From Candidatus Poribacteria bacterium (GTDB lineage: Bacteria; Poribacteria; WGA-4E; WGA-3G), in contig OY282386.1 of the NCBI GenBank assembly GCA_958295945.1, positions 2,181,864 through 2,245,863 of the forward strand: a stretch of 64,000 bases of DNA, read 5' to 3'. The notes beneath the pieces are model-generated. The model was not told the DNA's origin and searched no databases. It worked only from the letters and a program-made list of their open reading frames with translations. Shown here one piece after another: positions 1-64,000 of this stretch. Both the position numbers and the translations under genes were made by a program. How positions within the stretch are numbered: position 1 is the stretch's first letter; each line of letters opens with the position of its first letter.

Positions 1-1431
1 TTTCATGATGTAAAGTTACGTGCAGATGCAAGAGAAGCTGTATATCAACTGCCGAATAAAGTGCGTTCTATTGCAGAAATGTACTATCTGGATTTATTTA
101 GTGTGAATGATATTGCTGAAGAATATAACCTACCAATTGGAACGGTAAAGTCAAAACTGAGCGAAGTCCGACAACTACTACGAAAAGAATTTCAAATTGA
201 ACCTACAAAGGAGAACACAATGTCAACAAAACATGACAAACATGAAAATGGTGGAATTAAATGTAAGATAATTGGTGTAGGTGGAGCAGGATGCAATGCT
301 GTCAAACAGCTCAACAAAAAAGAAGACACTGACATAATTGATTATGGGATGGATGATAGAACTGAATTAGAATTCTATGCGATTGATACAGACAGTGAGA
401 CTTTAAAATCTTGTAATGAAATCACTCAGATTCAAATTGGTGCTACCGTTACACAAGGACAAGGAACGGGAGGGAGTCTTGAACTTGGTAGAAGAGCAGC
501 TGCCGAAAACATGGATGACCTTCACTCCATAGTATCAGATTCTGATATGCTTTTTATTATCGCTGGAATGGGCGGTGGAACGGGGACTGCAGTTGCACCC
601 GTACTCGCATCTTTAGCACGTGTACATAAAACATTGACTGTCTGCATTGCAACCCGACCACTTGACACTGAGAAAAAACACAAAAAAGAAAATGCTGATG
701 AAGGATTGAGTGAACTCCAAGAGGATCCAGATTCATGTGCAGATGCTATTATCGTGATACCGAACGGGCAAATCTTAAATTCACAAGGACTGAATTTGCC
801 AATGAATGAATTATTCCAGCAAAACAATGAAATACTCGTCCATGGAGTTAGCATCATTTTAGATATATTGGTAGAAGAATGTGAGATCACCGTTGGAATT
901 GATGACATACGAAGTCTTCTTAGTAATCAAGGAACTATGTTGATGGGAATTGGGAAGGCAAAGGGGGAAAATCGAGCAACAATTGCTGCCGAAAACGCAA
1001 TTAACTCGCTTCTCATTCAAGAAAACACAGTTGAATCAGATGCCGATATGTTAGTTAACATATATTCACCACCCAATTTCACAATGCATGAACTTGACCA
1101 AGCGATGCGTGTCATTTGTGAAAAATATCTCGATGCACAACCCATCTTTGGATTAATCTTTAAGGATGAATTAGAAAAGAACGATGAATTAATTGTTACG
1201 ATAATATCAAGTTGTGCAGAAAAGCAAGAAACATCTGCCCCATCAATTCCTCCACGGGATAGAGGCAAAACTCCAATAGATGACCACCAAGCACCATCTT
1301 CATCTGATCCTGATTCTTTATCATCACAAAGTCGAGATTTATTTAACATATTGATCAATGACCAACAGATACCAGAATCTGTACAGTTAGCTATTGATAA
1401 CAGTGTATCTGTTGTAATTCTTCCAGACTAA
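1..1431 (+). CDS. Partial (5' truncated) sigma-70/ECF region-4 domain fused in frame to an FtsZ/tubulin-like GTPase domain
   Basis: Frame 1 is open from base 1 (FHDVKLRADAREAVYQLPNKVRSIAEMYYLDLFSVNDIAEEYNLPIGTVKSKLSEVRQLLRK = sigma4-type HTH), followed by FtsZ motifs IIGVGGAGCNAV, AIDTD, GQGTGG, AGMGGGTGT, GTMLMGIG. Confidence 0.85.
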   Translation, partial: FHDVKLRADAREAVYQLPNKVRSIAEMYYLDLFSVNDIAEEYNLPIGTVKSKLSEVRQLLRKEFQIEPTKENTMSTKHDKHENGGIKCKIIGVGGAGCNAVKQLNKKEDTDIIDYGMDDRTELEFYAIDTDSETLKSCNEITQIQIGATVTQGQGTGGSLELGRRAAAENMDDLHSIVSDSDMLFIIAGMGGGTGTAVAPVLASLARVHKTLTVCIATRPLDTEKKHKKENADEGLSELQEDPDSCADAIIVIPNGQILNSQGLNLPMNELFQQNNEILVHGVSIILDILVEECEITVGIDDIRSLLSNQGTMLMGIGKAKGENRATIAAENAINSLLIQENTVESDADMLVNIYSPPNFTMHELDQAMRVICEKYLDAQPIFGLIFKDELEKNDELIVTIISSCAEKQETSAPSIPPRDRGKTPIDDHQAPSSSDPDSLSSQSRDLFNILINDQQIPESVQLAIDNSVSVVILPD

Positions 1432-1540
1432 ATCTCGGAGTACCACTATACTCACCTGAGTTGCTATCTATCGCTTGTAGGAGTGAATCAACTCCAAATA
1501 CGCGAAATCTACTAATACTAAATATCCCTGCAATAACAAC

Positions 1541-1675
1541 GGGTGTGGGGTGTATAAAGTCTTTGTCACTAACTTCTCACCATGAATTGTAGGGGCGGGT
1601 CTCTGTGCCCGCCCGTTGCATTACAGGACAAGGAATGGCGGCGCACAGAGACCCGGGGAACGCCAAAAGGCGTTC
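1541..1675. repeat. REP-like inverted doublet (GTAG-GGGCGGGTCTCTGTGCCCGCCC family) with conserved flank
   Basis: gtaggggcgggtctctgtgcccgccc at 1589-1614, inverted partner ggcggcgcacagagaccc at 1638-1654; flank gggtgtataaagtctttgtcactaacttctcacc recurs inverted at 14268-14300. Confidence 0.8.
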
Positions 1676-2282
1676 ATACCGTTGATTTCTTGATTTCTTG
1701 AATTGGCACTTTGTCAGTGCTCTGGACTTTAATCTCAAATTACCCTATTTATTTCCTAATCTTCATTAGGACGATATGTCTGTACTACCCAGTGCTCATA
1801 ACCATATCGTCCTTACAGGCCTAAAAAATGTGTGTTGAACAATGAAAAATATGTCCATTGCCAAAAAAATAATTTGACATAAGTCCATTTATATGTTAAT
1901 ATATATTTATTATTTATTTTAACATGCGTGTTACATACAATATAACAAATCTAAGAAATTTATAAGAGCAAAATAATGGAAACTATTATGAAGATAAAAG
2001 ACGATATTCATGCAATTCATCACACATTTCTATACAAAAATAACGGACAAATCTCAGCATCTCAAAAAAATCTTACAGTTTTGCGAAATTCAAATTTTAG
2101 TGTCATCAAAATATGTCCTATAAACCCATACAGAAACTGAGTCTATAGGCAATTTTCCCGTCTTACAGTTGTAAGAGATTTCTTACAGTTTCGTAACTTT
2201 TCAAGAAGAAGACAGACCATGAAATTGCAAGATAAACACAATGAATTTGTCATCAGATACTACACAAAAATGACTACTCTCA

Positions 2283-2374
2283 TAGTCCTGGTTAGGTGGG
2301 GTTTCCTAACCGAACCTAACGGTACTGGAAGGACGCTAAATTGACGACTATAGTGACAAAAACTTTACACACCC
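2283..2374. repeat. REP-like element (GGTTTCCTAACC hairpin + ctaaattgacgactatag + tagtgacaaaaactttacacaccc)
   Basis: Same sub-motifs recur at 14053-14133, 14275-14300 and 36049-36114. Confidence 0.7.
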
Positions 2375-2448
2375 ACAACAGCTAACATATTTGAAATAAT
2401 ATCCCATCCGTGCTATACTATCACGACATACATAAACGGTAGCAAAAT

Positions 2449-3186
2449 ATGCACATACGACCAAACTTTCTACAACAAACCATTGAATCTGCAATCACAT
2501 TTATATATCCAGCACAGTGCCACGTCTGTAAAAAACAACTCGGTTTTGAATCTGCTCCATATATCTGCGATACATGTTGGAAATTTATTGAATTTATTCA
2601 ATCGCCATGGTGTGAAATCTGCGGAATACCATATACTGAAGACCTGTGTAATTCCTGTGCAACGAAACCACCACGTTTCGGCAAACTGCGGACGATTGCA
2701 GTGTATGAAAACACTATACAACAAGCAATACATCTATTTAAATTTAACAAACGATATTCACTCAGTCATACCCTAAAACAACTCATTTTGGATAACATAC
2801 CATGCGACTTAAACCTAACTGACTATGACTACGTCCTTCCAGTACCTATTCACAAAAAACGTCTACGTGAACGTGGGTTTAACCAGTCTACGTTGTTGGC
2901 AAAAGGGATCGCGAAAGTAGTAGGTCTTAGAGTATTAGAGGATGTACTTATTAGAGAAAAAAACACATCACCGCAAAGTAGTTTAGACAGAGAAGCACGT
3001 CAAACTAACATCAAGGGTGCATTCAAAATACAGAATGCTGACATAATACGTGACAAACATATTCTTGTGTTTGATGATGTCTTTACCACGGGTGCTACTG
3101 TGCGTGAAGTTGTAAATGTCCTATGGGATGCCGACCCAATGGAAATCGACGTGCTAACTTTAGCAAGGACTCTAAACCCCTATTGA
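2449..3186 (+). CDS. comF: ComF family amidophosphoribosyltransferase-like protein with double zinc ribbon
   Basis: CHVC/CDTC/CEIC/CNSC zinc ribbon, PVPIH..RLRERGFNQS and LVFDDVFTTGATV PRTase motif. Confidence 0.9.
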   Translation: MHIRPNFLQQTIESAITFIYPAQCHVCKKQLGFESAPYICDTCWKFIEFIQSPWCEICGIPYTEDLCNSCATKPPRFGKLRTIAVYENTIQQAIHLFKFNKRYSLSHTLKQLILDNIPCDLNLTDYDYVLPVPIHKKRLRERGFNQSTLLAKGIAKVVGLRVLEDVLIREKNTSPQSSLDREARQTNIKGAFKIQNADIIRDKHILVFDDVFTTGATVREVVNVLWDADPMEIDVLTLARTLNPY

Positions 3187-3283
3187 AACCAATCAATAAT
3201 GTTTATCGTATATACAAGTAGGTTAACTGCATGATAATAAAGCGTTAATATATAGATTTTACAATTGTCCTGACATTTGATTT

Positions 3284-3435
3284 GTAGGAGGGAACGCCGT
3301 TTCCCGACTTCCATACTGTTTCGTCGCGATACGGAGAACGTTCCTATAGAAATGCTGTAACACATTTTTTAAATTCCTATAGAATAACCCGAGTTGCCAC
3401 CTATGGTTTGTTAGAGGGTTTATAACCCCGATTTA
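3284..3435. repeat. REP-like cluster upstream of smc
   Basis: gtaggagggaacgccgtttcccgac hairpin; aacccgagttgccacctatgg...gggtttataaccccgattta (3386-3435) is repeated at 8076-8126. Confidence 0.65.
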
Positions 3436-3477
3436 GAACAGAAAGCATTAAGATAATTTATTGGTAGGAGGAAAATT

Positions 3478-6400
3478 TTGCACTTAAAAAGCATCAAAAT
3501 CAGAGGATTCAAGAGCTTCGCCGAAGAAGTTGATTTATTACTCGAACCTGGCATCACAACCATTGTCGGTCCAAACGGATGTGGTAAGAGTAATGTTTCC
3601 GATGCAATACGATGGGTATTAGGTGAACAGAGTCCCAGAGCACTTCGCTGCACCAGCATGCGAGACCTACTATTTAACGGTGGATCAAACTTTAATCCCG
3701 CTCAAAAAGCAAGTGTTACACTCGCACTTACCAATATTTCTGAAAAACTATCAATTCAGTCACCTGATGTTGAAGTTTGCAGACAACTCACACGCGATGG
3801 AGAGAGTAGTTATCTTATCAACCAGACAGCATGTAGACTACGCGATATCAGCGAACTATTTATGGATACAGGTGTTGGAGTTGATGCATACTCTGTGATG
3901 GAACAGAGTAAAATTGATATGATACTTAACGTTCGTCCAGAAGAAAGACGCTTTCTATTTGATGAAGTTGCGGGTATTACAAAATCTAAGCATAACAAAA
4001 AGACTGCTCTACGTAAGTTAGAAGAGACAAAACAGAATTTAGTCCGGATAAACGATGTGATTCAGGAATTAGAACGTGAAACGGAATCTCTAAAATCACA
4101 GGCTGAACAAGCCGAACGCTATAAATCACTGAAAGAACAACAACAGAAATTAGAATTAGGTCTTGCATATCGGGAATACGAAAAACTTGCAGTTGAACAT
4201 CTTGAAGCACAAAATAAACTGAATGAATTAATAAACCAAGTCAGTGAAGCAAATCAAGATATACAGGAGGCTGAAGATAGAGTTGAAAGCGCATCTATTA
4301 AAAGAAGTGAACTGGATACTGCAATCGCTACTGCGCAAGAAAAGAAAAATGAAATAGAAGGTCAAATAGATAAGATTGAACGACAGCTTGTAGTATACAA
4401 AGAAAACCAAATAAATATAGCACAGCAGCGGCAAAGAGCATTGCAAACACTTGAATCCTTAAAAACACAACATATTCATCTACAAACGCAGAAAAAGGAG
4501 CGGTTACAAGAAAAGAAAAGAAAAGAGGCATCATTAAAAATTGAGGAAAGTCGAGTATCAGGACGTAAGCAACTTTTACAGGAATTGAGTACACGAATTG
4601 ACAATACCAATCAAACTATACAAGAGGCACAAAACGATCTGCAGGAGACTATCGCTGAACTTTCCCATCTTCAAAATAAAAGAACTTCCATTGAAGATAA
4701 GGTTACAAATACACAGAACAGTCTTGACCGGTTGAAAGAAAATTCTGACACGCTAAATGCTGAACTAAAAACTGCAAATGACAACCGTGAGGAAATACAA
4801 CATGCCGCTACAAAATTAGATGCTGACATAATACAGATTGAAACTGAAAAAGAGAAAGTTGAAGCAACGTTCAACGAAACTCAAGACGCTCTTCGTCAGA
4901 TTGATACAAGAATACGCGGGTTACAAGATACATTAGGTATAAATCAAACCCAACATAGAACCTTGACGCAAATGCAAGCCTCCTATAGAGGATACTATGC
5001 TGGTGTCAGTGCAATTATGCAAGCAAAAGAGCATTATCCTGAACAGTTTAGCGGGATTTGCGGTGTTGTCGCAGAACTCATACAGACACAAAACGATTAT
5101 GAGGTCGCTATTGAGGTATCACTCGGCAGTGCAATACAAAATGTTATCGCTGAGACTGCAGATGATGCTGATGCAGGAATAAGATTTCTAAAAAAGCATA
5201 ATGCAGGTAGAGTGACATTTATACCACTTGACATTATCCGACGGAGAAATTTCACTGACGATGCGCTTCTTGATGAACCCGGTGTGATCGGAGTAGCTGA
5301 AGATTTGGTGGATTTCGACTACATCTATCAACCCGCAGTACAACATCTATTAGGCAACACACTTGTCATAGATAATTTGGACAATGCTATCTCACTCAAA
5401 AGAAGGTGCAACCCAAACGCTCGATTGGTTACCTTAGAAGGTGAATTGATAAATACATCTGGAGCAATCACAGGGGGGCATACTGAACAAAGAAAAACAG
5501 GACTTCTCAGTAGAACCAACGAGCTTGATGTTTTACAGACAAAGATTGATGAATTAACAAAATTAGTAAATCAGACCGAACAAAAACGTAAATCTTATGC
5601 AGCAACTATTGCACAAGCACAACAATCAAGACAGTCATTTTCAACACAATGGCAGGATAAAAAAATTGAAAGAGCTGCTATAACCAAAGATATTGAACAA
5701 ATTGACCAAAACATTGTCCGAATTGAAAAACAAATAGCAGAAAATGAAGTTGAAAATAGACAACACGAGGAAACTGCTGATCTTTCAAGAGATGAACAAC
5801 TGCAACTTTATGAAAAAATAGAAGAACTCACGAAAAAAAGAACTCAAAATGAAAATAGAATAAAACGTGTTACTGAAAGTATAGATAGTGATAAACGTAA
5901 ACAGGATGAAGTGGCTAACGAAGTTCAGGAGAATGAAATCTTTTTGGCAGGACAACACGGTATTATCGATGGTATGAGTACTGAACTTGAAGGTTTTGAT
6001 GACAGAGAAATTCAAATTGAAGAGGAAATGAAAAAACAACAGGACATAATTAACAATGATGAACAAACTAAACAAGACATATCTGACCAAATTAGAGAAG
6101 CGGAACGAAAATTCCTCCAAATTCAAGGTGATTTTGCAGAAGCTGAAGCAGAATATGACGAACTAGTTGAAGAACGAGATGAACTAGTAATAGAAATTGA
6201 AAATCTACAGAAAGATATGCGTGGAACACGAAGATTGTATGAAAAGCAGAATCGAGCACGGACGCAACTTGAGATTAAAACTACGCAACTTGAAATGCGA
6301 ATCAAATCCAACTCCACACGGATCCTTGATAAATACCAAGTTTCTATTGAAGAACTGCCAAAGCCTATGCTCAATGTTTCAAATTCTGAAAATGAAACTA

Positions 6401-7089
6401 ATACCTACGAAGCAAATCAGTCAGAAATCAATGAAATTGACATGATGGATGAAATTGAGAAATTGAAAGCTGAATTGGCTGCAATGGGAGATATCAATCT
6501 CAAGGCAATTGAAGCACATGAGGAACACAAGAAGCGACTGGATTTCCTTGTTTCACAACGTGAAGACGTTCAACAATCTATACAATCCTCATATCAAGCA
6601 ATACAAAAAATTAACGAAACATCATGTGAAGTGTTCCTGAAAACATTCGAACAGGTAAAAACCAATTTCCAAGAAGTTTTTTCCCAACTCTTTGGTGGTG
6701 GTGAAACAGAATTAAGATTGACTGATGAAACAAATCTATTAGAATCGGGAATTGATATTATCGCTCGTCCACCGGGTAAACGTCCACAGAGCATTACACA
6801 ACTTTCTGGTGGTGAACGTTCACTTGTTGCAATCGGGTTGTTGTTCGCTGTTTTCAAAATAAAACCGAGTCCTTTCTGTGTGCTTGATGAAGTAGATGCA
6901 GCACTTGACGAAGCAAACGTACTCCGTTTCACAAATCTCATCCGCGCATATTCGGACAACACCCAGTTCGTCATTATCACACATAACAACCGCACAATGG
7001 AAATAGCAGACGTAATGTATGGTGTTACAATGGAACAGGCAGGAATGTCAAAAATCGTCTCTGCAAAGTTTTCAAGATTGATAGCATAA
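3478..7089 (+). CDS. smc: Chromosome segregation protein SMC
   Basis: GFKSF, GPNGCGKSN Walker A, long coiled coils, hinge (GRVTFIPLD, VTLEGE..GAITGG), LSGGE signature, LDEVDAALD; TTG start with GGAGGA SD. Confidence 0.97.
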   Translation: MHLKSIKIRGFKSFAEEVDLLLEPGITTIVGPNGCGKSNVSDAIRWVLGEQSPRALRCTSMRDLLFNGGSNFNPAQKASVTLALTNISEKLSIQSPDVEVCRQLTRDGESSYLINQTACRLRDISELFMDTGVGVDAYSVMEQSKIDMILNVRPEERRFLFDEVAGITKSKHNKKTALRKLEETKQNLVRINDVIQELERETESLKSQAEQAERYKSLKEQQQKLELGLAYREYEKLAVEHLEAQNKLNELINQVSEANQDIQEAEDRVESASIKRSELDTAIATAQEKKNEIEGQIDKIERQLVVYKENQINIAQQRQRALQTLESLKTQHIHLQTQKKERLQEKKRKEASLKIEESRVSGRKQLLQELSTRIDNTNQTIQEAQNDLQETIAELSHLQNKRTSIEDKVTNTQNSLDRLKENSDTLNAELKTANDNREEIQHAATKLDADIIQIETEKEKVEATFNETQDALRQIDTRIRGLQDTLGINQTQHRTLTQMQASYRGYYAGVSAIMQAKEHYPEQFSGICGVVAELIQTQNDYEVAIEVSLGSAIQNVIAETADDADAGIRFLKKHNAGRVTFIPLDIIRRRNFTDDALLDEPGVIGVAEDLVDFDYIYQPAVQHLLGNTLVIDNLDNAISLKRRCNPNARLVTLEGELINTSGAITGGHTEQRKTGLLSRTNELDVLQTKIDELTKLVNQTEQKRKSYAATIAQAQQSRQSFSTQWQDKKIERAAITKDIEQIDQNIVRIEKQIAENEVENRQHEETADLSRDEQLQLYEKIEELTKKRTQNENRIKRVTESIDSDKRKQDEVANEVQENEIFLAGQHGIIDGMSTELEGFDDREIQIEEEMKKQQDIINNDEQTKQDISDQIREAERKFLQIQGDFAEAEAEYDELVEERDELVIEIENLQKDMRGTRRLYEKQNRARTQLEIKTTQLEMRIKSNSTRILDKYQVSIEELPKPMLNVSNSENETNTYEANQSEINEIDMMDEIEKLKAELAAMGDINLKAIEAHEEHKKRLDFLVSQREDVQQSIQSSYQAIQKINETSCEVFLKTFEQVKTNFQEVFSQLFGGGETELRLTDETNLLESGIDIIARPPGKRPQSITQLSGGERSLVAIGLLFAVFKIKPSPFCVLDEVDAALDEANVLRFTNLIRAYSDNTQFVIITHNNRTMEIADVMYGVTMEQAGMSKIVSAKFSRLIA

Positions 7090-7114
7090 CAATTCAATAA
7101 TACAATAACAACCC

Positions 7115-8077
7115 ATGTTTGATCGTTCCCAACTCAATATCTTACCATTATCAGAACGCCAACATAAAATGACTGTAGAGGACATTTACGAGTTAGATGC
7201 CAAAACACCTCCTTATGAAAATGAAAATATCAACATCGTTGCTGAGCGGATAGTCCAAGCACGGAAAAACGGTAAGGAAGTCATCTGGATGATGGGGGCA
7301 CATGTGATGCGACGAGGAAACTCACGTTATATTATTGACCTGTTGAATAAACATGTGATAACAGCTATTGCAACAAATGGGGCATGTGCAATACACGATT
7401 TTGAACTGGCACATATCGGAGCAACACTTGAAGACGTTGAGTTATATATAAAGGATGGCAAGTTTGGCAACTGGGAGGAAACTGGACGTTATCTGAACGA
7501 AGCAATTATTAGAGGATATGAATATAAAATCGGTTTTGGTGAAGCAATCGGTAGACTGATTGCCCTCGACGAAGAGGATATCGTCTTTCCACATGATGAC
7601 ATAAGTATATTTGCTGCAGCTTACCGTTTAGGCATGCTTATAACGGTTCACAAGGGTATCGGTTACGACATAACAGACCAACATCCTGCTGCAGATTATG
7701 CCGCAATAGGTTGGACAACAGGAGAGGACTTTCTAAGTTTCGTCTCCGTTGTTTCTCGTTTGGAAGGAGGCGTTTTCCTAAACTTAGGTTCAGCGGTAAT
7801 GGGACCAGAAGTCTATCTCAAGAGTCTATCCATGGCACGAAATATCGCAGCACAACGTGGTGAAGATATTCGGAATTTCACGACTGCTAACTTTGATCTA
7901 ATCGATTTCCCAGATTTTCAGCAGGAAGGAAAGCCAACAGAAGCACATTACTATCACCGTCCAAAGAAGACAATCCTTATTCGAACAGTAAAAGACGGAG
8001 GAGAAAGCTACCACATTTCAGGTGATTTTTCTGAGACAATCCCACGTCTATATCAATTGATTCTCAAATATAGTTAA
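7115..8077 (+). CDS. Deoxyhypusine-synthase-like (DHS-like fold) hypothetical protein
   Basis: MMGAHV..RGNS, IATNGACAIHDFELA, GYDI, NLGSAVMGPEVYLKSLSMARN resemble DHS-like NAD-binding proteins (recalled pattern, not searched). Confidence 0.55.
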   Translation: MFDRSQLNILPLSERQHKMTVEDIYELDAKTPPYENENINIVAERIVQARKNGKEVIWMMGAHVMRRGNSRYIIDLLNKHVITAIATNGACAIHDFELAHIGATLEDVELYIKDGKFGNWEETGRYLNEAIIRGYEYKIGFGEAIGRLIALDEEDIVFPHDDISIFAAAYRLGMLITVHKGIGYDITDQHPAADYAAIGWTTGEDFLSFVSVVSRLEGGVFLNLGSAVMGPEVYLKSLSMARNIAAQRGEDIRNFTTANFDLIDFPDFQQEGKPTEAHYYHRPKKTILIRTVKDGGESYHISGDFSETIPRLYQLILKYS

Positions 8078-8126
8078 CCCAAGTTGCCACCTATTATTTC
8101 ATGGAGGGGTTTGTAACCCCGATTTA
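8076..8126. repeat. REP-like ~50-bp element, direct copy of 3386-3435
   Basis: aacccaagttgccacctatt...ggggtttgtaaccccgattta. Confidence 0.7.
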
Positions 8127-8221
8127 TATGAAATGGCACCAAAATATGCAGAAATCCTTTGTTTCTTCGTTCAATAAAGTAATTTGATGATTAATATTCA
8201 GTAAGTAGCAACTTAGGTTAG

Positions 8222-10960
8222 TTAACCAACTGAGGCAATATCTAAATGTGCTTTCCAGTGCGCATTTAGCATTTTCTTCATCAACTGATGTTCAGGTCTT
8301 TCAAGATGAGGATCCTCTTTTATCAATTCAATCGCTTCTTTTTTTGCTGTTTCCAATAGTGTGGCATCACTAATAATATTGGCAATCTTGAATTTTGGTA
8401 GACCTGACTGACGTGTGCCGAAGAATTCTCCGGGACCACGAATATTCAAATCCTCTTCGGCAATAACAAAACCATCATTAGACCGAATCATCACTTGAAT
8501 TCTACGATACGATTCATCTGTTTTTGGTGTAGCAACAAGATAACAAAAGGATTTATCACTACCTCTACCGACTCTACCGCGCAACTGATGAAGTTGTGCT
8601 AAACCAAACCGTTCCGCATTTTCAATGACCATTAGAGTCGCATTCGGCACATCAATACCGACTTCAATGACAGTTGTTGATACCAATATATCAAGTTCTT
8701 GTGCATTAAACTGCGACATTATCTCCTGTTTTTCAACGGATTTCATCTGTCCATGTAACAATCCAACGCGCAACTGTGGAAAGACATCTTTCTGTATGTG
8801 CTCAGCCATACTCGTCGCAGCTTTCAACTCCTCCAGTTTTTCGGATTCTTCTACAAGTGGATAGACTATATATGCCTGTTTGCCTCTTTTAATCTCACGC
8901 TGAATTTTATTGTATAACTCTGAACGATCTTTCTCCTTTACCCATCTCGTATCAATCTTCTGTCTACCGGGTGGCATCTCATCAATCACAGAGATATTGA
9001 GGTCACCATATATCGTTAAGGATAATGTCCTCGGTATAGGTGTAGCAGTCATAACCAATACATCAGGTTCATACTTATCCTCGCTGCTCTGCCCATCTGC
9101 TGACTTTGCTTTTCCCATGAGTGTTGCCCGTTGCATCACACCAAATCTATGCTGTTCATCAATTATAACAAGTCCAAGTTTGTGGAATTCAACACCCTCC
9201 TGAATTAATGCTTGTGTGCCGACGATAATGTTTGCTGATCCATCGATAATTGCAGACAATGCATCTTCACGTTCAGCTTTTGGCAGATCGCTTTTGAGTA
9301 GCACTACCTCTACACCCAGAGGCGTTAACAAGGATGACAAATTCTGGTGATGTTGTTCAGCAAGGATTTCAGTTGGTACCATAATAGCACCTTGATAGCC
9401 GTTTTCAATTGCACATATCAACGCCATCGCAGCGACGGCAGTTTTACCTGAACCGACATCTCCTTGAATAAGACGGTTCATCACACGTTGGCTTTGCATA
9501 TCTCCACATATTTCATTGAAGACCCGTTTCTGAGCATTTGTCAAGGAAAAAGGTAAGGAATCAACAAACTTCTTTAGAAGATAACTTTCATTTTCTCTAT
9601 TATTATGTATCGCAAACATAATACCTTTTTGTGATGTTCTGTTGTCCTTTCGCATCTCCATTCCAAGGCTCAGTAGAAAGAATTCATCAAAAGCGAGTCT
9701 ACGTTGAGCAGCCTGTCTATGTGCTTCTGATGATGGATAATGAATCTCATGTATTGCTTGTTGACGGTCAAGTAATGCGTGTTTTTTTCGTAGTGAGAGA
9801 GGGAGGATTTCTGAGATTTCATCACCATGTTGGTCCAAGGCATTCCGGACAGCAGTTCGCACCATTCTTGCAGTTAGCTTCGCAGTTAAAGGATATTTTG
9901 GGACGATTCGCTTGGTATGAATAAGATTGTCTTCTTCAAATATCTCAAATTCGTAATCTGTTGTTTGGATTTCATTATAACGTCGAGTGAATTTGCCGCT
10001 AATCACCACCTCAGTATCAGCTGGCAGAATTGATTTGATATAACCGATTCTCCTACCGAAGTTCACTAATATCGCAACACCAGTACCATCATATATCGAA
10101 ACCTTACCAATGCTTTTACGCCCCTTCGCTACAGGAGGAGTCGTAACATGATTAACAACACGTCCCTGAATAGTCTCTGGTTCACCATCCTCTCTTCTGC
10201 CGACACTATATATTTCAACTGTTTTTGATCTATCAATGTAGTCTCGTGGATAGTATTCCAACAATCCACCAACAGTATGTATACCTATCTCGTCCGCCAA
10301 AATCTCAGCACGTTTAGGACCAATTCCCTTGACATATTGGAGAGGGTTGTTGAAAACATCAAGAGATTCTACATCTGTTGATACAGGGGTATCACCAAGT
10401 ATAACAGGAATATCCTTCTCATCATTTCCATCTGTCTCTGTTGTTGTATCTGCATCAAATGGTATTAAGGTTTCATTTGCATTCTGTGAATTACTATCTG
10501 AAGCAGTGTTATTTGTGGTCAGGTCGATATCTGGTGAGATGTCCAAATCTTGAAACAGCGGTAAGTTATCATTTTGGTTTGTTGATACCGGTTCTGTTTG
10601 TTTCTTATTAATAGGTTTGTTGGTTTTTTTTGAGGAAGTTGGAATATGTCCAGCATCTTTCTTAGGTAGTGTGTTGTCTAGAGTTTTTCCAGCAAGCGAT
10701 GCTTCAATCAATTCAGTTGCTTTTTCAATAGCACTTTTCCGTTCAATAGGTTTAAAATTGACATAATTCTCAAATAGTTCATCTATACGATTGAGAAACT
10801 GTGTTTCATCAGAGGTAAGATTGAGTTTCCTTGCATTTCCAACCCAGAGTCTAACATAATCTCCCATTCCATTGATAACTACATCGTCTTGACAACCCTT
10901 ACGAATTTCTTGCTGAAACGGACGACAAATGGTAGATAAAATTTGCTTATAATCGTTCAT
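8222..10960 (-). CDS. recG: ATP-dependent DNA helicase RecG with ~200-aa N-terminal extension
   Basis: YYPRDYIDR wedge region, QGDVGSGKT, IIDEQHRFG, MTATPIPRTL, TTVIEVGIDVPNA, QLRGRVGRG, RGPGEFFGTRQSG. Confidence 0.97.
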   Translation of the reverse strand: MNDYKQILSTICRPFQQEIRKGCQDDVVINGMGDYVRLWVGNARKLNLTSDETQFLNRIDELFENYVNFKPIERKSAIEKATELIEASLAGKTLDNTLPKKDAGHIPTSSKKTNKPINKKQTEPVSTNQNDNLPLFQDLDISPDIDLTTNNTASDSNSQNANETLIPFDADTTTETDGNDEKDIPVILGDTPVSTDVESLDVFNNPLQYVKGIGPKRAEILADEIGIHTVGGLLEYYPRDYIDRSKTVEIYSVGRREDGEPETIQGRVVNHVTTPPVAKGRKSIGKVSIYDGTGVAILVNFGRRIGYIKSILPADTEVVISGKFTRRYNEIQTTDYEFEIFEEDNLIHTKRIVPKYPLTAKLTARMVRTAVRNALDQHGDEISEILPLSLRKKHALLDRQQAIHEIHYPSSEAHRQAAQRRLAFDEFFLLSLGMEMRKDNRTSQKGIMFAIHNNRENESYLLKKFVDSLPFSLTNAQKRVFNEICGDMQSQRVMNRLIQGDVGSGKTAVAAMALICAIENGYQGAIMVPTEILAEQHHQNLSSLLTPLGVEVVLLKSDLPKAEREDALSAIIDGSANIIVGTQALIQEGVEFHKLGLVIIDEQHRFGVMQRATLMGKAKSADGQSSEDKYEPDVLVMTATPIPRTLSLTIYGDLNISVIDEMPPGRQKIDTRWVKEKDRSELYNKIQREIKRGKQAYIVYPLVEESEKLEELKAATSMAEHIQKDVFPQLRVGLLHGQMKSVEKQEIMSQFNAQELDILVSTTVIEVGIDVPNATLMVIENAERFGLAQLHQLRGRVGRGSDKSFCYLVATPKTDESYRRIQVMIRSNDGFVIAEEDLNIRGPGEFFGTRQSGLPKFKIANIISDATLLETAKKEAIELIKEDPHLERPEHQLMKKMLNAHWKAHLDIASVG

Positions 10961-10963
10961 ATC

Positions 10964-12370
10964 CTACCTATACAATTGCTTTAGAAATATATCACCACTA
11001 TCACGATTACTGTTGCTCCAGATGACAGACACTTTCTCATCACTAACAGAGACAACGAAGGGAGGAAAATGTTCTCCATCACTGGTAGAAATAGGAACAC
11101 CTTCTTTATTCAACAACAAATTCCCATCCAAATCTATTTTCTGGCTGAAGATCCCATCCACACTTTTTTCACCAAAATCTCCACGATAGTCTAACCATGC
11201 AACGAAGAAATGGTCGTCTAGGGTACGCACAATGTCCGGTCTATCTTGATGACCACCGACTGTGCATATAGGTATGCCATCTTCTTGCCAAAGTAATGTT
11301 CCATCAGCCTGAATCCTTTGGGCATATAGGTCTGAATAGATGTCACGTTCATCACGCCAAACTACAATTGCCCCGCCATGACCGTCATCAACAATTGCTG
11401 GATTCTTCTGAATTCCAGCAGCAGTGCAGATTGGAATGCCTTCCTCCTGCCAGAACTTGCTACCATCAGAGGAAACCCGTTGCGCGAATAATTGATCATT
11501 AATAAAATTCTCGTAAACCTGCCATACAACAATAATTCCACCTTCGCCATCAGAAACGACGCGATGCACACCTTGTATCCCATCATTTGGAGTAATTAGA
11601 ACAGGTTTATCCCAAAATGGTTTTGCATCCAAACTGATCCTGTAAGCCATTATGTTCCATTGATCCGTACCAATAACATCCCACCAAACTACATAAAATC
11701 CATTCATCTCATCGGGAATTAGAATGGGTTCACTCTGTAGAGATTCAGAGGGAAATACAGGAATCCCATCGTGTTTCCACATCGGTTCTCCAAAAGCATT
11801 CACTCGTTGGATATAAAGATCTTGGAATTCCGTGCTTCTCCGTTCATCCTCCCACACAAGGACTGCGCCGCCCTCACCATCACTTACTATAGCTTGAGTG
11901 GATTGATCTGAAGTATTTACACAGATTGGCACTCCATCTTTTTCCCACAACACTTGACCTTCAAAATCTATGGCTTGTGCATAGATATCCCAACTACTGC
12001 GTCCACGTCTATCGTTCCAAACTATAATAGCGTGTGTGTCGTATCCAACCATCCGTAAACGGCGTTGATTATTTGCTGCCAGAGAAATTGGTAGACCGTT
12101 CGGTTCCCACAATGCAACATTACCGTTGTCAATATATTGTCCGTATACATCCCAATCTTTACCTGTTCTGTAATCTTCCCATATAACAATTAATCCACCC
12201 TTTCCATCTGGGACGGCTTGCGGAAATAGTTGTCCATCAACAGCATCAGAGACGATTATATCCGCTATTGTTTTTGTAGACTGCATATAGGTGAATAGTC
12301 CAAATGTGATGGATATGAGCAACGGAATTAAATGGATATTTAATCGTTGAATAGTGTTTTGGGTGTCCAT
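10964..12370 (-). CDS. Exported repeat protein, probable beta-propeller (DG.GG..VVW.D.R....D.YAQR repeats)
   Basis: N-terminal hydrophobic segment; about 8 repeats of ~55 aa, e.g. IVSDGEGGAVLVWEDERR, IVDDGHGGAIVVWRDERDIYSDLYAQRI. Confidence 0.7.
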   Translation of the reverse strand: MDTQNTIQRLNIHLIPLLISITFGLFTYMQSTKTIADIIVSDAVDGQLFPQAVPDGKGGLIVIWEDYRTGKDWDVYGQYIDNGNVALWEPNGLPISLAANNQRRLRMVGYDTHAIIVWNDRRGRSSWDIYAQAIDFEGQVLWEKDGVPICVNTSDQSTQAIVSDGEGGAVLVWEDERRSTEFQDLYIQRVNAFGEPMWKHDGIPVFPSESLQSEPILIPDEMNGFYVVWWDVIGTDQWNIMAYRISLDAKPFWDKPVLITPNDGIQGVHRVVSDGEGGIIVVWQVYENFINDQLFAQRVSSDGSKFWQEEGIPICTAAGIQKNPAIVDDGHGGAIVVWRDERDIYSDLYAQRIQADGTLLWQEDGIPICTVGGHQDRPDIVRTLDDHFFVAWLDYRGDFGEKSVDGIFSQKIDLDGNLLLNKEGVPISTSDGEHFPPFVVSVSDEKVSVIWSNSNRDSGDIFLKQLYR

Positions 12371-12837
12371 AAATTGACCAATTTCCCTTTAGTGGACAAA
12401 TCCAACATTTTCCAATGTTCTATAGGAAGTTGAAAATGAGCAATTGCTGCGGTAGGCATCCGATGTAGTTCTCCGGAAAGATGTGAGACAAGTTGTTCCA
12501 TTGTAGGGTTGTGTCCCACCACCATGACACACTGATATTTGTTGGATAATTCCTGAAGATACTCATAGTAGACACCTGGTGGAGCAAGATATAGGTCATC
12601 CAATCTGTTTATCTTTTCGGTGTATCCACAGGCTTTAGCAACTTTAGATGCAGTTTTTCTTGCACGTTTTGCTGATGAAGTAAGAATACAATCTGGAACT
12701 AAACCTTGTTGGTTGAGATGCTTTCCTATTCTTGGTGCATCCCGTTTACCGCGCTTGTTTAATGGACGATCATAATCGGATAAGGCAGGATTATCCCAAC
12801 TGGATTTTGCATGTCGTAATATAAGAAGGGTTTTCAT
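12340..12837 (-). CDS. sixA: SixA-type histidine phosphatase
   Basis: LRHAKS, RPLNKRG, SSAKRARKT, VGHNPT motifs. Confidence 0.9.
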   Translation of the reverse strand: MKTLLILRHAKSSWDNPALSDYDRPLNKRGKRDAPRIGKHLNQQGLVPDCILTSSAKRARKTASKVAKACGYTEKINRLDDLYLAPPGVYYEYLQELSNKYQCVMVVGHNPTMEQLVSHLSGELHRMPTAAIAHFQLPIEHWKMLDLSTKGKLVNLWTPKTLFND

Positions 12838-12882
12838 GTTTAATTATACTGTCTGTCGTTAGGTTGGAAAGTATCTACAACA

Positions 12883-13893
12883 TTATACCTGGGTCCAATC
12901 CATGATGACACCTAAGTATTTGTCTTTATGATCTGTCAAACCATCATAAGCAGATTGCGCATCTTCTGGGTTAATTACATGTGTTAGCAATTCCTCAACC
13001 TTAAACTTACCATCCACAATGAGTGAATAAACTATTTGCGAATTTCGTTCAAGTGAGTGTTTTGATTCACCTGAGTGCATTGTTGGAAACACCCATTCAT
13101 GCGCGCTTTTTAGGGAAATTGCACCTCTACCTATGAGATGAGTATAGTTGAAAATGTCCGTAACATTCGTGACATATTCACCGCGAGGTGATCCGAGAAG
13201 GATTACCTCTCCTTTTCTTCCTGTCAGTTGATAGGCTAATTCTACAAGGCGTGGATTGCCAATTGCTTCAACGGTAACCACCGCTTTGTTACCTCCAGTA
13301 ATCTCATTAACCCTTTCATGGACATTTTCTTTATCAGGATTGATCAAGTGCTTTATCCCACAATTACGAGCAATTTCTATACGTTCAGGTACGCGTTCTA
13401 CACTAATAACATTCATTCCTGCTAAGTTGAAGAGTTGTGATGCCGAATTACCTACTAACCCTAAACCGATGATGACAACCGTATCACCAAATTCTGCAGA
13501 GGACACACGAAGTGAAGTCATAGCAACCGTTGCCATACGCACAAAAGGGACCAGTTTGGCATCTATCTCTAATGGAGGTTTGAATGATAACATTATGGAT
13601 GAAGTTTTAACAATAGAGGCGTGTGAACTATAGCAAAAGACAAAATCACCAACTGCACACTTTGTTACTTGCTCACCAACTTTTAGGACCTCGCCAATAG
13701 CCGTATATCCTGACCCGTGGGGAAACCGAGTACCACTTTCTAAGCCGGTAAATCCTGCTCCTTCTGTGCCGGGACTGATTAGACTGTAATGTGTTTTGAG
13801 TAATATTTGATTAGGTGCAAGTGTTTCGTCCAGTTCAAAATCCGCTAAGGTTGCCACTCTTTGTTCAGGCATGATAATCTGTTTGCCTTTCAT
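12883..13893 (-). CDS. MDR (zinc-binding-dehydrogenase family) oxidoreductase lacking the structural Zn lobe
   Basis: SLISPGTE, GYTAIGEV, GLGLVG Rossmann motif. Confidence 0.8.
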   Translation of the reverse strand: MKGKQIIMPEQRVATLADFELDETLAPNQILLKTHYSLISPGTEGAGFTGLESGTRFPHGSGYTAIGEVLKVGEQVTKCAVGDFVFCYSSHASIVKTSSIMLSFKPPLEIDAKLVPFVRMATVAMTSLRVSSAEFGDTVVIIGLGLVGNSASQLFNLAGMNVISVERVPERIEIARNCGIKHLINPDKENVHERVNEITGGNKAVVTVEAIGNPRLVELAYQLTGRKGEVILLGSPRGEYVTNVTDIFNYTHLIGRGAISLKSAHEWVFPTMHSGESKHSLERNSQIVYSLIVDGKFKVEELLTHVINPEDAQSAYDGLTDHKDKYLGVIMDWTQV

Positions 13894-14052
13894 AAATCGT
13901 TCCTCACACTGATTTTTTCTTTTTCAATAGGTATTTCAATATCATAGCAAAGCAAATACTCTCTGTCAAGATGTTCGCAGTTATAATTAGGGTCATTTAG
14001 TTTTCGGTTTTTCTTGTATTTTTCACAAATGCTAAATTATCCAAGGCGGTAT

Positions 14053-14300
14053 GTGCGGTTTCCTAACCGCACTGAATTTGTGCTAAAACCTTCCATGGTC
14101 AGTTTCCTCACCGCACCATAGGCGTCAATTTAGCGATTCTTTTTGTTAGACGCATTTGAGATAGTCCAAAACTGCCATCCATTGTAGAGCGGGGTCTCCG
14201 TGCCCCGCCGAAATCTACTACATTCAAACAATGTGCGGGGCACGGAGACCCCGCTCTACAATGGTTGGTGAGAAGTTAGTGATAAAATCTTTACACACCC
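14053..14300. repeat. Composite REP-like cluster including inverted GTAG doublet
   Basis: gtgcggtttcctaaccgcac 14053-14072; ccataggcgtcaatttag 14116-14133; gtagagcggggtctccgtgccccgcc 14184-14209 and inverted copy 14235-14259; flank ggtgagaagttagtgataaaatctttacacaccc. Confidence 0.85.
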
Positions 14301-14536
14301 TATTCATTCTTGATGGAAAGATCTCTTACTCCGATTTCACACAATCATACTTATTTATTGAGTTTCAATAACGATTTAGAATTAATCCCTAATTCACACA
14401 TCAACAAATCACGTTAATTCTAAGCACTCATCTATCAATATTTGAAACACGTTTGTAGTCGCGTAATTCACTGTCTCTAATACATTCTAGCTCAAAAGAA
14501 AATTCATAAATAGAATCAATATTTCTAAATTCTCAA

Positions 14537-14896
14537 CTATTCTTCTCTGTATTCTTCAGGTGACTCCACATTTTTGGAAGATCTATTGCGTTGAAAAAGA
14601 GAAACAACAAGATATTTGGCACCCTTTAGTCCAATCAAGAGTAAAATAACGACTATACCTATAAGAATAACGACTATACCTATAAGAATTACCCAATCAA
14701 TAAGACTTAACAATTTATTCATAACTTTGACTATAAAGACAATGCCATCAGATGGATTTTTCCATCTTGGAGCTGAAGGTAGAGGAACTCTCAATTTAAA
14801 TGGAGATTCTTCAAATCCGAACCATTGTAGGTAAAATGTTCCAGCAATAGTAGCTGCACAACCACAAAGTATCAAAAGCAACTTATCTTTTTTCAA
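14537..14896 (-). CDS. Small membrane protein, hypothetical
   Basis: TTG start after GGAGAGGTG SD; two hydrophobic segments; internal 21-bp tandem duplication. Confidence 0.55.
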   Translation of the reverse strand: MKKDKLLLILCGCAATIAGTFYLQWFGFEESPFKLRVPLPSAPRWKNPSDGIVFIVKVMNKLLSLIDWVILIGIVVILIGIVVILLLIGLKGAKYLVVSLFQRNRSSKNVESPEEYREE

Positions 14897-14942
14897 TTAC
14901 TTCACCTCTCCACCTGCATGTTTTAATAATCAAATATACTGA

Positions 14943-16079
14943 CTATTCAAGGCACACTTTCCTCTTAATACAAAATGGACTGATGTCAAAATCGGTTCTA
15001 TCGTTTAAAGCCAACTCACACATAATCCTACCCACAAGAGAACAGAACTTAAATCCGTGTCCTGAAAACCCAGCTGCTATCAGAACATTTGGACAATCAG
15101 GATGTGTGTCAATTATGAAATCTTCATCTGGTGTTTCAGTATATAAACATACTTCAGAATGGGTTACTTTACCAAGACTTGGGATACGTTCTTTTACAAA
15201 AGCGTTTATGTGTTTGTCATAATCAGCATCAGGTTCTCGTTCACACATATCAGGTAAAAAGGTTTTTCCTAATCCATGCCGTGCTACCCTTGCTCCGTTC
15301 TTTCCGAAATATGGTATACCATATATGAACTCATCATCTGCCGTATTTTCTGTGAAGACAGGATAATTGTTAGGTCGAAACATCTCAGTATTAGTGGGTT
15401 TGAAATAACACACCTGCTGCTTTGTCACTGTAAGTGGAAGATCAAGTTTAGATAGGAGAGAAGAAGTCCACGCTCCAGCTGTCACAACAACCTTTCTGCC
15501 GAGATATTGCTCCTTTTCAGTCCGTATGGTTGGCACATCTGTTTGCCATTCAATCCTATTGACTTGTGTTTTTTCACGGACAATTGCACCGTGTCGTTCA
15601 GATAACTCCAAATGGGTTAACACACATTCAGATGCATACAGAAACCCTGTATCCTTTTGCCAGAGAATATCATAATGGTCTGGAACAAAGAATTGTGGGA
15701 ATCGTTTCGTCAGTTCTTTTTTATCCCACCACGCATAGTTGACTCCTGCTTCATTTAAACTTTCACTTACGGCTTTCATATACTTATTCCCTTTTGTCCC
15801 AAGATTGATACTACCTGTAATAAACAACAATTGCTTATCAGACTCAGACTCAAGAGATCGCCATTCGGTATATGCTGTTTTCATCAATTCTGTATAGAAA
15901 GGTTTGTCGTAGAAGAATCGAATGATACGCGTTTCACCGTGTGAACTACCAAAAGTATGGCCACGATTGAACTGTTCCAAAACAAGTACCCTTGCGCCAG
16001 ACTTGGCAAGGTGATATGCAGTGGCACTTCCCATACCACCTGCACCAATCACGATAACATCATAGATGTGTGAATGCAT
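14943..16079 (-). CDS. solA: N-methyl-L-tryptophan/monomeric sarcosine oxidase family (FAD)
   Basis: VIGAGGMGSATAYHLA, GSSHGETRIIR, CLYTETPDEDFIID, GFSGHGFKF. Confidence 0.9.
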   Translation of the reverse strand: MHSHIYDVIVIGAGGMGSATAYHLAKSGARVLVLEQFNRGHTFGSSHGETRIIRFFYDKPFYTELMKTAYTEWRSLESESDKQLLFITGSINLGTKGNKYMKAVSESLNEAGVNYAWWDKKELTKRFPQFFVPDHYDILWQKDTGFLYASECVLTHLELSERHGAIVREKTQVNRIEWQTDVPTIRTEKEQYLGRKVVVTAGAWTSSLLSKLDLPLTVTKQQVCYFKPTNTEMFRPNNYPVFTENTADDEFIYGIPYFGKNGARVARHGLGKTFLPDMCEREPDADYDKHINAFVKERIPSLGKVTHSEVCLYTETPDEDFIIDTHPDCPNVLIAAGFSGHGFKFCSLVGRIMCELALNDRTDFDISPFCIKRKVCLE

Positions 16080-16116
16080 TTCTTTTCCTGTGTATTAGGA
16101 GCTCATTAATATTAAA

Positions 16117-16899
16117 CTAATGGATTAGCGGGAAAGGGTTAGAAACAGTTGTAAAATTTTGGTGACGATCTTCACCACGCAACAGAATAGGTTTCCAAGG
16201 ACGTTTCAACGAATTATCTTCTGCTTGCTTAACTGATGGAGAGATATAACGGACTGTCAGACCGCAACGCCTGCGAGTTGAATGGTTTGGTAGACTCCCA
16301 TGAATAATCTGACCATGATGTATTGACATCTCACCTGCTTTCAGGACCAAGTCAACAGCAGTGTTTGCGAGATCTTCGGTTACTGGAACTTCCTGATTGA
16401 TACTTAGCAGATTACCTTCCTGTTCAGATTTGCCGTGTTCTTGGATTCCTTTGTGGTGGCTGCCCGGTATCACCTGCATACACCCGTTACCAACGTCGCT
16501 GTCATCAATCGCATACCATGCAGTGACAGCATCTGGTGGTTCCAATCCCCAATATGTCACATCCTGATGCCATGCAACGAATTTCTCTCGTGGACCATAC
16601 TTGCAGAAAAAGTGTGTTGCCAGCAGCATCATATCTGGTCCAATAAGTGCTTCAATTACATCAAGGATCTTAGGGTGAGTGGAAATTTGCCAAATAAACT
16701 CATAATCAAAATGCCAATCAATGAGCCCAATTTCGCATTTTTCTTTACCCACTTCTGCCTCTAAGGCATCGTATTCTACACGATATTTCGATGCCTCAGC
16801 ATCATCTGCTACATGTATTCCAGTCAAATATCCATCTGTCTGATACATATTCAAGAGTTGTCCGTATGTTGATTTCATGTGATGTCCTCTTTCAATCAA
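16117..16899 (-). CDS. Phytanoyl-CoA dioxygenase (PhyH) family Fe(II)/2-oxoglutarate dioxygenase
   Basis: WHQD facial-triad motif, NGCMQVIPGSH, HHGQIIHGS, RRCG. Confidence 0.9.
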   Translation of the reverse strand: MIERGHHMKSTYGQLLNMYQTDGYLTGIHVADDAEASKYRVEYDALEAEVGKEKCEIGLIDWHFDYEFIWQISTHPKILDVIEALIGPDMMLLATHFFCKYGPREKFVAWHQDVTYWGLEPPDAVTAWYAIDDSDVGNGCMQVIPGSHHKGIQEHGKSEQEGNLLSINQEVPVTEDLANTAVDLVLKAGEMSIHHGQIIHGSLPNHSTRRRCGLTVRYISPSVKQAEDNSLKRPWKPILLRGEDRHQNFTTVSNPFPLIH

Positions 16900-16948
16900 G
16901 TTTTGGTATCTTCCATTGATGGAACCATTGAGAATCTTCAGGTATAAC

Positions 16949-19222
16949 TTAAATATTTACCTCTACAATCGTCATTGTATCATTGCCGAAAATGTCTACA
17001 ACCTTGACAGCAATTTTTCTGGAACCCGGTTTGCATTCATGTGCTATGCTCTTTAATTCCAAAGACCGATCCTTCTTGGTGCGAAAACTTTGCCACTCAT
17101 TTTCAAAGACATACTCGCCTGTCCACTGTTCTTTCCACGCCTCTGTATCTGTGTCCTGCACACGGATAATCTCGCGTTTACTCTCAAATTCAAAATCAAC
17201 AGACCAATAATCTATCCAGTCAGTCCATTCTTTCGTCAAAATATCTTTCGTAACGACCCCCTCAGAATCTTTGCTAACCTTTACAACTTGTCCTTTTTCC
17301 ACGACAATTTTACTGCTTTTGTTCTTTAGTGTTTGTTCAGCACCTGAGATTGAATCTTGTGAATAGAAAACAGAGAAATCGGTCAATTCTACCGTTACTG
17401 TCGCTGGTCTATCATTTTTACCATTTGTAGTATGCGTTTTCACTTCAATGAACGCTACATCATGAAACACAACTTGATTCTGCTCCACTGCGCGTTTGTC
17501 AAATACTTCCGCGGGGATGTATTTCGGTGCAAGGTCAATGCCTTTATCTTTCGCTTCCTGTAACACATTGGGAAACAATCCCATCTCAAACTCAAAACCG
17601 AGAACGTCAACACGGGTAACCTGATGTCTTCTGCATTCAAGGATAATCTCTTCTATGAATAGACGCGTTACTGGTAAATTGACGGGCCCAATTGCGATTA
17701 ACCTGCCCGCTTTTTTACCTGGAAAACTGGCAAAACCTTCAGCCTTTTCGGCAGAATAAGCGCGTAGGATAAGGTCAATAAATGTCTTTTCCTTTTCTTC
17801 TAACTGTTGCTGTTGTTCTAACTCTCGTAGGTTTGGATTGACACCGACATAGTGCTGACGTTCATATTTGCCGAGGTTGAGGATTTCAAAGGCACGGTAG
17901 TCTTCACCCTCCTTTTTAAGTTCACGTTGTACTCCGATCAACCGTTTTCGTGTGGTGTGAATGGCAAACTTGCCGAGGTCTGTGACAATCCACTTGCGTC
18001 CAAGTTTTTCTGCAACGGCAGCAGTAGTCCCTGACCCACAGAAAAAGTCAGCGACAAGGTCACCTTCATTAGAAGATGCTTCTATGATGCGTTCAAGTAA
18101 GGCTTCAGGTTTTTGTGTCGGATAATCAAGAATCTCTGCAGTCGTACCTTGCAAATTTGGAATATCATCCCACAAATTGTTTGCTAACTTTCCTTCATTT
18201 TCACGCTCATTCCAATAAGCTTTTTCCTGAAGAGTATTTCCTTCTAAATAGAGTCTGTTTTCATTTTCCAACGTTTTTAACTTTTCATATTTCATCCGCC
18301 ATCCCTTTTTAGGACATTTCCATGTTTTTCCATTATTATCAATATAATCGTATGTCGTTTCGGGTCCAGGACTAGCAGTTTTTTGCAGTGGATAGAGTCT
18401 ATAATTTCCCCTGCCATCTTCATCATTCCTAGTATACATTGCTTTTGTAGTAGGGGATAAGGGTTTAAAAACTGAGTTTACTATGTATTTATCACTTTTA
18501 GAATACCAAAATATTGTATCTGTGTCCCTAGATAAGTTTCTTGAAATTGTCTTACCACTAGAACTTCTTTGCCAAATAATTTCATTATGAAAATTATCGC
18601 TTCCGAACACTTCATCTAAAACGAGCCTTAAAAAACCAGAAACCCGCCAATCACAATGGGCATAAATACTACCATCTATTGCCATCAAGTCTCGCATCAG
18701 AATCAGCCTCTCGTAAATCATAGCGATGAAAGAGTCCGCACCTTTCCCCCAAGTATCACGGTAGGCAATTTCTTCCAGGATATTCGGGTTTTTGGTAAGC
18801 GTTTCACCACCTATCTCAATATCCATAGAAAAATCCGCACCTACGTCAAAGGGTGGGTCAATATAGATAAGTTTGAGTCCATCTTGTGCCTCAATTTCCT
18901 CGCGCAGTGGTCCGTTCTTGAGTGATGATAGTATCAGTTTGTTATCACCCCAGATTAACTTGTTTGTCCAGCCTTTGCGTTGTCTGCCGCGTTCATCAAA
19001 TAAACCGAGTTGTTCACTGGATTCTGCACGTGGTTCGTCTACGTGTTCAATAGTCTGGAATGGTAGTACGATGTTGCAAACTTCGTTTGTCTTGCCATTC
19101 CAAACGAGTTCTACTTCGCGTTTGTCTTCAAAGAGCAGGAAGCGGTATTTTTCGGGTAGTGGTTTGTCTGCTTCTATGTAGCGGATGATTTCTTGCTGTT
19201 CTGATTCTGTGAGTCGTGGCAT
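16949..19222 (-). CDS. mod: Type III-like R-M modification methyltransferase (beta-class N6-adenine MTase)
   Basis: IYIDPPF motif IV precedes TRD and [19 protein letters not shown] motif I; C-terminal [14 protein letters not shown]. Confidence 0.9.
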
Positions 19223-19298
19223 ATTTTGTCTTTCGTTATTTTTCGTTAATGTTTACCTGTTTTGGGACTTTTTCCGATTTCCACTGCTTTGGTTCTAA

Positions 19299-19889
19299 TT
19301 ACCAAATGTTGGTGAGTCTGTAAGTTGACTCAATATGTATTTTCATGCCGTTGTCAGTAGCCTTAACAAGATTTTTGAAGAATGCCTCAGTGTCTTGAGC
19401 GGTTTTGCTCGTTAGGCGGATGTTTCCACTCGGTGATCGTGTCCAATCGTAAGGTGGCATATCAAAACCGTGCGCGAAACTATGACGAACACGTAAGATC
19501 TCATTCAATCTTGCACGCACCTGAAAACCGTTCATCCTACGTCGACTCCATATCCAATCGTTGATAGGATCATATCCTGTACAGTCTACAAGAAATTTCT
19601 GTGTATTTTCCCAGTTCGGCGTATTAAATCTCCCCGATGCTCTTTCTGCTGCTTGCTGGGCGATCACGTAAACAGGAGATGAATTAGGTATCACATCGTA
19701 GAAGTCCCGCACGAGGTTTTTTATGTATCCGTTCCATACTGCAACATAGGCCGTAAGTGCTGCGTGATAGTAAACCTGTATTTCATCATTGTGCAACATA
19801 GGATGCAACTGCTTATCTGTTGCAGTCCTGCGAAGTGTCTGTATGCGATTTACTGAGGTTGTGTAGGTTGATAATGCTGGTGATGGCAC
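19299..19889 (-). CDS. HEPN-domain protein (putative RNase)
   Basis: All-helical pattern with N-terminal Y.AVW..Y and LNEILRVRHSFAHG RxxxxH motif at 19470-19487; starts 9 bp after the ParA stop. Confidence 0.75.
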   Translation of the reverse strand: MPSPALSTYTTSVNRIQTLRRTATDKQLHPMLHNDEIQVYYHAALTAYVAVWNGYIKNLVRDFYDVIPNSSPVYVIAQQAAERASGRFNTPNWENTQKFLVDCTGYDPINDWIWSRRRMNGFQVRARLNEILRVRHSFAHGFDMPPYDWTRSPSGNIRLTSKTAQDTEAFFKNLVKATDNGMKIHIESTYRLTNIW

Positions 19890-19898
19890 AAGAAACCT

Positions 19899-21002
19899 TT
19901 AGAGACAATTTACAAATTCGGTGAGTGCTTTCCGATACTGATTTAATGGATCGGGATTGAGTTGAACCTGTTTACCGTGAACCATATTTGGTCCGGCTTG
20001 AAGGTCATTCAAAGGTATTCCTTTAAGTGTCATAATAACACAAGCACTGTGATAGTCAGGTATCTCTATAAACCTTTGACTTGGTGAATCTTTCGGTGTT
20101 GCGTAGATTTGACGGTGCTTTTTGTGGAGCTCATCCAACGTGACTTTAATGGACTCATTCACTGCCTTAAAAGCTTTGCTTGCTTTGCGGCCATAGAGGG
20201 TTACACGATTACTAACAAAGGTGTGGAGTTTCGGAACATCTAGTTCTTTCTCCTTCGCTCTATTAGCAAAGTTGATTCTTGCATAAGTATCTATTTTGGG
20301 ATCACTTATACCGTGGCCATAAAGCAGTGCGACGACATTCTCCAAAGCGCGACGCGAACTATCATCTGGTGTAAAAGGAATAATAAGATTTTCGGCTGCA
20401 GCGAGAGCCAATTGGGTGTAGATGGCGAAACTCGGATTACAGTCAATGATAAAAAGTGCATCTCGATTCCCGCTCCGCTTACGTAATGCAGATGTTAAAT
20501 CTTTGATCCAACTGAGGACTTGCTTCCAAGCATCCACTGGGATGGCAAGTTGTGAAGTTTGACGAATTGCTTCCGATAGAATTTCCAGTAGATAGTCACC
20601 GCAAACTAAACGCAAATTTCCTGGAAGTCTTGAGTTAAAGTCCTTAGGGTGACAAAAATACGGAGATACATTTTCAATGACACGGAAAGGAGAATTCAAC
20701 CGTGCTTCAATGTAACCCGCAACTGTAGCACGTGGCGTTTGTCCTATCAGTTTATTTATAACATCATAATTTTTGTGAATTACATTATAATTTTCGTCAT
20801 CGGATACTTCATCGTTATCATCAGAATTAGTTAAAATATCAGAATTCAGAAGTAACATCTCAGATACATTTGCTTGGGGGCAAAGGTCTATAACATAGAC
20901 ATCAGTGTCCGGATATGTGCGTGCATACTCGGTTGCTGCAACAAAACTTAAGAAACTCTTCCCGACCCCTCCTTTGTTGTTCCAGAATGCGTAAGCTGTC
21001 AT
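19899..21002 (-). CDS. ParA/Soj/MinD-family ATPase
   Basis: Deviant Walker A NNKGGVGKS, VIDLCPQAN, IIDCNPS Walker B. Confidence 0.9.
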   Translation of the reverse strand: MTAYAFWNNKGGVGKSFLSFVAATEYARTYPDTDVYVIDLCPQANVSEMLLLNSDILTNSDDNDEVSDDENYNVIHKNYDVINKLIGQTPRATVAGYIEARLNSPFRVIENVSPYFCHPKDFNSRLPGNLRLVCGDYLLEILSEAIRQTSQLAIPVDAWKQVLSWIKDLTSALRKRSGNRDALFIIDCNPSFAIYTQLALAAAENLIIPFTPDDSSRRALENVVALLYGHGISDPKIDTYARINFANRAKEKELDVPKLHTFVSNRVTLYGRKASKAFKAVNESIKVTLDELHKKHRQIYATPKDSPSQRFIEIPDYHSACVIMTLKGIPLNDLQAGPNMVHGKQVQLNPDPLNQYRKALTEFVNCL

Positions 21003-21137
21003 AATATAACCCCCTCAAAAAAATGAAAACACATAATAAATCTCGTTTAAAATTCTAACACAAATTGGTATGAATGTCAAAAGCTTGTTGCTTTTTGCTT
21101 TTGCAACGCTACATTATCATTGACAAGACTTACACAT

Positions 21138-21218
21138 TCCCCCTTGATAAGGGGGTTAGGGGTTAAAAAGTCGTTATTCAGTGATTTGCCCCCTAAATTC
21201 CCCTTATCGGAGGGACTT
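21138..21218. repeat. REP-like inverted doublet (CCCCCTTGATAAGGGGG family)
   Basis: tcccccttgataagggggttagggg 21138-21162 and ccccctaaattccccttatcggagggactt 21189-21218. Confidence 0.7.
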
Positions 21219-21248
21219 TAAGATAAGAGGAAATGCGTCCATCCTCCG

Positions 21249-21626
21249 TTATTTCTCGTTATTGTCTTCCTGTTCTGGTTCGTCTATTTCAAGGACTTGT
21301 ACGACAGGATCTCCAATATTTACAATGGCTCTGCTCAAAGATAATAGAGATTTACTAAATGAACCTTTGCCTCCTGATGACAAAGGTTTGTCTTTTGAGA
21401 ATAAAACAGTTATATGTTCTTGAACATCATCAACGTATAAATAAACAATAGGCCATTCAACCTTACCTATTTCTTTAGACGTATCAGGATCTCTTACAGG
21501 AATAATTTCTGAGATATAAAACTCCATACCGTAAGTTACACCATCTACCTCACCTATATTTATTACGAGTGCCCTTTCGTTCAAAATTCGTGCTACTTTA
21601 CCGCGAATTGGTTTAGTTTGTGTCAC
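21249..21626 (-). CDS. Small beta-rich hypothetical protein (FlgT C-terminal-like pattern); probable GTG start at 21626
   Basis: GKVARILNERALVINIGEVDGVTYGMEF..VRDPDTSKEIG; SD GGAGGG before GTG; overlaps the upstream gene stop. The ORF track starts at 21656. Confidence 0.7.
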   Translation of the reverse strand: MTQTKPIRGKVARILNERALVINIGEVDGVTYGMEFYISEIIPVRDPDTSKEIGKVEWPIVYLYVDDVQEHITVLFSKDKPLSSGGKGSFSKSLLSLSRAIVNIGDPVVQVLEIDEPEQEDNNEK

Positions 21627-22089
21627 TATCAATCCCTCCTTGTATTTTAGATTCAAGTTGTTGTTTTAACTCTTCTACATCTTCTGGAACAATGTCTCTC
21701 CAATCTTCCAATGCATCATCTGCTGCGTTTAGTTGCTCAGTAACAATTGCGTCAAGTTTGGCAACTAATACTTTATAGTCTTCTGGAGATTCCAAATTGT
21801 TTATTGATTGTATCTCAGTTGAAGCACGCGAAAGACTCTCGTAGAGTGAAACAAGACGTCTAAAAGCAGATCGTGCATGTGGTTTGATTATTTCTTTTGC
21901 TACTTCTTTAGCAGACTGTCGACCAAAAATAAAAGAACCTGTAAGTCCCGCGGTAAGGACAAAAACTTGCCAAATTGTACTTTCTACAGTGGTTAAAACT
22001 CTTGTAGTTGTTGTGTAAATGACTAAAACTGATACACCCAAAGAGATTAAGATTAGAAAACTTGCAAGAACCCAATTTAAGTTTTTCAT
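21613..22089 (-). CDS. Two-TM membrane protein with cytoplasmic helical domain, hypothetical
   Basis: Two hydrophobic helices (LNWVLASFLILISLGVSVLVIY; IWQVFVLTAGLTGSFIFG) then amphipathic helices. Confidence 0.75.
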   Translation of the reverse strand: MKNLNWVLASFLILISLGVSVLVIYTTTTRVLTTVESTIWQVFVLTAGLTGSFIFGRQSAKEVAKEIIKPHARSAFRRLVSLYESLSRASTEIQSINNLESPEDYKVLVAKLDAIVTEQLNAADDALEDWRDIVPEDVEELKQQLESKIQGGIDSDTN

Positions 22090-22157
22090 AATTTACTATT
22101 GTATCAAAAAATGTGGTGTTTGTCAAAAAATGAGGATGTTTATTGAGAGCTTTATCA

Positions 22158-24845
22158 CTACGGTTTGTATTCTGTAAAACCGTCAAGCAATTGCTGAAAA
22201 GTTGTCGGTGAATATGTTCTGAAACTCTCCTCGTCAACAAAAACAAAATCATAGTCAACATCGGTTGAGATTTCGTTAACATCCTCACACCATTGCGATA
22301 AACGTTCCATCTTGAGCGGTACATCTAAATCTTCTAATCCCTTAGTTTCGACTACAACTACACTGCCATCCATCAATTTGACGATAAAATCGGGATAGTA
22401 ATTAGAAATATCACCATCAGCATTGACATAATCAAGTTTAAACTGCACGCCATAATAGTTTTTTGTATAGGATACAACGTCCGGGCACGCCTCCAGAAAT
22501 TTAGCGAATTCCAATTCCAAATGACTATCACCTGTGATGATGTTGAATACAGATTTTGACGGTACTAAATGGTCTTGGTCTTTGACTATAAAGGGTCTTG
22601 TACTGCTGATTTTAGAAGTTTCGCTTAATTCTGCATTTCCTTTGTCCTGGACTGTAAGGTCATTGATTGCACGTTTGAATGTTTCAATAATCGTTTTTGT
22701 GGCGCGGAGTTCCGCGAGATTTTTTATGGTGATGGGATCGTCTAATGCTACCGTTTCACCAAAGAGATGGTGCTGGACAAATTCTTTTACCTTTGCATAC
22801 AACACATCATAACCGCCGACAAGTCGGAGTTCTTTCATTAGAGTTTGGGCAAAATAACCGAGAGCGTTTCGGTAGTCTTCTGTACCTGGACTTTCCAATA
22901 CTGTCGTATGTGCGACTTCGCTTGTCGTCATATATCGGAATTCAATTTCTCGTATCTCGGTTTCGCCAAACTGTTCATACTCAACAGGTTCAAAGTCAAG
23001 GCGTGTAACGTCCAAGTCTGCGAGATTGTTGTACTCACGGTAAACACGGCGCGTCAAAATGGGAATTTCAATATCAAGCGCGCCGATGTCTTTGTCCACA
23101 TTTTCCTTGTCAACCTCAATAACAAGAGGTGCTATGGGTTTTGTGCCTTCTCCCATTTCTTTGCGTTCTAATTCGACCCCTTCCTCTTGAATCTTTTCAA
23201 CAAAATCCATGAAGGCATCTGTACCGATGACACTAACAGACTCATCTACTGAATTATTATACATTCGCCTGAGGCCGCGTCCTAAGGTCTGTTCTGGTAG
23301 AATGTTGGCTTTTGCAGAATATGCACGGAGCCCAACAATGGTTGTAACGTTCTTGACATCCCACCCCTCTTTAAGCATTAAAACGGAAACAATTGCCTTA
23401 TATGGATTTTTGTCTATCGCTAAATCGATCGCATTCGCTTGCTTTCGAAGCTCTTCAAGTTCTTCTTTCTTTTTTCCAGATGTAGCCTCAGAGATTTCAC
23501 CATTATTCTTTGTATGAATCACCAGTACAGCATCTTTTAAGTCTTGGTAATGGTTTTCAAGATAAGTTGCTACCTCATCGCAGTTTTTCGTATCATCGGT
23601 CATCACAAACAGAATGGCTTTCTTACCCAACTTTTCGTGTCGTTCGAACGCTTTGCGCCACTCAACCACACCCAGGTGGAGATAGTCCGCATACTTCTCT
23701 GTAAACTTCACACTCTGTTTTTCCTCAAGTTTCTTCCTGCTTTCATCATCTGGAAGAATAGGGTGTTTCACGACGTTTTGTGAAATAGCCTCTACAAGCG
23801 GATAATCCGCGACTGTCTGGACAAAAATTGCACCGTTATTATGCTTTGGGGTTGCAGTTACATCAACTTGTAATGATAACTCGCTGTCTTTTTGCACAAG
23901 GCGATTGCGGATATCCTCAATTGACTTGAACCATGCCATCTTTGGATCATGGATATGATGTGCTTCATCGTTAAGTACCATCAATTCGTCAATATCTCGG
24001 ACGATGTCCCCGAGGTCCACTTTGGAATCTGTTGTTGCACCAGTCGGTTTTTTACCTAAGTAGTAATCCATACTGTTATCATCATCGGGGGATGGTGGTG
24101 TTTGGTCACTGGAATAGACGCGGTGAATATTCGTGAGAAAGATGTTACCTGTAGGCCGGACAGTTCGCACTTCATCTTGTACATGCAAGGTGAGTTGAAA
24201 ATCATTTCTCCAATTCTGACCTTCATAACCGTTGTCTGGTAACACTGGGTCATCAAAAAAGATGCTTAATCCTTTGAAATCATGATAAAGCCTGTCAAGG
24301 ACAATGATATTAGGTGCAATGACAAGAAAATTTCGAGAGAGTTCAGAATCTGTTTCATACAACTTGTGAAAGAAACTCCATGCGATAACAAGACTCATCA
24401 CCTTAGTTTTACCTGTGCCTGTTGCCATTTTTATGACGAATCGTTTCCAATTTTCGTCAAACATTCCTCTTGAAACAGCACCTGAACTGTCAAACTTTAT
24501 CAAATCAACTTCATCTTGGACCTTGACGACATCATAGAGGTAGACAATAGTTTCCAGTGCTTCGCGCTGTGCGAAATAGTACTGAAATTCTGTTGTTGTA
24601 CCATCAGATTGTTCTCTCAAGTGCGGTTCCTTGAACCACCAATTGAGTAGTGCTTTGCTTGTTTCAGATGCACCTCTATAGTTGTCATCACGCCAAGTCT
24701 TAACTGCATCACGTATCTTTTGTACGAGTGGTGGGAGTAACGTCCCCATGCCTGTCAAGGGCATCTGTGCGACATCAGGTGTCCAGCGCACAGAAGGGTC
24801 AATGATTTCGTGTGGTGATTCAGGAAATTCTGGGTGTAATGGCAT
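22158..24845 (-). CDS. res: Type III-like restriction subunit (SF2 DEAH helicase + C-terminal PD-(D/E)xK nuclease)
   Basis: FAQREALET, KMATGTGKT, LNDEAHH, MLKEGWDV, EQTLGRGLRRM, YYPDFIV..VVETKG. Confidence 0.9.
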   Translation of the reverse strand: MPLHPEFPESPHEIIDPSVRWTPDVAQMPLTGMGTLLPPLVQKIRDAVKTWRDDNYRGASETSKALLNWWFKEPHLREQSDGTTTEFQYYFAQREALETIVYLYDVVKVQDEVDLIKFDSSGAVSRGMFDENWKRFVIKMATGTGKTKVMSLVIAWSFFHKLYETDSELSRNFLVIAPNIIVLDRLYHDFKGLSIFFDDPVLPDNGYEGQNWRNDFQLTLHVQDEVRTVRPTGNIFLTNIHRVYSSDQTPPSPDDDNSMDYYLGKKPTGATTDSKVDLGDIVRDIDELMVLNDEAHHIHDPKMAWFKSIEDIRNRLVQKDSELSLQVDVTATPKHNNGAIFVQTVADYPLVEAISQNVVKHPILPDDESRKKLEEKQSVKFTEKYADYLHLGVVEWRKAFERHEKLGKKAILFVMTDDTKNCDEVATYLENHYQDLKDAVLVIHTKNNGEISEATSGKKKEELEELRKQANAIDLAIDKNPYKAIVSVLMLKEGWDVKNVTTIVGLRAYSAKANILPEQTLGRGLRRMYNNSVDESVSVIGTDAFMDFVEKIQEEGVELERKEMGEGTKPIAPLVIEVDKENVDKDIGALDIEIPILTRRVYREYNNLADLDVTRLDFEPVEYEQFGETEIREIEFRYMTTSEVAHTTVLESPGTEDYRNALGYFAQTLMKELRLVGGYDVLYAKVKEFVQHHLFGETVALDDPITIKNLAELRATKTIIETFKRAINDLTVQDKGNAELSETSKISSTRPFIVKDQDHLVPSKSVFNIITGDSHLELEFAKFLEACPDVVSYTKNYYGVQFKLDYVNADGDISNYYPDFIVKLMDGSVVVVETKGLEDLDVPLKMERLSQWCEDVNEISTDVDYDFVFVDEESFRTYSPTTFQQLLDGFTEYKP

Positions 24846-24876
24846 AATTGCCTCTTTCCAACATCAATATTAACTT

Positions 24877-25062
24877 TCACTCATTCCATTCCTTGAAAAC
24901 AACACCGCATCTTGGACACTGTGTTGACAAACCCGTTTGTCGCTGCCCACAGTTCGGACACCATGTTCTGATTCCTTGTTTACGCCGATACATCGTTAAT
25001 ATGATCATCCAAACTACTACAAGAATGATGGCAATGAGTGGAAAAGCAATTTGATTATACAT
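24877..25062 (-). CDS. Small single-TM protein with C-terminal zinc ribbon
   Basis: Hydrophobic N-terminus then CPNC-x10-CPRC; 31 bp upstream of res. Confidence 0.6.
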   Translation of the reverse strand: MYNQIAFPLIAIILVVVWMIILTMYRRKQGIRTWCPNCGQRQTGLSTQCPRCGVVFKEWNE

Positions 25063-25117
25063 TGTTTTCTATCATCCACCCTTCAAAAGACTCATCTCAT
25101 TTCTGAGTTAATGAACA

Positions 25118-25990
25118 CTAATTGATCAGGTTCAAAGTTCTGCATATCTTCTTTGCACCAGCAAGATTAGGCTGCAACTCAAATGCCATCAATAAAACCT
25201 GACGTGCATGTGGGAACAAGTCTATTTCAACATAAAATTCAGCAATCTTTTTATACATCCATGCAGTTTCACGTTTCGGTAGATTTAGATCCTGAATCTT
25301 TGACAACGGAATGTGACACATCTGTTGATGGCCTTCAACACTATAATGGTAAAGATAGATTCTCTTGAGACGATCCTTTACCTCTGTAATAAAGTGCTTG
25401 AAGCAGGGACGTTGTCCTTCTGCAGACAATAATGTCTCGTAAATGTGCATCGCTTGTTCTAAATTTCTGTGTCGGTCTGAAATAGAACAATCTCCATTTG
25501 CAAATCCGAGATTCTGATATGCTTCTGCAAGAAGGAATTCGCAGTCGCGACTATCTTCATAGTTGAAGAAATCATCTGGACACCATTTCGTGCCATTACT
25601 CTCACATTTCTCACAGAGCTGCTCATACATGGAGATACCGATTTCATAGTTCCGGTGCAAGAGCGCGTGAAACAACAACTCCAATTTTGCCCAATCAGAG
25701 TTGATTTGATTTAGTCTGTCATAATACGATTGATATTTCTTTTGTTTGCATTCAATATTCTGTATTCTTCGATCATATTCAGATTTACGTTTGGCGTCAG
25801 AAAGCACATCATAAGCATTCAAAACATCGCGGAACATCTGTTCTGTACATCCAATTTGATCCGGACTGAAGTTGATGTTAATCTTGTCTGGATGGTATCT
25901 CTTTGCGAGTATTCTAAATGCCTTTTTTATTTCGGATGCAGAGGCATCACGTTGAATCTCTAAAATTTGATAATAGTTTGGAATACGCAT
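25118..25990 (-). CDS. DnaJ (J-domain) protein with C-terminal TPR-like helices
   Basis: NYYQILEI..ASASEIKKAFRILAKRYHPDK, AYDVLSD..RSEYD; SD AAGGAG-like site not seen, ATG start from ORF track. Confidence 0.85.
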   Translation of the reverse strand: MRIPNYYQILEIQRDASASEIKKAFRILAKRYHPDKININFSPDQIGCTEQMFRDVLNAYDVLSDAKRKSEYDRRIQNIECKQKKYQSYYDRLNQINSDWAKLELLFHALLHRNYEIGISMYEQLCEKCESNGTKWCPDDFFNYEDSRDCEFLLAEAYQNLGFANGDCSISDRHRNLEQAMHIYETLLSAEGQRPCFKHFITEVKDRLKRIYLYHYSVEGHQQMCHIPLSKIQDLNLPKRETAWMYKKIAEFYVEIDLFPHARQVLLMAFELQPNLAGAKKICRTLNLIN

Positions 25991-26243
25991 AAGGAGTTAG
26001 TGGAATTAAGTATGTGGAATTATAATTCCATGTATTTGTGGATTTGTCAAGTGGAAATTTGGAAAGAGAATGTGTATTTTATTAAAAATGTTGATACATT
26101 ATCTGTTTTAGGTTTCTACTATACCCATCCTGCTAAAATTAGATGGCGGAGTTCAAGAAGCAAGCGAGGTTGATGTATTATAGTGAAATACAAAGATTTA
26201 TTCACACTTTTGGTACGTGAGACCTAAACTAATGGACTGTGCC

Positions 26244-26299
26244 GTAGCACAAACTGCCAGTTTGTGCAGTAGTGTACGCAAACTGGCAGTTTGCGCTAC
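26244..26299. repeat. REP-like inverted doublet (GTAGCACAAACTGCCAGTTTGTGC family)
   Basis: gtagcacaaactgccagtttgtgc 26244-26267 and inverted cgcaaactggcagtttgcgctac 26277-26299; related copy at 45113-45136. Confidence 0.8.
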
Positions 26300-26669
26300 A
26301 ATTGTGTGCAAGTAATTATAGATTTCACTATAACATTGTTTGAAGTATTTTTAACAGTGTCATTTGATTGCTGGGTACTTTAGAGAGTGCTTCTGCGTAC
26401 TTATCAAGCATTTCATACAATCAATACACTTTGGTTGGTCAATTTTAAGATGTGTATCTATAAGTTCAATTATATTTTCTGGACATACTGCTACGCATGC
26501 ACCACAATAAACACATAATTCTTCTTTTATATGAATCATCTAATTCCTCATTGCACGTAATCTGTTTTTGTTATTCATAATTATATGCATTGATGTAATT
26601 CGGTCAAGAAATATGAGTGAATACTGGTAACAAATCAAGATGACTTAATTAAGAGAATGGATTTGATAC

Positions 26670-29600
26670 CTAAATTATTTCACGGAGGAAACGAGCAGTA
26701 TGTGATTCTTTCACTTCAGCCACCTCTTCAGGTGTGCCCATCCCTACAATGTATCCTCCAGCATCACTTCCCTCAGGTCCCAAATCAATAACCCAATCAG
26801 CAGATTTAATGACATCCAGATTATGTTCAACTGCAACGATGGTATTACCTGCATCAACAAGTTTATTTAGGACATTGAGAAGTTTCTGTACATCATCAAA
26901 GTGTAGCCCGGTTGTGGGTTCATCCATGATATAAAGGGTCTTTCCAGTCTGTCTTCTTGCAAGTTCCTTCGCAAGTTTAACACGTTGTGCTTCTCCACCA
27001 GAAAGTGTAGTCGCCGCTTGACCCAATTGGATATAATCCAAACCCACATCTGCTAAAGTTTGAAGTGTGCGTTTAATCCGGTTGATGTTACTAAACAGTT
27101 CAAGTGCCTCTAGTACTGTCATCTGTAACACTTCGGCTATGTTTTTGCCTTTGTATTTCACTTCAAGCGTTTCAGCATTATATCCTGTGCTATCACAGTT
27201 TTCACAAGGTATCCATACATCGGGTAGGAAATGCATCTCAACACGATTGTAACGTTGTCCGTCACATACTTCACATTGCCCATAAGATAGGTTGAAACTG
27301 AAACGTCCACGATTAAACCCACGAAGTTTTGCATCAGGTAATTCAGCATACATTTCTCGGATTTTTGTAAATAAGTCGGTATAGGTTGCTGGATTAGATC
27401 GTGGTGTTTCACCTATCGGTTTCTGATCAATATGTATCATACGTTCAACAGAGCTTACACCTTGTATTTTGTCATAGTTCTCAGTTACATTGTTTTTTCC
27501 AGTGTTCTTTTCATTTTCCCGATTTGATTTCCTGGATTCCATCGCAGGTCGTAATGTGCCTTCAATCAGTGAACTCTTTCCACACCCAGAAACACCCGTC
27601 ACACAGGTAAGCGTTCCTATTGGAATGCTTATGTCAATGTTTTTAAGATTGTTAGTTCTTGCACCGAACAGTTTAAGCCATTTTCCAGAACCTTTCCGAC
27701 GAACCGCAGGAACAGGGATTTGCATTTCATTTGATAAGTATGACTGTGTTAATCCTTTTTTGGCTGTAAGATTTGCATCTCTTGCAGATTCATCTCCATT
27801 ATCTGATTGAATGGTAGTTTCTATAGAAATTGGTTCTGAGTTGGCAAATGCACTTGGTGTTCCAACCGCAACTATTTCTCCTCCCTGTTTTCCTGCATTT
27901 GGACCGAAATCAATAACATGATCTGAAGACATAATCGTATCTCTGTCGTGTTCAACAACCAGAACACTATTACCGATGTCGCGCAGATCTTTCATTGCAT
28001 ATATCAACCGTTCTTGATCGCGCGGGTGCAGACCTATACTCGGTTCATCAAGGATATAAGTAACCCCAGTAAGTCCTGTTCCAAGTTGGCTTGCGAGACG
28101 AATTCTACGGATCTCTCCACCTGAAAGCGTTGGGGCAGTTCTATCTAAACCGAGGTATCCAAGACCGATATCTTCTAAAAAACTCAGTCGTAACTGAATT
28201 TGCCTTAAAAGTTGAGCTTCAAATTCAGGTGATGTATGCGCATGAAGTCTTGGGTGAGTTGCCCTTGAAGTAGAAACGTCTTGCACTTGCTTCTTTGCCG
28301 TTTCTGCTTCCTTAGCACCTGCAGTTGTTGTTAGATGTTTCTCAATCGTTACAATCTGTCCACTGAAAAACGACGAAATCTCAGCGATTGACAAAGCCAT
28401 CAATTCTGCAATTGTTTTGTCAGTATATCTGACATTTCTTGGAAATTCGTCTAATCTTGTCCCATCACATTCATCACAGATTGATTGATCATCACTTAAT
28501 TCTCTACCAATACCATCACAAGTGCTGCATGCACCTAATCTATTGTTGAATGAGAAGTGACGAGGTGTTAGTTGCGGAAAATTCCGTCCACATTTTGAAC
28601 ACATAGCGTGTTCACTGAAGAAATGTCTTTCGGCTAATTCTTTATTATCATTTGGTTCTATGATAACAAAACCTTCACTTTCAATGAGTGCTAATTCTAC
28701 TGCCTCAGTGAAACGACTTGTCTCATCTTCAACAAGCTTCAAACGATCAATGACCAAGAATACTTCATGTCGACGACGTTTTCTGATATCAGGTGCTTCA
28801 TCAAGCCTATGGATTTCACCATCAATCTGTACGCGAGCAAATCCTGTTCGTTGCAGTCTTTGAAATGCATCGGCATAATCCTCGTTTCCCTTTAGACCTG
28901 GTGTCCGTTCTGCACCAATAACCACCTCAGTATCATTTTCGATAGATTTGAAATTCGTGAGTGGTGAAAGTACATCTACTCTTTTGCCTTTCAGATTCTT
29001 GAAAGAACGTTCTACAATCTGCTGTGCTGTTTGTGGACGAACTACCACTTCACATGATGGACAGTACGGTTGACCCCATCTGGCATATAGTGTTCGAAGA
29101 CCGTCATGGATTTCAGTTATCGTTGCAACGGTAGAACGCGGGTTTTGACTTGGACTTGAGTGAGTAATAGCAATTGCAGGTGACAATCCTTCAATCTTAG
29201 AGACTTTCGGTTTGTCCATACTTCCAATAAATTGACGTGCATAAGTGCTAAGTGTCTCAATGTATCTTCGTTGTCCTTCCGCGTAAATTGTATCAAGGGC
29301 AAGAGATGTTTTGCCAGATCCACTAACACCTGTAAACGCTGTCAACTTCTGATGCGGTATTTCAATATTAATGTTCTTAAGGTTGTTCTCACCTGCACCT
29401 TGAACCAAAATGGATTTACGCATTTCGGATTGTTTTTGATCAAGAAGATCTTGTGCGATATCACCGTTTTCTTTAACTGAAGGTTCAGATTTCACCGATT
29501 TCCATAGATCATATTCCCCATGTAATGCTTTTCCAGTATACGATTCGGATATATCTTTCACCTCTTCAGGCGTGCCAACTGCAATAATCTGCCCACCATC

Positions 29601-32387
29601 AATTCCACCCTCAGGACCTAAATCAATAAGATAATCAGCAGAATTAATCACTTCAAGATTGTGTTCCACCACAACAACAGTATTACCTTCATCAACTAAT
29701 CTATGAAGAATAGTTAACAACTTATTGACATCTTCAAAGTGTAGACCTGTTGTCGGTTCATCAAGGATATAAAGAGTCTTACCGGTACTGCGTTTTGAAA
29801 GTTCTTTTGAGAGTTTAATTCTCTGCGCTTCACCACCGGAAAGAGTTGGAGCCGGTTGTCCAAGTTTGATGTAATCCAAACCTACGTCGTGAAGTAATTG
29901 AAGTCCTCTTGCAATTTTAGGGTGATCCGCAAAATGTTCAAGTGCAGATTCAATATCCATCTCCAATACATCGGATATATTCTTGCCTTTGTATTTTATA
30001 GTGAGAGTTTCATTGTTATACCGTTTCCCATTACAAACATCACATTCAACCCACACATCGGCAAGTATGCCCATGTCAACTTTTTTCGCACCGTTGCCTG
30101 TACAAGCTTCGCATCTACCACCCGGAACGTTGAAACTAAAGCGTCCCGGTTTATATCCGCGCAGTTTAGCGTCGGGTAAGTTTGTATAAAATGCTCTGAT
30201 TGAATCAAAAACTTTTGTATAGGTAGCAGGATTGGAGCGCGGAGTGCGACCTATCGGTGACATATCTATGTTGATAATTTTGTCTATGACATCTGAGACA
30301 GGGACAGGTTCATCATCAATAATCCCTTGAATCTTTTCATAATCACCTGGCACAGTCTTTGCTTTCATTAGGTCTCTTGCAAGTGCTTTGTATAGAATAT
30401 CATGAATAAGAGAACTTTTCCCTGATCCACTAACTCCTGTTACGCAACAGAGCGTGCCAATCGGTATCCTTGGATTGATACTTTTTAGATTGTTTTGTTG
30501 TGCTTTACATATTTGCAGCCACTTATCTCCATTTTTACGACGTTCTTCTGGATGAACAATCTCTTTATCACCACGCAAATATTGTGCAGTCAGCGAGTCT
30601 GTCTCCTCAATCAATTGATCGGGTGTTCCAATACCGGTAATCTCTCCACCTCTAATCCCTGCACCTGGACCAAAATCAACAATCAGATCCGCCACCAACA
30701 TTGTCGCTTCATCATGTTCAACTACAATGACTGTATTGCCTTGATTCCTTAGATTGATAAGGGTTTTCAGCAAACCCGCATGGTCACGAGGGTGTAGACC
30801 AATGCTCGGTTCATCAAGGACATACGTAACATCGCGTAAACCCGCACCAACTTGACTGGCAAGTCGTATCCTTTGTGCTTCGCCACCCGATAGTGTTGGT
30901 GCAGAACGTGATAACGTGAGGTAACCCAATCCTACATCCATAAGAAAACCGAGTCGAGTGCGTATCTCTTTCAAGAGTTCAGATGCTATCACATTCTGCC
31001 TTTCAGATAGTTTCAGCCCATTGAAGAAGGATGTCGCATCCTGAATTGACATATTCAAAACTTCTGTAATATCTACATCAGTAAGTTTAACTCCTGTTAC
31101 AACTTGATTCAGTCGTGATCCATTGCATTCTCTACATGGTGCTTTAACGAAAAAATCCGGCAGGTATGATTCCCCTTCTTCTTTGACATGCAACGATAGG
31201 AATTGCTTTTCATGGGATGGGATCAATCCTTCAAATCTTCCTCGTATACGTCTACTTCTTCTGCGGCCTTTTGAAGGTTCACGAAATGAAAGGACTTTAT
31301 CACCCGTACCATATAGTATTGCATGTTGTTGATCAGGAGATAGGTCTTTCCACGGTGAGTTGATTTTGAATTTAAGATGTGATGCTAATGTCTGTAAGAC
31401 CATTTTCGCCTGATGATCAGGATTTTCACACAAAATTATTGCCCCATCTAAAATGGAAAGTGATTCATCCACTACTATTAATTTGGGGGAAATTGCCATC
31501 TGCACACCCAAACCTCTACAATGTTGACACATTCCGTAAGGACTATTAAATGAGAAATGACGGGGTTCAGGAACATCGTAACTTATTTGACAATCTACAC
31601 AGGCATACTGTCTGCTAAATAGGAGATCTTCACCTTCTGATCCTTTGCTTGAAGTAGAACTATCGGAAGAAACAACATTGACAATTAGACTATCATCTCC
31701 AAGTGAGAGTGCTGTTTCAACTGCTTCTGCGACACGACTATCAATACCATCCTTAATAATTATTCTATCAACTACAAGATCAATGTTATGCCGTTGATTT
31801 GGGTTGAGTGCGACATTCGAACTGATCTCGTGAACTTCACCGTCAATTCTTGCACGCACGAATCCCATCTTACGTGCATCTGAAAACTCTTTGCGATACT
31901 CACCCCGTCTTCCTCTGACTATCGGAGCCAATATCATAAGACGAGTGCGCGGCGGGAAAGTAAGGATATGTGATACGATGTCAGCTATCGTTTGCGATCC
32001 GACTAACTGACCACATTCAAGACAATGGAATTGTCCTGCTCGTGCAAACAGCACTCTAAGATAATCGTATATTTCAGTTACGGTAGCAACCGTTGATCGT
32101 GGATTGTGTCCTGACGATCCTTGATCAATCGCTATTGAGGGAGATAAACCGACTATCTTGTCGACTTCAGCTTTTCCGAGTTGTCCTAAAAACTGACGTG
32201 CATACGCAGATAGTGATTCAATGTAACGACGTTGTCCTTCTGCATATAATGTATCAATTGCAAGTGACGATTTCCCTGAACCACTAACACCTGTGAAGAC
32301 AATAAGTTTATCCTTAGGTAGGCTGATATCTATATTTTTTAGATTGTGTTCTCTTGCACCGTGTATTTCAATTGACGCTCCTGCCAT
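26670..32387 (-). CDS. uvrA: Excinuclease ABC subunit A, internally duplicated (four ABC ATPase domains, 1905 aa)
   Basis: Four Walker A motifs ([32 protein letters not shown]), four LSGGE and DEP(S/T) motifs, two PRSNPATYT, multiple CxxC Zn fingers. Confidence 0.97.
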
Positions 32388-32416
32388 AGCATCATTACCT
32401 CTATAGTATTTTAATG

Positions 32417-33367
32417 TTATTCTAAAAATCCACCTAACTCTTTTAACTTGCTTCTATCTCTTCGCCAATTAGTCTTTACCGTAACATAAAGTTCTAAATA
32501 AACAGGCATCTCCATAAACTTCTCTATATCAAGACGTGCTAATTCACCGACTCGTTTAACGATGTTACCACCTTTTCCAATAATTATTTGCTTCTGCGTC
32601 TGTTTCTCTGCATATATAATTGCTCGTATATAAAGTATCTCATCCGAATTCCTTCGTTTTCGTTTCTCAAACTCCTCAACCACAACTGCACAAGAATAGG
32701 GTACTTCTCTTTTTGTTATGAGCAATAACTTCTCTCTTACTGTTTCAGATATAAAGAATCGTTCTGGAAGATCGCTCAGTTGATCTTCAGGATAATAGAG
32801 TGGACCAGATGGTAGGAAAGTTGCAACCTGTTCAAGGAGGGAAGACACACCATCACCCGTTTTCGCTGAAATCGGTACAATTTCATCAAATAAAGATTTC
32901 TCATTGAAATCCTCAATGAGTGGCAAGAGCGTACGTTTGTCAACTAAATCTATTTTATTTAGAATGAGCATCTTATTAGCTTTTTTTAAACGTTGAATTT
33001 GTTCAATAATTTCTGTTGCAATTGCTTCATTTTGCCGTGATACATCAACAACTAATAGAATTACATCTGCATCACGCATGGCACCATAGGCAGTTCGTAC
33101 CATCTCAGATTGCAGAAGATACTTCGGATCCATCAATCCTGGTGTATCAACAAATATTATCTGATGTGTGTCGGTAGTAACAATGCCGCGAATTTGATTA
33201 CGTGTAGTTTGTGGTTTGGGGGTGACGATCGCTAATTTCTGTCCTAATATTGTATTCAGGAGTGTAGATTTCCCTACATTCGGTGCACCAATAATACTTA
33301 CATATCCAGATCTGAAATCTTGTTCTCCAGATGATCCTTCCGATTCTTGAGGTTGATTTTCTGTCAT
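32417..33367 (-). CDS. era: GTPase Era
   Basis: GAPNVGKSTL, KPQTTR, DTPG, NKID, EVPYS, KH-like IIIGKGG. Confidence 0.97.
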   Translation of the reverse strand: MTENQPQESEGSSGEQDFRSGYVSIIGAPNVGKSTLLNTILGQKLAIVTPKPQTTRNQIRGIVTTDTHQIIFVDTPGLMDPKYLLQSEMVRTAYGAMRDADVILLVVDVSRQNEAIATEIIEQIQRLKKANKMLILNKIDLVDKRTLLPLIEDFNEKSLFDEIVPISAKTGDGVSSLLEQVATFLPSGPLYYPEDQLSDLPERFFISETVREKLLLITKREVPYSCAVVVEEFEKRKRRNSDEILYIRAIIYAEKQTQKQIIIGKGGNIVKRVGELARLDIEKFMEMPVYLELYVTVKTNWRRDRSKLKELGGFLE

Positions 33368-33413
33368 TTATAGGTCCTATAAGTTACAAAATCTGATTAT
33401 TAATTCAATAGTA

Positions 33414-33692
33414 TCATAAATGTCTGTGATGCATCTTTTTGCCTTCACTGTCCTGAGAGAAATCGCGTTCACAAGATGGGCAAGTGGGTATATCTGTTAA
33501 AACTCTCAATCCGCACCCTGGACTGATACGTCCCGGATAGAACATCTTCCAACGATACCGTCGTCCATTTTTATCAGTTTCTGTATAACTGAAAATACGA
33601 ATCAACAGCCAACAAATAAATAAAACTGGTACAACGACAAATCCAACGCCGACTACATAGGGAACAAACTCAAACAAGTCGAATAATGCCAT
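33414..33692 (-). CDS. Small TM protein with C-terminal zinc-ribbon-like motif
   Basis: TM segment then PGRISPGCGLRVLTDIPTCPSC; paralogue of 33748-34008. Confidence 0.6.
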   Translation of the reverse strand: MALFDLFEFVPYVVGVGFVVVPVLFICWLLIRIFSYTETDKNGRRYRWKMFYPGRISPGCGLRVLTDIPTCPSCERDFSQDSEGKKMHHRHL

Positions 33693-33747
33693 TATATTGA
33701 CTCTCCTATTAGGATACTATCGTTGTTATTTTCTTGAAAAAACAACC

Positions 33748-34008
33748 TTAAAATAAAGGACGCGCAATTTTATTTATACGATCTTTCTGAAATTTCGTTT
33801 TACATGAAGGACAAGTTGGAATTTGTGTTATTGCCCTAAAACCGCATTCTGGACAGATTCGCCCTGGACGATAATATGGTCTTCGGTATTTTTTCCCGAA
33901 TCTGTTTGTTTTGTCATTATCGGATTTATTGGAAAACTCTTGAAAAACATTAATGATGGCAACAAAGAATGCCAATAAAGATAGACTTATGCTGACTAAA
34001 GGATGCAT
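33748..34008 (-). CDS. Small TM protein with C-terminal zinc ribbon
   Basis: TM segment then PGRICPECGFRAITQIPTCPSC. Confidence 0.6.
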   Translation of the reverse strand: MHPLVSISLSLLAFFVAIINVFQEFSNKSDNDKTNRFGKKYRRPYYRPGRICPECGFRAITQIPTCPSCKTKFQKDRINKIARPLF

Positions 34009-34029
34009 TTTTTCACCTTTGTATGAAGA

Positions 34030-35034
34030 CTACCGTTTAGGACGCGCAGGTGTTTTTGTTTCCGCAGACTCGTAAATCAAATCCATAAGCTCTGATTGGA
34101 TTATACCATTCAAAGGATTGGTGCGTGGTTCTGCCCTTCCTAAAATAGCATCAATGAAGTTGTCATCCGGATTACCAGCAGACATCTCTGGTGTAATCGG
34201 AGGTGGATCTAATGCTTCGCCACCTTTCCAAACACGAATCCAGCCACCACCCCAACCATCTACTTCTATTCTACCGTTGTCAAAAATGAGTGCCATGTGC
34301 GTACCACCTGGACTTGGACAATTCCCACTTATCACCATTGATGCAAGCACACCGGTTTCAAACTTGATGTTTATTGATGAATTGATGTCAACTTCTGTCT
34401 CTTGATTGTCAGTATAGGCATATACTTCTTTAACTTTCGACTCAACTGTCCAGCAGAGACTGTTCAATAGATGTGCACCACTATCATACGCTTGTCCACC
34501 ACCAGAGAGTTCAGGTTTCTGTCGCCATGCACCCACCGTTGCTTTCTTCCAATTTTGTGTGATATAACCGATTACTAATTCCAGCTTTCCAAATTCACCA
34601 CTACGAACAATCTCACGGATATAGTGGAAATTAGCTGAACAAGGTGTATTGTAACCAATTGTCAATATAAGTCCAGTTTCCTCAACTTTCTCTGCAAGTT
34701 TGTATGCATCTTCAGAAGATGTTACCATCGGCTTTTCCATTAGAACATGACAGCCTGCTTCCAATGCTTGCATACCTTGCTCAAAATGTAAAGTATGTGG
34801 TGTTGAGATAACTACTGCATCGGGGTTTGCCTCAGACAACATCTTCGTTATGTTATCATACCCTTCAGGACGTGGTTTAAGGTCAGATAGATTTCGGTCA
34901 ATATAGGAATTGGCTATATCTGTATTGACATCACAAGTACCAACGATTTGCACATCAGGATTAGAATTCATCCGTCTTGCGTGTCCCGAAGAATTACCAC
35001 CACAACCAATCATGGCAAGCCGAATTTTTGACAT
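34030..35034 (-). CDS. Gfo/Idh/MocA family oxidoreductase
   Basis: MIGCGG, ISTPHTLH, HVLMEKPM, GGGQAYDSGAH. Confidence 0.92.
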   Translation of the reverse strand: MSKIRLAMIGCGGNSSGHARRMNSNPDVQIVGTCDVNTDIANSYIDRNLSDLKPRPEGYDNITKMLSEANPDAVVISTPHTLHFEQGMQALEAGCHVLMEKPMVTSSEDAYKLAEKVEETGLILTIGYNTPCSANFHYIREIVRSGEFGKLELVIGYITQNWKKATVGAWRQKPELSGGGQAYDSGAHLLNSLCWTVESKVKEVYAYTDNQETEVDINSSINIKFETGVLASMVISGNCPSPGGTHMALIFDNGRIEVDGWGGGWIRVWKGGEALDPPPITPEMSAGNPDDNFIDAILGRAEPRTNPLNGIIQSELMDLIYESAETKTPARPKR

Positions 35035-35090
35035 TATTTGCTCCTAAAATGTAATGCTTTTAACTTGAGAGATTACCTTGAATTCAATGT

Positions 35091-35891
35091 TTATGCTGTT
35101 TTAGCCAAATCATCTAAACTCAATGCACCTTCACCGAAAACGCGCCTAAATGTTCCACCACGGTTAGACTTTGTATCCCCATGCATATAGCACACACTAA
35201 ATGCGCGCCGTGGAATATCTGTTTCATTTGTACCTGAACTGTGTAGCAACCAATTGTGCAACAATACCACCTCTCCTGCCTCTAATTCTAAGGGTAAAGG
35301 AGTGGAATTCTCAACAATATCATCAATCTGCTCTTGATTCAGAAAACCAGATCCGTGCGAGGGGTTTATAAGGTCACTATGTGATCCGGGTATGATGTGT
35401 ACACAACCGTTTTCTATAGTTGCTGTGTCTAATGCTGTATAGATGGTTATCTGTGGATCACGGTCAAGGTCTGTCCATCGATCTTGGTGCCATACAAGGT
35501 ATGTTCCTTCACCTGCTGGTTTATTCATAAACATCGCGCGGAAACATAGTATAGGTACACCTTCACCGTATATCTTCTGACAAACTTCTTCAAAAGTAGG
35601 GTTTTGTAGGTATGCTAAAAATAGGGGGTCAAATTCAAGATTTTGTATTTTGCGATACAACAAAGTTGCACCTTTATGTCCAGCGGATTGCGGACCGGGT
35701 CTATCTGTGCCAGGTTCCCTATCAAGTTGCATCATAATTTGGTCATAATTCAGTGGTGCCTTTCCAAGCATGATGTCATCCATACGCTGCTGTAACTGCG
35801 CAAACTCATCATCTGTGACTACCTGACCAATACGTACAAAACCTTGTTCATTGAAATGTTCCCACTGTTCATCTGTTATCACCTGTGCCAT
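35091..35891 (-). CDS. Phytanoyl-CoA dioxygenase (PhyH) family protein
   Basis: MFMNKP, WHQD, NGCVHIIPGSH, LHNWLLHSS. Confidence 0.9.
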   Translation of the reverse strand: MAQVITDEQWEHFNEQGFVRIGQVVTDDEFAQLQQRMDDIMLGKAPLNYDQIMMQLDREPGTDRPGPQSAGHKGATLLYRKIQNLEFDPLFLAYLQNPTFEEVCQKIYGEGVPILCFRAMFMNKPAGEGTYLVWHQDRWTDLDRDPQITIYTALDTATIENGCVHIIPGSHSDLINPSHGSGFLNQEQIDDIVENSTPLPLELEAGEVVLLHNWLLHSSGTNETDIPRRAFSVCYMHGDTKSNRGGTFRRVFGEGALSLDDLAKTA

Positions 35892-36031
35892 TCAACGCCT
35901 CCTACAAGTGAATTAGCATTCTTATAAAATCTTAGAAATTGAATTATCTTATGTTAAAGTATAACACATATACATTCAAATTGAAAATAATTATGAATGT
36001 CCACCAAGAAAGCCAAATACAATAATTAAGG

Positions 36032-36114
36032 AAATCCGCAATTGTTGGCGGAGTTTCTAACCCAGCCAACAATTGCGGATTTAGGTTGGGTAACCGCTAA
36101 ATTGACACCTATGG
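36032..36114. repeat. 18-bp perfect-stem palindrome plus REP-family tail
   Basis: aaatccgcaattgttggc (36032-36049) / gccaacaattgcggattt (36065-36082); followed by ctaaattgacacctatgg. Confidence 0.8.
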
Positions 36115-36443
36115 TGTGAAGAATCTTTCTATTAACTTCCTGCCAACCATAGTAAGTCGACCTCTCAATGTCCCGACTTCTAATACGAAATGTCTAAATG
36201 ACATTGATTAACGATTTCTAATTCCAATAACAACTGTCTTGTGTCACTCATTGAGCCTTTGTTTATGATGTATCTTTTATAATCAGAAGACGTTTTATTA
36301 ATGGTAAGTTCTACACATATCAGCAGAATTTTTCTATTGATCGTATAGACAACAGACATTAGTAGAATGTCCTATTTTTATTTCGTTCTACGTTACTCTT
36401 TCTTCCTTAGATAAATAGAGTAACGGTTATTTTGGATTTGACT

Positions 36444-38333
36444 ATGGCATCCTTTGATAAACTATCACAAAATATATCGGATAAATTTCAACCAGTGGCG
36501 ACACGGCGCGCTGCAGTGATTGAAATTGCTGAGATAGATGGTGAAGAAACTCTAACCATCATTCTTCAGGCATTGTCTGACGATGCCCCTGGAGTCCGAC
36601 GTGAGGCAGCAAATGTACTACAGAGATTCAATACATCAGAAGTTACGACAGCACTACTGGATGCAATAAAAACAGAAGATAATGATCTTACACTATGGAC
36701 ATTTATGGAGGTACTTGGAAATATAGGAACGATGACTGCACTTCCTGTGCTTCAAGACCTTATAGACACCACGCTCTCGCCATTGACACGACGGGTAATT
36801 GAAAAGAGTATTGATCAGATTACCTCCAGATTACCAAACAACGAACATGATGTACAAGTTACATCACAAGTAAATGATGAAGAAAAACCGAGAGTCATTA
36901 ATCTGTCTAATCCTACTATTGTTGAAAGTGATCAACAAACGGAAGATCAAGGGTTACAGAACGAAAATAAAGCTGAAGTTGCAGATGAACAACAACAATT
37001 AACACTGGACCCTGATGAGAGCATTGAGAATAGAACCGATAGTAATCAGGATGAAGAAGAACTAAACACTGGAAGTGCCGAAGTTTCAGTTGAGAATGTA
37101 AAAGTTGGACAAGTTCAACGAACTGAAATGACAGCACCTGATGAGTCAGAACAAAAAGAAATCCCAGAACATGAAAATGAGATAAGTTCAGACAGTGATA
37201 CGGATGCCGTTGAGGATACATTGGAGGATCAGCAATCAAATGGAAGTGGCATGCTAATGTCAGGAACATCACCTGCATTGCCAGTACTTGTGCCGAATAC
37301 TTCTGTTGTGGTTTATGAACCAGAAGAACAACTATTCCAACCTGGTGTATTCGATTTGGTTCTTCGACCAACGGCATACCTGTCCAAGAGATGGGTATCA
37401 CGCACACGGCTATACTTGGTGTTGTTAAGCCTTCTCGTAGCAGCAACATTTATACTTGTCTTTTCACAAGTACAGCGTTTACCTCGTTCACCCTATCGTC
37501 CGAATGCAGCAATAGCCTATATGGAAAATCCTGAGAAGTACTTCAATGCTGGGATTTTCTTCATTCAACAAGGAGATTACAACAGCGCAATAGAAACACT
37601 TCAATTCTTACGCGGTGTTGAGTCTATAGATGTGGAGTTATATAAACAATTAGGGTACGCATATTTTCATGCAAATCAATATGCTTCAGCAATTGAAGCT
37701 TATGAATACTATTTTAGTTTAAGAAAAGAGAATACATACCAACCATTTATTGCTGAAGCCGCTTATCATGACAATGTGGACGATAAAGACAAATCTTCAG
37801 ATTATATGACATATAATTTGCTTGGAACTGCTTATAAACGACTTGGAAACATTCATAAGGCACGTCAGATATTTGAAGATGCGATTAAATTAGCACCATT
37901 TGAAGCAGAAGCATATAGCAACCTTGCAAAGTTATATACTGATGGTTTTCAACAGAAACTTATGCTTTCTGAAGCACTTGCTCACGCTGCCGTAGGTATA
38001 AATTCAGATATCTCATCTTATCACGATACTTTGGGATGGATATATGTAAAAAACGGACGATTGTATAAGGGGACAAATACTCTAAAACAAGCAATCCGTC
38101 TACAGAGCGATTATATTCCTGCTCACTATCATCTTTCAAGAATCGCACAGAATTCTAATGCTTCTGATGATGCTATGAATGTGGTAAAAAAAGACTTGAT
38201 TGACAAGTTACGACCTACAAGCTATTCACAGTCTGATATGATTGAAGTGTTATCATACATCTACGAAACTAAATCACAAAATATTCCTAAGTATAATCCA
38301 TCCTTCCATCATCAACGTATTATCCGAAGATGA
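36444..38333 (+). CDS. HEAT-repeat + acidic linker + single TM + TPR-repeat protein (probable ATG start 36444)
   Basis: LQALSDDAPGVRREAA HEAT/PBS-lyase-like repeats; D/E/Q-rich linker; LYLVLLSLLVAATFILVF TM; TPR motifs LGYAYF, LGTAYKRLG..KA..FEDAI, HDTLGWIY. The ORF track starts at 36432. Confidence 0.75.
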   Translation: MASFDKLSQNISDKFQPVATRRAAVIEIAEIDGEETLTIILQALSDDAPGVRREAANVLQRFNTSEVTTALLDAIKTEDNDLTLWTFMEVLGNIGTMTALPVLQDLIDTTLSPLTRRVIEKSIDQITSRLPNNEHDVQVTSQVNDEEKPRVINLSNPTIVESDQQTEDQGLQNENKAEVADEQQQLTLDPDESIENRTDSNQDEEELNTGSAEVSVENVKVGQVQRTEMTAPDESEQKEIPEHENEISSDSDTDAVEDTLEDQQSNGSGMLMSGTSPALPVLVPNTSVVVYEPEEQLFQPGVFDLVLRPTAYLSKRWVSRTRLYLVLLSLLVAATFILVFSQVQRLPRSPYRPNAAIAYMENPEKYFNAGIFFIQQGDYNSAIETLQFLRGVESIDVELYKQLGYAYFHANQYASAIEAYEYYFSLRKENTYQPFIAEAAYHDNVDDKDKSSDYMTYNLLGTAYKRLGNIHKARQIFEDAIKLAPFEAEAYSNLAKLYTDGFQQKLMLSEALAHAAVGINSDISSYHDTLGWIYVKNGRLYKGTNTLKQAIRLQSDYIPAHYHLSRIAQNSNASDDAMNVVKKDLIDKLRPTSYSQSDMIEVLSYIYETKSQNIPKYNPSFHHQRIIRR

Positions 38334-38371
38334 CTGATTCTGAGTATGTAATTTCATTGTATTACAATGAC

Positions 38372-41300
38372 TTAACGCAAAACAGAGACTTTACCAACTC
38401 TACTTTCAGATTCAGATTCTACCATATAAATATAGACTCCACTACTAACACCGTCTAATTGCCATATATATTTACATCTATTTCCAGAATGTACTGTTTC
38501 TGATGGAATAAGCGATTTTAGAAGGTTTCCACTGACATCATATATGGAAATTCGACTATCTGCAGCCAACCTATCAAATGTAATACTATCTCCACGTGCG
38601 GGATTTGGATAAACAATCAATCCAGATTGTGTCTGTTCTTGAAATTCTACTAATATTGTATTCTCACCTTCTGGTATTTTGGTGCCATGTAAATCAGAAA
38701 GACCTATTGTTTCTACTTGATATTGGAAGCCTTCTACAAAAACATTATTTTCAAAAGTTAACACAACCCTTTTTTGAGTTCTATCAAGTATAGCTGATAG
38801 TGGGACATAAAACTGCTTGTTATGACTATCTAATACATCAATCTGTGTTGCGTTGTCGGTAGGTTCAAATTGATGAAGGATATATAGAGATGCATTTGCA
38901 GCTGATACATCCATCTGCTTGTCAAACGAAATTAGCAGTTGTTTTGGAGGAGAATGTATAGCTGAAACCACTCGGGGAGTAGATGTTGGTACTACTGGAT
39001 TGGAATCCGATTCAGTTATTACATTGCCGTTGGAATTAGTATCATCAAATACAGAGAAACCGGACGGAGTATTAAACATCAGTTCATTGTTGTCATCATT
39101 ATCTATATCAGTAACAATTGGATTGAAGGTATTAGTTGATGGATGATGCCAAATAGTTCTGTAAGATATTCCATCGTGTTGTAGAAGATAGAAGTTCGGA
39201 GAAACAGAAATACACAATTCGTTCATACCGTCATTGTTTGCATCTCCGATTGTTATACCATTCAGACCGTCACTTAATTCACGAATTCGCTGTTTCCATT
39301 CTAAGTGGTATGAATTATCTCCATCTGTCGTATAGATAGATATATCCCAATGTTGTCGGGGTAAATCAAATTCAGTAGTCCATACCTCAGCTCCAACGAC
39401 AAATTCAGGTATCGTATCACCGTTTAAATCCCCTGATGCAAATAACAATGGTCGTCCATTGATGAGTTTATCACTCCAAGTATGTTGGTATAAGTTGTCA
39501 CCGGTATTTTCATAAATGAATAATTCGGTGTCACTATCTGCAGATAGTATCTCACTTTTTCCATCAGAATCAAAATCAGCAATAGCGAATCCAGTAAAGA
39601 GTTGATTTTTCCCTTCAGTAGGGTTGTTTAAAATAGCAACATTTGGATAGCTGTTGTCTCCATCTGATTCATAGATCCGTATAGAATTTGATGCATCATG
39701 TATTGATATGATTTCAGGTTTTCCATCTAAATCTGTATCAGCAATTGTCCCACCCCATATCCCGTCAGCTAACAAAGTTTTATGTGTTGGATATTTTCCA
39801 GGTTCAGTTTGTTCAAGCAAGAACGTCTCTTCAGATTCGTTTGCTAAGATTTCAAGAAGTCCATCTCCATCAATATCTGCTACTGCCCATAGCAATGAGA
39901 TGGATTTATCAATTGTCTCTATTCTATTCAGGAATCCGGTATCGCTAAATTCATAGATGTGTGGAGTATCTGTGTTTTTTTCACGTGCGATGAGTTCTAC
40001 CTTACCATTACCATTCATATCAATAGGTGAAACTAATACTTGTAACTCTTGACTTGCGGAAATAACTTTACTTAGATGCGTAGAGTCAATCTGTTCATCA
40101 CTGATATTAATCTTATAGAGTTGACCGTCATTATCATCAATACGGAGTAAACCTGACCGATTCTGTGATTTCAATTTATATAGATATTCGCCTGCTGACA
40201 ACTCTAAATCAGAAATGTTTACCAAATGTTGTGCGTGTACAGAATCTGAATATGCAATTCGTAATGGTTTCTGCATTTCTGTAATATCATATATTTCTAA
40301 AGATCCTGTTGTAAGCACATCGGTTTGCCAGATAACTGTAGATTCATAACGATTTCCGGTTAACCATTCTGATCCTTCATGATTGAAGATTGTTGGTAAT
40401 TGATGGCGTATTTCTACAACTGTTGTATCTCTAACTGTTTTACCAATTTCTGATTTTACAGATAGTCGTAATGTATAAATCCCTTCAACCAGATGAGAAA
40501 TATCCCACTCATGTAGCAATGTATTATATTTGGGATCTGTCTGTGGCAATAAAATAGGAAACCATAGATCAGGAGTTTCAGAAATCCCGTAATCAATCCA
40601 ATAGTGTAAGAATCCTGTTCCACCAGCACTCCCAGAAATTTCTACCATGTTATCTTTGTGTATCTGATTAATTTCAATGTTTGCTATAGGTTCATCTGTT
40701 GCTGTCAATGCAGCATACGCATCAATGAGTCCTGCGCCTACAAGTTGAGGTATTCTGAGCTGACGAGTTGTATGTGTTAGCCATTGTTTAACCTGTAAGT
40801 TACTACACGAAGGATTTGCTGAAAACAGCAAAGCGGCAACACCTGACACATGCGCAGCCGCCATTGACGTGCCAGATTTGTAACCATATCCATCTTCTCC
40901 TGAAGAGCCATTGGCATATAAATCTGTTGTCAAGATATCCTCTCCTGGGGCAGCTATGCCAATTGATGATCCAAAGTTTGAACCACCCAATTGCCAATCT
41001 CTATCAAGAGCTGCGACTGAAATCACATTCTGTAGTGCTGCAGGAAATAATGAAAACGGTTCGGATGAATTTCCTGCAGCAGCTATCAGAAGACATTCTC
41101 GGTTGTATGCATATTCAACAGCATCACGTATCAAAAAAGCATTAACTGTATCACCAAGACTTAAATTTATGATGTCAGCTCCGTTGTCAGCTGCGTAGAC
41201 AATCGCAGCGGCAACATCATCATTCTGTAGAAAAGAACCCCCACCAACACGAAATCCTGCACGTAGACTCATGATTCGACTGTTTGGTGCGATCCCTGCA

Positions 41301-42064
41301 ATTCCTATACCGTTATCTGTTTCTGCTGCAATTATTCCAGACACTTGTGTTCCATGTCCTGTTTCATCGTAAGGTTGGTTATCACGGTTTACCCAATCGC
41401 CATGTCCATTCAGTGTCGGGGCATCACTGAAATCCCAACCGATTATATCATCGACATATCCATTGCGATCATCATCAATACCGTTTGATGGAATTTCATT
41501 TGAGTTGTGCCATAACTGATTCTCTATATCAGGATGATCTATCTGAATACCGCTATCAACAACTGCTACGACTACAGATGGTTCTCCTTTTTCAAGTTGC
41601 CATGCTTCTGACACATTCATAGATGTCAAATTCCACTGTTCACTAAATCGCGCATCGTTAGGCGTTGTCTCAGAACAGAAACGATTTAATCGATTCATTT
41701 CAACTTCATTTACGAATGGTTGTTCTAAGAACTTATGCTGTAGCTGTTCTGATGCAATACCTTTAGGAAATCTAATTTGATAGATACGACTTAGTGTCGG
41801 GTCTTTTCCTGCAGGTGTCTCAGGTGAGAATATGGGTTTGACAGACTCTGCACCTAATACTTTACAGAATTTAATAAGCTGGGTATCCGTAGAAATTGGA
41901 TTTAACTTGACTATGAGTTCACGAGGAGAATAAGGCAAGAGTGTTTGATTATGTTGATGTGAATTGGAGTGCGAAGCAATGGTATTTATATCTGGATAGC
42001 AGAAATTTATACAATGTGGCGAAAATAACAGTAAAATATGTAAAAAAAAGAAAAATTTCCTCAT
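38372..42064 (-). CDS. Secreted S8 subtilase with FG-GAP/VCBS propeller, Ig-like domain and T9SS-like/FlgD-like C-terminal domain
   Basis: Signal peptide; triad VAVVDSG / HGTQVSG / GTSMAAAHVSG; seven DxDGDG-type repeats; C-terminal VYPNP..IYDVSGNL..SSGVYIY. Confidence 0.9.
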   Translation of the reverse strand: MRKFFFFLHILLLFSPHCINFCYPDINTIASHSNSHQHNQTLLPYSPRELIVKLNPISTDTQLIKFCKVLGAESVKPIFSPETPAGKDPTLSRIYQIRFPKGIASEQLQHKFLEQPFVNEVEMNRLNRFCSETTPNDARFSEQWNLTSMNVSEAWQLEKGEPSVVVAVVDSGIQIDHPDIENQLWHNSNEIPSNGIDDDRNGYVDDIIGWDFSDAPTLNGHGDWVNRDNQPYDETGHGTQVSGIIAAETDNGIGIAGIAPNSRIMSLRAGFRVGGGSFLQNDDVAAAIVYAADNGADIINLSLGDTVNAFLIRDAVEYAYNRECLLIAAAGNSSEPFSLFPAALQNVISVAALDRDWQLGGSNFGSSIGIAAPGEDILTTDLYANGSSGEDGYGYKSGTSMAAAHVSGVAALLFSANPSCSNLQVKQWLTHTTRQLRIPQLVGAGLIDAYAALTATDEPIANIEINQIHKDNMVEISGSAGGTGFLHYWIDYGISETPDLWFPILLPQTDPKYNTLLHEWDISHLVEGIYTLRLSVKSEIGKTVRDTTVVEIRHQLPTIFNHEGSEWLTGNRYESTVIWQTDVLTTGSLEIYDITEMQKPLRIAYSDSVHAQHLVNISDLELSAGEYLYKLKSQNRSGLLRIDDNDGQLYKINISDEQIDSTHLSKVISASQELQVLVSPIDMNGNGKVELIAREKNTDTPHIYEFSDTGFLNRIETIDKSISLLWAVADIDGDGLLEILANESEETFLLEQTEPGKYPTHKTLLADGIWGGTIADTDLDGKPEIISIHDASNSIRIYESDGDNSYPNVAILNNPTEGKNQLFTGFAIADFDSDGKSEILSADSDTELFIYENTGDNLYQHTWSDKLINGRPLLFASGDLNGDTIPEFVVGAEVWTTEFDLPRQHWDISIYTTDGDNSYHLEWKQRIRELSDGLNGITIGDANNDGMNELCISVSPNFYLLQHDGISYRTIWHHPSTNTFNPIVTDIDNDDNNELMFNTPSGFSVFDDTNSNGNVITESDSNPVVPTSTPRVVSAIHSPPKQLLISFDKQMDVSAANASLYILHQFEPTDNATQIDVLDSHNKQFYVPLSAILDRTQKRVVLTFENNVFVEGFQYQVETIGLSDLHGTKIPEGENTILVEFQEQTQSGLIVYPNPARGDSITFDRLAADSRISIYDVSGNLLKSLIPSETVHSGNRCKYIWQLDGVSSGVYIYMVESESESRVGKVSVLR

Positions 42065-42263
42065 ATTATGCTAAACCTTCTGGATTTAAGTTCTTTGTTG
42101 ATTGTAAAATATATTTTCTTCCGTTAAAGTAAACTTTGTAAATACAATATGGTTTTAATGATAAAGAGTATTAAAATTGCATTATCAGATATAATCTGCT
42201 ATAGTAATTGTATTGAATTCCCATGTCAAAAACAACATATATGTTGTTCTGAGGAGAAGTATT

Positions 42264-43901
42264 ATGAAAGCATCAGAATTGACTGTCAAATGTTTGGAAA
42301 ATGAAGACGTTGAATATATATTTGGATTACCCGGTGAGGAAAATATGGACATGCTTGATGCTCTATTGGACTCTGAAATCCAATTTATACAGACTCGTGA
42401 TGAGCGCGGCGCAGCGTTTATGGCAGATGTTTACGGTCGGTTGACAGGAAAGGCAGGAGTCTGTCTTGCAACACTTGGACCTGGGGCAATGAATCTTGTC
42501 ACTGGTGTTGCTGATGCAAATATGGACAGAGCACCATTAGTTGCAATTACGGGACAAGCAAGTCTGGATAGAATGCACAAGGAATCCCATCAATACATGG
42601 ATGTGGTTTCTGTCTTCAAACCGATGACAAAGTGGAATACGTTGATACATCTCCCGGAAATAATCCCTGAATCAATTAGTAAAGCATTCAAATTAGCAAC
42701 GAGTGAAAAGCCTGGTGCTACACACATTGATCTTCCTGAAGATGTAGCAAAGATGCAAATAGATGCAGAACCGATGAGACACGATTTTCATAGTGATGCA
42801 GAACCCATTGACTCCTGTCTTCAAAAGGCAGCGCAGTTGATCAACGATTCAAAACAACCGATCATTCTTGCCGGTAATGGAGTTGTCAGACAAAATGCAT
42901 CTCGTATTCTGACCCAATTTGCAGAGATGACGAATATACCTGTTGCACACACATTTATGGGTAAAGGGAGTATTCCTTGGACACATCATTTATCACTACT
43001 AAGCGTAGGACTTCAGGCACATGATTTTGTTTCATGTGGATTTGACAGGGCAGACCTTGTTATTGCTGTTGGATATGATATCGTTGAATACCATCCAAGC
43101 CTTTGGAATCCAAACCGGGATAAAAAACTAATACATATAGACACAGAACAGAGTGAGAGTGATGCTTCTTATGTCACAGATGTTGAGATGGTAGGTAACA
43201 TTAGACAGGGACTTAGACATCTGATGACACAAGAAATATATCCAAAAGATGCAGAATATGCATCAAAAACATTGAGGAAAATTATACTTGATCAACTATC
43301 ACAACATCGTGATGACAAAGAATTCCCAATGAAACCTCAAAAAATATTAAGTGATGTCCGTTCTGTACTTGACAAGGACGATATTCTTATCTCGGATGTT
43401 GGTGCACATAAAATGTGGATTGCACGTATGTATCCCTGTTATAAACCAAACACATGCATTATATCAAATGGGTTTGCTTCTATGGGGATAGCAGTGCCGG
43501 GGGCTTATGTGGCAAAACTCATTCATCCAGAACGGAAATGTCTTGCTGTCTGTGGAGATGGCGGATTCATGATGAATTCACAGGAACTTGAAACAGCAAT
43601 ACGGACCAATGTACCATTCGTAACACTCATCTTCAATGATGAGGCTTACGGACTAATTGAATGGAAACAGATGAACGGTTTTGGTAGACCATCACATATA
43701 GATTTCACGAATCCTGATTTTGTCAAATATGCCGAAGCTTTCGGAGCTAAAGGATATAGAGTTGAGGGAAGTGATGAATTGGTGCCAATACTAAACGATG
43801 CATTTAGTCAGAATGTACCTTCAGTGATTGATTGTCCAGTCAATTATGCTGAGAACCTTCGATTAACTGAGGAACTCGGACACTTAACTTGTCCGATTTA
43901 A
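42264..43901 (+). CDS. TPP-dependent acetolactate synthase large subunit-like enzyme (probable ATG start 42264)
   Basis: FGLPGEEN, TRDERGAAFMAD, TLGPGA, GDGGFMMN..ND TPP motif; GAGGAG SD before MKAS. The ORF track starts at 42213. Confidence 0.88.
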   Translation: MKASELTVKCLENEDVEYIFGLPGEENMDMLDALLDSEIQFIQTRDERGAAFMADVYGRLTGKAGVCLATLGPGAMNLVTGVADANMDRAPLVAITGQASLDRMHKESHQYMDVVSVFKPMTKWNTLIHLPEIIPESISKAFKLATSEKPGATHIDLPEDVAKMQIDAEPMRHDFHSDAEPIDSCLQKAAQLINDSKQPIILAGNGVVRQNASRILTQFAEMTNIPVAHTFMGKGSIPWTHHLSLLSVGLQAHDFVSCGFDRADLVIAVGYDIVEYHPSLWNPNRDKKLIHIDTEQSESDASYVTDVEMVGNIRQGLRHLMTQEIYPKDAEYASKTLRKIILDQLSQHRDDKEFPMKPQKILSDVRSVLDKDDILISDVGAHKMWIARMYPCYKPNTCIISNGFASMGIAVPGAYVAKLIHPERKCLAVCGDGGFMMNSQELETAIRTNVPFVTLIFNDEAYGLIEWKQMNGFGRPSHIDFTNPDFVKYAEAFGAKGYRVEGSDELVPILNDAFSQNVPSVIDCPVNYAENLRLTEELGHLTCPI

Positions 43902-43939
43902 TTATTTTTTAGATATGTAGGAGGAGAACGTATCCTAAT

Positions 43940-44980
43940 ATGGCAGTATCAACAATTGAATGGGAAGATGGAAGAATAAAACTAATTGATCAAACACTGT
44001 TACCAAATGAATTCAAACAGATATATTGTGATGACTTACCCACTATCTGGGAAGCGATAAAATCATTGCGTGTACGCGGGGCACCAGCTATTGGTATCGC
44101 GGGTGCTTTAGGAGCAGTCCTCGGAATATGGAATTCACAAGCTGAATCTTATGATGAGTTTGCTGCTGAACTGAAATCCGCGGTTGATTATCTTGCAACA
44201 TCAAGACCAACAGCAGTCAATCTGTTTTGGGCATTAGACAGAATCTCAAGGATAGCAGAGGAATACAAAGACCTTGCTATTTCTGATCTCAAAGGCGTTT
44301 TACTTTCAGAAGCACAGATAATTATAGAAGAGGACAAAGCAATGTGCCGTGCAATCGGTCAGCACGGGATGGCATTACTCAATGAGAACGATACGATCTT
44401 GACACATTGCAACGCGGGTGGTTTAGCAACATCCGACTATGGTACCGCCTTAGCTGTTATGTTCAGTGCACACGATGCAGGAAAGAAAATTAGTGTTTTT
44501 GCTGATGAGACCCGACCTTTATTGCAAGGTGCACGCCTTACAACATGGGAACTGATGCAGGCTGGAATTGATGTTACACTTATTTGTGATAATATGGCTG
44601 CACAGGTTATGAAAGAAGGTAAAATCCAATGCGTAATCGTTGGCGCGGATCGAATTGCTGCTAACGGTGATACTGCTAACAAGATCGGTACATACAATGT
44701 TGCCATTCTCGCAGAAGCACATGACATACCTTTTTATGTTGCCGCACCGACTTCTACATTAGATTATGCACTGGCAACTGGTGAAGAAATCCCAATTGAA
44801 CAACGTTCAGCCGATGAAGTAACAGAGGGTTTCGGTAAACTGACTGCACCAAAAGGCGTAAAAGTTTATAGTCCTGCCTTTGATGTAACACCAGCATCAT
44901 TGGTCACTGCGATTATAACTGAAAAAGGAGTAGCACGTCCACCCTACAAGGTAAGTTTACAAGCATTACAAGATACATAA
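43940..44980 (+). CDS. mtnA: S-methyl-5-thioribose-1-phosphate isomerase
   Basis: DQTLLP, VRGAPAIG, SRPTAVNL, THCNAGGLAT..GTAL, ETRPLLQGARLT, ANKIGTY, PAFDVTP. Confidence 0.97.
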   Translation: MAVSTIEWEDGRIKLIDQTLLPNEFKQIYCDDLPTIWEAIKSLRVRGAPAIGIAGALGAVLGIWNSQAESYDEFAAELKSAVDYLATSRPTAVNLFWALDRISRIAEEYKDLAISDLKGVLLSEAQIIIEEDKAMCRAIGQHGMALLNENDTILTHCNAGGLATSDYGTALAVMFSAHDAGKKISVFADETRPLLQGARLTTWELMQAGIDVTLICDNMAAQVMKEGKIQCVIVGADRIAANGDTANKIGTYNVAILAEAHDIPFYVAAPTSTLDYALATGEEIPIEQRSADEVTEGFGKLTAPKGVKVYSPAFDVTPASLVTAIITEKGVARPPYKVSLQALQDT

Positions 44981-45194
44981 TACCATTTCATCACCAAGAT
45001 AGATGTTTGTGGTAGCGCAATTCATTGCGCCTCTTACATTCACAAAACCTATCAAATCTTGTAATGAAACTTTATATCTTATACCATTTCTAATAGAAAA
45101 CTTCGCATTTTTGTAGCACAAACTTTCAGTTTGTGCTGTCCTTCAAGATATTCTTAACAAATGTTAATGGGATGAACATTTATAGAAATGGTAT
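44980..45194. repeat. Composite REP-like cluster between convergent genes
   Basis: gtagcgcaattcattgcgc 45012-45030; gtagcacaaactttcagtttgtgc 45113-45136; flanks ataccatttc (44980, 45081) and inverted tagaaatggtat (45183-45194). Confidence 0.75.
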
Positions 45195-45259
45195 TAGAAT
45201 TGATATGAGTTAAAATCTCAGAATGAAATATTCTATATTCAATATAGATAATTGGTATA

Positions 45260-46567
45260 TCAAGCAGCCTCTGCTATGTTAGACCGTGTTCCTTGTACAT
45301 CAAAACAATCATATTGATTGGTATACATAATTTGTGTGGCAAATGCCATCGCCTGTTTCTCTGTGAGATATCCATCTGCTATTTCTGCTTCAAGCGCACG
45401 TTGAATTTCATTCCGTGCTTGCAGTGAGTAAGCATAAGCACTTGTAGGCCATCCAGTGTCTCCACCAAAGGCAAATAACTTATTTGCAGGAACAGCATGA
45501 ATACATCTCCGCAGAAAATCACGAGAACTATATGGATCAATACTCCATGCCCAACAGAAGTCTATCCAGATATTACGATAATGTTTTGCAAGTGCGACTA
45601 ACTCATCATTGTAAGGATATGCAATGTGCATCAACACAAACTTGGCATCCAGATAACGAGAAAACAATTCACACATATTCCCGGCAGGTATCCGACTGAC
45701 AGGCATTCTATTATTTCCTGCGTAATAGCCGGTGTGGATTTTGAAAGGAAGGTGGTGTTCAATAGTAAGTTCCACACCACGTGCCCAACACCAATCACCA
45801 AGACATAAACGTGTAGAGGTGTCAATCTGATCTGAAGGTTTTGTTAAGATGACGTTGAGAGCGTTGGCTGCATCATCATCACTACGTTCAATCCACTTCA
45901 AGGTACGATTGTATGCATGCTGAGATTTTACTGCAATCGCACATGGTGCATGCTTGCTAAAAATAGCGTCCATACCTGTTTTCAAAGTAGCAAGGTCTTT
46001 CACTTCAATACCAGTTTCAGAATGGATAGCTTCAGGATTCACTTGACCATTACAGAAATTTGCCCAAGAAAGATCATACAAGAAAAAATCTGGTCCAGAA
46101 GTGTCTGGTGAACACTGCCAACTGAAGTCATCTGTTTGGATATGATCAAGTTTGGCAATTTCATGCAAAATATGATGACGCTTTCCCGGTTTGCGAATTG
46201 TCTTTACTTTCTCTTGTGCTTTCTCAAGGGAATCACCTGTTAACTCATCAAGGTCGTAGATGTGTTTGGCTATGAGACTAACGGCTTCACCGTAGCCAGT
46301 GAATTGTGTTGCTTGCCAAGCTTCACGTATTCCATTAAACCGAGATTTTACGTCTTTATTTGGATCCATCAAATTCTGCATCGCTTCGGCTGAAGCACCC
46401 GCTGTATGTAAGTCTGCTGGAACATAATTACCGAATAAATCCTGGAGGATATCAGGTCCGTTCTGCACCCAATCGTTTTCTCGTCGCATGTGTTCATGTG
46501 TATCAACCATACGGATAGATTGAACGTGATGTGCTAATTCTGTTCTCATGAATGTATTCCTTCCCAT
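45260..46567 (-). CDS. Amidohydrolase family protein
   Basis: VDTHEH, KIHTG, VLMHIAYP, FGGD metal-binding pattern. Confidence 0.8.
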   Translation of the reverse strand: MGRNTFMRTELAHHVQSIRMVDTHEHMRRENDWVQNGPDILQDLFGNYVPADLHTAGASAEAMQNLMDPNKDVKSRFNGIREAWQATQFTGYGEAVSLIAKHIYDLDELTGDSLEKAQEKVKTIRKPGKRHHILHEIAKLDHIQTDDFSWQCSPDTSGPDFFLYDLSWANFCNGQVNPEAIHSETGIEVKDLATLKTGMDAIFSKHAPCAIAVKSQHAYNRTLKWIERSDDDAANALNVILTKPSDQIDTSTRLCLGDWCWARGVELTIEHHLPFKIHTGYYAGNNRMPVSRIPAGNMCELFSRYLDAKFVLMHIAYPYNDELVALAKHYRNIWIDFCWAWSIDPYSSRDFLRRCIHAVPANKLFAFGGDTGWPTSAYAYSLQARNEIQRALEAEIADGYLTEKQAMAFATQIMYTNQYDCFDVQGTRSNIAEAA

Positions 46568-46951
46568 TAATCTGGATATTTTTCTCTAGTATAATTTCAT
46601 ACTTGACAAACTCACAACAATATGATTAACTATATAGAAACTATAAAAGACACATTATTTTTATTTAGATATGCTTGTTAACATTCATTGTGTTTATAGT
46701 GTCGTGAAGTCTACTTTTGATTATAGACAAATTGTAATGTTCTGTCAAAAGAAACATCTAATTCGTATGCAAAACTATTCTTACTTCTAAATATAATCGT
46801 AAACAACAATATGAATTTTTATATAGGAGATTATATCATCAGATTTTTAGTTACATTTAAGTTTATGCATGCCTTCTGCTTTAAATTCTCACCATATTTG
46901 TACATCAGTAGAGAAACTTTCATCAGCAGAAGACAAACATAGGAGCATATA

Positions 46952-47902
46952 ATGCCTACAGGTCGGATAAAATATTATAATTTAGATAAGGGATTCGGTT
47001 TCATAGCACAAGATAACAGTGAAGAAGATGTTTTCTTACACAGTTCCGCGATTAAATATGCAGATTATGAGGAACTCCGTGTCGGTCAACGCGTTAAATA
47101 TAATGTCGTTGAAGGAGATAAAGGGTTAGTCGCTAAGAATGTTGAAGTCTTGTTGACACCAACAGAAAGAAGATGGCTACGGCAAGGCAAGACAATAATC
47201 CCAAGAGGATATTCTGGATTCCAATCACAAAACCAAGACAGTATCGACAATAATACGAAGCCAATCAGTGATAATGTGGTGAATGAAAATGATGATAATC
47301 ATCCAAAACATACACCCACAGATTGGAAAAGCAGGTCTCAGAAGGAAAGATCGGATGTTCAAACGAATAGGACACCTGATGAAAAAGAACAGACTTCCAG
47401 ACAACTAAGTTTTGGTGATCTCTATATCCTCAAACAGATCAATTATGAAACACCGATGTATTTTGCAATGTACAATCATGAGCATTTGCCTGCTGTCGTC
47501 TTAGAGATGACTCTTTCTGAATTAACGCTCAATTGTAATGCGAAGGAAAGTACTATAAAAAAATCTGACATCAAGTATTGCTATAAGGATGTTGATGCAA
47601 AGAATGTAACTGCCTTACTTCAATTTAACGATGAAGTAAAAAACAAGCAGCTACAACCAATTCTGTCTAATGATGAGCAATATATTATTGATGCTGAGGC
47701 TGTCAAGAATGCGCGACATGAGGGAAATGCAATCAATATTACACTCCGTGAAGGTGAGATTTTTCAAGGAGTCGTTGATTGGATCAGTCCCTATGAAATA
47801 AAGTTAGTTTTGAATAATGGTGCTAAGATAGTTGTTTTCCTACATGCTATATGCGATTTTTCAGTTGTCAAAATGGAGGAGAAGATTGAAAACACAACCT
47901 GA
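46952..47902 (+). CDS. Cold-shock domain fused via a low-complexity linker to two Hfq/Sm-like domains
   Basis: GRIKYYNLDKGFGFI..DVFLHSSAI (RNP1/RNP2); C-terminal AINITLREGEIFQGVVDWISPYEIKL..VVFLHAICDF matches the Hfq Sm1/Sm2 pattern; AGGAG SD. Confidence 0.75.
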   Translation: MPTGRIKYYNLDKGFGFIAQDNSEEDVFLHSSAIKYADYEELRVGQRVKYNVVEGDKGLVAKNVEVLLTPTERRWLRQGKTIIPRGYSGFQSQNQDSIDNNTKPISDNVVNENDDNHPKHTPTDWKSRSQKERSDVQTNRTPDEKEQTSRQLSFGDLYILKQINYETPMYFAMYNHEHLPAVVLEMTLSELTLNCNAKESTIKKSDIKYCYKDVDAKNVTALLQFNDEVKNKQLQPILSNDEQYIIDAEAVKNARHEGNAINITLREGEIFQGVVDWISPYEIKLVLNNGAKIVVFLHAICDFSVVKMEEKIENTT

Positions 47903-48479
47903 AGAAGTCATGGCAACTTATCAACAACTCGTAGATGAGATTTCGCAAGACATAGAAAGATTGCAGGAGGAATACGGACGTGGTCCTTGTCCATCAAACT
48001 GCTTTCAATGCTGTCTTAACACATCAACGATTCCAATCAGTGAAGTTGAAGCGCGTGATTTGAAAATTGGTCTTGACGCATTACCCGAACCAATACGACA
48101 ACATATCCGTGAAAAAGCGCAGAGAACAATTGAGGTGTTAGAGAATAAAGGTTTTTCTCCAGATAAAATGGTTCAGGATGCTGGAATGAAAGCAATTGAT
48201 GTCATTAAAGGTAAATCTTTTGGTGAATGTCCTATGCTCGTAGGAGGAGTTTGTACTGTCTACGAACATCGGCCAGTAATCTGTCGTGTATGGGGATATC
48301 CCATTGATAACGGAACAGAATTGGCATGTTGTAAAAAGACCTTTATCGGTGTGCGTCGCAACTTCAAACCCATAGATTATGCGAATTATTGGAGGAGATG
48401 TAAAGAATTGAGTCTGGCACTTGGCGCAGAAGAAAAAACACCAAATTGCTATTTAGTATTAAAGTTGTTAGATGATTAG
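47886..48479 (+). CDS. YkgJ family cysteine-cluster (CxxCxxCC) protein; probable TTG start 47886
   Basis: CPSNCFQCC, CPML..CTVYEHRPVICR; GGAGGA SD before TTG, which overlaps the upstream stop. The ORF track starts at 47832. Confidence 0.85.
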   Translation: MKTQPEEVMATYQQLVDEISQDIERLQEEYGRGPCPSNCFQCCLNTSTIPISEVEARDLKIGLDALPEPIRQHIREKAQRTIEVLENKGFSPDKMVQDAGMKAIDVIKGKSFGECPMLVGGVCTVYEHRPVICRVWGYPIDNGTELACCKKTFIGVRRNFKPIDYANYWRRCKELSLALGAEEKTPNCYLVLKLLDD

Positions 48480-48514
48480 TTGATATGATTTAATGGTCTT
48501 TATACGCTAAACTC

Positions 48515-48829
48515 CTAATCGTCCATTGGATCGATGAGTTCGCGTAAAAATTTGAAAGTATAAATTCCGGTCTTGTGTCCGTCACTCCACTGAAGTTGAA
48601 TTGCGTACCTTCCAACAGGTTGAATCCCAACCAAATGCAGTTTTTCCCAATAATCATCTGTAGGTAACATTCGAAAAGGGTCATTCTGCTGCTTATCAGC
48701 ATCACACCGTGCACATGGACATTTCTCTCTGAGTAACCTATAAGGAAGTTCACTATAATGTCCATCTTTCCATTGTATTGACAAACTATGTGGTAGTCGT
48801 TTGATTTCTGTAGGTTGCATATTTTTCAT
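48515..48829 (-). CDS. DUF971 / GBBH-like N-terminal domain protein
   Basis: LSIQWKDGH..LREKCPCARC, VGRYAIQLQWSDGHKTGIY. Confidence 0.85.
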   Translation of the reverse strand: MKNMQPTEIKRLPHSLSIQWKDGHYSELPYRLLREKCPCARCDADKQQNDPFRMLPTDDYWEKLHLVGIQPVGRYAIQLQWSDGHKTGIYTFKFLRELIDPMDD

Positions 48830-48919
48830 TTTTAATCTTAATTGACTAAGAAGGTTTGTTATGATATACTAAATGAATATATAAAACTAAGGAAATAAAT
48901 GATCTTAGCTTTGAAAGTC

Positions 48920-50050
48920 TGAAGTGCCAACGGTAATTCAGACCAAAAAATCAGCAAAGTTAAGACAAGTTTTTTCGTTGAAATTCCACAGGTGTCAGAT
49001 AGTCTAACGCCGAGTGCGGGCGTTTCTGGTTGGACACCTGTGGAATAAAATGCCCAATTCGGGCTTTCGCTTCGTGGATGTCCTCGTAGTCATTGAGGTG
49101 AACTTCTTCTTCTTTGAGAGTGCGGATTAGTCTTTCAGCATATCCGTTCTCCCAAGGATGCCCTCTACGGGCAACCGAAATCTCAATCCTATGACGCTTC
49201 AACATTGACACGTAAGCATTTGAAAGATATTGAACGCCTTGATCGGAATGATGGATCTCTGGAACACTTTGACGCAATGCTGTCTCTAATGGTTTCAAAG
49301 TCAGAGATTGCGTCAAGTGCTGACTGATATGCCAAGCTCTGACCATGCGCGTGAAGACATCCATAAGCAGACAAACATAGATGAAGTGTCCCTTGAGACA
49401 GACGTAAGTAATATCGCCTACCCAGACCTGATCACATCGGGAGACCTGAAGGTTTTCAAGGCGATTCCCCCAAGGACGTACACCTTCAATGGAGTTCGTA
49501 GTTTGACAGGCACGCTTGACTGCGACTGAGAGGTTCGCAGCTTTCATCAAGCGAGCGACCACGCCTATAACCGACAGAGTATCCTTTAGACACCAGTAAC
49601 GCTGTGATACGCCTATAACCGTATGTCGGATACCGTAGAGTCTGTAGTTCTTGAACCATTTCTCGCTGCTCCATTGGAGTTAGCTCAACCAAGTCGAGGC
49701 TTTTTTTTGGATGTCAAGTGCCACGGTCAACCGCCCAACGAGTCGTTCAAGGTGTGCGATCCGTTTTTATATTGGCATCAGACTGCTTATCAGCGGGTTC
49801 AAAGAGGGTCGCTGCATTTTCAAGAAGTTGTCGCTTCCACTTTGAGAGTTGTTCATCGCTGAGGTTGTGTCTCCGACACAGTTCCGCTTGTGAACTTTCA
49901 CCCGTAAGTGCCTCAAGAACAACTTCGGCTTTAAACTCGGGAGTGAAGTTTCTTCGTTTTCGTTTCGCCATCGGATACTCCTTTCCAGTAGATGGATATT
50001 ATACCATAATCTTGTCTTAGAGAGTGGCCCGAATTTCCGATGGCAGTACA
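48920..50050 (-). mobile_element. IS3-family insertion sequence, full length but frameshifted
   Basis: Terminal IRs TGTACTGCCATCGGAAATTCGGGCCA (50050 inward) vs TGAAGTGCCAACGGTAATTCAGACCA (48920 inward), 20/26 match; orfA HTH (FTPEFKAEVV); A8 slippery tract 49701-49708; orfB DDE (WVGDITY, HHSDQG, ENGYAER). Confidence 0.9.
48960..49971 (-). pseudogene. IS3 transposase pseudogene (orfA/orfB with two extra frameshifts)
   Basis: orfA breaks near 49765 (the continuation KRIAHLERLVGRLTVALDIQKK is in another frame); orfB breaks near 49562 (GYRR / VARLMK in different frames). Confidence 0.8.
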
Positions 50051-50185
50051 CTTATTAGAATTCTAATTCCACTCAAAACATTCGCTCATATTAACCAAGC
50101 CCGGTAATTCTCGAATGTTGCGGTTTTACCCGTTATGTGCTTAAAATGGATGCAGAACACATAACTATCATTCAGGGAGGCAATC

Positions 50186-50761
50186 ATGACATCTGTTGCA
50201 GCCGAAAAATACATTTCACCTGAGGAATACCTCACTGCAGAACGCAGGGCAGAATATAAAAGCGAATACATCTACGGTGAGATATTCGCAATGTACGGGG
50301 CAAGTAACGCACATAACATTATCACAGTAGAAATTACCACTGAACTGAACATCCAATTAAGACAGCGTGGTTGCTTCGTTTACAGCGGTGATATGCGCGT
50401 TAAAACGAAGCCGACAGGTTCTTATTTCTATCCAGATGTCGTTGTTGTGTGTGATAAACCCCGTTTTGAAGATAATGTTTTCGATACCCTCTTGAACCCC
50501 ATCCTTGTCGTAGAGGTACTTTCACCATCAACTGAGGCGTTTGACAGAGGTGAAAAATTCGCACATTATCAGGAACTTGTGTCCTTGCAAGAATATATCC
50601 TTGTATCACAAGATAGGATGCGTGTTGAACACCATCGTTTGATTGAGACGCAGTGGGTAGGAAAGACGTTTGAAGCACCGGAAGATGTGCTGAAGTTCAA
50701 TTCCATTGAATGCGAATTGCCACTGCGGGATATATATACCCGCAGTTCATTTTCTGATTGA
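50186..50761 (+). CDS. Uma2 family (DUF820) putative restriction endonuclease-like protein
   Basis: EEYL..ER..EY.YGE, YPDVVVVC, LVVEVLSPSTEAFDRGEKF..YQ; AGGGAGG SD. Confidence 0.9.
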   Translation: MTSVAAEKYISPEEYLTAERRAEYKSEYIYGEIFAMYGASNAHNIITVEITTELNIQLRQRGCFVYSGDMRVKTKPTGSYFYPDVVVVCDKPRFEDNVFDTLLNPILVVEVLSPSTEAFDRGEKFAHYQELVSLQEYILVSQDRMRVEHHRLIETQWVGKTFEAPEDVLKFNSIECELPLRDIYTRSSFSD

Positions 50762-50803
50762 CAATCGGAACGCCAATTCCATCCGAAACAATAACACAAT
50801 AAA

Positions 50804-51142
50804 ATGCAAACATTGGTTCACATCAAGCAAACTACCGATCTACAACTCACAGATGATGATAATGATAAATTGCGAATCGGCATTGCGTGGGACGCATCGT
50901 CTCCGAATTCCAGACGTGCTTATCAACTGGCTTGGCGACAACTCAATGACTTCCTCTCAGCGAAAGGTGAAACACTGGACAACATTACAGATGCTAATAC
51001 TCGCATTGGACCTTTTATTGAACAAGTGTCCAACCAGAAACGATCTCACTCGGTATTAGGTTATTTAACACCTATTGAATTTGATCAAAAAAACTTGTCT
51101 TAACTTTACGAAAGTTTGGTCTAAAAAATCGATGGCACTTCA
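50804..51142 (+). pseudogene. Chimeric remnant: tyrosine-integrase-like N-terminal fragment joined to IS3 transposase C-terminus and right IR
   Basis: SPNSRRAYQLAWRQLNDFL then RIGPFIEQVSNQKRSHSVLGYLTPIEFDQKNLS (paralogous to the end of the 48960 orfB); IR end cttgtcttaacttt...gatggcacttca ends at 51142. Confidence 0.65.
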
Positions 51143-51268
51143 ACCCTTTAGTTATAGGAATGCATCATGGTAATACTGCAGCACTTGTATATCTGTGAGT
51201 GTCGGTTCACAGTCATAAGTTCGGTTGCTCTTGTCGTATTCCATGATGACATATTTATTCTCAGTGAT

Positions 51269-51739
51269 TTAGAATTTCCAACCTTCCCTTTCCATAAAAC
51301 CTTGAAGGTTAGTACAGTCAATGTTAAAGTATTCACATACATTTGGTATTTTGGTAGCGTTAGGTTTCTTTTTTTCTTGAGTGACTACACACCCATCTTT
51401 CGTTTTCGCTAAAGCAATGACAAACGGATCAGCAATTGGTCGACCAGTTATTTGATTTCTTTCAGTTACTAACTTTTGAAAATGCGGAACTAAAAATATA
51501 GATTCTGTAAATTGTGTTACTGAAGTATCGGGAATCTCAAAAATGCTTTTATTTTCATTTATCCAATCTATTAAATGTGGTAAACTAGCTTCATTGTCTA
51601 ATTCTCTAAAGACTTCACGTGCAGATATTATTCTTTTATCATTTACAGCCAGATTAAATTTATCCCAAAATCTTGGAAATTGCTGTGGATAATAATGACC
51701 TGTTACTATGAAGCTGCTGGTATCAAATACATAAACCAT
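51269..51739 (-). CDS. DUF4411-type PIN-like domain protein (putative toxin/RNase)
   Basis: YVFDTSSFI, EVFREL, ADPFVIALA, VVTQE, KIPNVC. Confidence 0.85.
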   Translation of the reverse strand: MVYVFDTSSFIVTGHYYPQQFPRFWDKFNLAVNDKRIISAREVFRELDNEASLPHLIDWINENKSIFEIPDTSVTQFTESIFLVPHFQKLVTERNQITGRPIADPFVIALAKTKDGCVVTQEKKKPNATKIPNVCEYFNIDCTNLQGFMEREGWKF

Positions 51740-52893
51740 TATTTAAGAGTTTTCAGTAAACGATCTTCAAATTGAGGTATCTGTTTGACCTTTACATTCA
51801 GATAATCTGCAAGTTCCTCAATTGAACATAATCCTTGATTGTATCTATTAAATGCAAGTGCCATATATTTATAGCCTAGATATGTAGCTTGAGTATTATA
51901 ATAGGATCCTCCACCTGGGGAATCCTTATCTGACTTTTTCTTTTTGTGTAAATCATATAGAGATGTCCACCTTTTTACTCTATATTGATAATCTTCAAAG
52001 TTAAGAATCCTTTTTTCAACCAATTTCAATAAAATTACAGGACGACTAACCTTATAGTGAGTAGCTAACTTTTCTACTACATCATCATCATATTCAACAT
52101 AATTCGTATGGGTTTCAAAGTCATCAGAAGGCACAAGAAATTCAGCAGCAAATTTGTTGCAAAATGTCTCAATTTTTGTACCATGTGGATTGATTCCGCG
52201 GGTAACACCATTTTTTCCAAGTAATATGTGTGCTAATTCATGCATCAGAGTAAAAATCTGTCTTACTGCTGCTCTACTATTATTCAGATAAATTACTGGA
52301 AATTCAGGATGTAATAAGCAAAATCCATCTACAGAATTATCTTTGAATGCATCTTTAAAAATAAAGACACCTTTTTCTTCAATACAATTTCTCCAATTTC
52401 CTAATGCTTCAGTAGTGTTCTTCCATTTGGTTTGCATGTTTGTGTCTATATTTATATACACACGAATTTTCTTTGCCAATTCAATAGGAGAATCGTTGAG
52501 CTTAGCATTAAAATCAAGATATAATTTGTTTTCTGCTAGATTTGTATTATTATTCAGTTCCATTAAAGAGAGTTGTCGTGAGTAAGCATGCCGCAATAGA
52601 AAATGAACCCTCGGTTCTAACTTCTTGACTTCTGATCTTCGTAATGCAAGTTTGTCAACGAAATTCTCCTCTTCTGGTGGATTGGGTAAAAAGAATAAGG
52701 CAACAGGACGTTTGTACTTATCAGCAAGTTTTTCAAGTTGAACATAAGTAAGTGCCCGTTCGCCAGACTCACATTCAATGATAAATGATTTGTCCTTATT
52801 CAAAGATTTTGCAGCTGCTTCTACCGAATAACCAGAACGTTCGCGTGCCCATTTGAGGATATTGAAATTAGTCCCATTAATGTATTTTGCCAT
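51739..52893 (-). CDS. XRE HTH + ImmA/IrrE family Zn metallopeptidase
   Basis: LKWARERSGYS..LEKLA..YKRP HTH; RQIFTLMHELAH (HExxH), ETFCNKFAAEFLVP; stop overlaps the DUF4411 start. Confidence 0.9.
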   Translation of the reverse strand: MAKYINGTNFNILKWARERSGYSVEAAAKSLNKDKSFIIECESGERALTYVQLEKLADKYKRPVALFFLPNPPEEENFVDKLALRRSEVKKLEPRVHFLLRHAYSRQLSLMELNNNTNLAENKLYLDFNAKLNDSPIELAKKIRVYINIDTNMQTKWKNTTEALGNWRNCIEEKGVFIFKDAFKDNSVDGFCLLHPEFPVIYLNNSRAAVRQIFTLMHELAHILLGKNGVTRGINPHGTKIETFCNKFAAEFLVPSDDFETHTNYVEYDDDVVEKLATHYKVSRPVILLKLVEKRILNFEDYQYRVKRWTSLYDLHKKKKSDKDSPGGGSYYNTQATYLGYKYMALAFNRYNQGLCSIEELADYLNVKVKQIPQFEDRLLKTLK

Positions 52894-53031
52894 ACTGTTT
52901 TTCTCTCTGCTAAAGCATTATTTCAATTTTTAAATAATTTCTACTTCTAAACTTCCAATTTCAATCCATCACACATGTATGTTAAGCACATAATAACATA
53001 ATAGGTTGAAGAATACAATTGAAATAATGAC

Positions 53032-54450
53032 TTACGGCTGCAAACCGAGTTTTTGATAGGATTCAGCAGTCGGGAAGATTTTACCGGGATTACAGAGTCC
53101 TGTTGGATTGAAGATGTCTTTTACATTTGCCATCACCTGTAAATCTACGGTACTGAAGATAAGTGGCATATAATCCATCTTTTCAACGCCTATTCCGTGT
53201 TCCCCAGTGATAGTACCGCCGACTTCCGCACAGACAGTTAGTATTTCCTTGTTTACATGTTCCACACGTTCACATTGGTCAGCATCACGTTCATCAAACA
53301 AGACAATCGGATGAATATTACCGTCACCAGCATGGAATACATTTGCTATTGCAATCTGATATTTTTCTGAGATTTCAGATATTCGTCTCAAAACCTTTGG
53401 CAACGTTGTACGAGGCACTACGCCATCTTGAGTGATGTAGTTCGGGGCAAGTCTACCGAATGAACCAAATGCGCTTTTCCGAGCTTTCCACAGTTCTTGA
53501 CGTTCAGCATCATCCTTAGCGTAGTTCACCTCACGCGCATTATGTTGATTGAATATATCCAGTATCCTATCAGTTTGATTCTGCATGCCTGCTTCTATTC
53601 CGTCAAGTTCCACGATGAGGATAGCTTCTGCATCAAGTGGAAAACCAAAATGGAACGCATCTTCCAATGCTTGGATTACAAGCGTATCCATCATTTCAAG
53701 AGCTGCTGGGATAATTCCTGCACCTATAATCGTTGAAACAGCATTAGATGCATCATCCATTTTGTCAAATACGGCAAGGGCAGTTTGATATGCTTGCGGA
53801 TTCCGTGTGAGCCGGACTGTGGCTTTGGTCACGATACCCAAAGTTCCTTCGGATGCGATGAACAAGCCGCGTAGGTCATATCCAAGAACTTCTTCAACTT
53901 CGCCACCTAACTCCATTATCTCACCATCAGGCATCACTACTTCCAACCCAATAATATGGTCAGACGTAACACCGTATTTTAAAGTATGTGGTCCACCTGA
54001 GTTTTCAGCGATATTGCCACCGATGGTGCATGCCTTCTGGCTTGATGGATCGGGTGCATAATGGTAACCTTGCCCTTGAACCGCTTGAGATAAGAGAAGA
54101 TTGACAACACCAGGTTCTACGACTGCTCTTTCGTTTTCAATATCAATTTCCAAGATGCGATCCATTCGGTTGAGAGCAATAATAATACCACCTTGAACAG
54201 AAAGCATACCTCCACTCAATCCCGTTCCTCCGCCTCGTGCGATGAAGGGAGTGTTGAACTTATTCGCTATCTTCACTATATCCGACACCTGTTGAGTCGT
54301 ATCAGCAAAGACGACCACATCCGGTAGTGCCTTGAATGAAGGTGCAGCATCACATTCATAGACTGACAAAGCAGTTAGGTCTGTTAACACATTTCTTTTT
54401 CCAAGTAGGTCTGTAAGTTCTTGAATGAGTTGTTCCTTTTGGTCCATCAT
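53032..54450 (-). CDS. glcD: Glycolate oxidase subunit GlcD-like FAD-linked oxidase
   Basis: ARGGGTGLSGG, YAPDPSSQKACTIGGNIAENSGGPH.LKYG, HAGDGNIHP, GEHGIG, NPGKIF. Confidence 0.88.
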   Translation of the reverse strand: MMDQKEQLIQELTDLLGKRNVLTDLTALSVYECDAAPSFKALPDVVVFADTTQQVSDIVKIANKFNTPFIARGGGTGLSGGMLSVQGGIIIALNRMDRILEIDIENERAVVEPGVVNLLLSQAVQGQGYHYAPDPSSQKACTIGGNIAENSGGPHTLKYGVTSDHIIGLEVVMPDGEIMELGGEVEEVLGYDLRGLFIASEGTLGIVTKATVRLTRNPQAYQTALAVFDKMDDASNAVSTIIGAGIIPAALEMMDTLVIQALEDAFHFGFPLDAEAILIVELDGIEAGMQNQTDRILDIFNQHNAREVNYAKDDAERQELWKARKSAFGSFGRLAPNYITQDGVVPRTTLPKVLRRISEISEKYQIAIANVFHAGDGNIHPIVLFDERDADQCERVEHVNKEILTVCAEVGGTITGEHGIGVEKMDYMPLIFSTVDLQVMANVKDIFNPTGLCNPGKIFPTAESYQKLGLQP

Positions 54451-54549
54451 ACATTCCTTTTTCCAAATTATCTTGATATGCAGATTACCATATTTCCGTT
54501 TGTTTGTCCAATTAGAATTGTGAGATCGTGAGATTGGATTACAAAAATC

Positions 54550-54578
54550 TTGACTTTCAACCTGAATTGTGATAGAAT
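54550..54578 (+). promoter_or_regulatory. Putative sigma70 promoter for cimA
   Basis: TTGACT-17 bp-TAGAAT with TG extension. Confidence 0.5.
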
Positions 54579-54673
54579 TTTGTTGGAAAGATTGTGTGCT
54601 ACAACATTATGGGAACGCGGAATTTTTGCTTTTTAACTTGCTATATTCTATCCAGAAATAGCGTAAACCAAGG

Positions 54674-56260
54674 ATGCTGTTAGATAACATGGTTGAATTT
54701 TATGATACAACACTTAGGGATGGAAGCCAAGCAGAAGGTGTAGCCTTTTCTGTTGAAGATAAGCTCATAATTATAGAAGAACTTGATAAATTAGGTATCC
54801 GTTATATTGAGGGTGGATATCCCGGTTCCAATCCCAAAGATATTGAGTTTTTCAAGCGCGCCAAAGGTATGACTTTAGAAACAGCAACGATTGTACCATT
54901 CGGTAGTACTCGTTATCCAACCTTTGAACCCGACGAAGATCCCAATCTATTAGCATTGTTGGATACTGGTGCCAGAATAGTTACGATCTTTGGAAAGACT
55001 TGGCGACTGCATGCGACTGATGTTCTACGTGTTTCAGCGGAAGAGAACTTGGTGATAATTGAAAGTTCTGTTCAGTATCTTGTGGAGAATGGACGCGAAG
55101 TCATATACGACGCGGAACACTTTTTTGATGGATATGCTGATGACCCGGAATATGCTATTGAAACACTTCGGGCTGCTACTTCTGGCGGGGCAAAATGTTT
55201 AGTGTTATGCGATACAAATGGTGGTAGGTTGCCAATAGAAATACAAGATGGTGTGAAAACTGCAATGTCTTCTTTCTCTTTACCTATCGGCATTCATGCA
55301 CATAACGACGCAGGTATGGGGGCAGCAAACTCTGTTTTAGCTGTTCAAGCAGGAGCTAATCATGTTCAAGGAACGTTCAACGGATATGGAGAACGTTGCG
55401 GAAACGCAAATCTGGCATCAATCATCCCAACGATTCAATTGAAGTTAGGCATAGAATGTATCAGTGAAACGCAACTACAGTCAATTACAAGAGTATCCAG
55501 GTTAGTGAGTGAGTTAGCGAACCTTCCACACGATGAACGACAACCGTATGTTGGTCGTTCTGCCTTTGCCCATAAAGGTGGATTACACACAGATGCAATC
55601 CGAAAAAACCGTCTGACTTACGAACATATTGAACCTGAAAGAGTTGGAAATACACAACGTATTCTCGTCTCTGATCAAGCAGGTCGCGGAACTATCATGA
55701 AGAAAATTGAGAAGGAATATCCTGATTACGATAAGAACTCACCACAGGTGTTGGAACTCTTTAATCGACTGAAAGAAGCAGAAAGCGAAGGTTATCAATA
55801 TGAAGCCGCTGAAGCATCGTTTGAGTTACTAACACATAGAGTTTTCAATGGTTATGAATCGTTTTTTGAGCAACTCGGTTTTCGTGTTATTATAGAGAAG
55901 TTCACGGATCATACTATGCGATCAGAGGCAACTGTCAAAGTAACTACGCCAGATGATTTCACAACACATACAGCAGCAGATGGAGATGGTCCGGTCAATG
56001 CTTTGGATACAGCGTTAAGAAAGGCGTTGGAGCAGTATTATCCAGTTTTGCAGAAAGTGCGCTTGATTGACTATAAAGTTAGGGTTTTGGATACCAAAGC
56101 AGGGACGGGTTCAAAAGTGCGTGTCCTGATTGAAGCGAGTGATGGGAAGAATAGTTGGCTGACTGTCGGGGTATCTGAAAATATCATTTCTGCAAGTTTT
56201 GAAGCACTCATTGAGAGTTTTGAATATAAGCTGCATAAAGATAAATATTCAATCAGTTGA
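54674..56260 (+). CDS. cimA: Citramalate synthase (LeuA family with regulatory domain)
   Basis: YDTTLRDGSQAEG, IEGGYPGSNPKD, DAEHFFDG, HAHND, GERCGN, FAHKGGLH, AADGDGPVNALD. Confidence 0.9.
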   Translation: MLLDNMVEFYDTTLRDGSQAEGVAFSVEDKLIIIEELDKLGIRYIEGGYPGSNPKDIEFFKRAKGMTLETATIVPFGSTRYPTFEPDEDPNLLALLDTGARIVTIFGKTWRLHATDVLRVSAEENLVIIESSVQYLVENGREVIYDAEHFFDGYADDPEYAIETLRAATSGGAKCLVLCDTNGGRLPIEIQDGVKTAMSSFSLPIGIHAHNDAGMGAANSVLAVQAGANHVQGTFNGYGERCGNANLASIIPTIQLKLGIECISETQLQSITRVSRLVSELANLPHDERQPYVGRSAFAHKGGLHTDAIRKNRLTYEHIEPERVGNTQRILVSDQAGRGTIMKKIEKEYPDYDKNSPQVLELFNRLKEAESEGYQYEAAEASFELLTHRVFNGYESFFEQLGFRVIIEKFTDHTMRSEATVKVTTPDDFTTHTAADGDGPVNALDTALRKALEQYYPVLQKVRLIDYKVRVLDTKAGTGSKVRVLIEASDGKNSWLTVGVSENIISASFEALIESFEYKLHKDKYSIS

Positions 56261-56287
56261 TTTGGATGGATTTCCTCTAAACTTTCC

Positions 56288-56316
56288 TTGACAATTATTT
56301 TCATATATGTTATACT
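56288..56316 (+). promoter_or_regulatory. Near-consensus sigma70 promoter
   Basis: TTGACA (56288-56293)-17 bp-TG-extended TATACT (56311-56316); GGAGGT SD upstream of ATG 56344. Confidence 0.65.
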
Positions 56317-56343
56317 AATTATAACATATATTGGAGGTATAAG

Positions 56344-56895
56344 ATGGGAAAATTAGACAATATTGAGAATTCTGCACAGAAACTGATTGTGTTGTGTCAG
56401 AAAGAGAAACCGACAAAGACTGATAAACAGAAGATGTTAGCACTTCATGCTGAAATCCTTGAAGGAATTGAAGGTCTTACTGAATGTGAATTGTGTGGTA
56501 CCATCAGTGAAGTGATTGTTACAATGACATTGGCAGATGTAACGGCTAAATTGTGTAAGGAATGTGGTGTTAAAGCATTGGATGTTGGTAAAATACAGAA
56601 GTCTACTCCGCGTAAACGCACACGATCTACGAAAACAGCGAAACCTACCCCTAAAAAATCGGATAAGAAAGTAGAAGAACCCGAAACTCCTGCAGAATTA
56701 CACGCTCGCGTAGAAGAACAGACAGGAATAAAGAAAACAGAGGTTAAACGTCTCCATAAAATAATCGAGGATATTGCGACACCGATGAACCTTGAAAATA
56801 CTTTGACGTATGTAAAGCGTGAAGTTGAGAATGCTAAATTGAAAGTTGAGGAAAAGGCATTAGAGAAAGCTGTTGATATACTAACTACTGCATAG
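56344..56895 (+). CDS. Hypothetical protein with CxxC..CxxC zinc site and Lys/Arg-rich linker
   Basis: CELC-x19-CKEC; KSTPRKRTRSTKTAKPTPKKSDKK; strong promoter and SD. Confidence 0.75.
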   Translation: MGKLDNIENSAQKLIVLCQKEKPTKTDKQKMLALHAEILEGIEGLTECELCGTISEVIVTMTLADVTAKLCKECGVKALDVGKIQKSTPRKRTRSTKTAKPTPKKSDKKVEEPETPAELHARVEEQTGIKKTEVKRLHKIIEDIATPMNLENTLTYVKREVENAKLKVEEKALEKAVDILTTA

Positions 56896-56943
56896 ATTTA
56901 CATTGCTTGAGAAGATATTCTATTCTTTGAAATGCTATACATT

Positions 56944-56969
56944 GGCGGGGCACAGAGACCCCGCCCTAC
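56944..56969 (-). repeat. Single REP (GTAG-GGCGGGGTCTCTGTGCCCCGCC family)
   Basis: ggcggggcacagagaccccgccctac, reverse complement of the 1589/14184 family, between convergent genes. Confidence 0.8.
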
Positions 56970-57051
56970 AAGATGATCAGTCACATCTGTGCCAAATCTT
57001 TATCATGCGATAGAGGTCCAGCTCTACAATGTGTAAAGGTCTATGTCGCTC

Positions 57052-58023
57052 TTAGAATGATACGCCTAATTTGACACTGCGTTCAGGATGATTGTCCATT
57101 TCAATGTATGCCTCAACGGAGTCTTCAAAAGGAACAATAGGGTCAACAATATCTTCGCAGTCAAACCGACCTTCAGCGAGCCATTTCCAGCAAGTTTCTC
57201 TGATTCGTGCGAAGTTCCAGCGCGGATGGTCCCGGTTTGGATCGCTGTTTGCACGGGCAAAGATAAGGTTTGGTATGTTGAAATGCGCAACAGCACCGAG
57301 GTCTAATCCACCAGTGCACTCTTTTGCCCAACCTGCCACAACGACCGTACCTTCAAACGCAACACTCCGAATTGCATCATCAAGAGCATTGTAATTCGCG
57401 CTTGTTTCAATTGCAACATCAAGACCTAATCCCCCTGTTGCTGCTTTCAGCTCTTCACCGACATTACATGCAGTTGGATCTAAGACGAGATCGGCACCGG
57501 TCTTTTCTGCAACAGCGCGCCGTCTCTCAATTGGATCAACACAAGCGATGAAATCAGCACCTGCTTCTTTCGCATATTGTTGTGTTACCAATCCGATTGC
57601 ACCGAGACCGAAGACTGCGACACGGTCACCAACTCGTACCTGTCCATCACGTATGGCGGACAATGCAAAGTGTGCAGGGTCATAACAGACAGCATCTTTC
57701 CAAGTCATCTTGTCTGTCATCTTTAGCACACCGTTCGCATTCCATGTATGTGTTTCTTTTAGGTGTCCGTGTCCAGCAACAAGTTCTCCGACTTCGCAGT
57801 TTTCAACATTTTCACCGATTTCTATGATTTTTCCAACGCACATGTTACCAAGTCCTTGAGGGAATCCTGCACCTCTATGTCCATAATACATGGTCATCTC
57901 GGTGCCGCGTTTGGGTGCACCGAATTCAATTTGGACGCGGACACTGTTTGCTGGAACGGGTCCGTCTTCATATTCTTTCAGGACAGGTTGCCGCGGAGCA
58001 ACTGCGACTAATTCTTTTGGCAT
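57052..58023 (-). CDS. MDR (zinc-binding-dehydrogenase family) oxidoreductase lacking Zn-lobe cysteines
   Basis: GAPKRGTE, GLGNMCVGKI, VFGLGAIG, VACVDP. Confidence 0.8.
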   Translation of the reverse strand: MPKELVAVAPRQPVLKEYEDGPVPANSVRVQIEFGAPKRGTEMTMYYGHRGAGFPQGLGNMCVGKIIEIGENVENCEVGELVAGHGHLKETHTWNANGVLKMTDKMTWKDAVCYDPAHFALSAIRDGQVRVGDRVAVFGLGAIGLVTQQYAKEAGADFIACVDPIERRRAVAEKTGADLVLDPTACNVGEELKAATGGLGLDVAIETSANYNALDDAIRSVAFEGTVVVAGWAKECTGGLDLGAVAHFNIPNLIFARANSDPNRDHPRWNFARIRETCWKWLAEGRFDCEDIVDPIVPFEDSVEAYIEMDNHPERSVKLGVSF

Positions 58024-58080
58024 ATTTTCTCCTTAGAGTAGTAGGCACACTCTGTGTGCAGTGAATGAATTTTCTGTCTC

Positions 58081-60576
58081 TTAATGTGGAATTCCTAACT
58101 GATGCATTCGTTTGTGTATCGCTTCGCGTGCTTCTTGGAATGGTCGTGAGAGATATTCCAAATGATCGTCTTCACCGTGATGATGCGTTACTGTTCCCGG
58201 TTCATGATGTCTGGCGGATTGTTGAATGTAAGACAATCCGCCCTCAATCAATGTTAGCATATAATTTGCTGTTTCTGGGTCGAACATCCACCATTCACCA
58301 CCAACCGCAATATATACAGGAGATGTGTGTGCGATGATTCCACGTCTCCATCCATCGTGATGTGGCACTGCTTGAGCATAGTTTGGACCACCACATCGGG
58401 CAGCAATCCACGAATGTCTATCAACCTTCAGTTTTGCTTTGATAGATAGTTTATGTGAACCATTGTTTTCCTCCGTAGAAGCGACTACCTCTCCTGCTTG
58501 CACAATTTGCAAGGTATGGATAGGAAAGATAGAATCTGCTGATGCCTCTACTTCAACTGTGCCACCATTCCCCGGTAGGTTGATCGTACTTCCGATGGGT
58601 TGTCCGTTTACAGTCATACGAATTATCGGTCCACCGCTAAGGAAGGTGTTACCTGCACTCATATATTTGCACCAGTTCTCGTAGTTGAATTCTTCGTCGT
58701 CGGGTATGTGAACGTAGGTTCTGTAGACTCCTACAGGCACATCAGCAGTCATCTTATCTGTCCCACCGACAAGAGGCAATTTATATCCACAGTTTAGGTA
58801 GCGATAGTATTCAATGTGTCCATACATAGCGTTGGTAAGGTATTCAACAGCATCTACGCGTCCTGTGGCAATCAGCGTTGCAGGTTCACAGTTTGGATTA
58901 GGAATGTGTGGTAAAACGACGGTGCCCCCTTGATCATGACATGCATCTGCCCAATGAGAAAGTGTGACCTCTAAGTTTCCACCGAGTTCTGCTTCACCAG
59001 GACCATCCGAACACCACGGTGAAACTTGTTCTTTTAATCCGAGAAGTGTTAGGTGTCCAAGAACATGCTGTCTGTTCTCCTGCGTTGCATAGACGATGCT
59101 CCGACCATCAGCAGATGTCGTGGGTCTTCCGATAAATTCCTCAGTATTGGTAAAGAGATGTCCCCATTGCGATAGGAGCAGATTGACAACACCGAGGTCT
59201 TCACCTTGTGCTTCGGTATGTGCGCCTTGTGTTGATAAAAAGTGAACGTGTGTATCACCGCTGAAGTAGCGTTCGGTGTTCATATTGCACCAACGTTTCA
59301 TTCGCAGTGTCAACTCGCGTTGTCCCGGTTTGATGTTGACGGTTGTGCGTAATGGCGTATATTCAAAACCGCGAGCGACATCGACGATAACATCGCCACG
59401 AGGTAGCCATCCCTGACAAGTGCCATCAATATAAGCGTAACTAATCTGTCCTAAACGCACATCTCCGCCAATATCTACGTGCCAAGTTCCCATGTTTGAA
59501 TTGACATGCGCGTGGTGTCCATGCGGTGCGTATGGAACACCGTGTGGCGAACGGAAGTGGATGCGACAAGGAACAGGTTTATTCGTGTCTTCGTCAATCA
59601 CGGTGGTATGCACCCAGTTTCTACCGGTGTCAATGACTTCCACCTTGACACGATCATTCGGTTGAACAACATTCTTATCTTGAAGTTCACCCCAGTTAAC
59701 ACTTCCGAGGGATTCTCCCTGATTTTTTACTTCAACGGTTGCAGAAGGTGTAGCGGATATCTCAGTGTATGCAGGACTGCTTTTGTTGTTCTGGAATTCT
59801 CCCCAACCTTTGAAATCGTCATTGAGAAATGCATCAGTATCATCTTCAGGTAATGGATACGGATAGGTTGCAGTGCCGCGGTCAACATTTACTTCCATGT
59901 CAAAAGGTCTGTCTGCATCTTCTGCTTGTGTGAGTGTGATCTTAACTTCACGGTTTGGCTGGCGTGGGATCGGGTCTTCGTCTAGATATCCGAGTGTGAT
60001 TGCTGCAATGATAAACTTCCGTTCTTGTGGTTGAATCTCTATTGAAGTTACCTCAACATCAGGATGAGGGTTCTTCCATATCCATAGGTAGTAGTTGCGA
60101 GGAACACATTGCAGTGCTTCTGTCTGTCGATTTCCTGCAGAACCCCACGGTCCTTGATGTCGTGCATGCAAACTCTCTTTTGTATCAGGGACAGCAATGA
60201 ATGTCTGTTGTCCCCAACCTTGTGGTACACTACCAATCTCAAAACGTTCGCGAATAGGAACACTTTCCTGTTCTCCGTTTGCATAATGGAATACATAGTT
60301 AGCGATGTGTTTTCCAATCGGTTCGCCTTCATGGATACGGGATTCAAGCAAACGATGTGCTATGATGATCCGCTTCGGTTTTGTATTCACAGGAATATTT
60401 ATCGCGTCTGTATTGACACCATCACCAAAACCCAAAAAACTCTTTTCACCTTCGGAGATGTGAAAGGGGAGACCGTGGAATGATTGTGGTCCTAAGTTTG
60501 GTGTTGCGTTTGTGCCGATTATTTCTGCGTTGACGTTGCATAAATCGGAGAGAGAGATAGGTTGATAGTCTTGCAT
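58081..60576 (-). CDS. CehA/McbA-type (PHP-like) metallohydrolase
   Basis: FSGDTHVH, LGHL, PH.P, YYRYLNCGYKLPLVGGTD, TFLSGGP; family recalled from motif pattern. Confidence 0.7.
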   Translation of the reverse strand: MQDYQPISLSDLCNVNAEIIGTNATPNLGPQSFHGLPFHISEGEKSFLGFGDGVNTDAINIPVNTKPKRIIIAHRLLESRIHEGEPIGKHIANYVFHYANGEQESVPIRERFEIGSVPQGWGQQTFIAVPDTKESLHARHQGPWGSAGNRQTEALQCVPRNYYLWIWKNPHPDVEVTSIEIQPQERKFIIAAITLGYLDEDPIPRQPNREVKITLTQAEDADRPFDMEVNVDRGTATYPYPLPEDDTDAFLNDDFKGWGEFQNNKSSPAYTEISATPSATVEVKNQGESLGSVNWGELQDKNVVQPNDRVKVEVIDTGRNWVHTTVIDEDTNKPVPCRIHFRSPHGVPYAPHGHHAHVNSNMGTWHVDIGGDVRLGQISYAYIDGTCQGWLPRGDVIVDVARGFEYTPLRTTVNIKPGQRELTLRMKRWCNMNTERYFSGDTHVHFLSTQGAHTEAQGEDLGVVNLLLSQWGHLFTNTEEFIGRPTTSADGRSIVYATQENRQHVLGHLTLLGLKEQVSPWCSDGPGEAELGGNLEVTLSHWADACHDQGGTVVLPHIPNPNCEPATLIATGRVDAVEYLTNAMYGHIEYYRYLNCGYKLPLVGGTDKMTADVPVGVYRTYVHIPDDEEFNYENWCKYMSAGNTFLSGGPIIRMTVNGQPIGSTINLPGNGGTVEVEASADSIFPIHTLQIVQAGEVVASTEENNGSHKLSIKAKLKVDRHSWIAARCGGPNYAQAVPHHDGWRRGIIAHTSPVYIAVGGEWWMFDPETANYMLTLIEGGLSYIQQSARHHEPGTVTHHHGEDDHLEYLSRPFQEAREAIHKRMHQLGIPH

Positions 60577-60865
60577 GGTATTCCTTAAATCATGATTGTA
60601 GTTAGATATAGCAAAAATTGTATCCTATACTCATATTTCAATGCTTTTCAAGAAAGGTACAGGTGATTCATTCCTTATCTTCTAATACAGTTAATTCAAC
60701 AAATTGCTTGATTTATGAAGTAATTCTTTGTTTCATCATTTTAATTTTTATCATTCAACCTTTTTGTTAAATGAATATGTAAGATGTTTCCTTCAACGAG
60801 TCTGTATTCCCCAGGCTTTGGCTTTTGAAGTTCTCCACGATCTACCAATGAGCCCAACATCTTAT

Positions 60866-63800
60866 TTACTGTTTCACTGTAGTAAGTACCAACGAGCCAG
60901 CTTTATCCGTTAACTCACCGCGTTCAATCATTTTATAAATTATGCCTTCAATTTCGTCTTGCATGTCCCAATTAACCTTTTTAAAACCAAACAACCTACA
61001 AGTTGCATGAGGTAAATCGTCTCGTTCTATGCCACAAGATTCCGATACAACCAACTTAATTGCCTCTTGTATTTCTTCGGGGGCAATAAGTTGAAACTTG
61101 CGTGAAGCATTTGGGAGTTCACCACGATCTCGCACAGTGATCTTTTTTTGTCCAGTCCAATAAAGAAATTTCTCAAATAGAGATGTCTCTTTGATCTGAA
61201 TATCTTCAGAACGAGCTGCTGCCCTTGCAGCATTTTCAACCGCTTCTTGGATGCGATTGCCAACCTTCTTCAGTCCGGCAGCACTTGTGATGCGTTTTGC
61301 TATTTCTTTAAGATGCACTGGACTCTCAATTTCAACAATTTGCTGAATCCATTTCGCCATCGTGTTTGGTGGAACCGCATGTAAATCAAGTCCATTAGTG
61401 GAAATGGTTAGTTCAGCGAGTTTATACTTTTCCGCCAGTGAATTTGACTTTGGTTCTGGAGTTGGACCATCAGTTACACCAACTTCTGTTTCTGATTTAT
61501 CCTTATCTTCATTGGAATCATGATCATTAGTTTCTGGCGTTTGGTCAATAGCGAAGGGTGTGTGTGCCTTAGCTGCCTCGATTGCTTCAGCCGCCTTTTT
61601 GAGTTCAGAGTCTGGAGATCTAAACCAATCGGTACTCCAAATACGATGGATACGCCAACCTAAGTCTTCAAGATGATTCTGTCTTATTCGGTCACGGTCA
61701 CGAGCTGATTGCGCGCTGTGATAGGTTGCTCCGTCACATTCAATACCTAATAAGTAACGCCCAGGACGTTCCGGGTCCTTAACCCCGAGATCAATAAAAT
61801 AGCCCGCAATACCAATCTGATAGTCAATTTTATAGCCGCATCCACGTAAGGCCTCTGCCACCTCTACCTCAAAAGGAGAGTCTGGTGATCTACCGTTTGA
61901 TTCTGGGATGTCATCAAGTTCGTCTGTCTGTGCATATTTCAAGTAACGTTTTAGTGCCACAACACCAGATGGGTTGGTAGGTCCAGGATCAATGTCATCA
62001 GCTGTCAAATTAGTAAACACTTCACTACGTTGTTTTGCCCGTGTAATCAATACATTCAATCGTCTTTCTCCCCCTTTTTTGTTAAGGGGACCGAAGTTCA
62101 TCGTAATTTTTCCCTTAATATCGCGTCCATAACCAACACTAATGAAAATAACATCACGTTCATCTCCTTGAACGTTTTCCAGATTTTTGATAAAAAACGG
62201 TTCTTCGGGATGAGCGTTAAAGAACGTTTGTTCGACTGATGAGTCCTCTCGGCGTAGGAGTTCAAGTTGATCTTGAACCGCTTGCATTTGAGCCGTACTA
62301 AACGTTGCCACGCCAAGCGTCAAGTCAGGACGTGTGCGTGCATGTTCCATGACTCTTTCTGCAACTATTTGGGCTTCTTTTGGGTTGCTTCTACTCCCTC
62401 CACGGTCATAAGCAGTATCAGGCAGGTGATGATAAACCAGTCCAACTTTTTCCCTCGCAGCATCCGGACTTGGAAAGATTATAAGTCTATTTTTGTAAAA
62501 TACATAGTTTGATACCGCAATCAACGAAGGATGTCGGCTACGATAGTGCCAACGTAACATGCGTTCTGGCGCGTTTTGAGCACTGAACAATCCCAAAATG
62601 CTCTCTGTATCACCTGGTAAGTCTTCCTCCGTGTCTTCGGTATCAGTATCGTCACCTATGTGCTTATCAAAGAAAGAAGTCGGTGGAAGTTGTTCGCTAT
62701 CACCAACGACCACAGTTTGTTTGCCTCGAATAATTGCTCCGAAAGCATCAACAGGTTTTACTTGGCTTGCTTCGTCAAAAACTACCAAGTCAAAGTCAAC
62801 ACTATTCGGTGGTAGAAACGTCGCTACTGAGAGCGGACTCATCATAAATATCGGCTTAATTGCTTGTATTGCATTTCCTGCCCTGGTCATAAGTTGACGA
62901 ATTGGTAGATGCCGCTTCTTTTTTTGAAATTCCCGCTTGAGCAATCCTAATTGTCCACTTGACGTTTCGGACTGAGGTAGATGTTTCCAATGTTCGTACG
63001 CCACTTTTGTCTTATTGTATTCAAGTGAGCTGCAGTCTAACTTTTTGAACCGTTCAACAATATGCTGATGGGTATCACTACTAAAACCTGCAAGAACCGA
63101 GCGTTCCTGCATTGCTATCTCAATTTTTGCGCTATACCACGCATGTTCAAGTATATCCGACAAACATTCGCCCGCATCTTGCCAGACATTTGCAACCTTC
63201 ACAATTTCAGCGAAACCACTATCTGTTAACGCATCTGTCAGGTGATTATACGAAACCATATCTAGTAGACTGTCTGATTCAGTTTCCCAACATTTAAAGA
63301 TCTTTGCTTGTTCAGCAAATGAGAGTTGTTTTAATCCGTTATCGCTTCCAAAACGCACTTTTTCATCAAGTTGAATTTTATCAATCACAACTTGGAGGTG
63401 ATTAGGATAGTTCCTCTGGTGCTCCTCAACGGTTGCAAGTAGCCCCTTAAGTGTCTCAAAATTCGGATTTGTTGCGAGGTAGGCAACTAACGCTTCTGGC
63501 AATTCACTGTTTGTTACCGATTCGTGCAGAGCGGAAAGGTACTGGACAATTCCTCGGAGTTGATTCCAATCCGAGGAATGTCCGTGCCAGTGTGTACCAA
63601 ATGATTCTTGGCTGATTTCTTGTATTCGTTCGAAATGGGGCAATTCGCGTTGCGCTTCAAGAATCGCATCAACTATATGGAGTCGTGCATCATGGGCTTT
63701 TGGGAGTTGCCGTGAGCATAAACCTTTGAGTTCATTATGGGCACGTCGAAATTTCCCCGAAAGTATACGCCACCACTTATCTCCATAAGCCGCCAGTATT

Positions 63801-64000
63801 TTCCGAATCTCAAGTACGTCTTGTTGCCATGCTTCACGGATAAGGATATCATCGTGTGCGTTATGAAGTTCGCTTAACCTCTCTCCTGCGTTTAAGCCTA
63901 CTTCAAAATCATTACTATACGTTTTCCATGCCGTTGACTGTACAGCAACACCTGATAAGTCTGGTGCATCTAACGCGCGGAGTGCTGCTCGAATGAGATT
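60866..64000 (-). CDS. Partial (5' beyond window) superfamily I helicase with Vsr/very-short-patch-like nuclease and DUF3320-type C-terminus
   Basis: Frame stays open to 64000; MMSPLSVA, VVFDEASQV, VVGDSEQLPPT, LRWHYRSR, KNLENVQGDERD, RRLNVLITRA; DSPFE..IECDGATYH..ARDRDR..GW..HRIWSTDW. Confidence 0.9.
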   Translation of the reverse strand, partial: NLIRAALRALDAPDLSGVAVQSTAWKTYSNDFEVGLNAGERLSELHNAHDDILIREAWQQDVLEIRKILAAYGDKWWRILSGKFRRAHNELKGLCSRQLPKAHDARLHIVDAILEAQRELPHFERIQEISQESFGTHWHGHSSDWNQLRGIVQYLSALHESVTNSELPEALVAYLATNPNFETLKGLLATVEEHQRNYPNHLQVVIDKIQLDEKVRFGSDNGLKQLSFAEQAKIFKCWETESDSLLDMVSYNHLTDALTDSGFAEIVKVANVWQDAGECLSDILEHAWYSAKIEIAMQERSVLAGFSSDTHQHIVERFKKLDCSSLEYNKTKVAYEHWKHLPQSETSSGQLGLLKREFQKKKRHLPIRQLMTRAGNAIQAIKPIFMMSPLSVATFLPPNSVDFDLVVFDEASQVKPVDAFGAIIRGKQTVVVGDSEQLPPTSFFDKHIGDDTDTEDTEEDLPGDTESILGLFSAQNAPERMLRWHYRSRHPSLIAVSNYVFYKNRLIIFPSPDAAREKVGLVYHHLPDTAYDRGGSRSNPKEAQIVAERVMEHARTRPDLTLGVATFSTAQMQAVQDQLELLRREDSSVEQTFFNAHPEEPFFIKNLENVQGDERDVIFISVGYGRDIKGKITMNFGPLNKKGGERRLNVLITRAKQRSEVFTNLTADDIDPGPTNPSGVVALKRYLKYAQTDELDDIPESNGRSPDSPFEVEVAEALRGCGYKIDYQIGIAGYFIDLGVKDPERPGRYLLGIECDGATYHSAQSARDRDRIRQNHLEDLGWRIHRIWSTDWFRSPDSELKKAAEAIEAAKAHTPFAIDQTPETNDHDSNEDKDKSETEVGVTDGPTPEPKSNSLAEKYKLAELTISTNGLDLHAVPPNTMAKWIQQIVEIESPVHLKEIAKRITSAAGLKKVGNRIQEAVENAARAAARSEDIQIKETSLFEKFLYWTGQKKITVRDRGELPNASRKFQLIAPEEIQEAIKLVVSESCGIERDDLPHATCRLFGFKKVNWDMQDEIEGIIYKMIERGELTDKAGSLVLTTVKQ

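What the first reader, a model, noticed from the sequence alone, without database searches (positions are those of the whole stretch)
21249..22089. Coupled 2TM protein + FlgT_C-like beta-barrel gene pair downstream of res
Two AT-rich genes overlap by 14 bp with an embedded SD (GGAGGG), indicating translational coupling. 2TM proteins are typical membrane effectors in CBASS, Thoeris, Pycsar and retron systems (established); the partner is a small soluble beta-rich domain. I recognise no named system with this pair, so it is a candidate new sensor/pore module.
Basis: inference. Interest (0 to 1): 0.62.

Follow-up and report, generated by a model that had tools for sequence, protein, structure and literature searches.

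The report
Membrane protein plus beta-barrel gene pair
Two overlapping genes, one for a small membrane-anchored helical protein and one for a soluble beta-barrel protein, form a strictly paired, horizontally mobile module that here sits as cargo inside a restriction-modification locus; it is most likely an undescribed defence or addiction module, but its function is untested.

Summary
On the minus strand, a 158-aa membrane protein (22089..21613) and a 125-aa protein (GTG at 21626..21249) overlap by 14 bp, with GGAGGG 7 nt before the GTG.

The small protein folds as a FlgT_C-like beta-barrel. The membrane protein has an N-terminal helical hairpin and a conserved cytoplasmic helical domain. It matches no Pfam, PADLOC or PDB family.

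The pairing is near-obligate:
- The small gene follows the membrane gene in 71 of 79 genome loci from more than 10 phyla.
- The membrane gene precedes the small gene in 73 of 74 evaluable metagenome loci.
- Start/stop overlap recurs in 70 loci.

In Poribacteria the pair occupies a variable slot between res and mod of a type III-like R-M locus. In sibling genomes that slot holds ParA+HEPN, SLATT/DUF4231+CopG, or an Rce1-like protein. Elsewhere the pair follows large type ISP/IIG-like methyltransferase enzymes in five loci, but most other neighbours are housekeeping genes.

The best reading (about 0.5) is an autonomous conflict module: a membrane effector controlled by a cytoplasmic barrel partner. 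Pore formation and sensing are inference only. It is a new variant of a known kind and of moderate interest.

The parts
22098..22126 (-). Sigma-70-like promoter (TTGACA-17-TACAAT, extended TG, 11 of 12 matches) in the 68-bp gap between res and gene A.
   Evidence: This is a consensus match only; no transcript data were available.
21613..22089 (-). Gene A: a 158-aa membrane-anchored helical protein. It has an N-terminal hairpin (TM1 about residues 3-29, TM2 about 34-56) and a cytoplasmic helical domain. Near-invariant motifs are PHARSAFRR (residues 70-78) and DDALEDWRDIVPED (residues 124-137).
   Evidence: No Pfam, PADLOC, NCBIfam, PHROG or PDB match. The family has 870 clusters at 50% identity. 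dN/dS is 0.12-0.23.
21634..21639 (-). Shine-Dalgarno GGAGGG, inside the 3' end of gene A and 7 nt upstream of the GTG start of gene B.
   Evidence: Equivalent GGAG-like motifs occur in related loci.
21249..21626 (-). Gene B: a 125-aa soluble cytoplasmic FlgT_C-like beta-barrel with an invariant DPD(T) loop, a GDPVVQ strand and an acidic disordered tail. It is a short variant that lacks about 30 residues found in most relatives (about 150 aa).
   Evidence: dN/dS is 0.38-0.69.
21156..21232 (.). Two short inverted repeats (21198-21208 with 21222-21232, and 21156-21167 with 21185-21196) just after the stop of gene B. They look REP-like and may act as a transcript end or stabiliser separating the pair from the ParA-HEPN cassette.
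   Evidence: No T-run terminator was called.
22158..24845 (-). Context: res (895 aa), a ResIII helicase with weak C-terminal endonuclease-like matches; type III-like restriction subunit.
19299..21080 (-). Context: a second cargo cassette with its own promoter-like site (21080..21052). It holds a ParA-like ATPase (21002..19899) and a RiboL-PSP HEPN protein (19889..19299).
   Evidence: In relatives it is present or absent independently of the pair.
16949..19222 (-). Context: mod (757 aa), a type III N6/N4 DNA methyltransferase.

Best explanation
The two genes form an autonomous, horizontally mobile two-gene conflict module, either abortive-infection/defence or addiction-like. Here it is carried as cargo in a variable slot between res and mod of a type III-like R-M locus.

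Shown or computed:
- The pair has its own promoter-like site.
- The genes are translationally coupled, so the two proteins should be made together.
- Protein A is anchored in the inner membrane by an N-terminal helical hairpin. TM2 carries invariant E36 and Q41 and a small-residue face (G48, S52, G56).
- Protein A projects a roughly 100-residue conserved helical domain into the cytoplasm.
- Protein B is a soluble cytoplasmic FlgT_C-like beta-barrel.

Inferred:
- B binds the conserved membrane-proximal cytoplasmic face of A and holds it inactive, or alternatively senses a trigger and activates it.
- When infection or loss of the locus removes or alters B, A oligomerises through TM2 and compromises the membrane, which stops growth.
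- Inside the R-M locus the pair acts as a second-line effector. It takes the same position and presumed role as the ParA-HEPN and SLATT modules found in that slot in sibling genomes.
For: 1. Strict pairing. Gene B follows gene A in 71 of 79 genome loci. Gene A precedes gene B in 73 of 74 evaluable metagenome loci that were found with gene B alone. Overlap is conserved in 70 loci.

2. Patchy, HGT-like spread. The membrane gene is present in 14 of 41 close relatives, with up to 3 copies per genome. It shows 40-62% identity across more than 10 phyla.

3. Positional equivalence. In Poribacteria the res-to-mod slot holds the pair alone (L034, L038, L040), ParA+HEPN alone (G005, G020), both together (the window, L017), DUF4231/SLATT with or without CopG antitoxin (G037, G028, G029, G026), or an Rce1-like protein.

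4. A second, unrelated R-M type lies directly upstream on the same strand in five non-Poribacteria loci. L051, L058 and L077 carry N6_Mtase/Eco57I/Type_ISP_C enzymes by Pfam, and L066 falls in the same BLAST cluster. L094 has a 1514-aa Eco57I/N6_Mtase enzyme preceded by a PIN gene.

5. Other neighbours include BrnT/BrnA, DUF4325+PIN and AAA_15/21; LeoA/BC, PsyrA, AbiEii, type I R-M and PD-T4-7; integrases, GmrSD, HipA and YoeB; and TniB plus a Mu transposase.

6. The pair stays intact where the flanking res and mod have decayed to relics (L013, L033/L106, L068, L101).

7. Solo membrane-gene copies that lack gene B show relaxed selection (dN/dS 0.18-0.96). Some have lost otherwise near-invariant residues, for example H71Q, P135T and G56. 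This is what would be expected if an unpartnered effector is neutralised.
Against: - There is no experimental or homology evidence for toxicity, pore formation or phage sensing.
- The membrane protein resembles no known effector.
- Outside Poribacteria most immediate neighbours are ordinary metabolic or transport genes, such as mutL-miaA, hydantoinase, MFS transporters and a lasso-peptide cluster. By rough count only about 5-10% of neighbours are defence- or mobility-related.
- Many Poribacteria loci are orthologous, so their R-M association is not many independent events. The four type ISP-like cases may reflect one co-transferred unit.
- The pair was not found on plasmids or in viral contigs.
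- TM2 is only moderately hydrophobic.
Confidence: 0.5

Rival explanations
1. The pair is a pure addiction (toxin-antitoxin-like) module. The membrane protein is a toxin and the barrel protein is its labile protein antitoxin. The pair stabilises itself and the DNA around it, such as the R-M island, without any anti-phage role.
For: - The layout is compact, two-gene and translationally coupled.
- The pair persists intact while the flanking res and mod decay.
- It spreads by horizontal transfer and inserts at unrelated housekeeping sites.
- Solo membrane genes show relaxed selection and loss of near-invariant residues.
- A Gordonia phage carries a lone homologue of the barrel protein, as phages sometimes carry antitoxin mimics.
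Against: - Neither protein has a DNA-binding or other recognised TA domain.
- No plasmid copies were found.
- The toxin-first gene order is the less common arrangement.
- Intact solo membrane genes that keep PHARSAF (L025, L027, L028) survive without a partner.
- TA and abortive-infection roles are not mutually exclusive, so this rival overlaps the best explanation.
Confidence: 0.2
2. The pair has a non-conflict, membrane-associated housekeeping or stress function, for example an envelope or membrane-homeostasis factor. In this view it hitch-hikes in variable regions, and its presence in the R-M slot is incidental.
For: - Most neighbours outside Poribacteria are housekeeping genes.
- The membrane protein is under strong purifying selection (dN/dS 0.12-0.23), with highly conserved motifs across phyla.
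- FlgT_C-like barrels are otherwise structural ring components.
- A solo membrane gene sits at a syntenic site downstream of lpd in at least 10 Poribacteria genomes.
Against: - Distribution is sporadic even within one genus (14 of 41 genomes), with up to three copies in some.
- Identity of 50-62% between phyla implies recent transfer.
- The pair recurs directly downstream of, or inside, two unrelated R-M types.
- The same slot holds SLATT, CopG, HEPN and Rce1-like cargo in sibling genomes.
- No conserved metabolic or envelope partner gene appears in any neighbourhood.
Confidence: 0.2
3. The two proteins are accessory subunits of the restriction-modification enzyme, for example tethering Res/Mod to the membrane near DNA entry sites or regulating restriction.
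For: The pair lies between res and mod in many Poribacteria. It lies directly after type ISP/IIG-like enzymes in five other loci.
Against: - Most non-Poribacteria loci have no R-M gene nearby.
- The same R-M family exists without the pair, carrying other cargo or none (G005, G020, G016).
- The pair outlives decayed res and mod.
- It has its own promoter-like site.
Confidence: 0.05

Closest known systems
Back-up effectors embedded in R-M loci (PrrC in the EcoprrI type Ic locus, RloC; the 'embedded effector' concept restated in bioRxiv 10.64898/2026.10.19.760177)
   Same: The pair sits between the genes of an R-M system and has its own promoter-like site. In sibling genomes the slot is occupied by alternative predicted effectors (ParA+HEPN, SLATT), which is the pattern described for second-line effectors.
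   Different: PrrC and RloC are single-protein anticodon nucleases, with a HEPN-type nuclease domain in PrrC. This is a two-protein module with a membrane component and no nuclease domain. It also occurs mostly outside R-M loci in other phyla.
SLATT / DUF4231 2TM effectors and the 2TM effectors of CBASS, Pycsar, Thoeris and retron Ec48
   Same: It is a small protein with two predicted membrane helices, found in conflict-system contexts. A SLATT/DUF4231 gene occupies the very same res-mod slot in G037, G028, G029 and G026.
   Different: There is no sequence or profile similarity: Pfam is negative and hhalign against the local SLATT proteins gives probability 0.7%. The TM hairpin is N-terminal and is followed by a conserved helical domain of about 100 aa. 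No cyclase, TIR or reverse transcriptase partner is present; the constant partner is a FlgT_C-like barrel.
Lambda RexA/RexB (cytoplasmic sensor plus membrane channel abortive-infection pair)
   Same: The functional design is the one proposed here: two co-expressed genes, one a membrane protein and one cytoplasmic, with the membrane protein as the suggested executioner.
   Different: There is no homology (PADLOC negative). RexB has four TM helices. The comparison rests on my own knowledge and is analogy only.
FlgT C-terminal domain (Pfam PF16538; Vibrio H-ring protein, PDB 3w1e and 8z5n)
   Same: The beta-barrel fold matches (Foldseek E about 4e-5), and 72 of 93 relatives hit the Pfam model.
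   Different: FlgT is a periplasmic, three-domain flagellar ring protein. Gene B is single-domain, has no signal peptide or hydrophobic N-terminus, and has no flagellar genes nearby.
ParA + HEPN dyad (Anantharaman et al. 2013, PMC3710099; ParA-effector systems in bioRxiv 10.64898/2026.10.19.760177)
   Same: It is a neighbouring cassette in the same slot, and it often co-occurs with the pair in Poribacteria.
   Different: It is an independent module. Each occurs without the other (L034 and L038 have the pair only; G005 and G020 have ParA+HEPN only). No window-type ParA lies next to the pair outside Poribacteria. The ParA preprint does not describe this pair.

Membership tests
Pfam FlgT_C (PF16538) / FlgT flagellar protein | Sequence match to the PF16538 profile | tested here: inconclusive
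   The window's own protein gives no hit at E<=0.1. Of 93 aligned relatives, 72 hit at E<=0.05, with a best E of 3.9e-7.
Pfam FlgT_C (PF16538) / FlgT flagellar protein | Beta-barrel fold of the FlgT C-terminal domain | tested here: met
   The AF2 model has pLDDT 84.6. The top Foldseek PDB hits are 8z5n and 3w1e (FlgT) at E 3-4e-5; all other hits have E>=0.009.
Pfam FlgT_C (PF16538) / FlgT flagellar protein | Periplasmic multi-domain protein encoded with flagellar genes | tested here: not met
   The protein is single-domain, 125 aa, with no hydrophobic N-terminus (maximum Kyte-Doolittle 1.27). Its neighbours are res, ParA, HEPN and mod.
SLATT / DUF4231 2TM effectors | Profile match to the SLATT_1-6 or DUF4231 models | tested here: not met
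   No such hit for the window protein or any of 72 relatives. hhalign against SLATT proteins from the same slot in sibling genomes gives probability 0.7%.
CBASS / Pycsar / Thoeris / retron 2TM effector modules | An adjacent signal-generating enzyme (CD-NTase, cyclase, TIR/ThsB, reverse transcriptase) | tested here: not met
   No such gene lies in the window operon. None recurs as a neighbour in 79 genome loci or 80 metagenome loci.
Known or candidate defence systems in PADLOC-DB v2.0.0 | HMM match to any system component | tested here: not met
   Gene A gives only PDC-M14B at E 0.017, which is not significant. Gene B gives no hit.
Type II toxin-antitoxin modules | Two small co-transcribed, coupled genes | tested here: met
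   The overlap is 14 bp here and is conserved in 70 loci.
Type II toxin-antitoxin modules | A recognised toxin fold, and an antitoxin with a DNA-binding domain | tested here: not met
   No TA-family or HTH/RHH/AbrB domain was found in either protein.
Type II toxin-antitoxin modules | Toxicity of one protein that is neutralised by the other | not testable with these tools
   This needs expression experiments.
R-M-embedded back-up effector | Encoded inside an R-M operon, in a slot with interchangeable effector cargo | tested here: met
   The window has res-[pair]-[ParA-HEPN]-mod. Sibling genomes carry SLATT+CopG, ParA+HEPN, an Rce1-like protein or the pair alone in the same slot.
R-M-embedded back-up effector | Effector activated when restriction fails or is inhibited | not testable with these tools
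   This needs phage and anti-restriction experiments.
Type III R-M system (context genes) | Res with a ResIII helicase domain, and Mod with an N6_N4 methyltransferase domain | tested here: met
   PF04851 at E 8e-17 and PADLOC REase_III at 7e-21 for res. PF01555 at 2e-44 and PADLOC MTase_III at 2e-113 for mod.

The most novel reading that the evidence does not exclude
The pair is a previously unrecognised, widespread two-gene abortive-infection system of about 870 sequence clusters in more than 10 phyla. In it, a cytoplasmic FlgT_C-like beta-barrel, a fold that elsewhere builds rings, gates or senses for a new family of 2TM-helical membrane executioners. R-M loci of sponge symbionts carry it, interchangeably with SLATT and ParA-HEPN modules, as a second line of defence.
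Probability: 0.35. Interest if true: 0.65.

Novelty: new variant of a known kind. Interest (0 to 1): 0.52.

Why it matters
If the pair is a defence module, it adds a new, compact two-protein system, with neither component related to known effectors or sensors. It also gives a first cytoplasmic, non-flagellar role for the FlgT_C-type barrel.

The Poribacteria res-to-mod slot is also a natural 'effector exchange' site. The same R-M backbone carries at least four alternative cargo types there, so the slot can be mined for further unknown effectors.

The strict pairing, small size and presence in cultured Acidovorax and Oleiagrimonas strains make the hypothesis cheap to test.

Tried and rejected
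- Family libraries for the pair. Pfam, NCBIfam, PADLOC and PHROGs gave nothing for gene A. Gene B gave only FlgT_C in relatives and phrog_27728, of unknown function.
- Solved structures. PDB sequence-profile searches gave nothing significant. Foldseek of the gene A model gave no hit below E 0.37.
- Homology of gene A to SLATT was rejected (hhalign probability 0.7%).
- Phage or plasmid carriage. Gene A gave no hits in IMG/VR, INPHARED or PLSDB. Gene B gave one weak phage hit.
- Domain fusions that could reveal function. None were found among the best 150 of 870 representative clusters. The longer proteins are N-terminal gene-call extensions or low-complexity tails.
- A conserved third gene. None was found by clustering 1,491 neighbour ORFs.
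- The idea that gene B generally evolves faster than gene A was rejected. Mean pairwise identity is 50% for B against 46% for A across 66 pairs. Only the window's short subclade of B shows raised dN/dS.
- Strong AT-richness as a sign of foreign origin was rejected; the pair is only about 1.3 sd below the window mean.
- Literature. No paper links FlgT_C to defence, and the ParA-immunity preprint does not describe this pair.
Full report
**Anatomy**

The relevant minus-strand gene order in the window is:
- res, 24845..22158
- gene A, 22089..21613
- gene B, 21626..21249
- a 246-bp spacer containing short inverted repeats
- a ParA-like ATPase, 21002..19899
- a RiboL-PSP HEPN protein, 19889..19299
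- mod, 19222..16949

The stop of gene A (TAA, 21615..21613) lies inside gene B if B starts at the GTG at 21626.

The two best sigma-70-like sites in the 9-kb region (11 of 12 matches each, both with an extended TG) lie just upstream of gene A (22126..22098) and just upstream of ParA (21080..21052). The pair and the ParA-HEPN dyad therefore look like two separate cassettes, each with its own promoter. These are consensus matches only.

**The proteins**

Gene A:
- It has one strongly hydrophobic helix (Kyte-Doolittle 2.64). A second, glycine/serine/threonine-rich segment at residues 38-56 averages about 1.4 by my hand sum over the sequence.
- AlphaFold2 with a 72-sequence alignment (pLDDT 84) gives a helical hairpin (2-29, 34-98) in which the second helix continues far into the cytoplasm. 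Two more helices follow (102-131, 135-150).
- Across 72 relatives from many phyla, the invariant or near-invariant positions are R30, E36, Q41, G48, S52 and G56 in the hairpin, and PHARxAxRR (residues 70-78) plus DALEDWxDxxP (residues 125-135) in the cytoplasmic part.
- Nothing in Pfam, NCBIfam, PADLOC, PHROGs or the PDB resembles it by sequence, profile or fold.
- A profile search of 1.84 billion representative proteins finds 870 clusters at E<=1e-3. Among the best 150 listed, nearly all are 90-214 aa, and none of the longest ones inspected carries an added recognisable domain.

Gene B:
- It has no hydrophobic N-terminus.
- It folds (pLDDT 84.6) as an all-beta barrel with a disordered acidic tail.
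- Its only Foldseek PDB hits with E<=0.001 are Vibrio FlgT and the FlgT-containing LPHT ring (E 3-4e-5). Weaker hits are other small barrels: the F1-ATPase N-terminal crown, MreC and TsaP.
- Of 93 relatives, 72 hit Pfam FlgT_C, although this copy does not.
- The window's copy belongs to a short subclade of 116-127 aa that lacks about 30 residues present in the common form of about 150 aa.

**Is the pair real and constant?**

Yes.
- A scan of one genome per species with the gene A profile returned 79 loci in Poribacteria, Latescibacterota, Binatia, Chloroflexota (Caldilineaceae, Dehalococcoidia), Desulfobacterota, Alpha-, Beta- and Gammaproteobacteria, Acidobacteriota, Planctomycetota, Balneolales, Deferribacterales and Campylobacterota. 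In 71 of them gene B follows directly.
- A metagenome scan seeded only with gene B returned 80 loci. In 73 of the 74 that have enough upstream sequence, gene A ends at the start of gene B.
- The B start overlaps or abuts the A stop in all 70 loci where both could be placed: -4 in 26, -8 in 14 and -17 in 10.
- Both genes are under purifying selection in the window's subclade. dN/dS is 0.12-0.23 for A and 0.38-0.69 for B. Very different dS values for the two adjacent genes in the same genome pair indicate recombination between them.
- Pairwise identities of A and B across loci correlate only moderately (r=0.39).

**Distribution**

Only 14 of 41 genomes of the same genus or order carry gene A, with up to three copies in one genome. 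Identities of 50-62% link Poribacteria to Binatia, Latescibacterota and Chloroflexota, many of them sponge MAGs. This is the pattern of a horizontally moving accessory module, not of a core gene.

**Context in Poribacteria**

Most Poribacteria-type loci have the pair between res and mod of the same R-M family, or next to relics of those genes. The internal arrangement varies:

| Arrangement | Loci |
|---|---|
| res-A-B-mod | L034, L038, L040, L057 |
| res-ParA-HEPN-A-B-mod | L017, L036, L050 |
| res-A-B-ParA-HEPN-mod | the window |
| res-ParA-(239-aa ORF)-A-B-mod | L019 |
| res-(198-aa ORF)-A-B-mod | L014 |
| tandem duplication of the pair | L037 |

Searching the relatives for res and mod, then fetching the gaps between them, shows that the same slot also holds other cargo:
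- ParA+HEPN alone, in G005 and G020.
- ParA+HEPN plus a 252-aa ORF, in G022.
- A 155-aa DUF4231/SLATT protein in G037, G028, G029 and G026. It is accompanied by a CopG-type antitoxin in G037 (Pfam-confirmed) and apparently in G028, and by an Rce1-like protein in G026.
- Nothing, with the order mod-res, in G016.

The res-to-mod interval is therefore a cargo slot filled by interchangeable conflict-system modules, and the A-B pair is one of them.

In several genomes res and mod are reduced to fragments while A and B remain intact (L013, L033/L106, L068, L101).

One Caldilineaceae locus (L083) has the pair next to relics of the Poribacteria-type mod (71% identity). This suggests the pair and part of the R-M locus were transferred together between phyla.

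**Context elsewhere**

Clustering 1,491 neighbour ORFs shows no conserved third gene.
- Most immediate neighbours in non-Poribacteria genomes are unrelated housekeeping genes.
- In five loci the gene directly upstream on the same strand is a large methyltransferase-containing restriction enzyme. L051, L058 and L077 carry N6_Mtase/Eco57I/Type_ISP_C enzymes of 1114-1264 aa by Pfam, and L066 is in the same BLAST cluster. L094 has a 1514-aa Eco57I/N6_Mtase enzyme preceded by a PIN gene.
- PADLOC finds sparse further hits among 133 neighbours: LeoA/BC, PsyrA, AbiEii, type I S and M subunits, and PD-T4-7.
- An independent set of 140 metagenome neighbours is topped by phage integrases (3), N6_N4 methyltransferases (2) and GmrSD (2), with single hits to a C5 methylase, HipA and YoeB.
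- One locus abuts TniB and Mu-transposase genes.
- In the cultured Oleiagrimonas sp. C23AA the pair sits beside a lasso-peptide cluster with no defence genes.

My rough estimate is that 5-10% of immediate neighbours outside Poribacteria are defence- or mobility-related. That looks higher than I would expect for random genes, but I ran no control set, and it is far from the level of a classical defence-island gene.

**Solo copies**

A diverged clade of gene A (176-208 aa, with an N-terminal extension) sits alone downstream of lpd in at least 10 Poribacteria genomes. In some it is followed by ParA-HEPN or lies next to a res relic. These copies are open, but they show relaxed selection (dN/dS 0.18-0.96). 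Several have lost otherwise near-invariant residues: PHARSAF to PQARSAL, VPED to VTED, and G56 lost. This fits a neutralised relic of an effector that lost its partner. It also means an unpartnered gene A is tolerated, so it does not prove toxicity.

**Interpretation**

The evidence supports a self-contained, mobile, two-protein module of the conflict-system class. The evidence is strict pairing, coupling, patchy HGT-like spread, occupancy of a slot otherwise used by SLATT, CopG, ParA-HEPN and Rce1-like cargo, recurrence next to a second R-M type, and persistence after R-M decay.

The mechanism is inference. The membrane protein's invariant polar residues and small-residue face in TM2 suit oligomerisation and ion leakage. 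The conserved basic patch under the membrane and the acidic DPDT loop and tail of the barrel are plausible partners. Barrels of this fold class often form rings. Whether B is an inhibitor (antitoxin-like) or a sensor and activator cannot be decided here.

The main rivals are a pure addiction module and a non-conflict membrane function. A role as an R-M accessory subunit is unlikely, because the pair is usually found without any R-M genes nearby.

**Comparison with known systems**

The closest concept is the back-up effector embedded in an R-M locus, such as PrrC and RloC. The concept is restated for ParA and PAACC in bioRxiv 10.64898/2026.10.19.760177. The closest design is a cytoplasmic-partner-plus-membrane-executioner pair such as RexAB, which I cite from my own knowledge as analogy only.

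The pair is not a member of SLATT, of the CBASS, Pycsar, Thoeris or retron effector sets, of any PADLOC v2 family, or of recognised TA families. Each was tested and not met. Gene B shares the FlgT_C fold but is not a flagellar FlgT. I found no paper describing the pair.

**Verdict**

This is a new variant of a known kind, a candidate R-M-embedded or free-standing two-gene effector module. Interest is moderate, and the hypothesis is easy to test.

Noticed in passing
L116 (G037), L117 (G028), L118 (G029), L120 (G026): res-to-mod gaps of sibling Poribacteria genomes: The slot that holds the pair in the window instead holds a 155-aa DUF4231/SLATT 2TM protein. It is accompanied by a CopG-type antitoxin in G037 (Pfam-confirmed) and by an Rce1-like CAAX-protease-family protein in G026. 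The res-to-mod interval of this R-M family is a cargo-exchange site worth mining for other unknown ORFs, such as the 198-aa ORF in L014, the 239-aa ORF in L019, the 252-aa ORF in L119 and the 143-aa ORF in L118, none of which hit Pfam.
   Followed up: partly
L202 (Gordonia phage DatBoi MN908691.1, gp11, record 5846-6202): A 118-aa phage protein shares the barrel core of gene B (36% identity over residues 3-74, E 5e-4; relatives of gene B also hit phrog_27728). It has no gene A next to it. It lies just downstream of phage PRPP-transferase and nicotinate ribosyltransferase genes and a tRNA, and before the terminase. It could be a phage-borne mimic of the barrel partner.
   Followed up: partly
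L025, L027-L032, L064, L065, L073, L081, L082: A solo, N-terminally extended paralogue of the membrane gene sits at a syntenic site downstream of dihydrolipoyl dehydrogenase (lpd). It has no barrel partner. In L027, L032 and L082 it is followed directly by ParA-HEPN, and in L027 by an Mrr_cat restriction endonuclease gene as well. Selection is relaxed and some invariant residues are lost.
   Followed up: partly
L037:8837-10784 and L050:10001-15889: Local duplications occur inside the slot. L037 has two A-B pairs separated by a 31-residue relic of the mod N-terminus. L050 has A-B-mod followed by a second B-mod copy. This points to recombination between repeated mod 5' ends.
   Followed up: no
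L083:10957-11483 (Caldilineaceae MAG): Relics of the Poribacteria-type mod (71% identity over residues 1-68 and 56% over residues 650-747) sit directly after the pair in a different phylum. This suggests the pair moved between sponge symbionts together with part of the R-M locus.
   Followed up: no
window 21140-21235: REP-like short inverted repeats rich in CCCC/GGGG (GATAAGGGG / CCCCTTATC and similar) fill the spacer between the pair and the ParA-HEPN cassette.
   Followed up: partly
window 21249-22089 compared with L038 and L035: Synonymous divergence differs about five-fold between the two adjacent genes for the same genome pair (window versus L038: dS 0.49 for A, 0.10 for B). This indicates a recombination breakpoint at or near the gene junction.
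   Followed up: partly
L013:7450-7997: A BrnT/BrnA toxin-antitoxin pair is inserted immediately upstream of the A-B pair in a decayed copy of the R-M locus. DUF4325+PIN and AAA_15/AAA_21 genes lie downstream (also seen in L017-L019).
   Followed up: no

Follow-up and report, generated by a model that had tools for sequence, protein, structure and literature searches.

Hfq and the cold-shock proteins, the two textbook RNA chaperones of bacteria, normally occur as small proteins that are separate from each other. An open reading frame (ORF) in a 64,000-nucleotide stretch of DNA from Candidatus Poribacteria (hereafter the window; positions are counted from its first nucleotide) appears to join the two types in one chain, raising the question whether this is a genuine domain architecture and, if so, what such a protein could do. 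Poribacteria are a phylum of sponge symbionts without genetics, and the source annotations call the protein only 'cold shock domain-containing protein' or 'hypothetical protein'. An earlier note, made from the letters of the window, had proposed a cold-shock domain (CSD) followed by two Hfq/Sm-like domains. This order is backed by sequence profiles, by a profile-profile comparison of the two C-terminal units with shuffled controls, and by AF2 models searched with Foldseek.

Layout and conservation of the ORF

The features of the locus are the following:

46941..46945, + strand: ribosome-binding site AGGAG, 6 nt 5' of the ATG, read from the sequence
46952..47902 (stop included), + strand: whole ORF, encoding the CSD plus tandem Hfq-like protein; ATG start, 316 residues
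46952..47149, + strand: cold-shock domain, residues 1–66
47150..47236, + strand: conserved basic motif after the CSD, LLTPTERRWLRQGKTIIPRGYSGFQSQNQ, residues 67–95
47237..47395, + strand: variable, disordered N/D/Q-rich linker, residues 96–148
47396..47596, + strand: unit 1, a diverged Hfq-like Sm domain, residues 149–215
47597..47689, + strand: structured connector between the units, residues 216–246
47690..47869, + strand: unit 2, an Hfq-family Sm domain, residues 247–306
47910..48479, + strand: gene for a CxxCxxCC (PF03692, YkgJ-like) metal-binding protein
48515..48829, − strand: GBBH-like_N (DUF971) gene, convergent

The chain thus runs from the CSD through the basic motif, the disordered linker, unit 1 and the connector to unit 2. 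Both C-terminal units, and the two peptide stretches quoted for them in the earlier note, are present; each unit comprises about 60 residues, compared with the 55 or so first proposed. The nucleotide limits proposed for the units hold to within a few bases, with one of them, 47722, lying one base off the frame register.

Orthologues of the protein in Candidatus Poribacteria are full length and 56–85% identical, and every Poribacteria locus retrieved encodes one. In the alignment of these orthologues, column identity is 0.75–0.94 throughout the folded parts. These two observations suggest that the whole architecture is under selection. The sequence AGGAGCA...ATG is also unchanged across the 10 Poribacteria loci compared. 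Judged from the sequences, the CSD-tandem-Hfq arrangement is real and is conserved in the phylum.

The region between the CSD and unit 1 had been described as a single N/D/Q-rich linker of about 85 residues. That description fits residues 96–148, which are 34% N/D/Q and 85% disorder-promoting, have a column identity of 0.31, differ in length between orthologues and are predicted to be disordered (pLDDT 25–37). It does not fit residues 67–95, which are 17% N/D/Q and, with a mean column identity of 0.94, are better conserved than any other region of the chain. AF2 gives this segment low pLDDT and a short helix at residues 70–77. An LT(P)xE..LRQGK..IPR motif also occurs in P0121, P0128 and P0130, CSD-bearing members of the family that are only distantly related, and residues 67–95 may be a docking peptide.

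The N-terminal domain is a cold-shock domain

Residues 3–65 align to positions 2–64 of the 66 in the Pfam CSD model (PF00313) with an E-value of 5.3e-20 and 71.5 bits, against a cut-off of 27, and the domain matches CspA (1mjc) with an E-value of 4.6e-13. Both RNA-binding motifs can be read in the sequence and are intact: RNP1 is KGFGFI (residues 13–18) and RNP2 is VFLHS (residues 27–31). The AF2 model has five strands, and Foldseek aligns it to cold-shock proteins with TM-scores of 0.78–0.84. The N-terminal domain is therefore a bona fide, canonical CSD, as had been proposed. Matches to the retron Se72 effector, with E-values like those of the CspE model, were put down to general CSD similarity and support no defence role.

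Sequence comparison identifies unit 2 as an Hfq domain

As a single sequence, unit 2 resembles Hfq below threshold (Hfq_1 E 0.0046, Hfq E 0.046), and the ORF protein falls short of the curated Hfq cut-offs: 13.8 bits against 27 for PF17209, 17.5 against 27 for PF21979 and 13.9 against 61.7 for TIGR02383, with 52 cited as a further curated cut-off for its 13.8–17.5 bits. A profile built from the orthologues (A3) matches the Hfq-like protein MJ1435 in the PDB (5dy9/2qtx) with an E-value of 6e-7 and Caulobacter Hfq (6gwk) with 0.004. The AF2 model consists of a helix (residues 248–257) and five strands, and Foldseek returns Hfq with TM-scores of 0.71–0.87. By these sequence comparisons unit 2 is an Hfq domain, its resemblance exceeding chance, and the proposal that it tracks Hfq holds.

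Most of the canonical residues of the Hfq proximal site appear to be kept in unit 2. Y281 corresponds to Hfq F42, and H298-A299-I300 correspond to H57-A58-I59, within an Sm2-like motif that reads F-L-H-A-I in the window (F296-L297-H298-A299-I300) and F-R-H-A-I in most orthologues. The position of K56 is occupied by R, Q or L among the orthologues (L297 in the window), and that of Q8 by D247, which is nearly invariant; thus the pocket of unit 2, too, is not fully canonical.

Evidence that unit 1 is a second, diverged copy

Unit 1 is less readily recognised. No model in the domain libraries (Pfam, NCBIfam) recognises it from the single sequence, and a profile restricted to Poribacteria finds neither a PDB match nor similarity to unit 2 (Neff 1.6). 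Foldseek gives it modest E-values of 4e-3 to 5e-2. These results are what one would expect if unit 1 were not an Sm domain, its resemblance to Hfq being fortuitous or produced by the modelling, with only a CSD and a single Hfq-like domain real. We consider this very improbable on the evidence that follows.

The fold core of unit 1 spans residues 154–212 (nucleotides about 47411–47587) and includes two invariant motifs, SFGDLYILKQIN and KYCYK. In the full-length AF2 model it forms a helix (residues 159–162) and five strands with pLDDT of 75–91, and the same topology is obtained when unit 1 is modelled alone (pLDDT 78); the AF2 models were built on shallow alignments of 27–42 sequences. Its best 45 Foldseek matches in the PDB are all Hfq, with TM-scores of 0.62–0.83. 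The narrow profile failed because it held too little diversity, and once distant relatives had been collected the tests became significant. The broad profile, A5, matches Listeria Hfq with an E-value of 2.1e-4, and 18 of its 19 PDB matches are Hfq chains; the alignment is full length and colinear, and places a family-invariant lysine on Hfq K56. Comparison of unit 1 with unit 2 by hhalign gives a probability of 96.6%, an E-value of 4.9e-10 and a score of 41.7, whereas 20 shuffled controls reach a probability of at most 5.8% and scores of 6.9–13.9. The K-H-[ND]-I motif, moreover, is retained in unit 1 of some members of the wider family.

In the window protein itself, only K204, at the K56 position, is kept in the unit 1 pocket; Poribacteria have S189 in place of the aromatic residue, and the histidine is lost. 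Based on the AF2 topology, the Foldseek matches, the broad profile and the similarity to unit 2, unit 1 is, as far as sequence and models indicate, a diverged Hfq copy with a degenerate pocket. It had been expected to fit the Hfq pattern more weakly than unit 2, and so it does: single-sequence and narrow-profile searches are blank and the diverse family profile is significant. Both C-terminal units are predicted to adopt the helix plus five-strand Sm fold, the absence of which had been named beforehand as the result that would overturn the proposal.

Between the two units, the connector is predicted to form two short helices with pLDDT of 80–91. L234 in it is invariant, and members of the wider family share an L.P....R..RY.I motif. 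Profiles and models together suggest that the two Hfq-type Sm domains are the product of an internal duplication and form a rigid C-terminal module.

The tandem module defines a wider family

We define the family as proteins in which unit 1, the connector and unit 2 follow one another directly, spanning about 160 residues and carrying the motifs Y..KQ, K..IKY.YK, L.P....R, G(E)..G and FRHA; the window protein has this length and these motifs. With the window module as query and E-values up to 1e-3, the family numbers 151 or more clusters (50% identity), most of them from uncultured bacteria, and 92 of the 150 best clusters listed align along nearly the whole module. A profile search collects 690 proteins. 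Distant members are mostly metagenome proteins according to cluster look-up. A genome scan with the Poribacteria alignment yielded 15 true relatives, the remaining hits being mostly cold-shock protein genes of Actinobacteria. Among 94 wider-family members, the Pfam Hfq model matches 40 (best E-value 1.7e-20) and TIGR02383 matches 42.

Some proteins consist of the module alone; in others it is joined to CSDs, basic tails or HTH domains. A CSD is present in 15 of the 94 members, which fall into four or more clades of the module tree, and in one case it is duplicated. Further domains fused to the module in this set include S1, a C-terminal XRE-type HTH (four members), HU (one) and sigma-70 region 4 (one). 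The CSD fusion is one branch of a larger tandem-Hfq family and no one-off.

Neither Pfam nor NCBIfam detects unit 1, which is why the family is unannotated. Literature searches for the family, or for the CSD-tandem-Hfq architecture, found no description, and databases name the protein as cold-shock or hypothetical; the suggestion that the architecture is undescribed is in line with this. The sole paper found to mention both Poribacteria and Hfq concerns Borrelia BB0268 (FlgV), a flagellar protein with two transmembrane segments once mis-annotated as Hfq. It is unrelated to the soluble tandem-Hfq family, and we set this lead aside.

Gene neighbourhood

The CxxCxxCC gene (Pfam E 1.5e-4, 22.8 bits, cut-off 23) starts 7 nt past the stop codon of the ORF in the window. 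The same gene lies downstream on the same strand, 14–42 nt away, in 13 of 13 close Poribacteria loci, and no terminator-like site was found between it and the ORF. Sequence context suggests that the two genes are probably co-transcribed. The convergent GBBH-like_N gene (Pfam E 2.9e-25) is near the ORF in all 13 loci and adjacent to it in 10. Outside Poribacteria, two Desulfobacterota-type loci have no neighbours in common with each other or with the window, and their context gives no link to RNA metabolism.

Rfam models find no RNA family between positions 44000 and 50000 at E-values up to 1, and hence no match to a cspA-type thermosensor. Two small hairpins and pairing of the Shine-Dalgarno sequence with the start are predicted; the consensus energy is just −3.95 kcal/mol, too weak to support a structured leader RNA.

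Assembly and possible function

We incline, with some reserve, to the reading that this is a modular nucleic-acid-binding protein in which the tandem module forms an Sm ring, and that CSDs and ring together act as an RNA chaperone or RNA-stability factor. Nucleic-acid-binding domains (CSD, S1, XRE-type HTH and HU) are repeatedly joined to the module, which we count in favour of this reading. The module would close into a ring by the customary pairing of β4 and β5 edges. The most economical form would be a trimer of chains making a pseudo-hexamer, in which canonical unit 2 sites alternate with degenerate unit 1 sites; by analogy, such a trimeric pseudo-hexameric ring is plausible. The ring would hold U-rich single-stranded RNA, and the three tethered CSDs would capture neighbouring RNA segments and keep them unfolded. 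The protein, probably co-expressed with the CxxCxxCC metal-binding protein, would then serve as a combined RNA chaperone or RNA-stability factor.

The connector, predicted to be ordered and conserved, also suits a different arrangement, in which the two Sm barrels pack through it within one chain as a pseudo-dimer. The protein would then be a non-ring nucleic-acid platform, monomeric or dimeric, like tandem Tudor or KOW domains. Unit 1 lacks canonical pocket residues, and one review describes fixed two-barrel bodies without rings as common where small β-barrels occur in tandem in a single chain. However, both units have the complete helix plus five-strand Sm topology in the AF2 model, with their β4 and β5 edges free, and the invariant KYCYK segment of unit 1 is its β5, conserved as an interface would be. 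All bona fide Hfq/Sm proteins reviewed are cyclic oligomers. We regard the two-barrel platform as unlikely.

It is also conceivable that the protein acts mainly on DNA. CspD and DNA binding by Hfq offer the analogy, and the protein would then be nucleoid-associated or linked to transcription or replication. CSDs bind single-stranded DNA besides RNA, E. coli Hfq reportedly binds DNA, and one of the best NCBIfam matches is the CspD equivalog, though it stays below its cut-off. Given the HTH domains of some family members, alongside the HU and sigma-70 fusions noted above, a DNA-related role fits as well. In the window protein and its Poribacteria orthologues, however, no HTH or other double-stranded-DNA-binding domain was found, and CSD, S1 and Hfq make up a classic RNA-binding set. 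We judge a role mainly on DNA to be improbable.

Returning to the ring reading, we can extend it tentatively, and with more doubt than certainty. In Poribacteria and scattered, mostly uncultured lineages, a two-in-one Hfq could act as a general RNA chaperone, its asymmetric pseudo-hexamer presenting three canonical and three re-purposed faces. In Poribacteria the ring would be permanently tethered to three RNA-melting CSDs, and the invariant peptide following the CSD could be autoregulatory or serve to dock a partner.

If this extended reading is true, the protein would belong to a class of bacterial RNA chaperone not recognised before, in which the two best-known types are combined. It would also provide a natural asymmetric Sm ring, useful for dissecting the faces of Hfq, which otherwise requires engineered heteromers. 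The natural fusion would allow a test of whether a tethered melting domain alters the chaperone kinetics of an annealing ring. The protein would be a candidate global post-transcriptional regulator for Poribacteria and the other uncultured lineages that carry the module. Defining this unannotated family also means that 'cold shock domain-containing' and 'hypothetical' annotations could be improved.

Comparison with known systems

Compared with CspA, CspE and CspD (PF00313), the first 66 residues of the ORF are a standard CSD, sharing 47% identity with CspA when aligned by Foldseek. A classical bacterial cold-shock protein has a single domain and about 70 residues, whereas here the CSD heads a 316-residue multidomain chain and carries a conserved basic extension.

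The C-terminal part is closest to Hfq (PF17209, TIGR02383; 1kq1, 4nl2, 6gwk; archaeal MJ1435, 2qtx/5dy9). Both units are predicted to fold as an Sm domain of one helix and five strands, unit 2 has an Sm2 motif of the [FY]-[KR]-H-A-I type and the pocket aromatic residue, and searches return Hfq almost exclusively. The protein differs from Hfq in having two domains per chain, a CSD fusion, a degenerate pocket in unit 1, Asp at the Q8 position and scores below the curated cut-offs.

Part of the chain also resembles LIC_13076 (NF047624), an uncharacterised 214-residue Leptospira family. Residues 197–292, which take in the last part of unit 1 together with the connector and unit 2, align to model positions 100–198 with an E-value of 3.4e-5, and other family members match weakly too. 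The match is partial and its 23.8 bits lie under the cut-off of 110, so we do not assign the window protein to that family. The single paper that names LIC_13076 reports a vaccine screen and assigns it no function.

Tandem repeats of Hfq have a precedent. Sun, Zhulin and Wartell reportedly described one in Novosphingobium aromaticivorans in 2002, and, going by its length, we take the long 'RNA chaperone Hfq' model NF010691/PRK14091 (176 positions) to be that protein. The likeness is that more than one Hfq repeat per polypeptide would permit a trimeric pseudo-hexamer. The NF010691 family differs in having no CSD, and unit 1 is far more diverged here. The window protein has no match to NF010691 at E-values up to 10; the best score among members of the tandem-Hfq family is 22.7 bits (cut-off 270), and the alignment takes in just unit 2, at model positions about 22–90. 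Based on this sub-threshold, one-unit alignment and the lack of a CSD in NF010691, the duplication described here appears to be independent.

A parallel in assembly is PNPase, in which each chain has tandem ring-forming RNase PH domains and three chains make a six-domain, pseudo-hexameric RNA-binding ring with RNA-binding OB-type domains (S1 and KH) tethered on top. The RNase PH fold is unrelated to Sm; what the two systems would share, by analogy, is the logic of assembly.

Domain architecture of the protein

The gene and its surroundings are made up of the following features.

Features of the window
46568–46951: intergenic region of 384 nt upstream of the CSD-Hfq gene
near 46603–46640, plus strand: TTGACA...TA(A/C)TAT element, conserved
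46748–46720, minus strand: hexamers of a perfect TTGACA-17-TATAAT, kept in other Poribacteria loci
46941–46945, plus strand: ribosome-binding site AGGAG, upstream of the reading frame at 46952–47902
46952–47902, plus strand: reading frame for a cold-shock domain (CSD) and tandem Hfq-like domains; ATG start, 316 aa, TGA stop
47910–48479: CxxCxxCC-domain gene (Pfam, 22.8 bits, just below the cut-off of 23)
48960–50051: integrase-core reading frame (rve/rve_3; IS-type, 200 aa, GTG start) with short overlapping reading frames
50186–50761: Uma2-family endonuclease gene, after the integrase-core region

The peptides quoted in an earlier note for two Hfq-like units are found in the reading frame at 46952–47902, and the nucleotide limits it assigned to both are right to within a few bases. 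Residues 3–65 constitute a member of the CSD family (Pfam, E 5.3e-20, 71.5 bits against a cut-off of 27) and match CspA (1mjc) with an E-value of 4.6e-13 in a search against PDB sequences. The domains that Pfam assigns to the protein agree with those from NCBIfam. A database search yielded 437 relatives, of which the best 120 are full-length (250–325 aa, nearly all 300–325 aa) and 56–100% identical; the named ones are annotated as ‘cold shock domain-containing protein [Candidatus Poribacteria bacterium]’, and many hold precomputed PF00313 and PF21979 annotation.

Mean column identity in an alignment of 42 orthologues
Residues 1–66, CSD: 0.91
Residues 67–95, basic segment LLTPTERRWLRQGKTIIPRGYSGF..: 0.94
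Residues 96–148, variable linker: 0.31
Residues 149–215, unit 1: 0.84
Residues 216–246, connector: 0.58
Residues 247–306, unit 2: 0.75

The highest conservation in the whole protein lies directly after the CSD, in the basic segment LLTPTERRWLRQGKTIIPRGYSGF (window 47150–47236). The earlier note had described an N/D/Q-rich linker of 85 residues here. Since residues 67–95 are conserved and 96–148 variable, this region is a conserved motif followed by the true linker; the description suits the latter, which is 34% N/D/Q and varies in length between orthologues, and does not suit the former. The basic segment is modelled by AlphaFold2 with low confidence and is without known counterpart. A related motif, LT(P)xE..LRQGK..IPR, recurs in three distant CSD-bearing proteins (P0121, P0128 and P0130).

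Two Hfq domains at the C-terminus

Unit 2 is an Hfq domain. Pfam matches to residues 252–304 are all sub-threshold (Hfq_1, E 0.0046; Hfq, 0.046; ataxin-2 Sm domain, 0.052), and residues 255–301 weakly match a Methanococcus Hfq-like protein in the PDB sequence search (E 0.03). A profile of unit-2 orthologues retrieves the Hfq-like structures 5dy9 and 2qtx from the PDB with E-values of 6e-7 to 9e-7 and Caulobacter Hfq with 0.004, and places F-[RQL]-H-A-I of unit 2 on Y-K-H-A-I of Hfq. The full-length AlphaFold2 model shows residues 248–306 as a helix and five strands (pLDDT 73–93), for which Foldseek finds Hfq chains at TM 0.71–0.87. The resemblance of this unit to Hfq, first read from the sequence, is borne out by both profile and predicted fold. 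Among 94 members of the wider family with the tandem module (unit 1, connector and unit 2), 40 have a Pfam Hfq match (best E 1.7e-20) and 42 match TIGR02383.

Unit 1 has no match among Pfam and NCBIfam models, and a narrow profile of Poribacteria sequences detects nothing in the PDB and no similarity to unit 2. The AlphaFold2 models, which rest on shallow alignments, show a short helix and five strands at residues 159–212 (pLDDT 75–91) in the full-length protein, and helix 8–17 and five strands (mean pLDDT 78) when unit 1 is modelled alone. With the lone model, the top 45 Foldseek matches in the PDB are all Hfq chains (TM 0.62–0.83, best E 4.4e-3), including those of M. jannaschii, S. aureus, Listeria, Caulobacter and Synechocystis. 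Using a diverse alignment built from distant relatives (Neff 7.3), hhalign aligns unit 1 with unit 2 from the helix through β5 (58 colinear columns) with 96.6% probability (E 4.9e-10); the score is 41.7 for the real pair versus 6.9–13.9 in 20 column-shuffled controls (probability ≤5.8%). A 59-sequence unit-1 profile finds Hfq in 18 of its 19 PDB matches, among them Listeria (2.1e-4), S. aureus (3.7e-3) and B. subtilis (0.017) Hfq. We conclude that unit 1 is a second, diverged Hfq domain, invisible to the libraries, as the weaker fit noted earlier had indicated; that it is an artefact is very improbable.

In the profile alignment, a family-invariant lysine of unit 1 (K204 in the window protein) falls on Hfq K56, and a family-conserved tyrosine on the pocket aromatic F42 (E. 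coli numbering). Several family members keep K-H-[ND]-I in this unit. Proteins of the Poribacteria branch have another residue in place of the tyrosine (S189 in the window protein) and have lost the histidine, so the canonical uridine pocket of their unit 1 is degenerate; its β5 motif KYCYK is invariant. Overall, we hold the architecture of a CSD followed by tandem Hfq domains with high confidence.

The tandem module in other proteins

An exhaustive HMMER search with residues 147–316 gave 151 clusters at E ≤1e-3; in 92 of the best 150 the match is contiguous over both units. The proteins in these 92 are 146–558 aa long and have the module C-terminally or close to the C-terminal end. It occurs stand-alone (~170–200 aa), behind a basic low-complexity tail that often opens with ‘VWTPxxD’, behind one CSD (two in P0132), in front of an XRE-type helix-turn-helix (HTH; 4 of 94), and occasionally fused to S1 or HU. 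By Pfam, 15 of the 94 members bear a CSD, and in a neighbour-joining tree of the module, rough and with long branches, they are spread over at least four distinct clades; this distribution suggests that the association is ancient or repeated. Profile searching gave 690 proteins, many of them stand-alone forms of 190–200 aa from Desulfobacterota/Thermodesulfobacteriota MAGs, labelled ‘hypothetical protein’ by NCBI or, through automatic naming in IMG, ‘sRNA-binding regulator protein Hfq’. No family member passes curated NCBIfam cut-offs.

In many non-Poribacteria members, a short ‘(T/Q)(L)VW(T/R)PxxD’ motif stands at the N-terminus or after the CSD and leads into a long basic low-complexity stretch (P0124, P0125, P0133, P0135, P0137, P0139, P0149, P0152 and P0153). 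It could be a linear motif for docking.

The HTH follows the module in one sub-branch (P0123, P0124, P0125 and P0131), two members of which are arranged as CSD, tandem Hfq and HTH. This sub-branch connects the module with regulators that bind DNA. The HTH and HU fusions would point to a role directed at DNA or the nucleoid, which seems unlikely to us for the window protein.

Gene neighbourhood

A genome scan identified 14 Poribacteria loci and one unclassified relative; its other matches are ordinary cold-shock protein genes. In 13 of 13 close loci the CSD-Hfq gene is followed on its own strand, after 14–42 nt, by a CxxCxxCC-domain (PF03692, YkgJ-like) gene. All 13 also contain a GBBH-like_N/DUF971 gene, adjacent and convergent in 10 and displaced by 0.5–4 kb in three. 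The upstream side is occupied in most loci by a divergent amidohydrolase gene, an MtnA-like gene of the IF-2B family and a gene for a TPP enzyme. In the window, the CSD-Hfq and CxxCxxCC genes are 7 nt apart and no terminator-like site was found between them, making co-transcription likely. A TTG start at 47832, which would create a 71-nt overlap with the CSD-Hfq gene, is ruled out by conservation in the 13 loci; the true start, judged from these comparisons, is ATG 47910.

The minus-strand TTGACA-17-TATAAT probably serves the divergent amidohydrolase gene as its promoter. The plus-strand element would imply a leader of ~300 nt on the CSD-Hfq mRNA, as in cspA-type mRNAs; leader hairpins are predicted to be weak (consensus −3.95 kcal/mol). 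The reading frames at 48960–50051, just past the conserved block, look like an IS3-family transposase remnant.

Two divergent homologues, in Poribacteria (L014, OZ246960.1; 44% identity) and an unclassified bacterium (L015, CAZHVH010000041.1; 30% identity), have the full CSD and tandem architecture, and neither locus has the CxxCxxCC or the DUF971 gene beside it. These proteins may be either diverged orthologues or paralogues. At two loci that encode stand-alone members in other lineages, none of the neighbouring genes is shared with the window.

Proposed assembly and comparison with known systems

All known bona fide Hfq/Sm proteins form cyclic oligomers in which β4 pairs with β5 of the next subunit, as reviewed. 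In the predicted structure both units retain complete edge strands, and the connector is conserved and predicted to be ordered (pLDDT 80–91). Beyond the observed domain composition, we infer a mechanism whose simplest assembly would be a six-barrel ring of three chains, with canonical (unit 2) and re-purposed (unit 1) sites alternating. Three CSDs on disordered tethers of ~50 residues could catch adjacent RNA and keep it single-stranded, and the invariant basic peptide may serve for docking, either to the ring or to a partner. We give this whole picture slightly better than even chances; a two-barrel platform that does not close into a ring is conceivable, though we doubt it.

Literature searches on CSD-Hfq fusions, tandem Hfq/Sm domains and Poribacteria Hfq turned up no account of this protein or its family. 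N-terminal, C-terminal and middle Sm fusions, as well as tandem barrels of the Tudor, OB and SH3 types, are listed in two general reviews of Sm and small β-barrel architectures, neither of which includes tandem Hfq or the order OB(CSD)-Sm-Sm. Within the family, NF010691, a 176-position Hfq model, matches unit 2 only, with scores of ≤22.7 bits (cut-off 270), so the duplication looks independent of NF010691. A tandem-repeat Hfq was reportedly noted in Novosphingobium by Sun et al. in 2002. The uncharacterised Leptospira protein family LIC_13076 (NF047624) matches residues 197–292 weakly and partially, colinear with the connector and unit 2 of the window protein and of Desulfobacterota-type members, and from this similarity may represent a further, spirochaete branch. 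Both C-terminal domains of the window protein are homologous to Hfq, yet fall below its curated thresholds. PNPase is a pseudo-hexameric ring built by three two-domain chains; the proposed assembly would follow the same logic, a likeness by analogy only.
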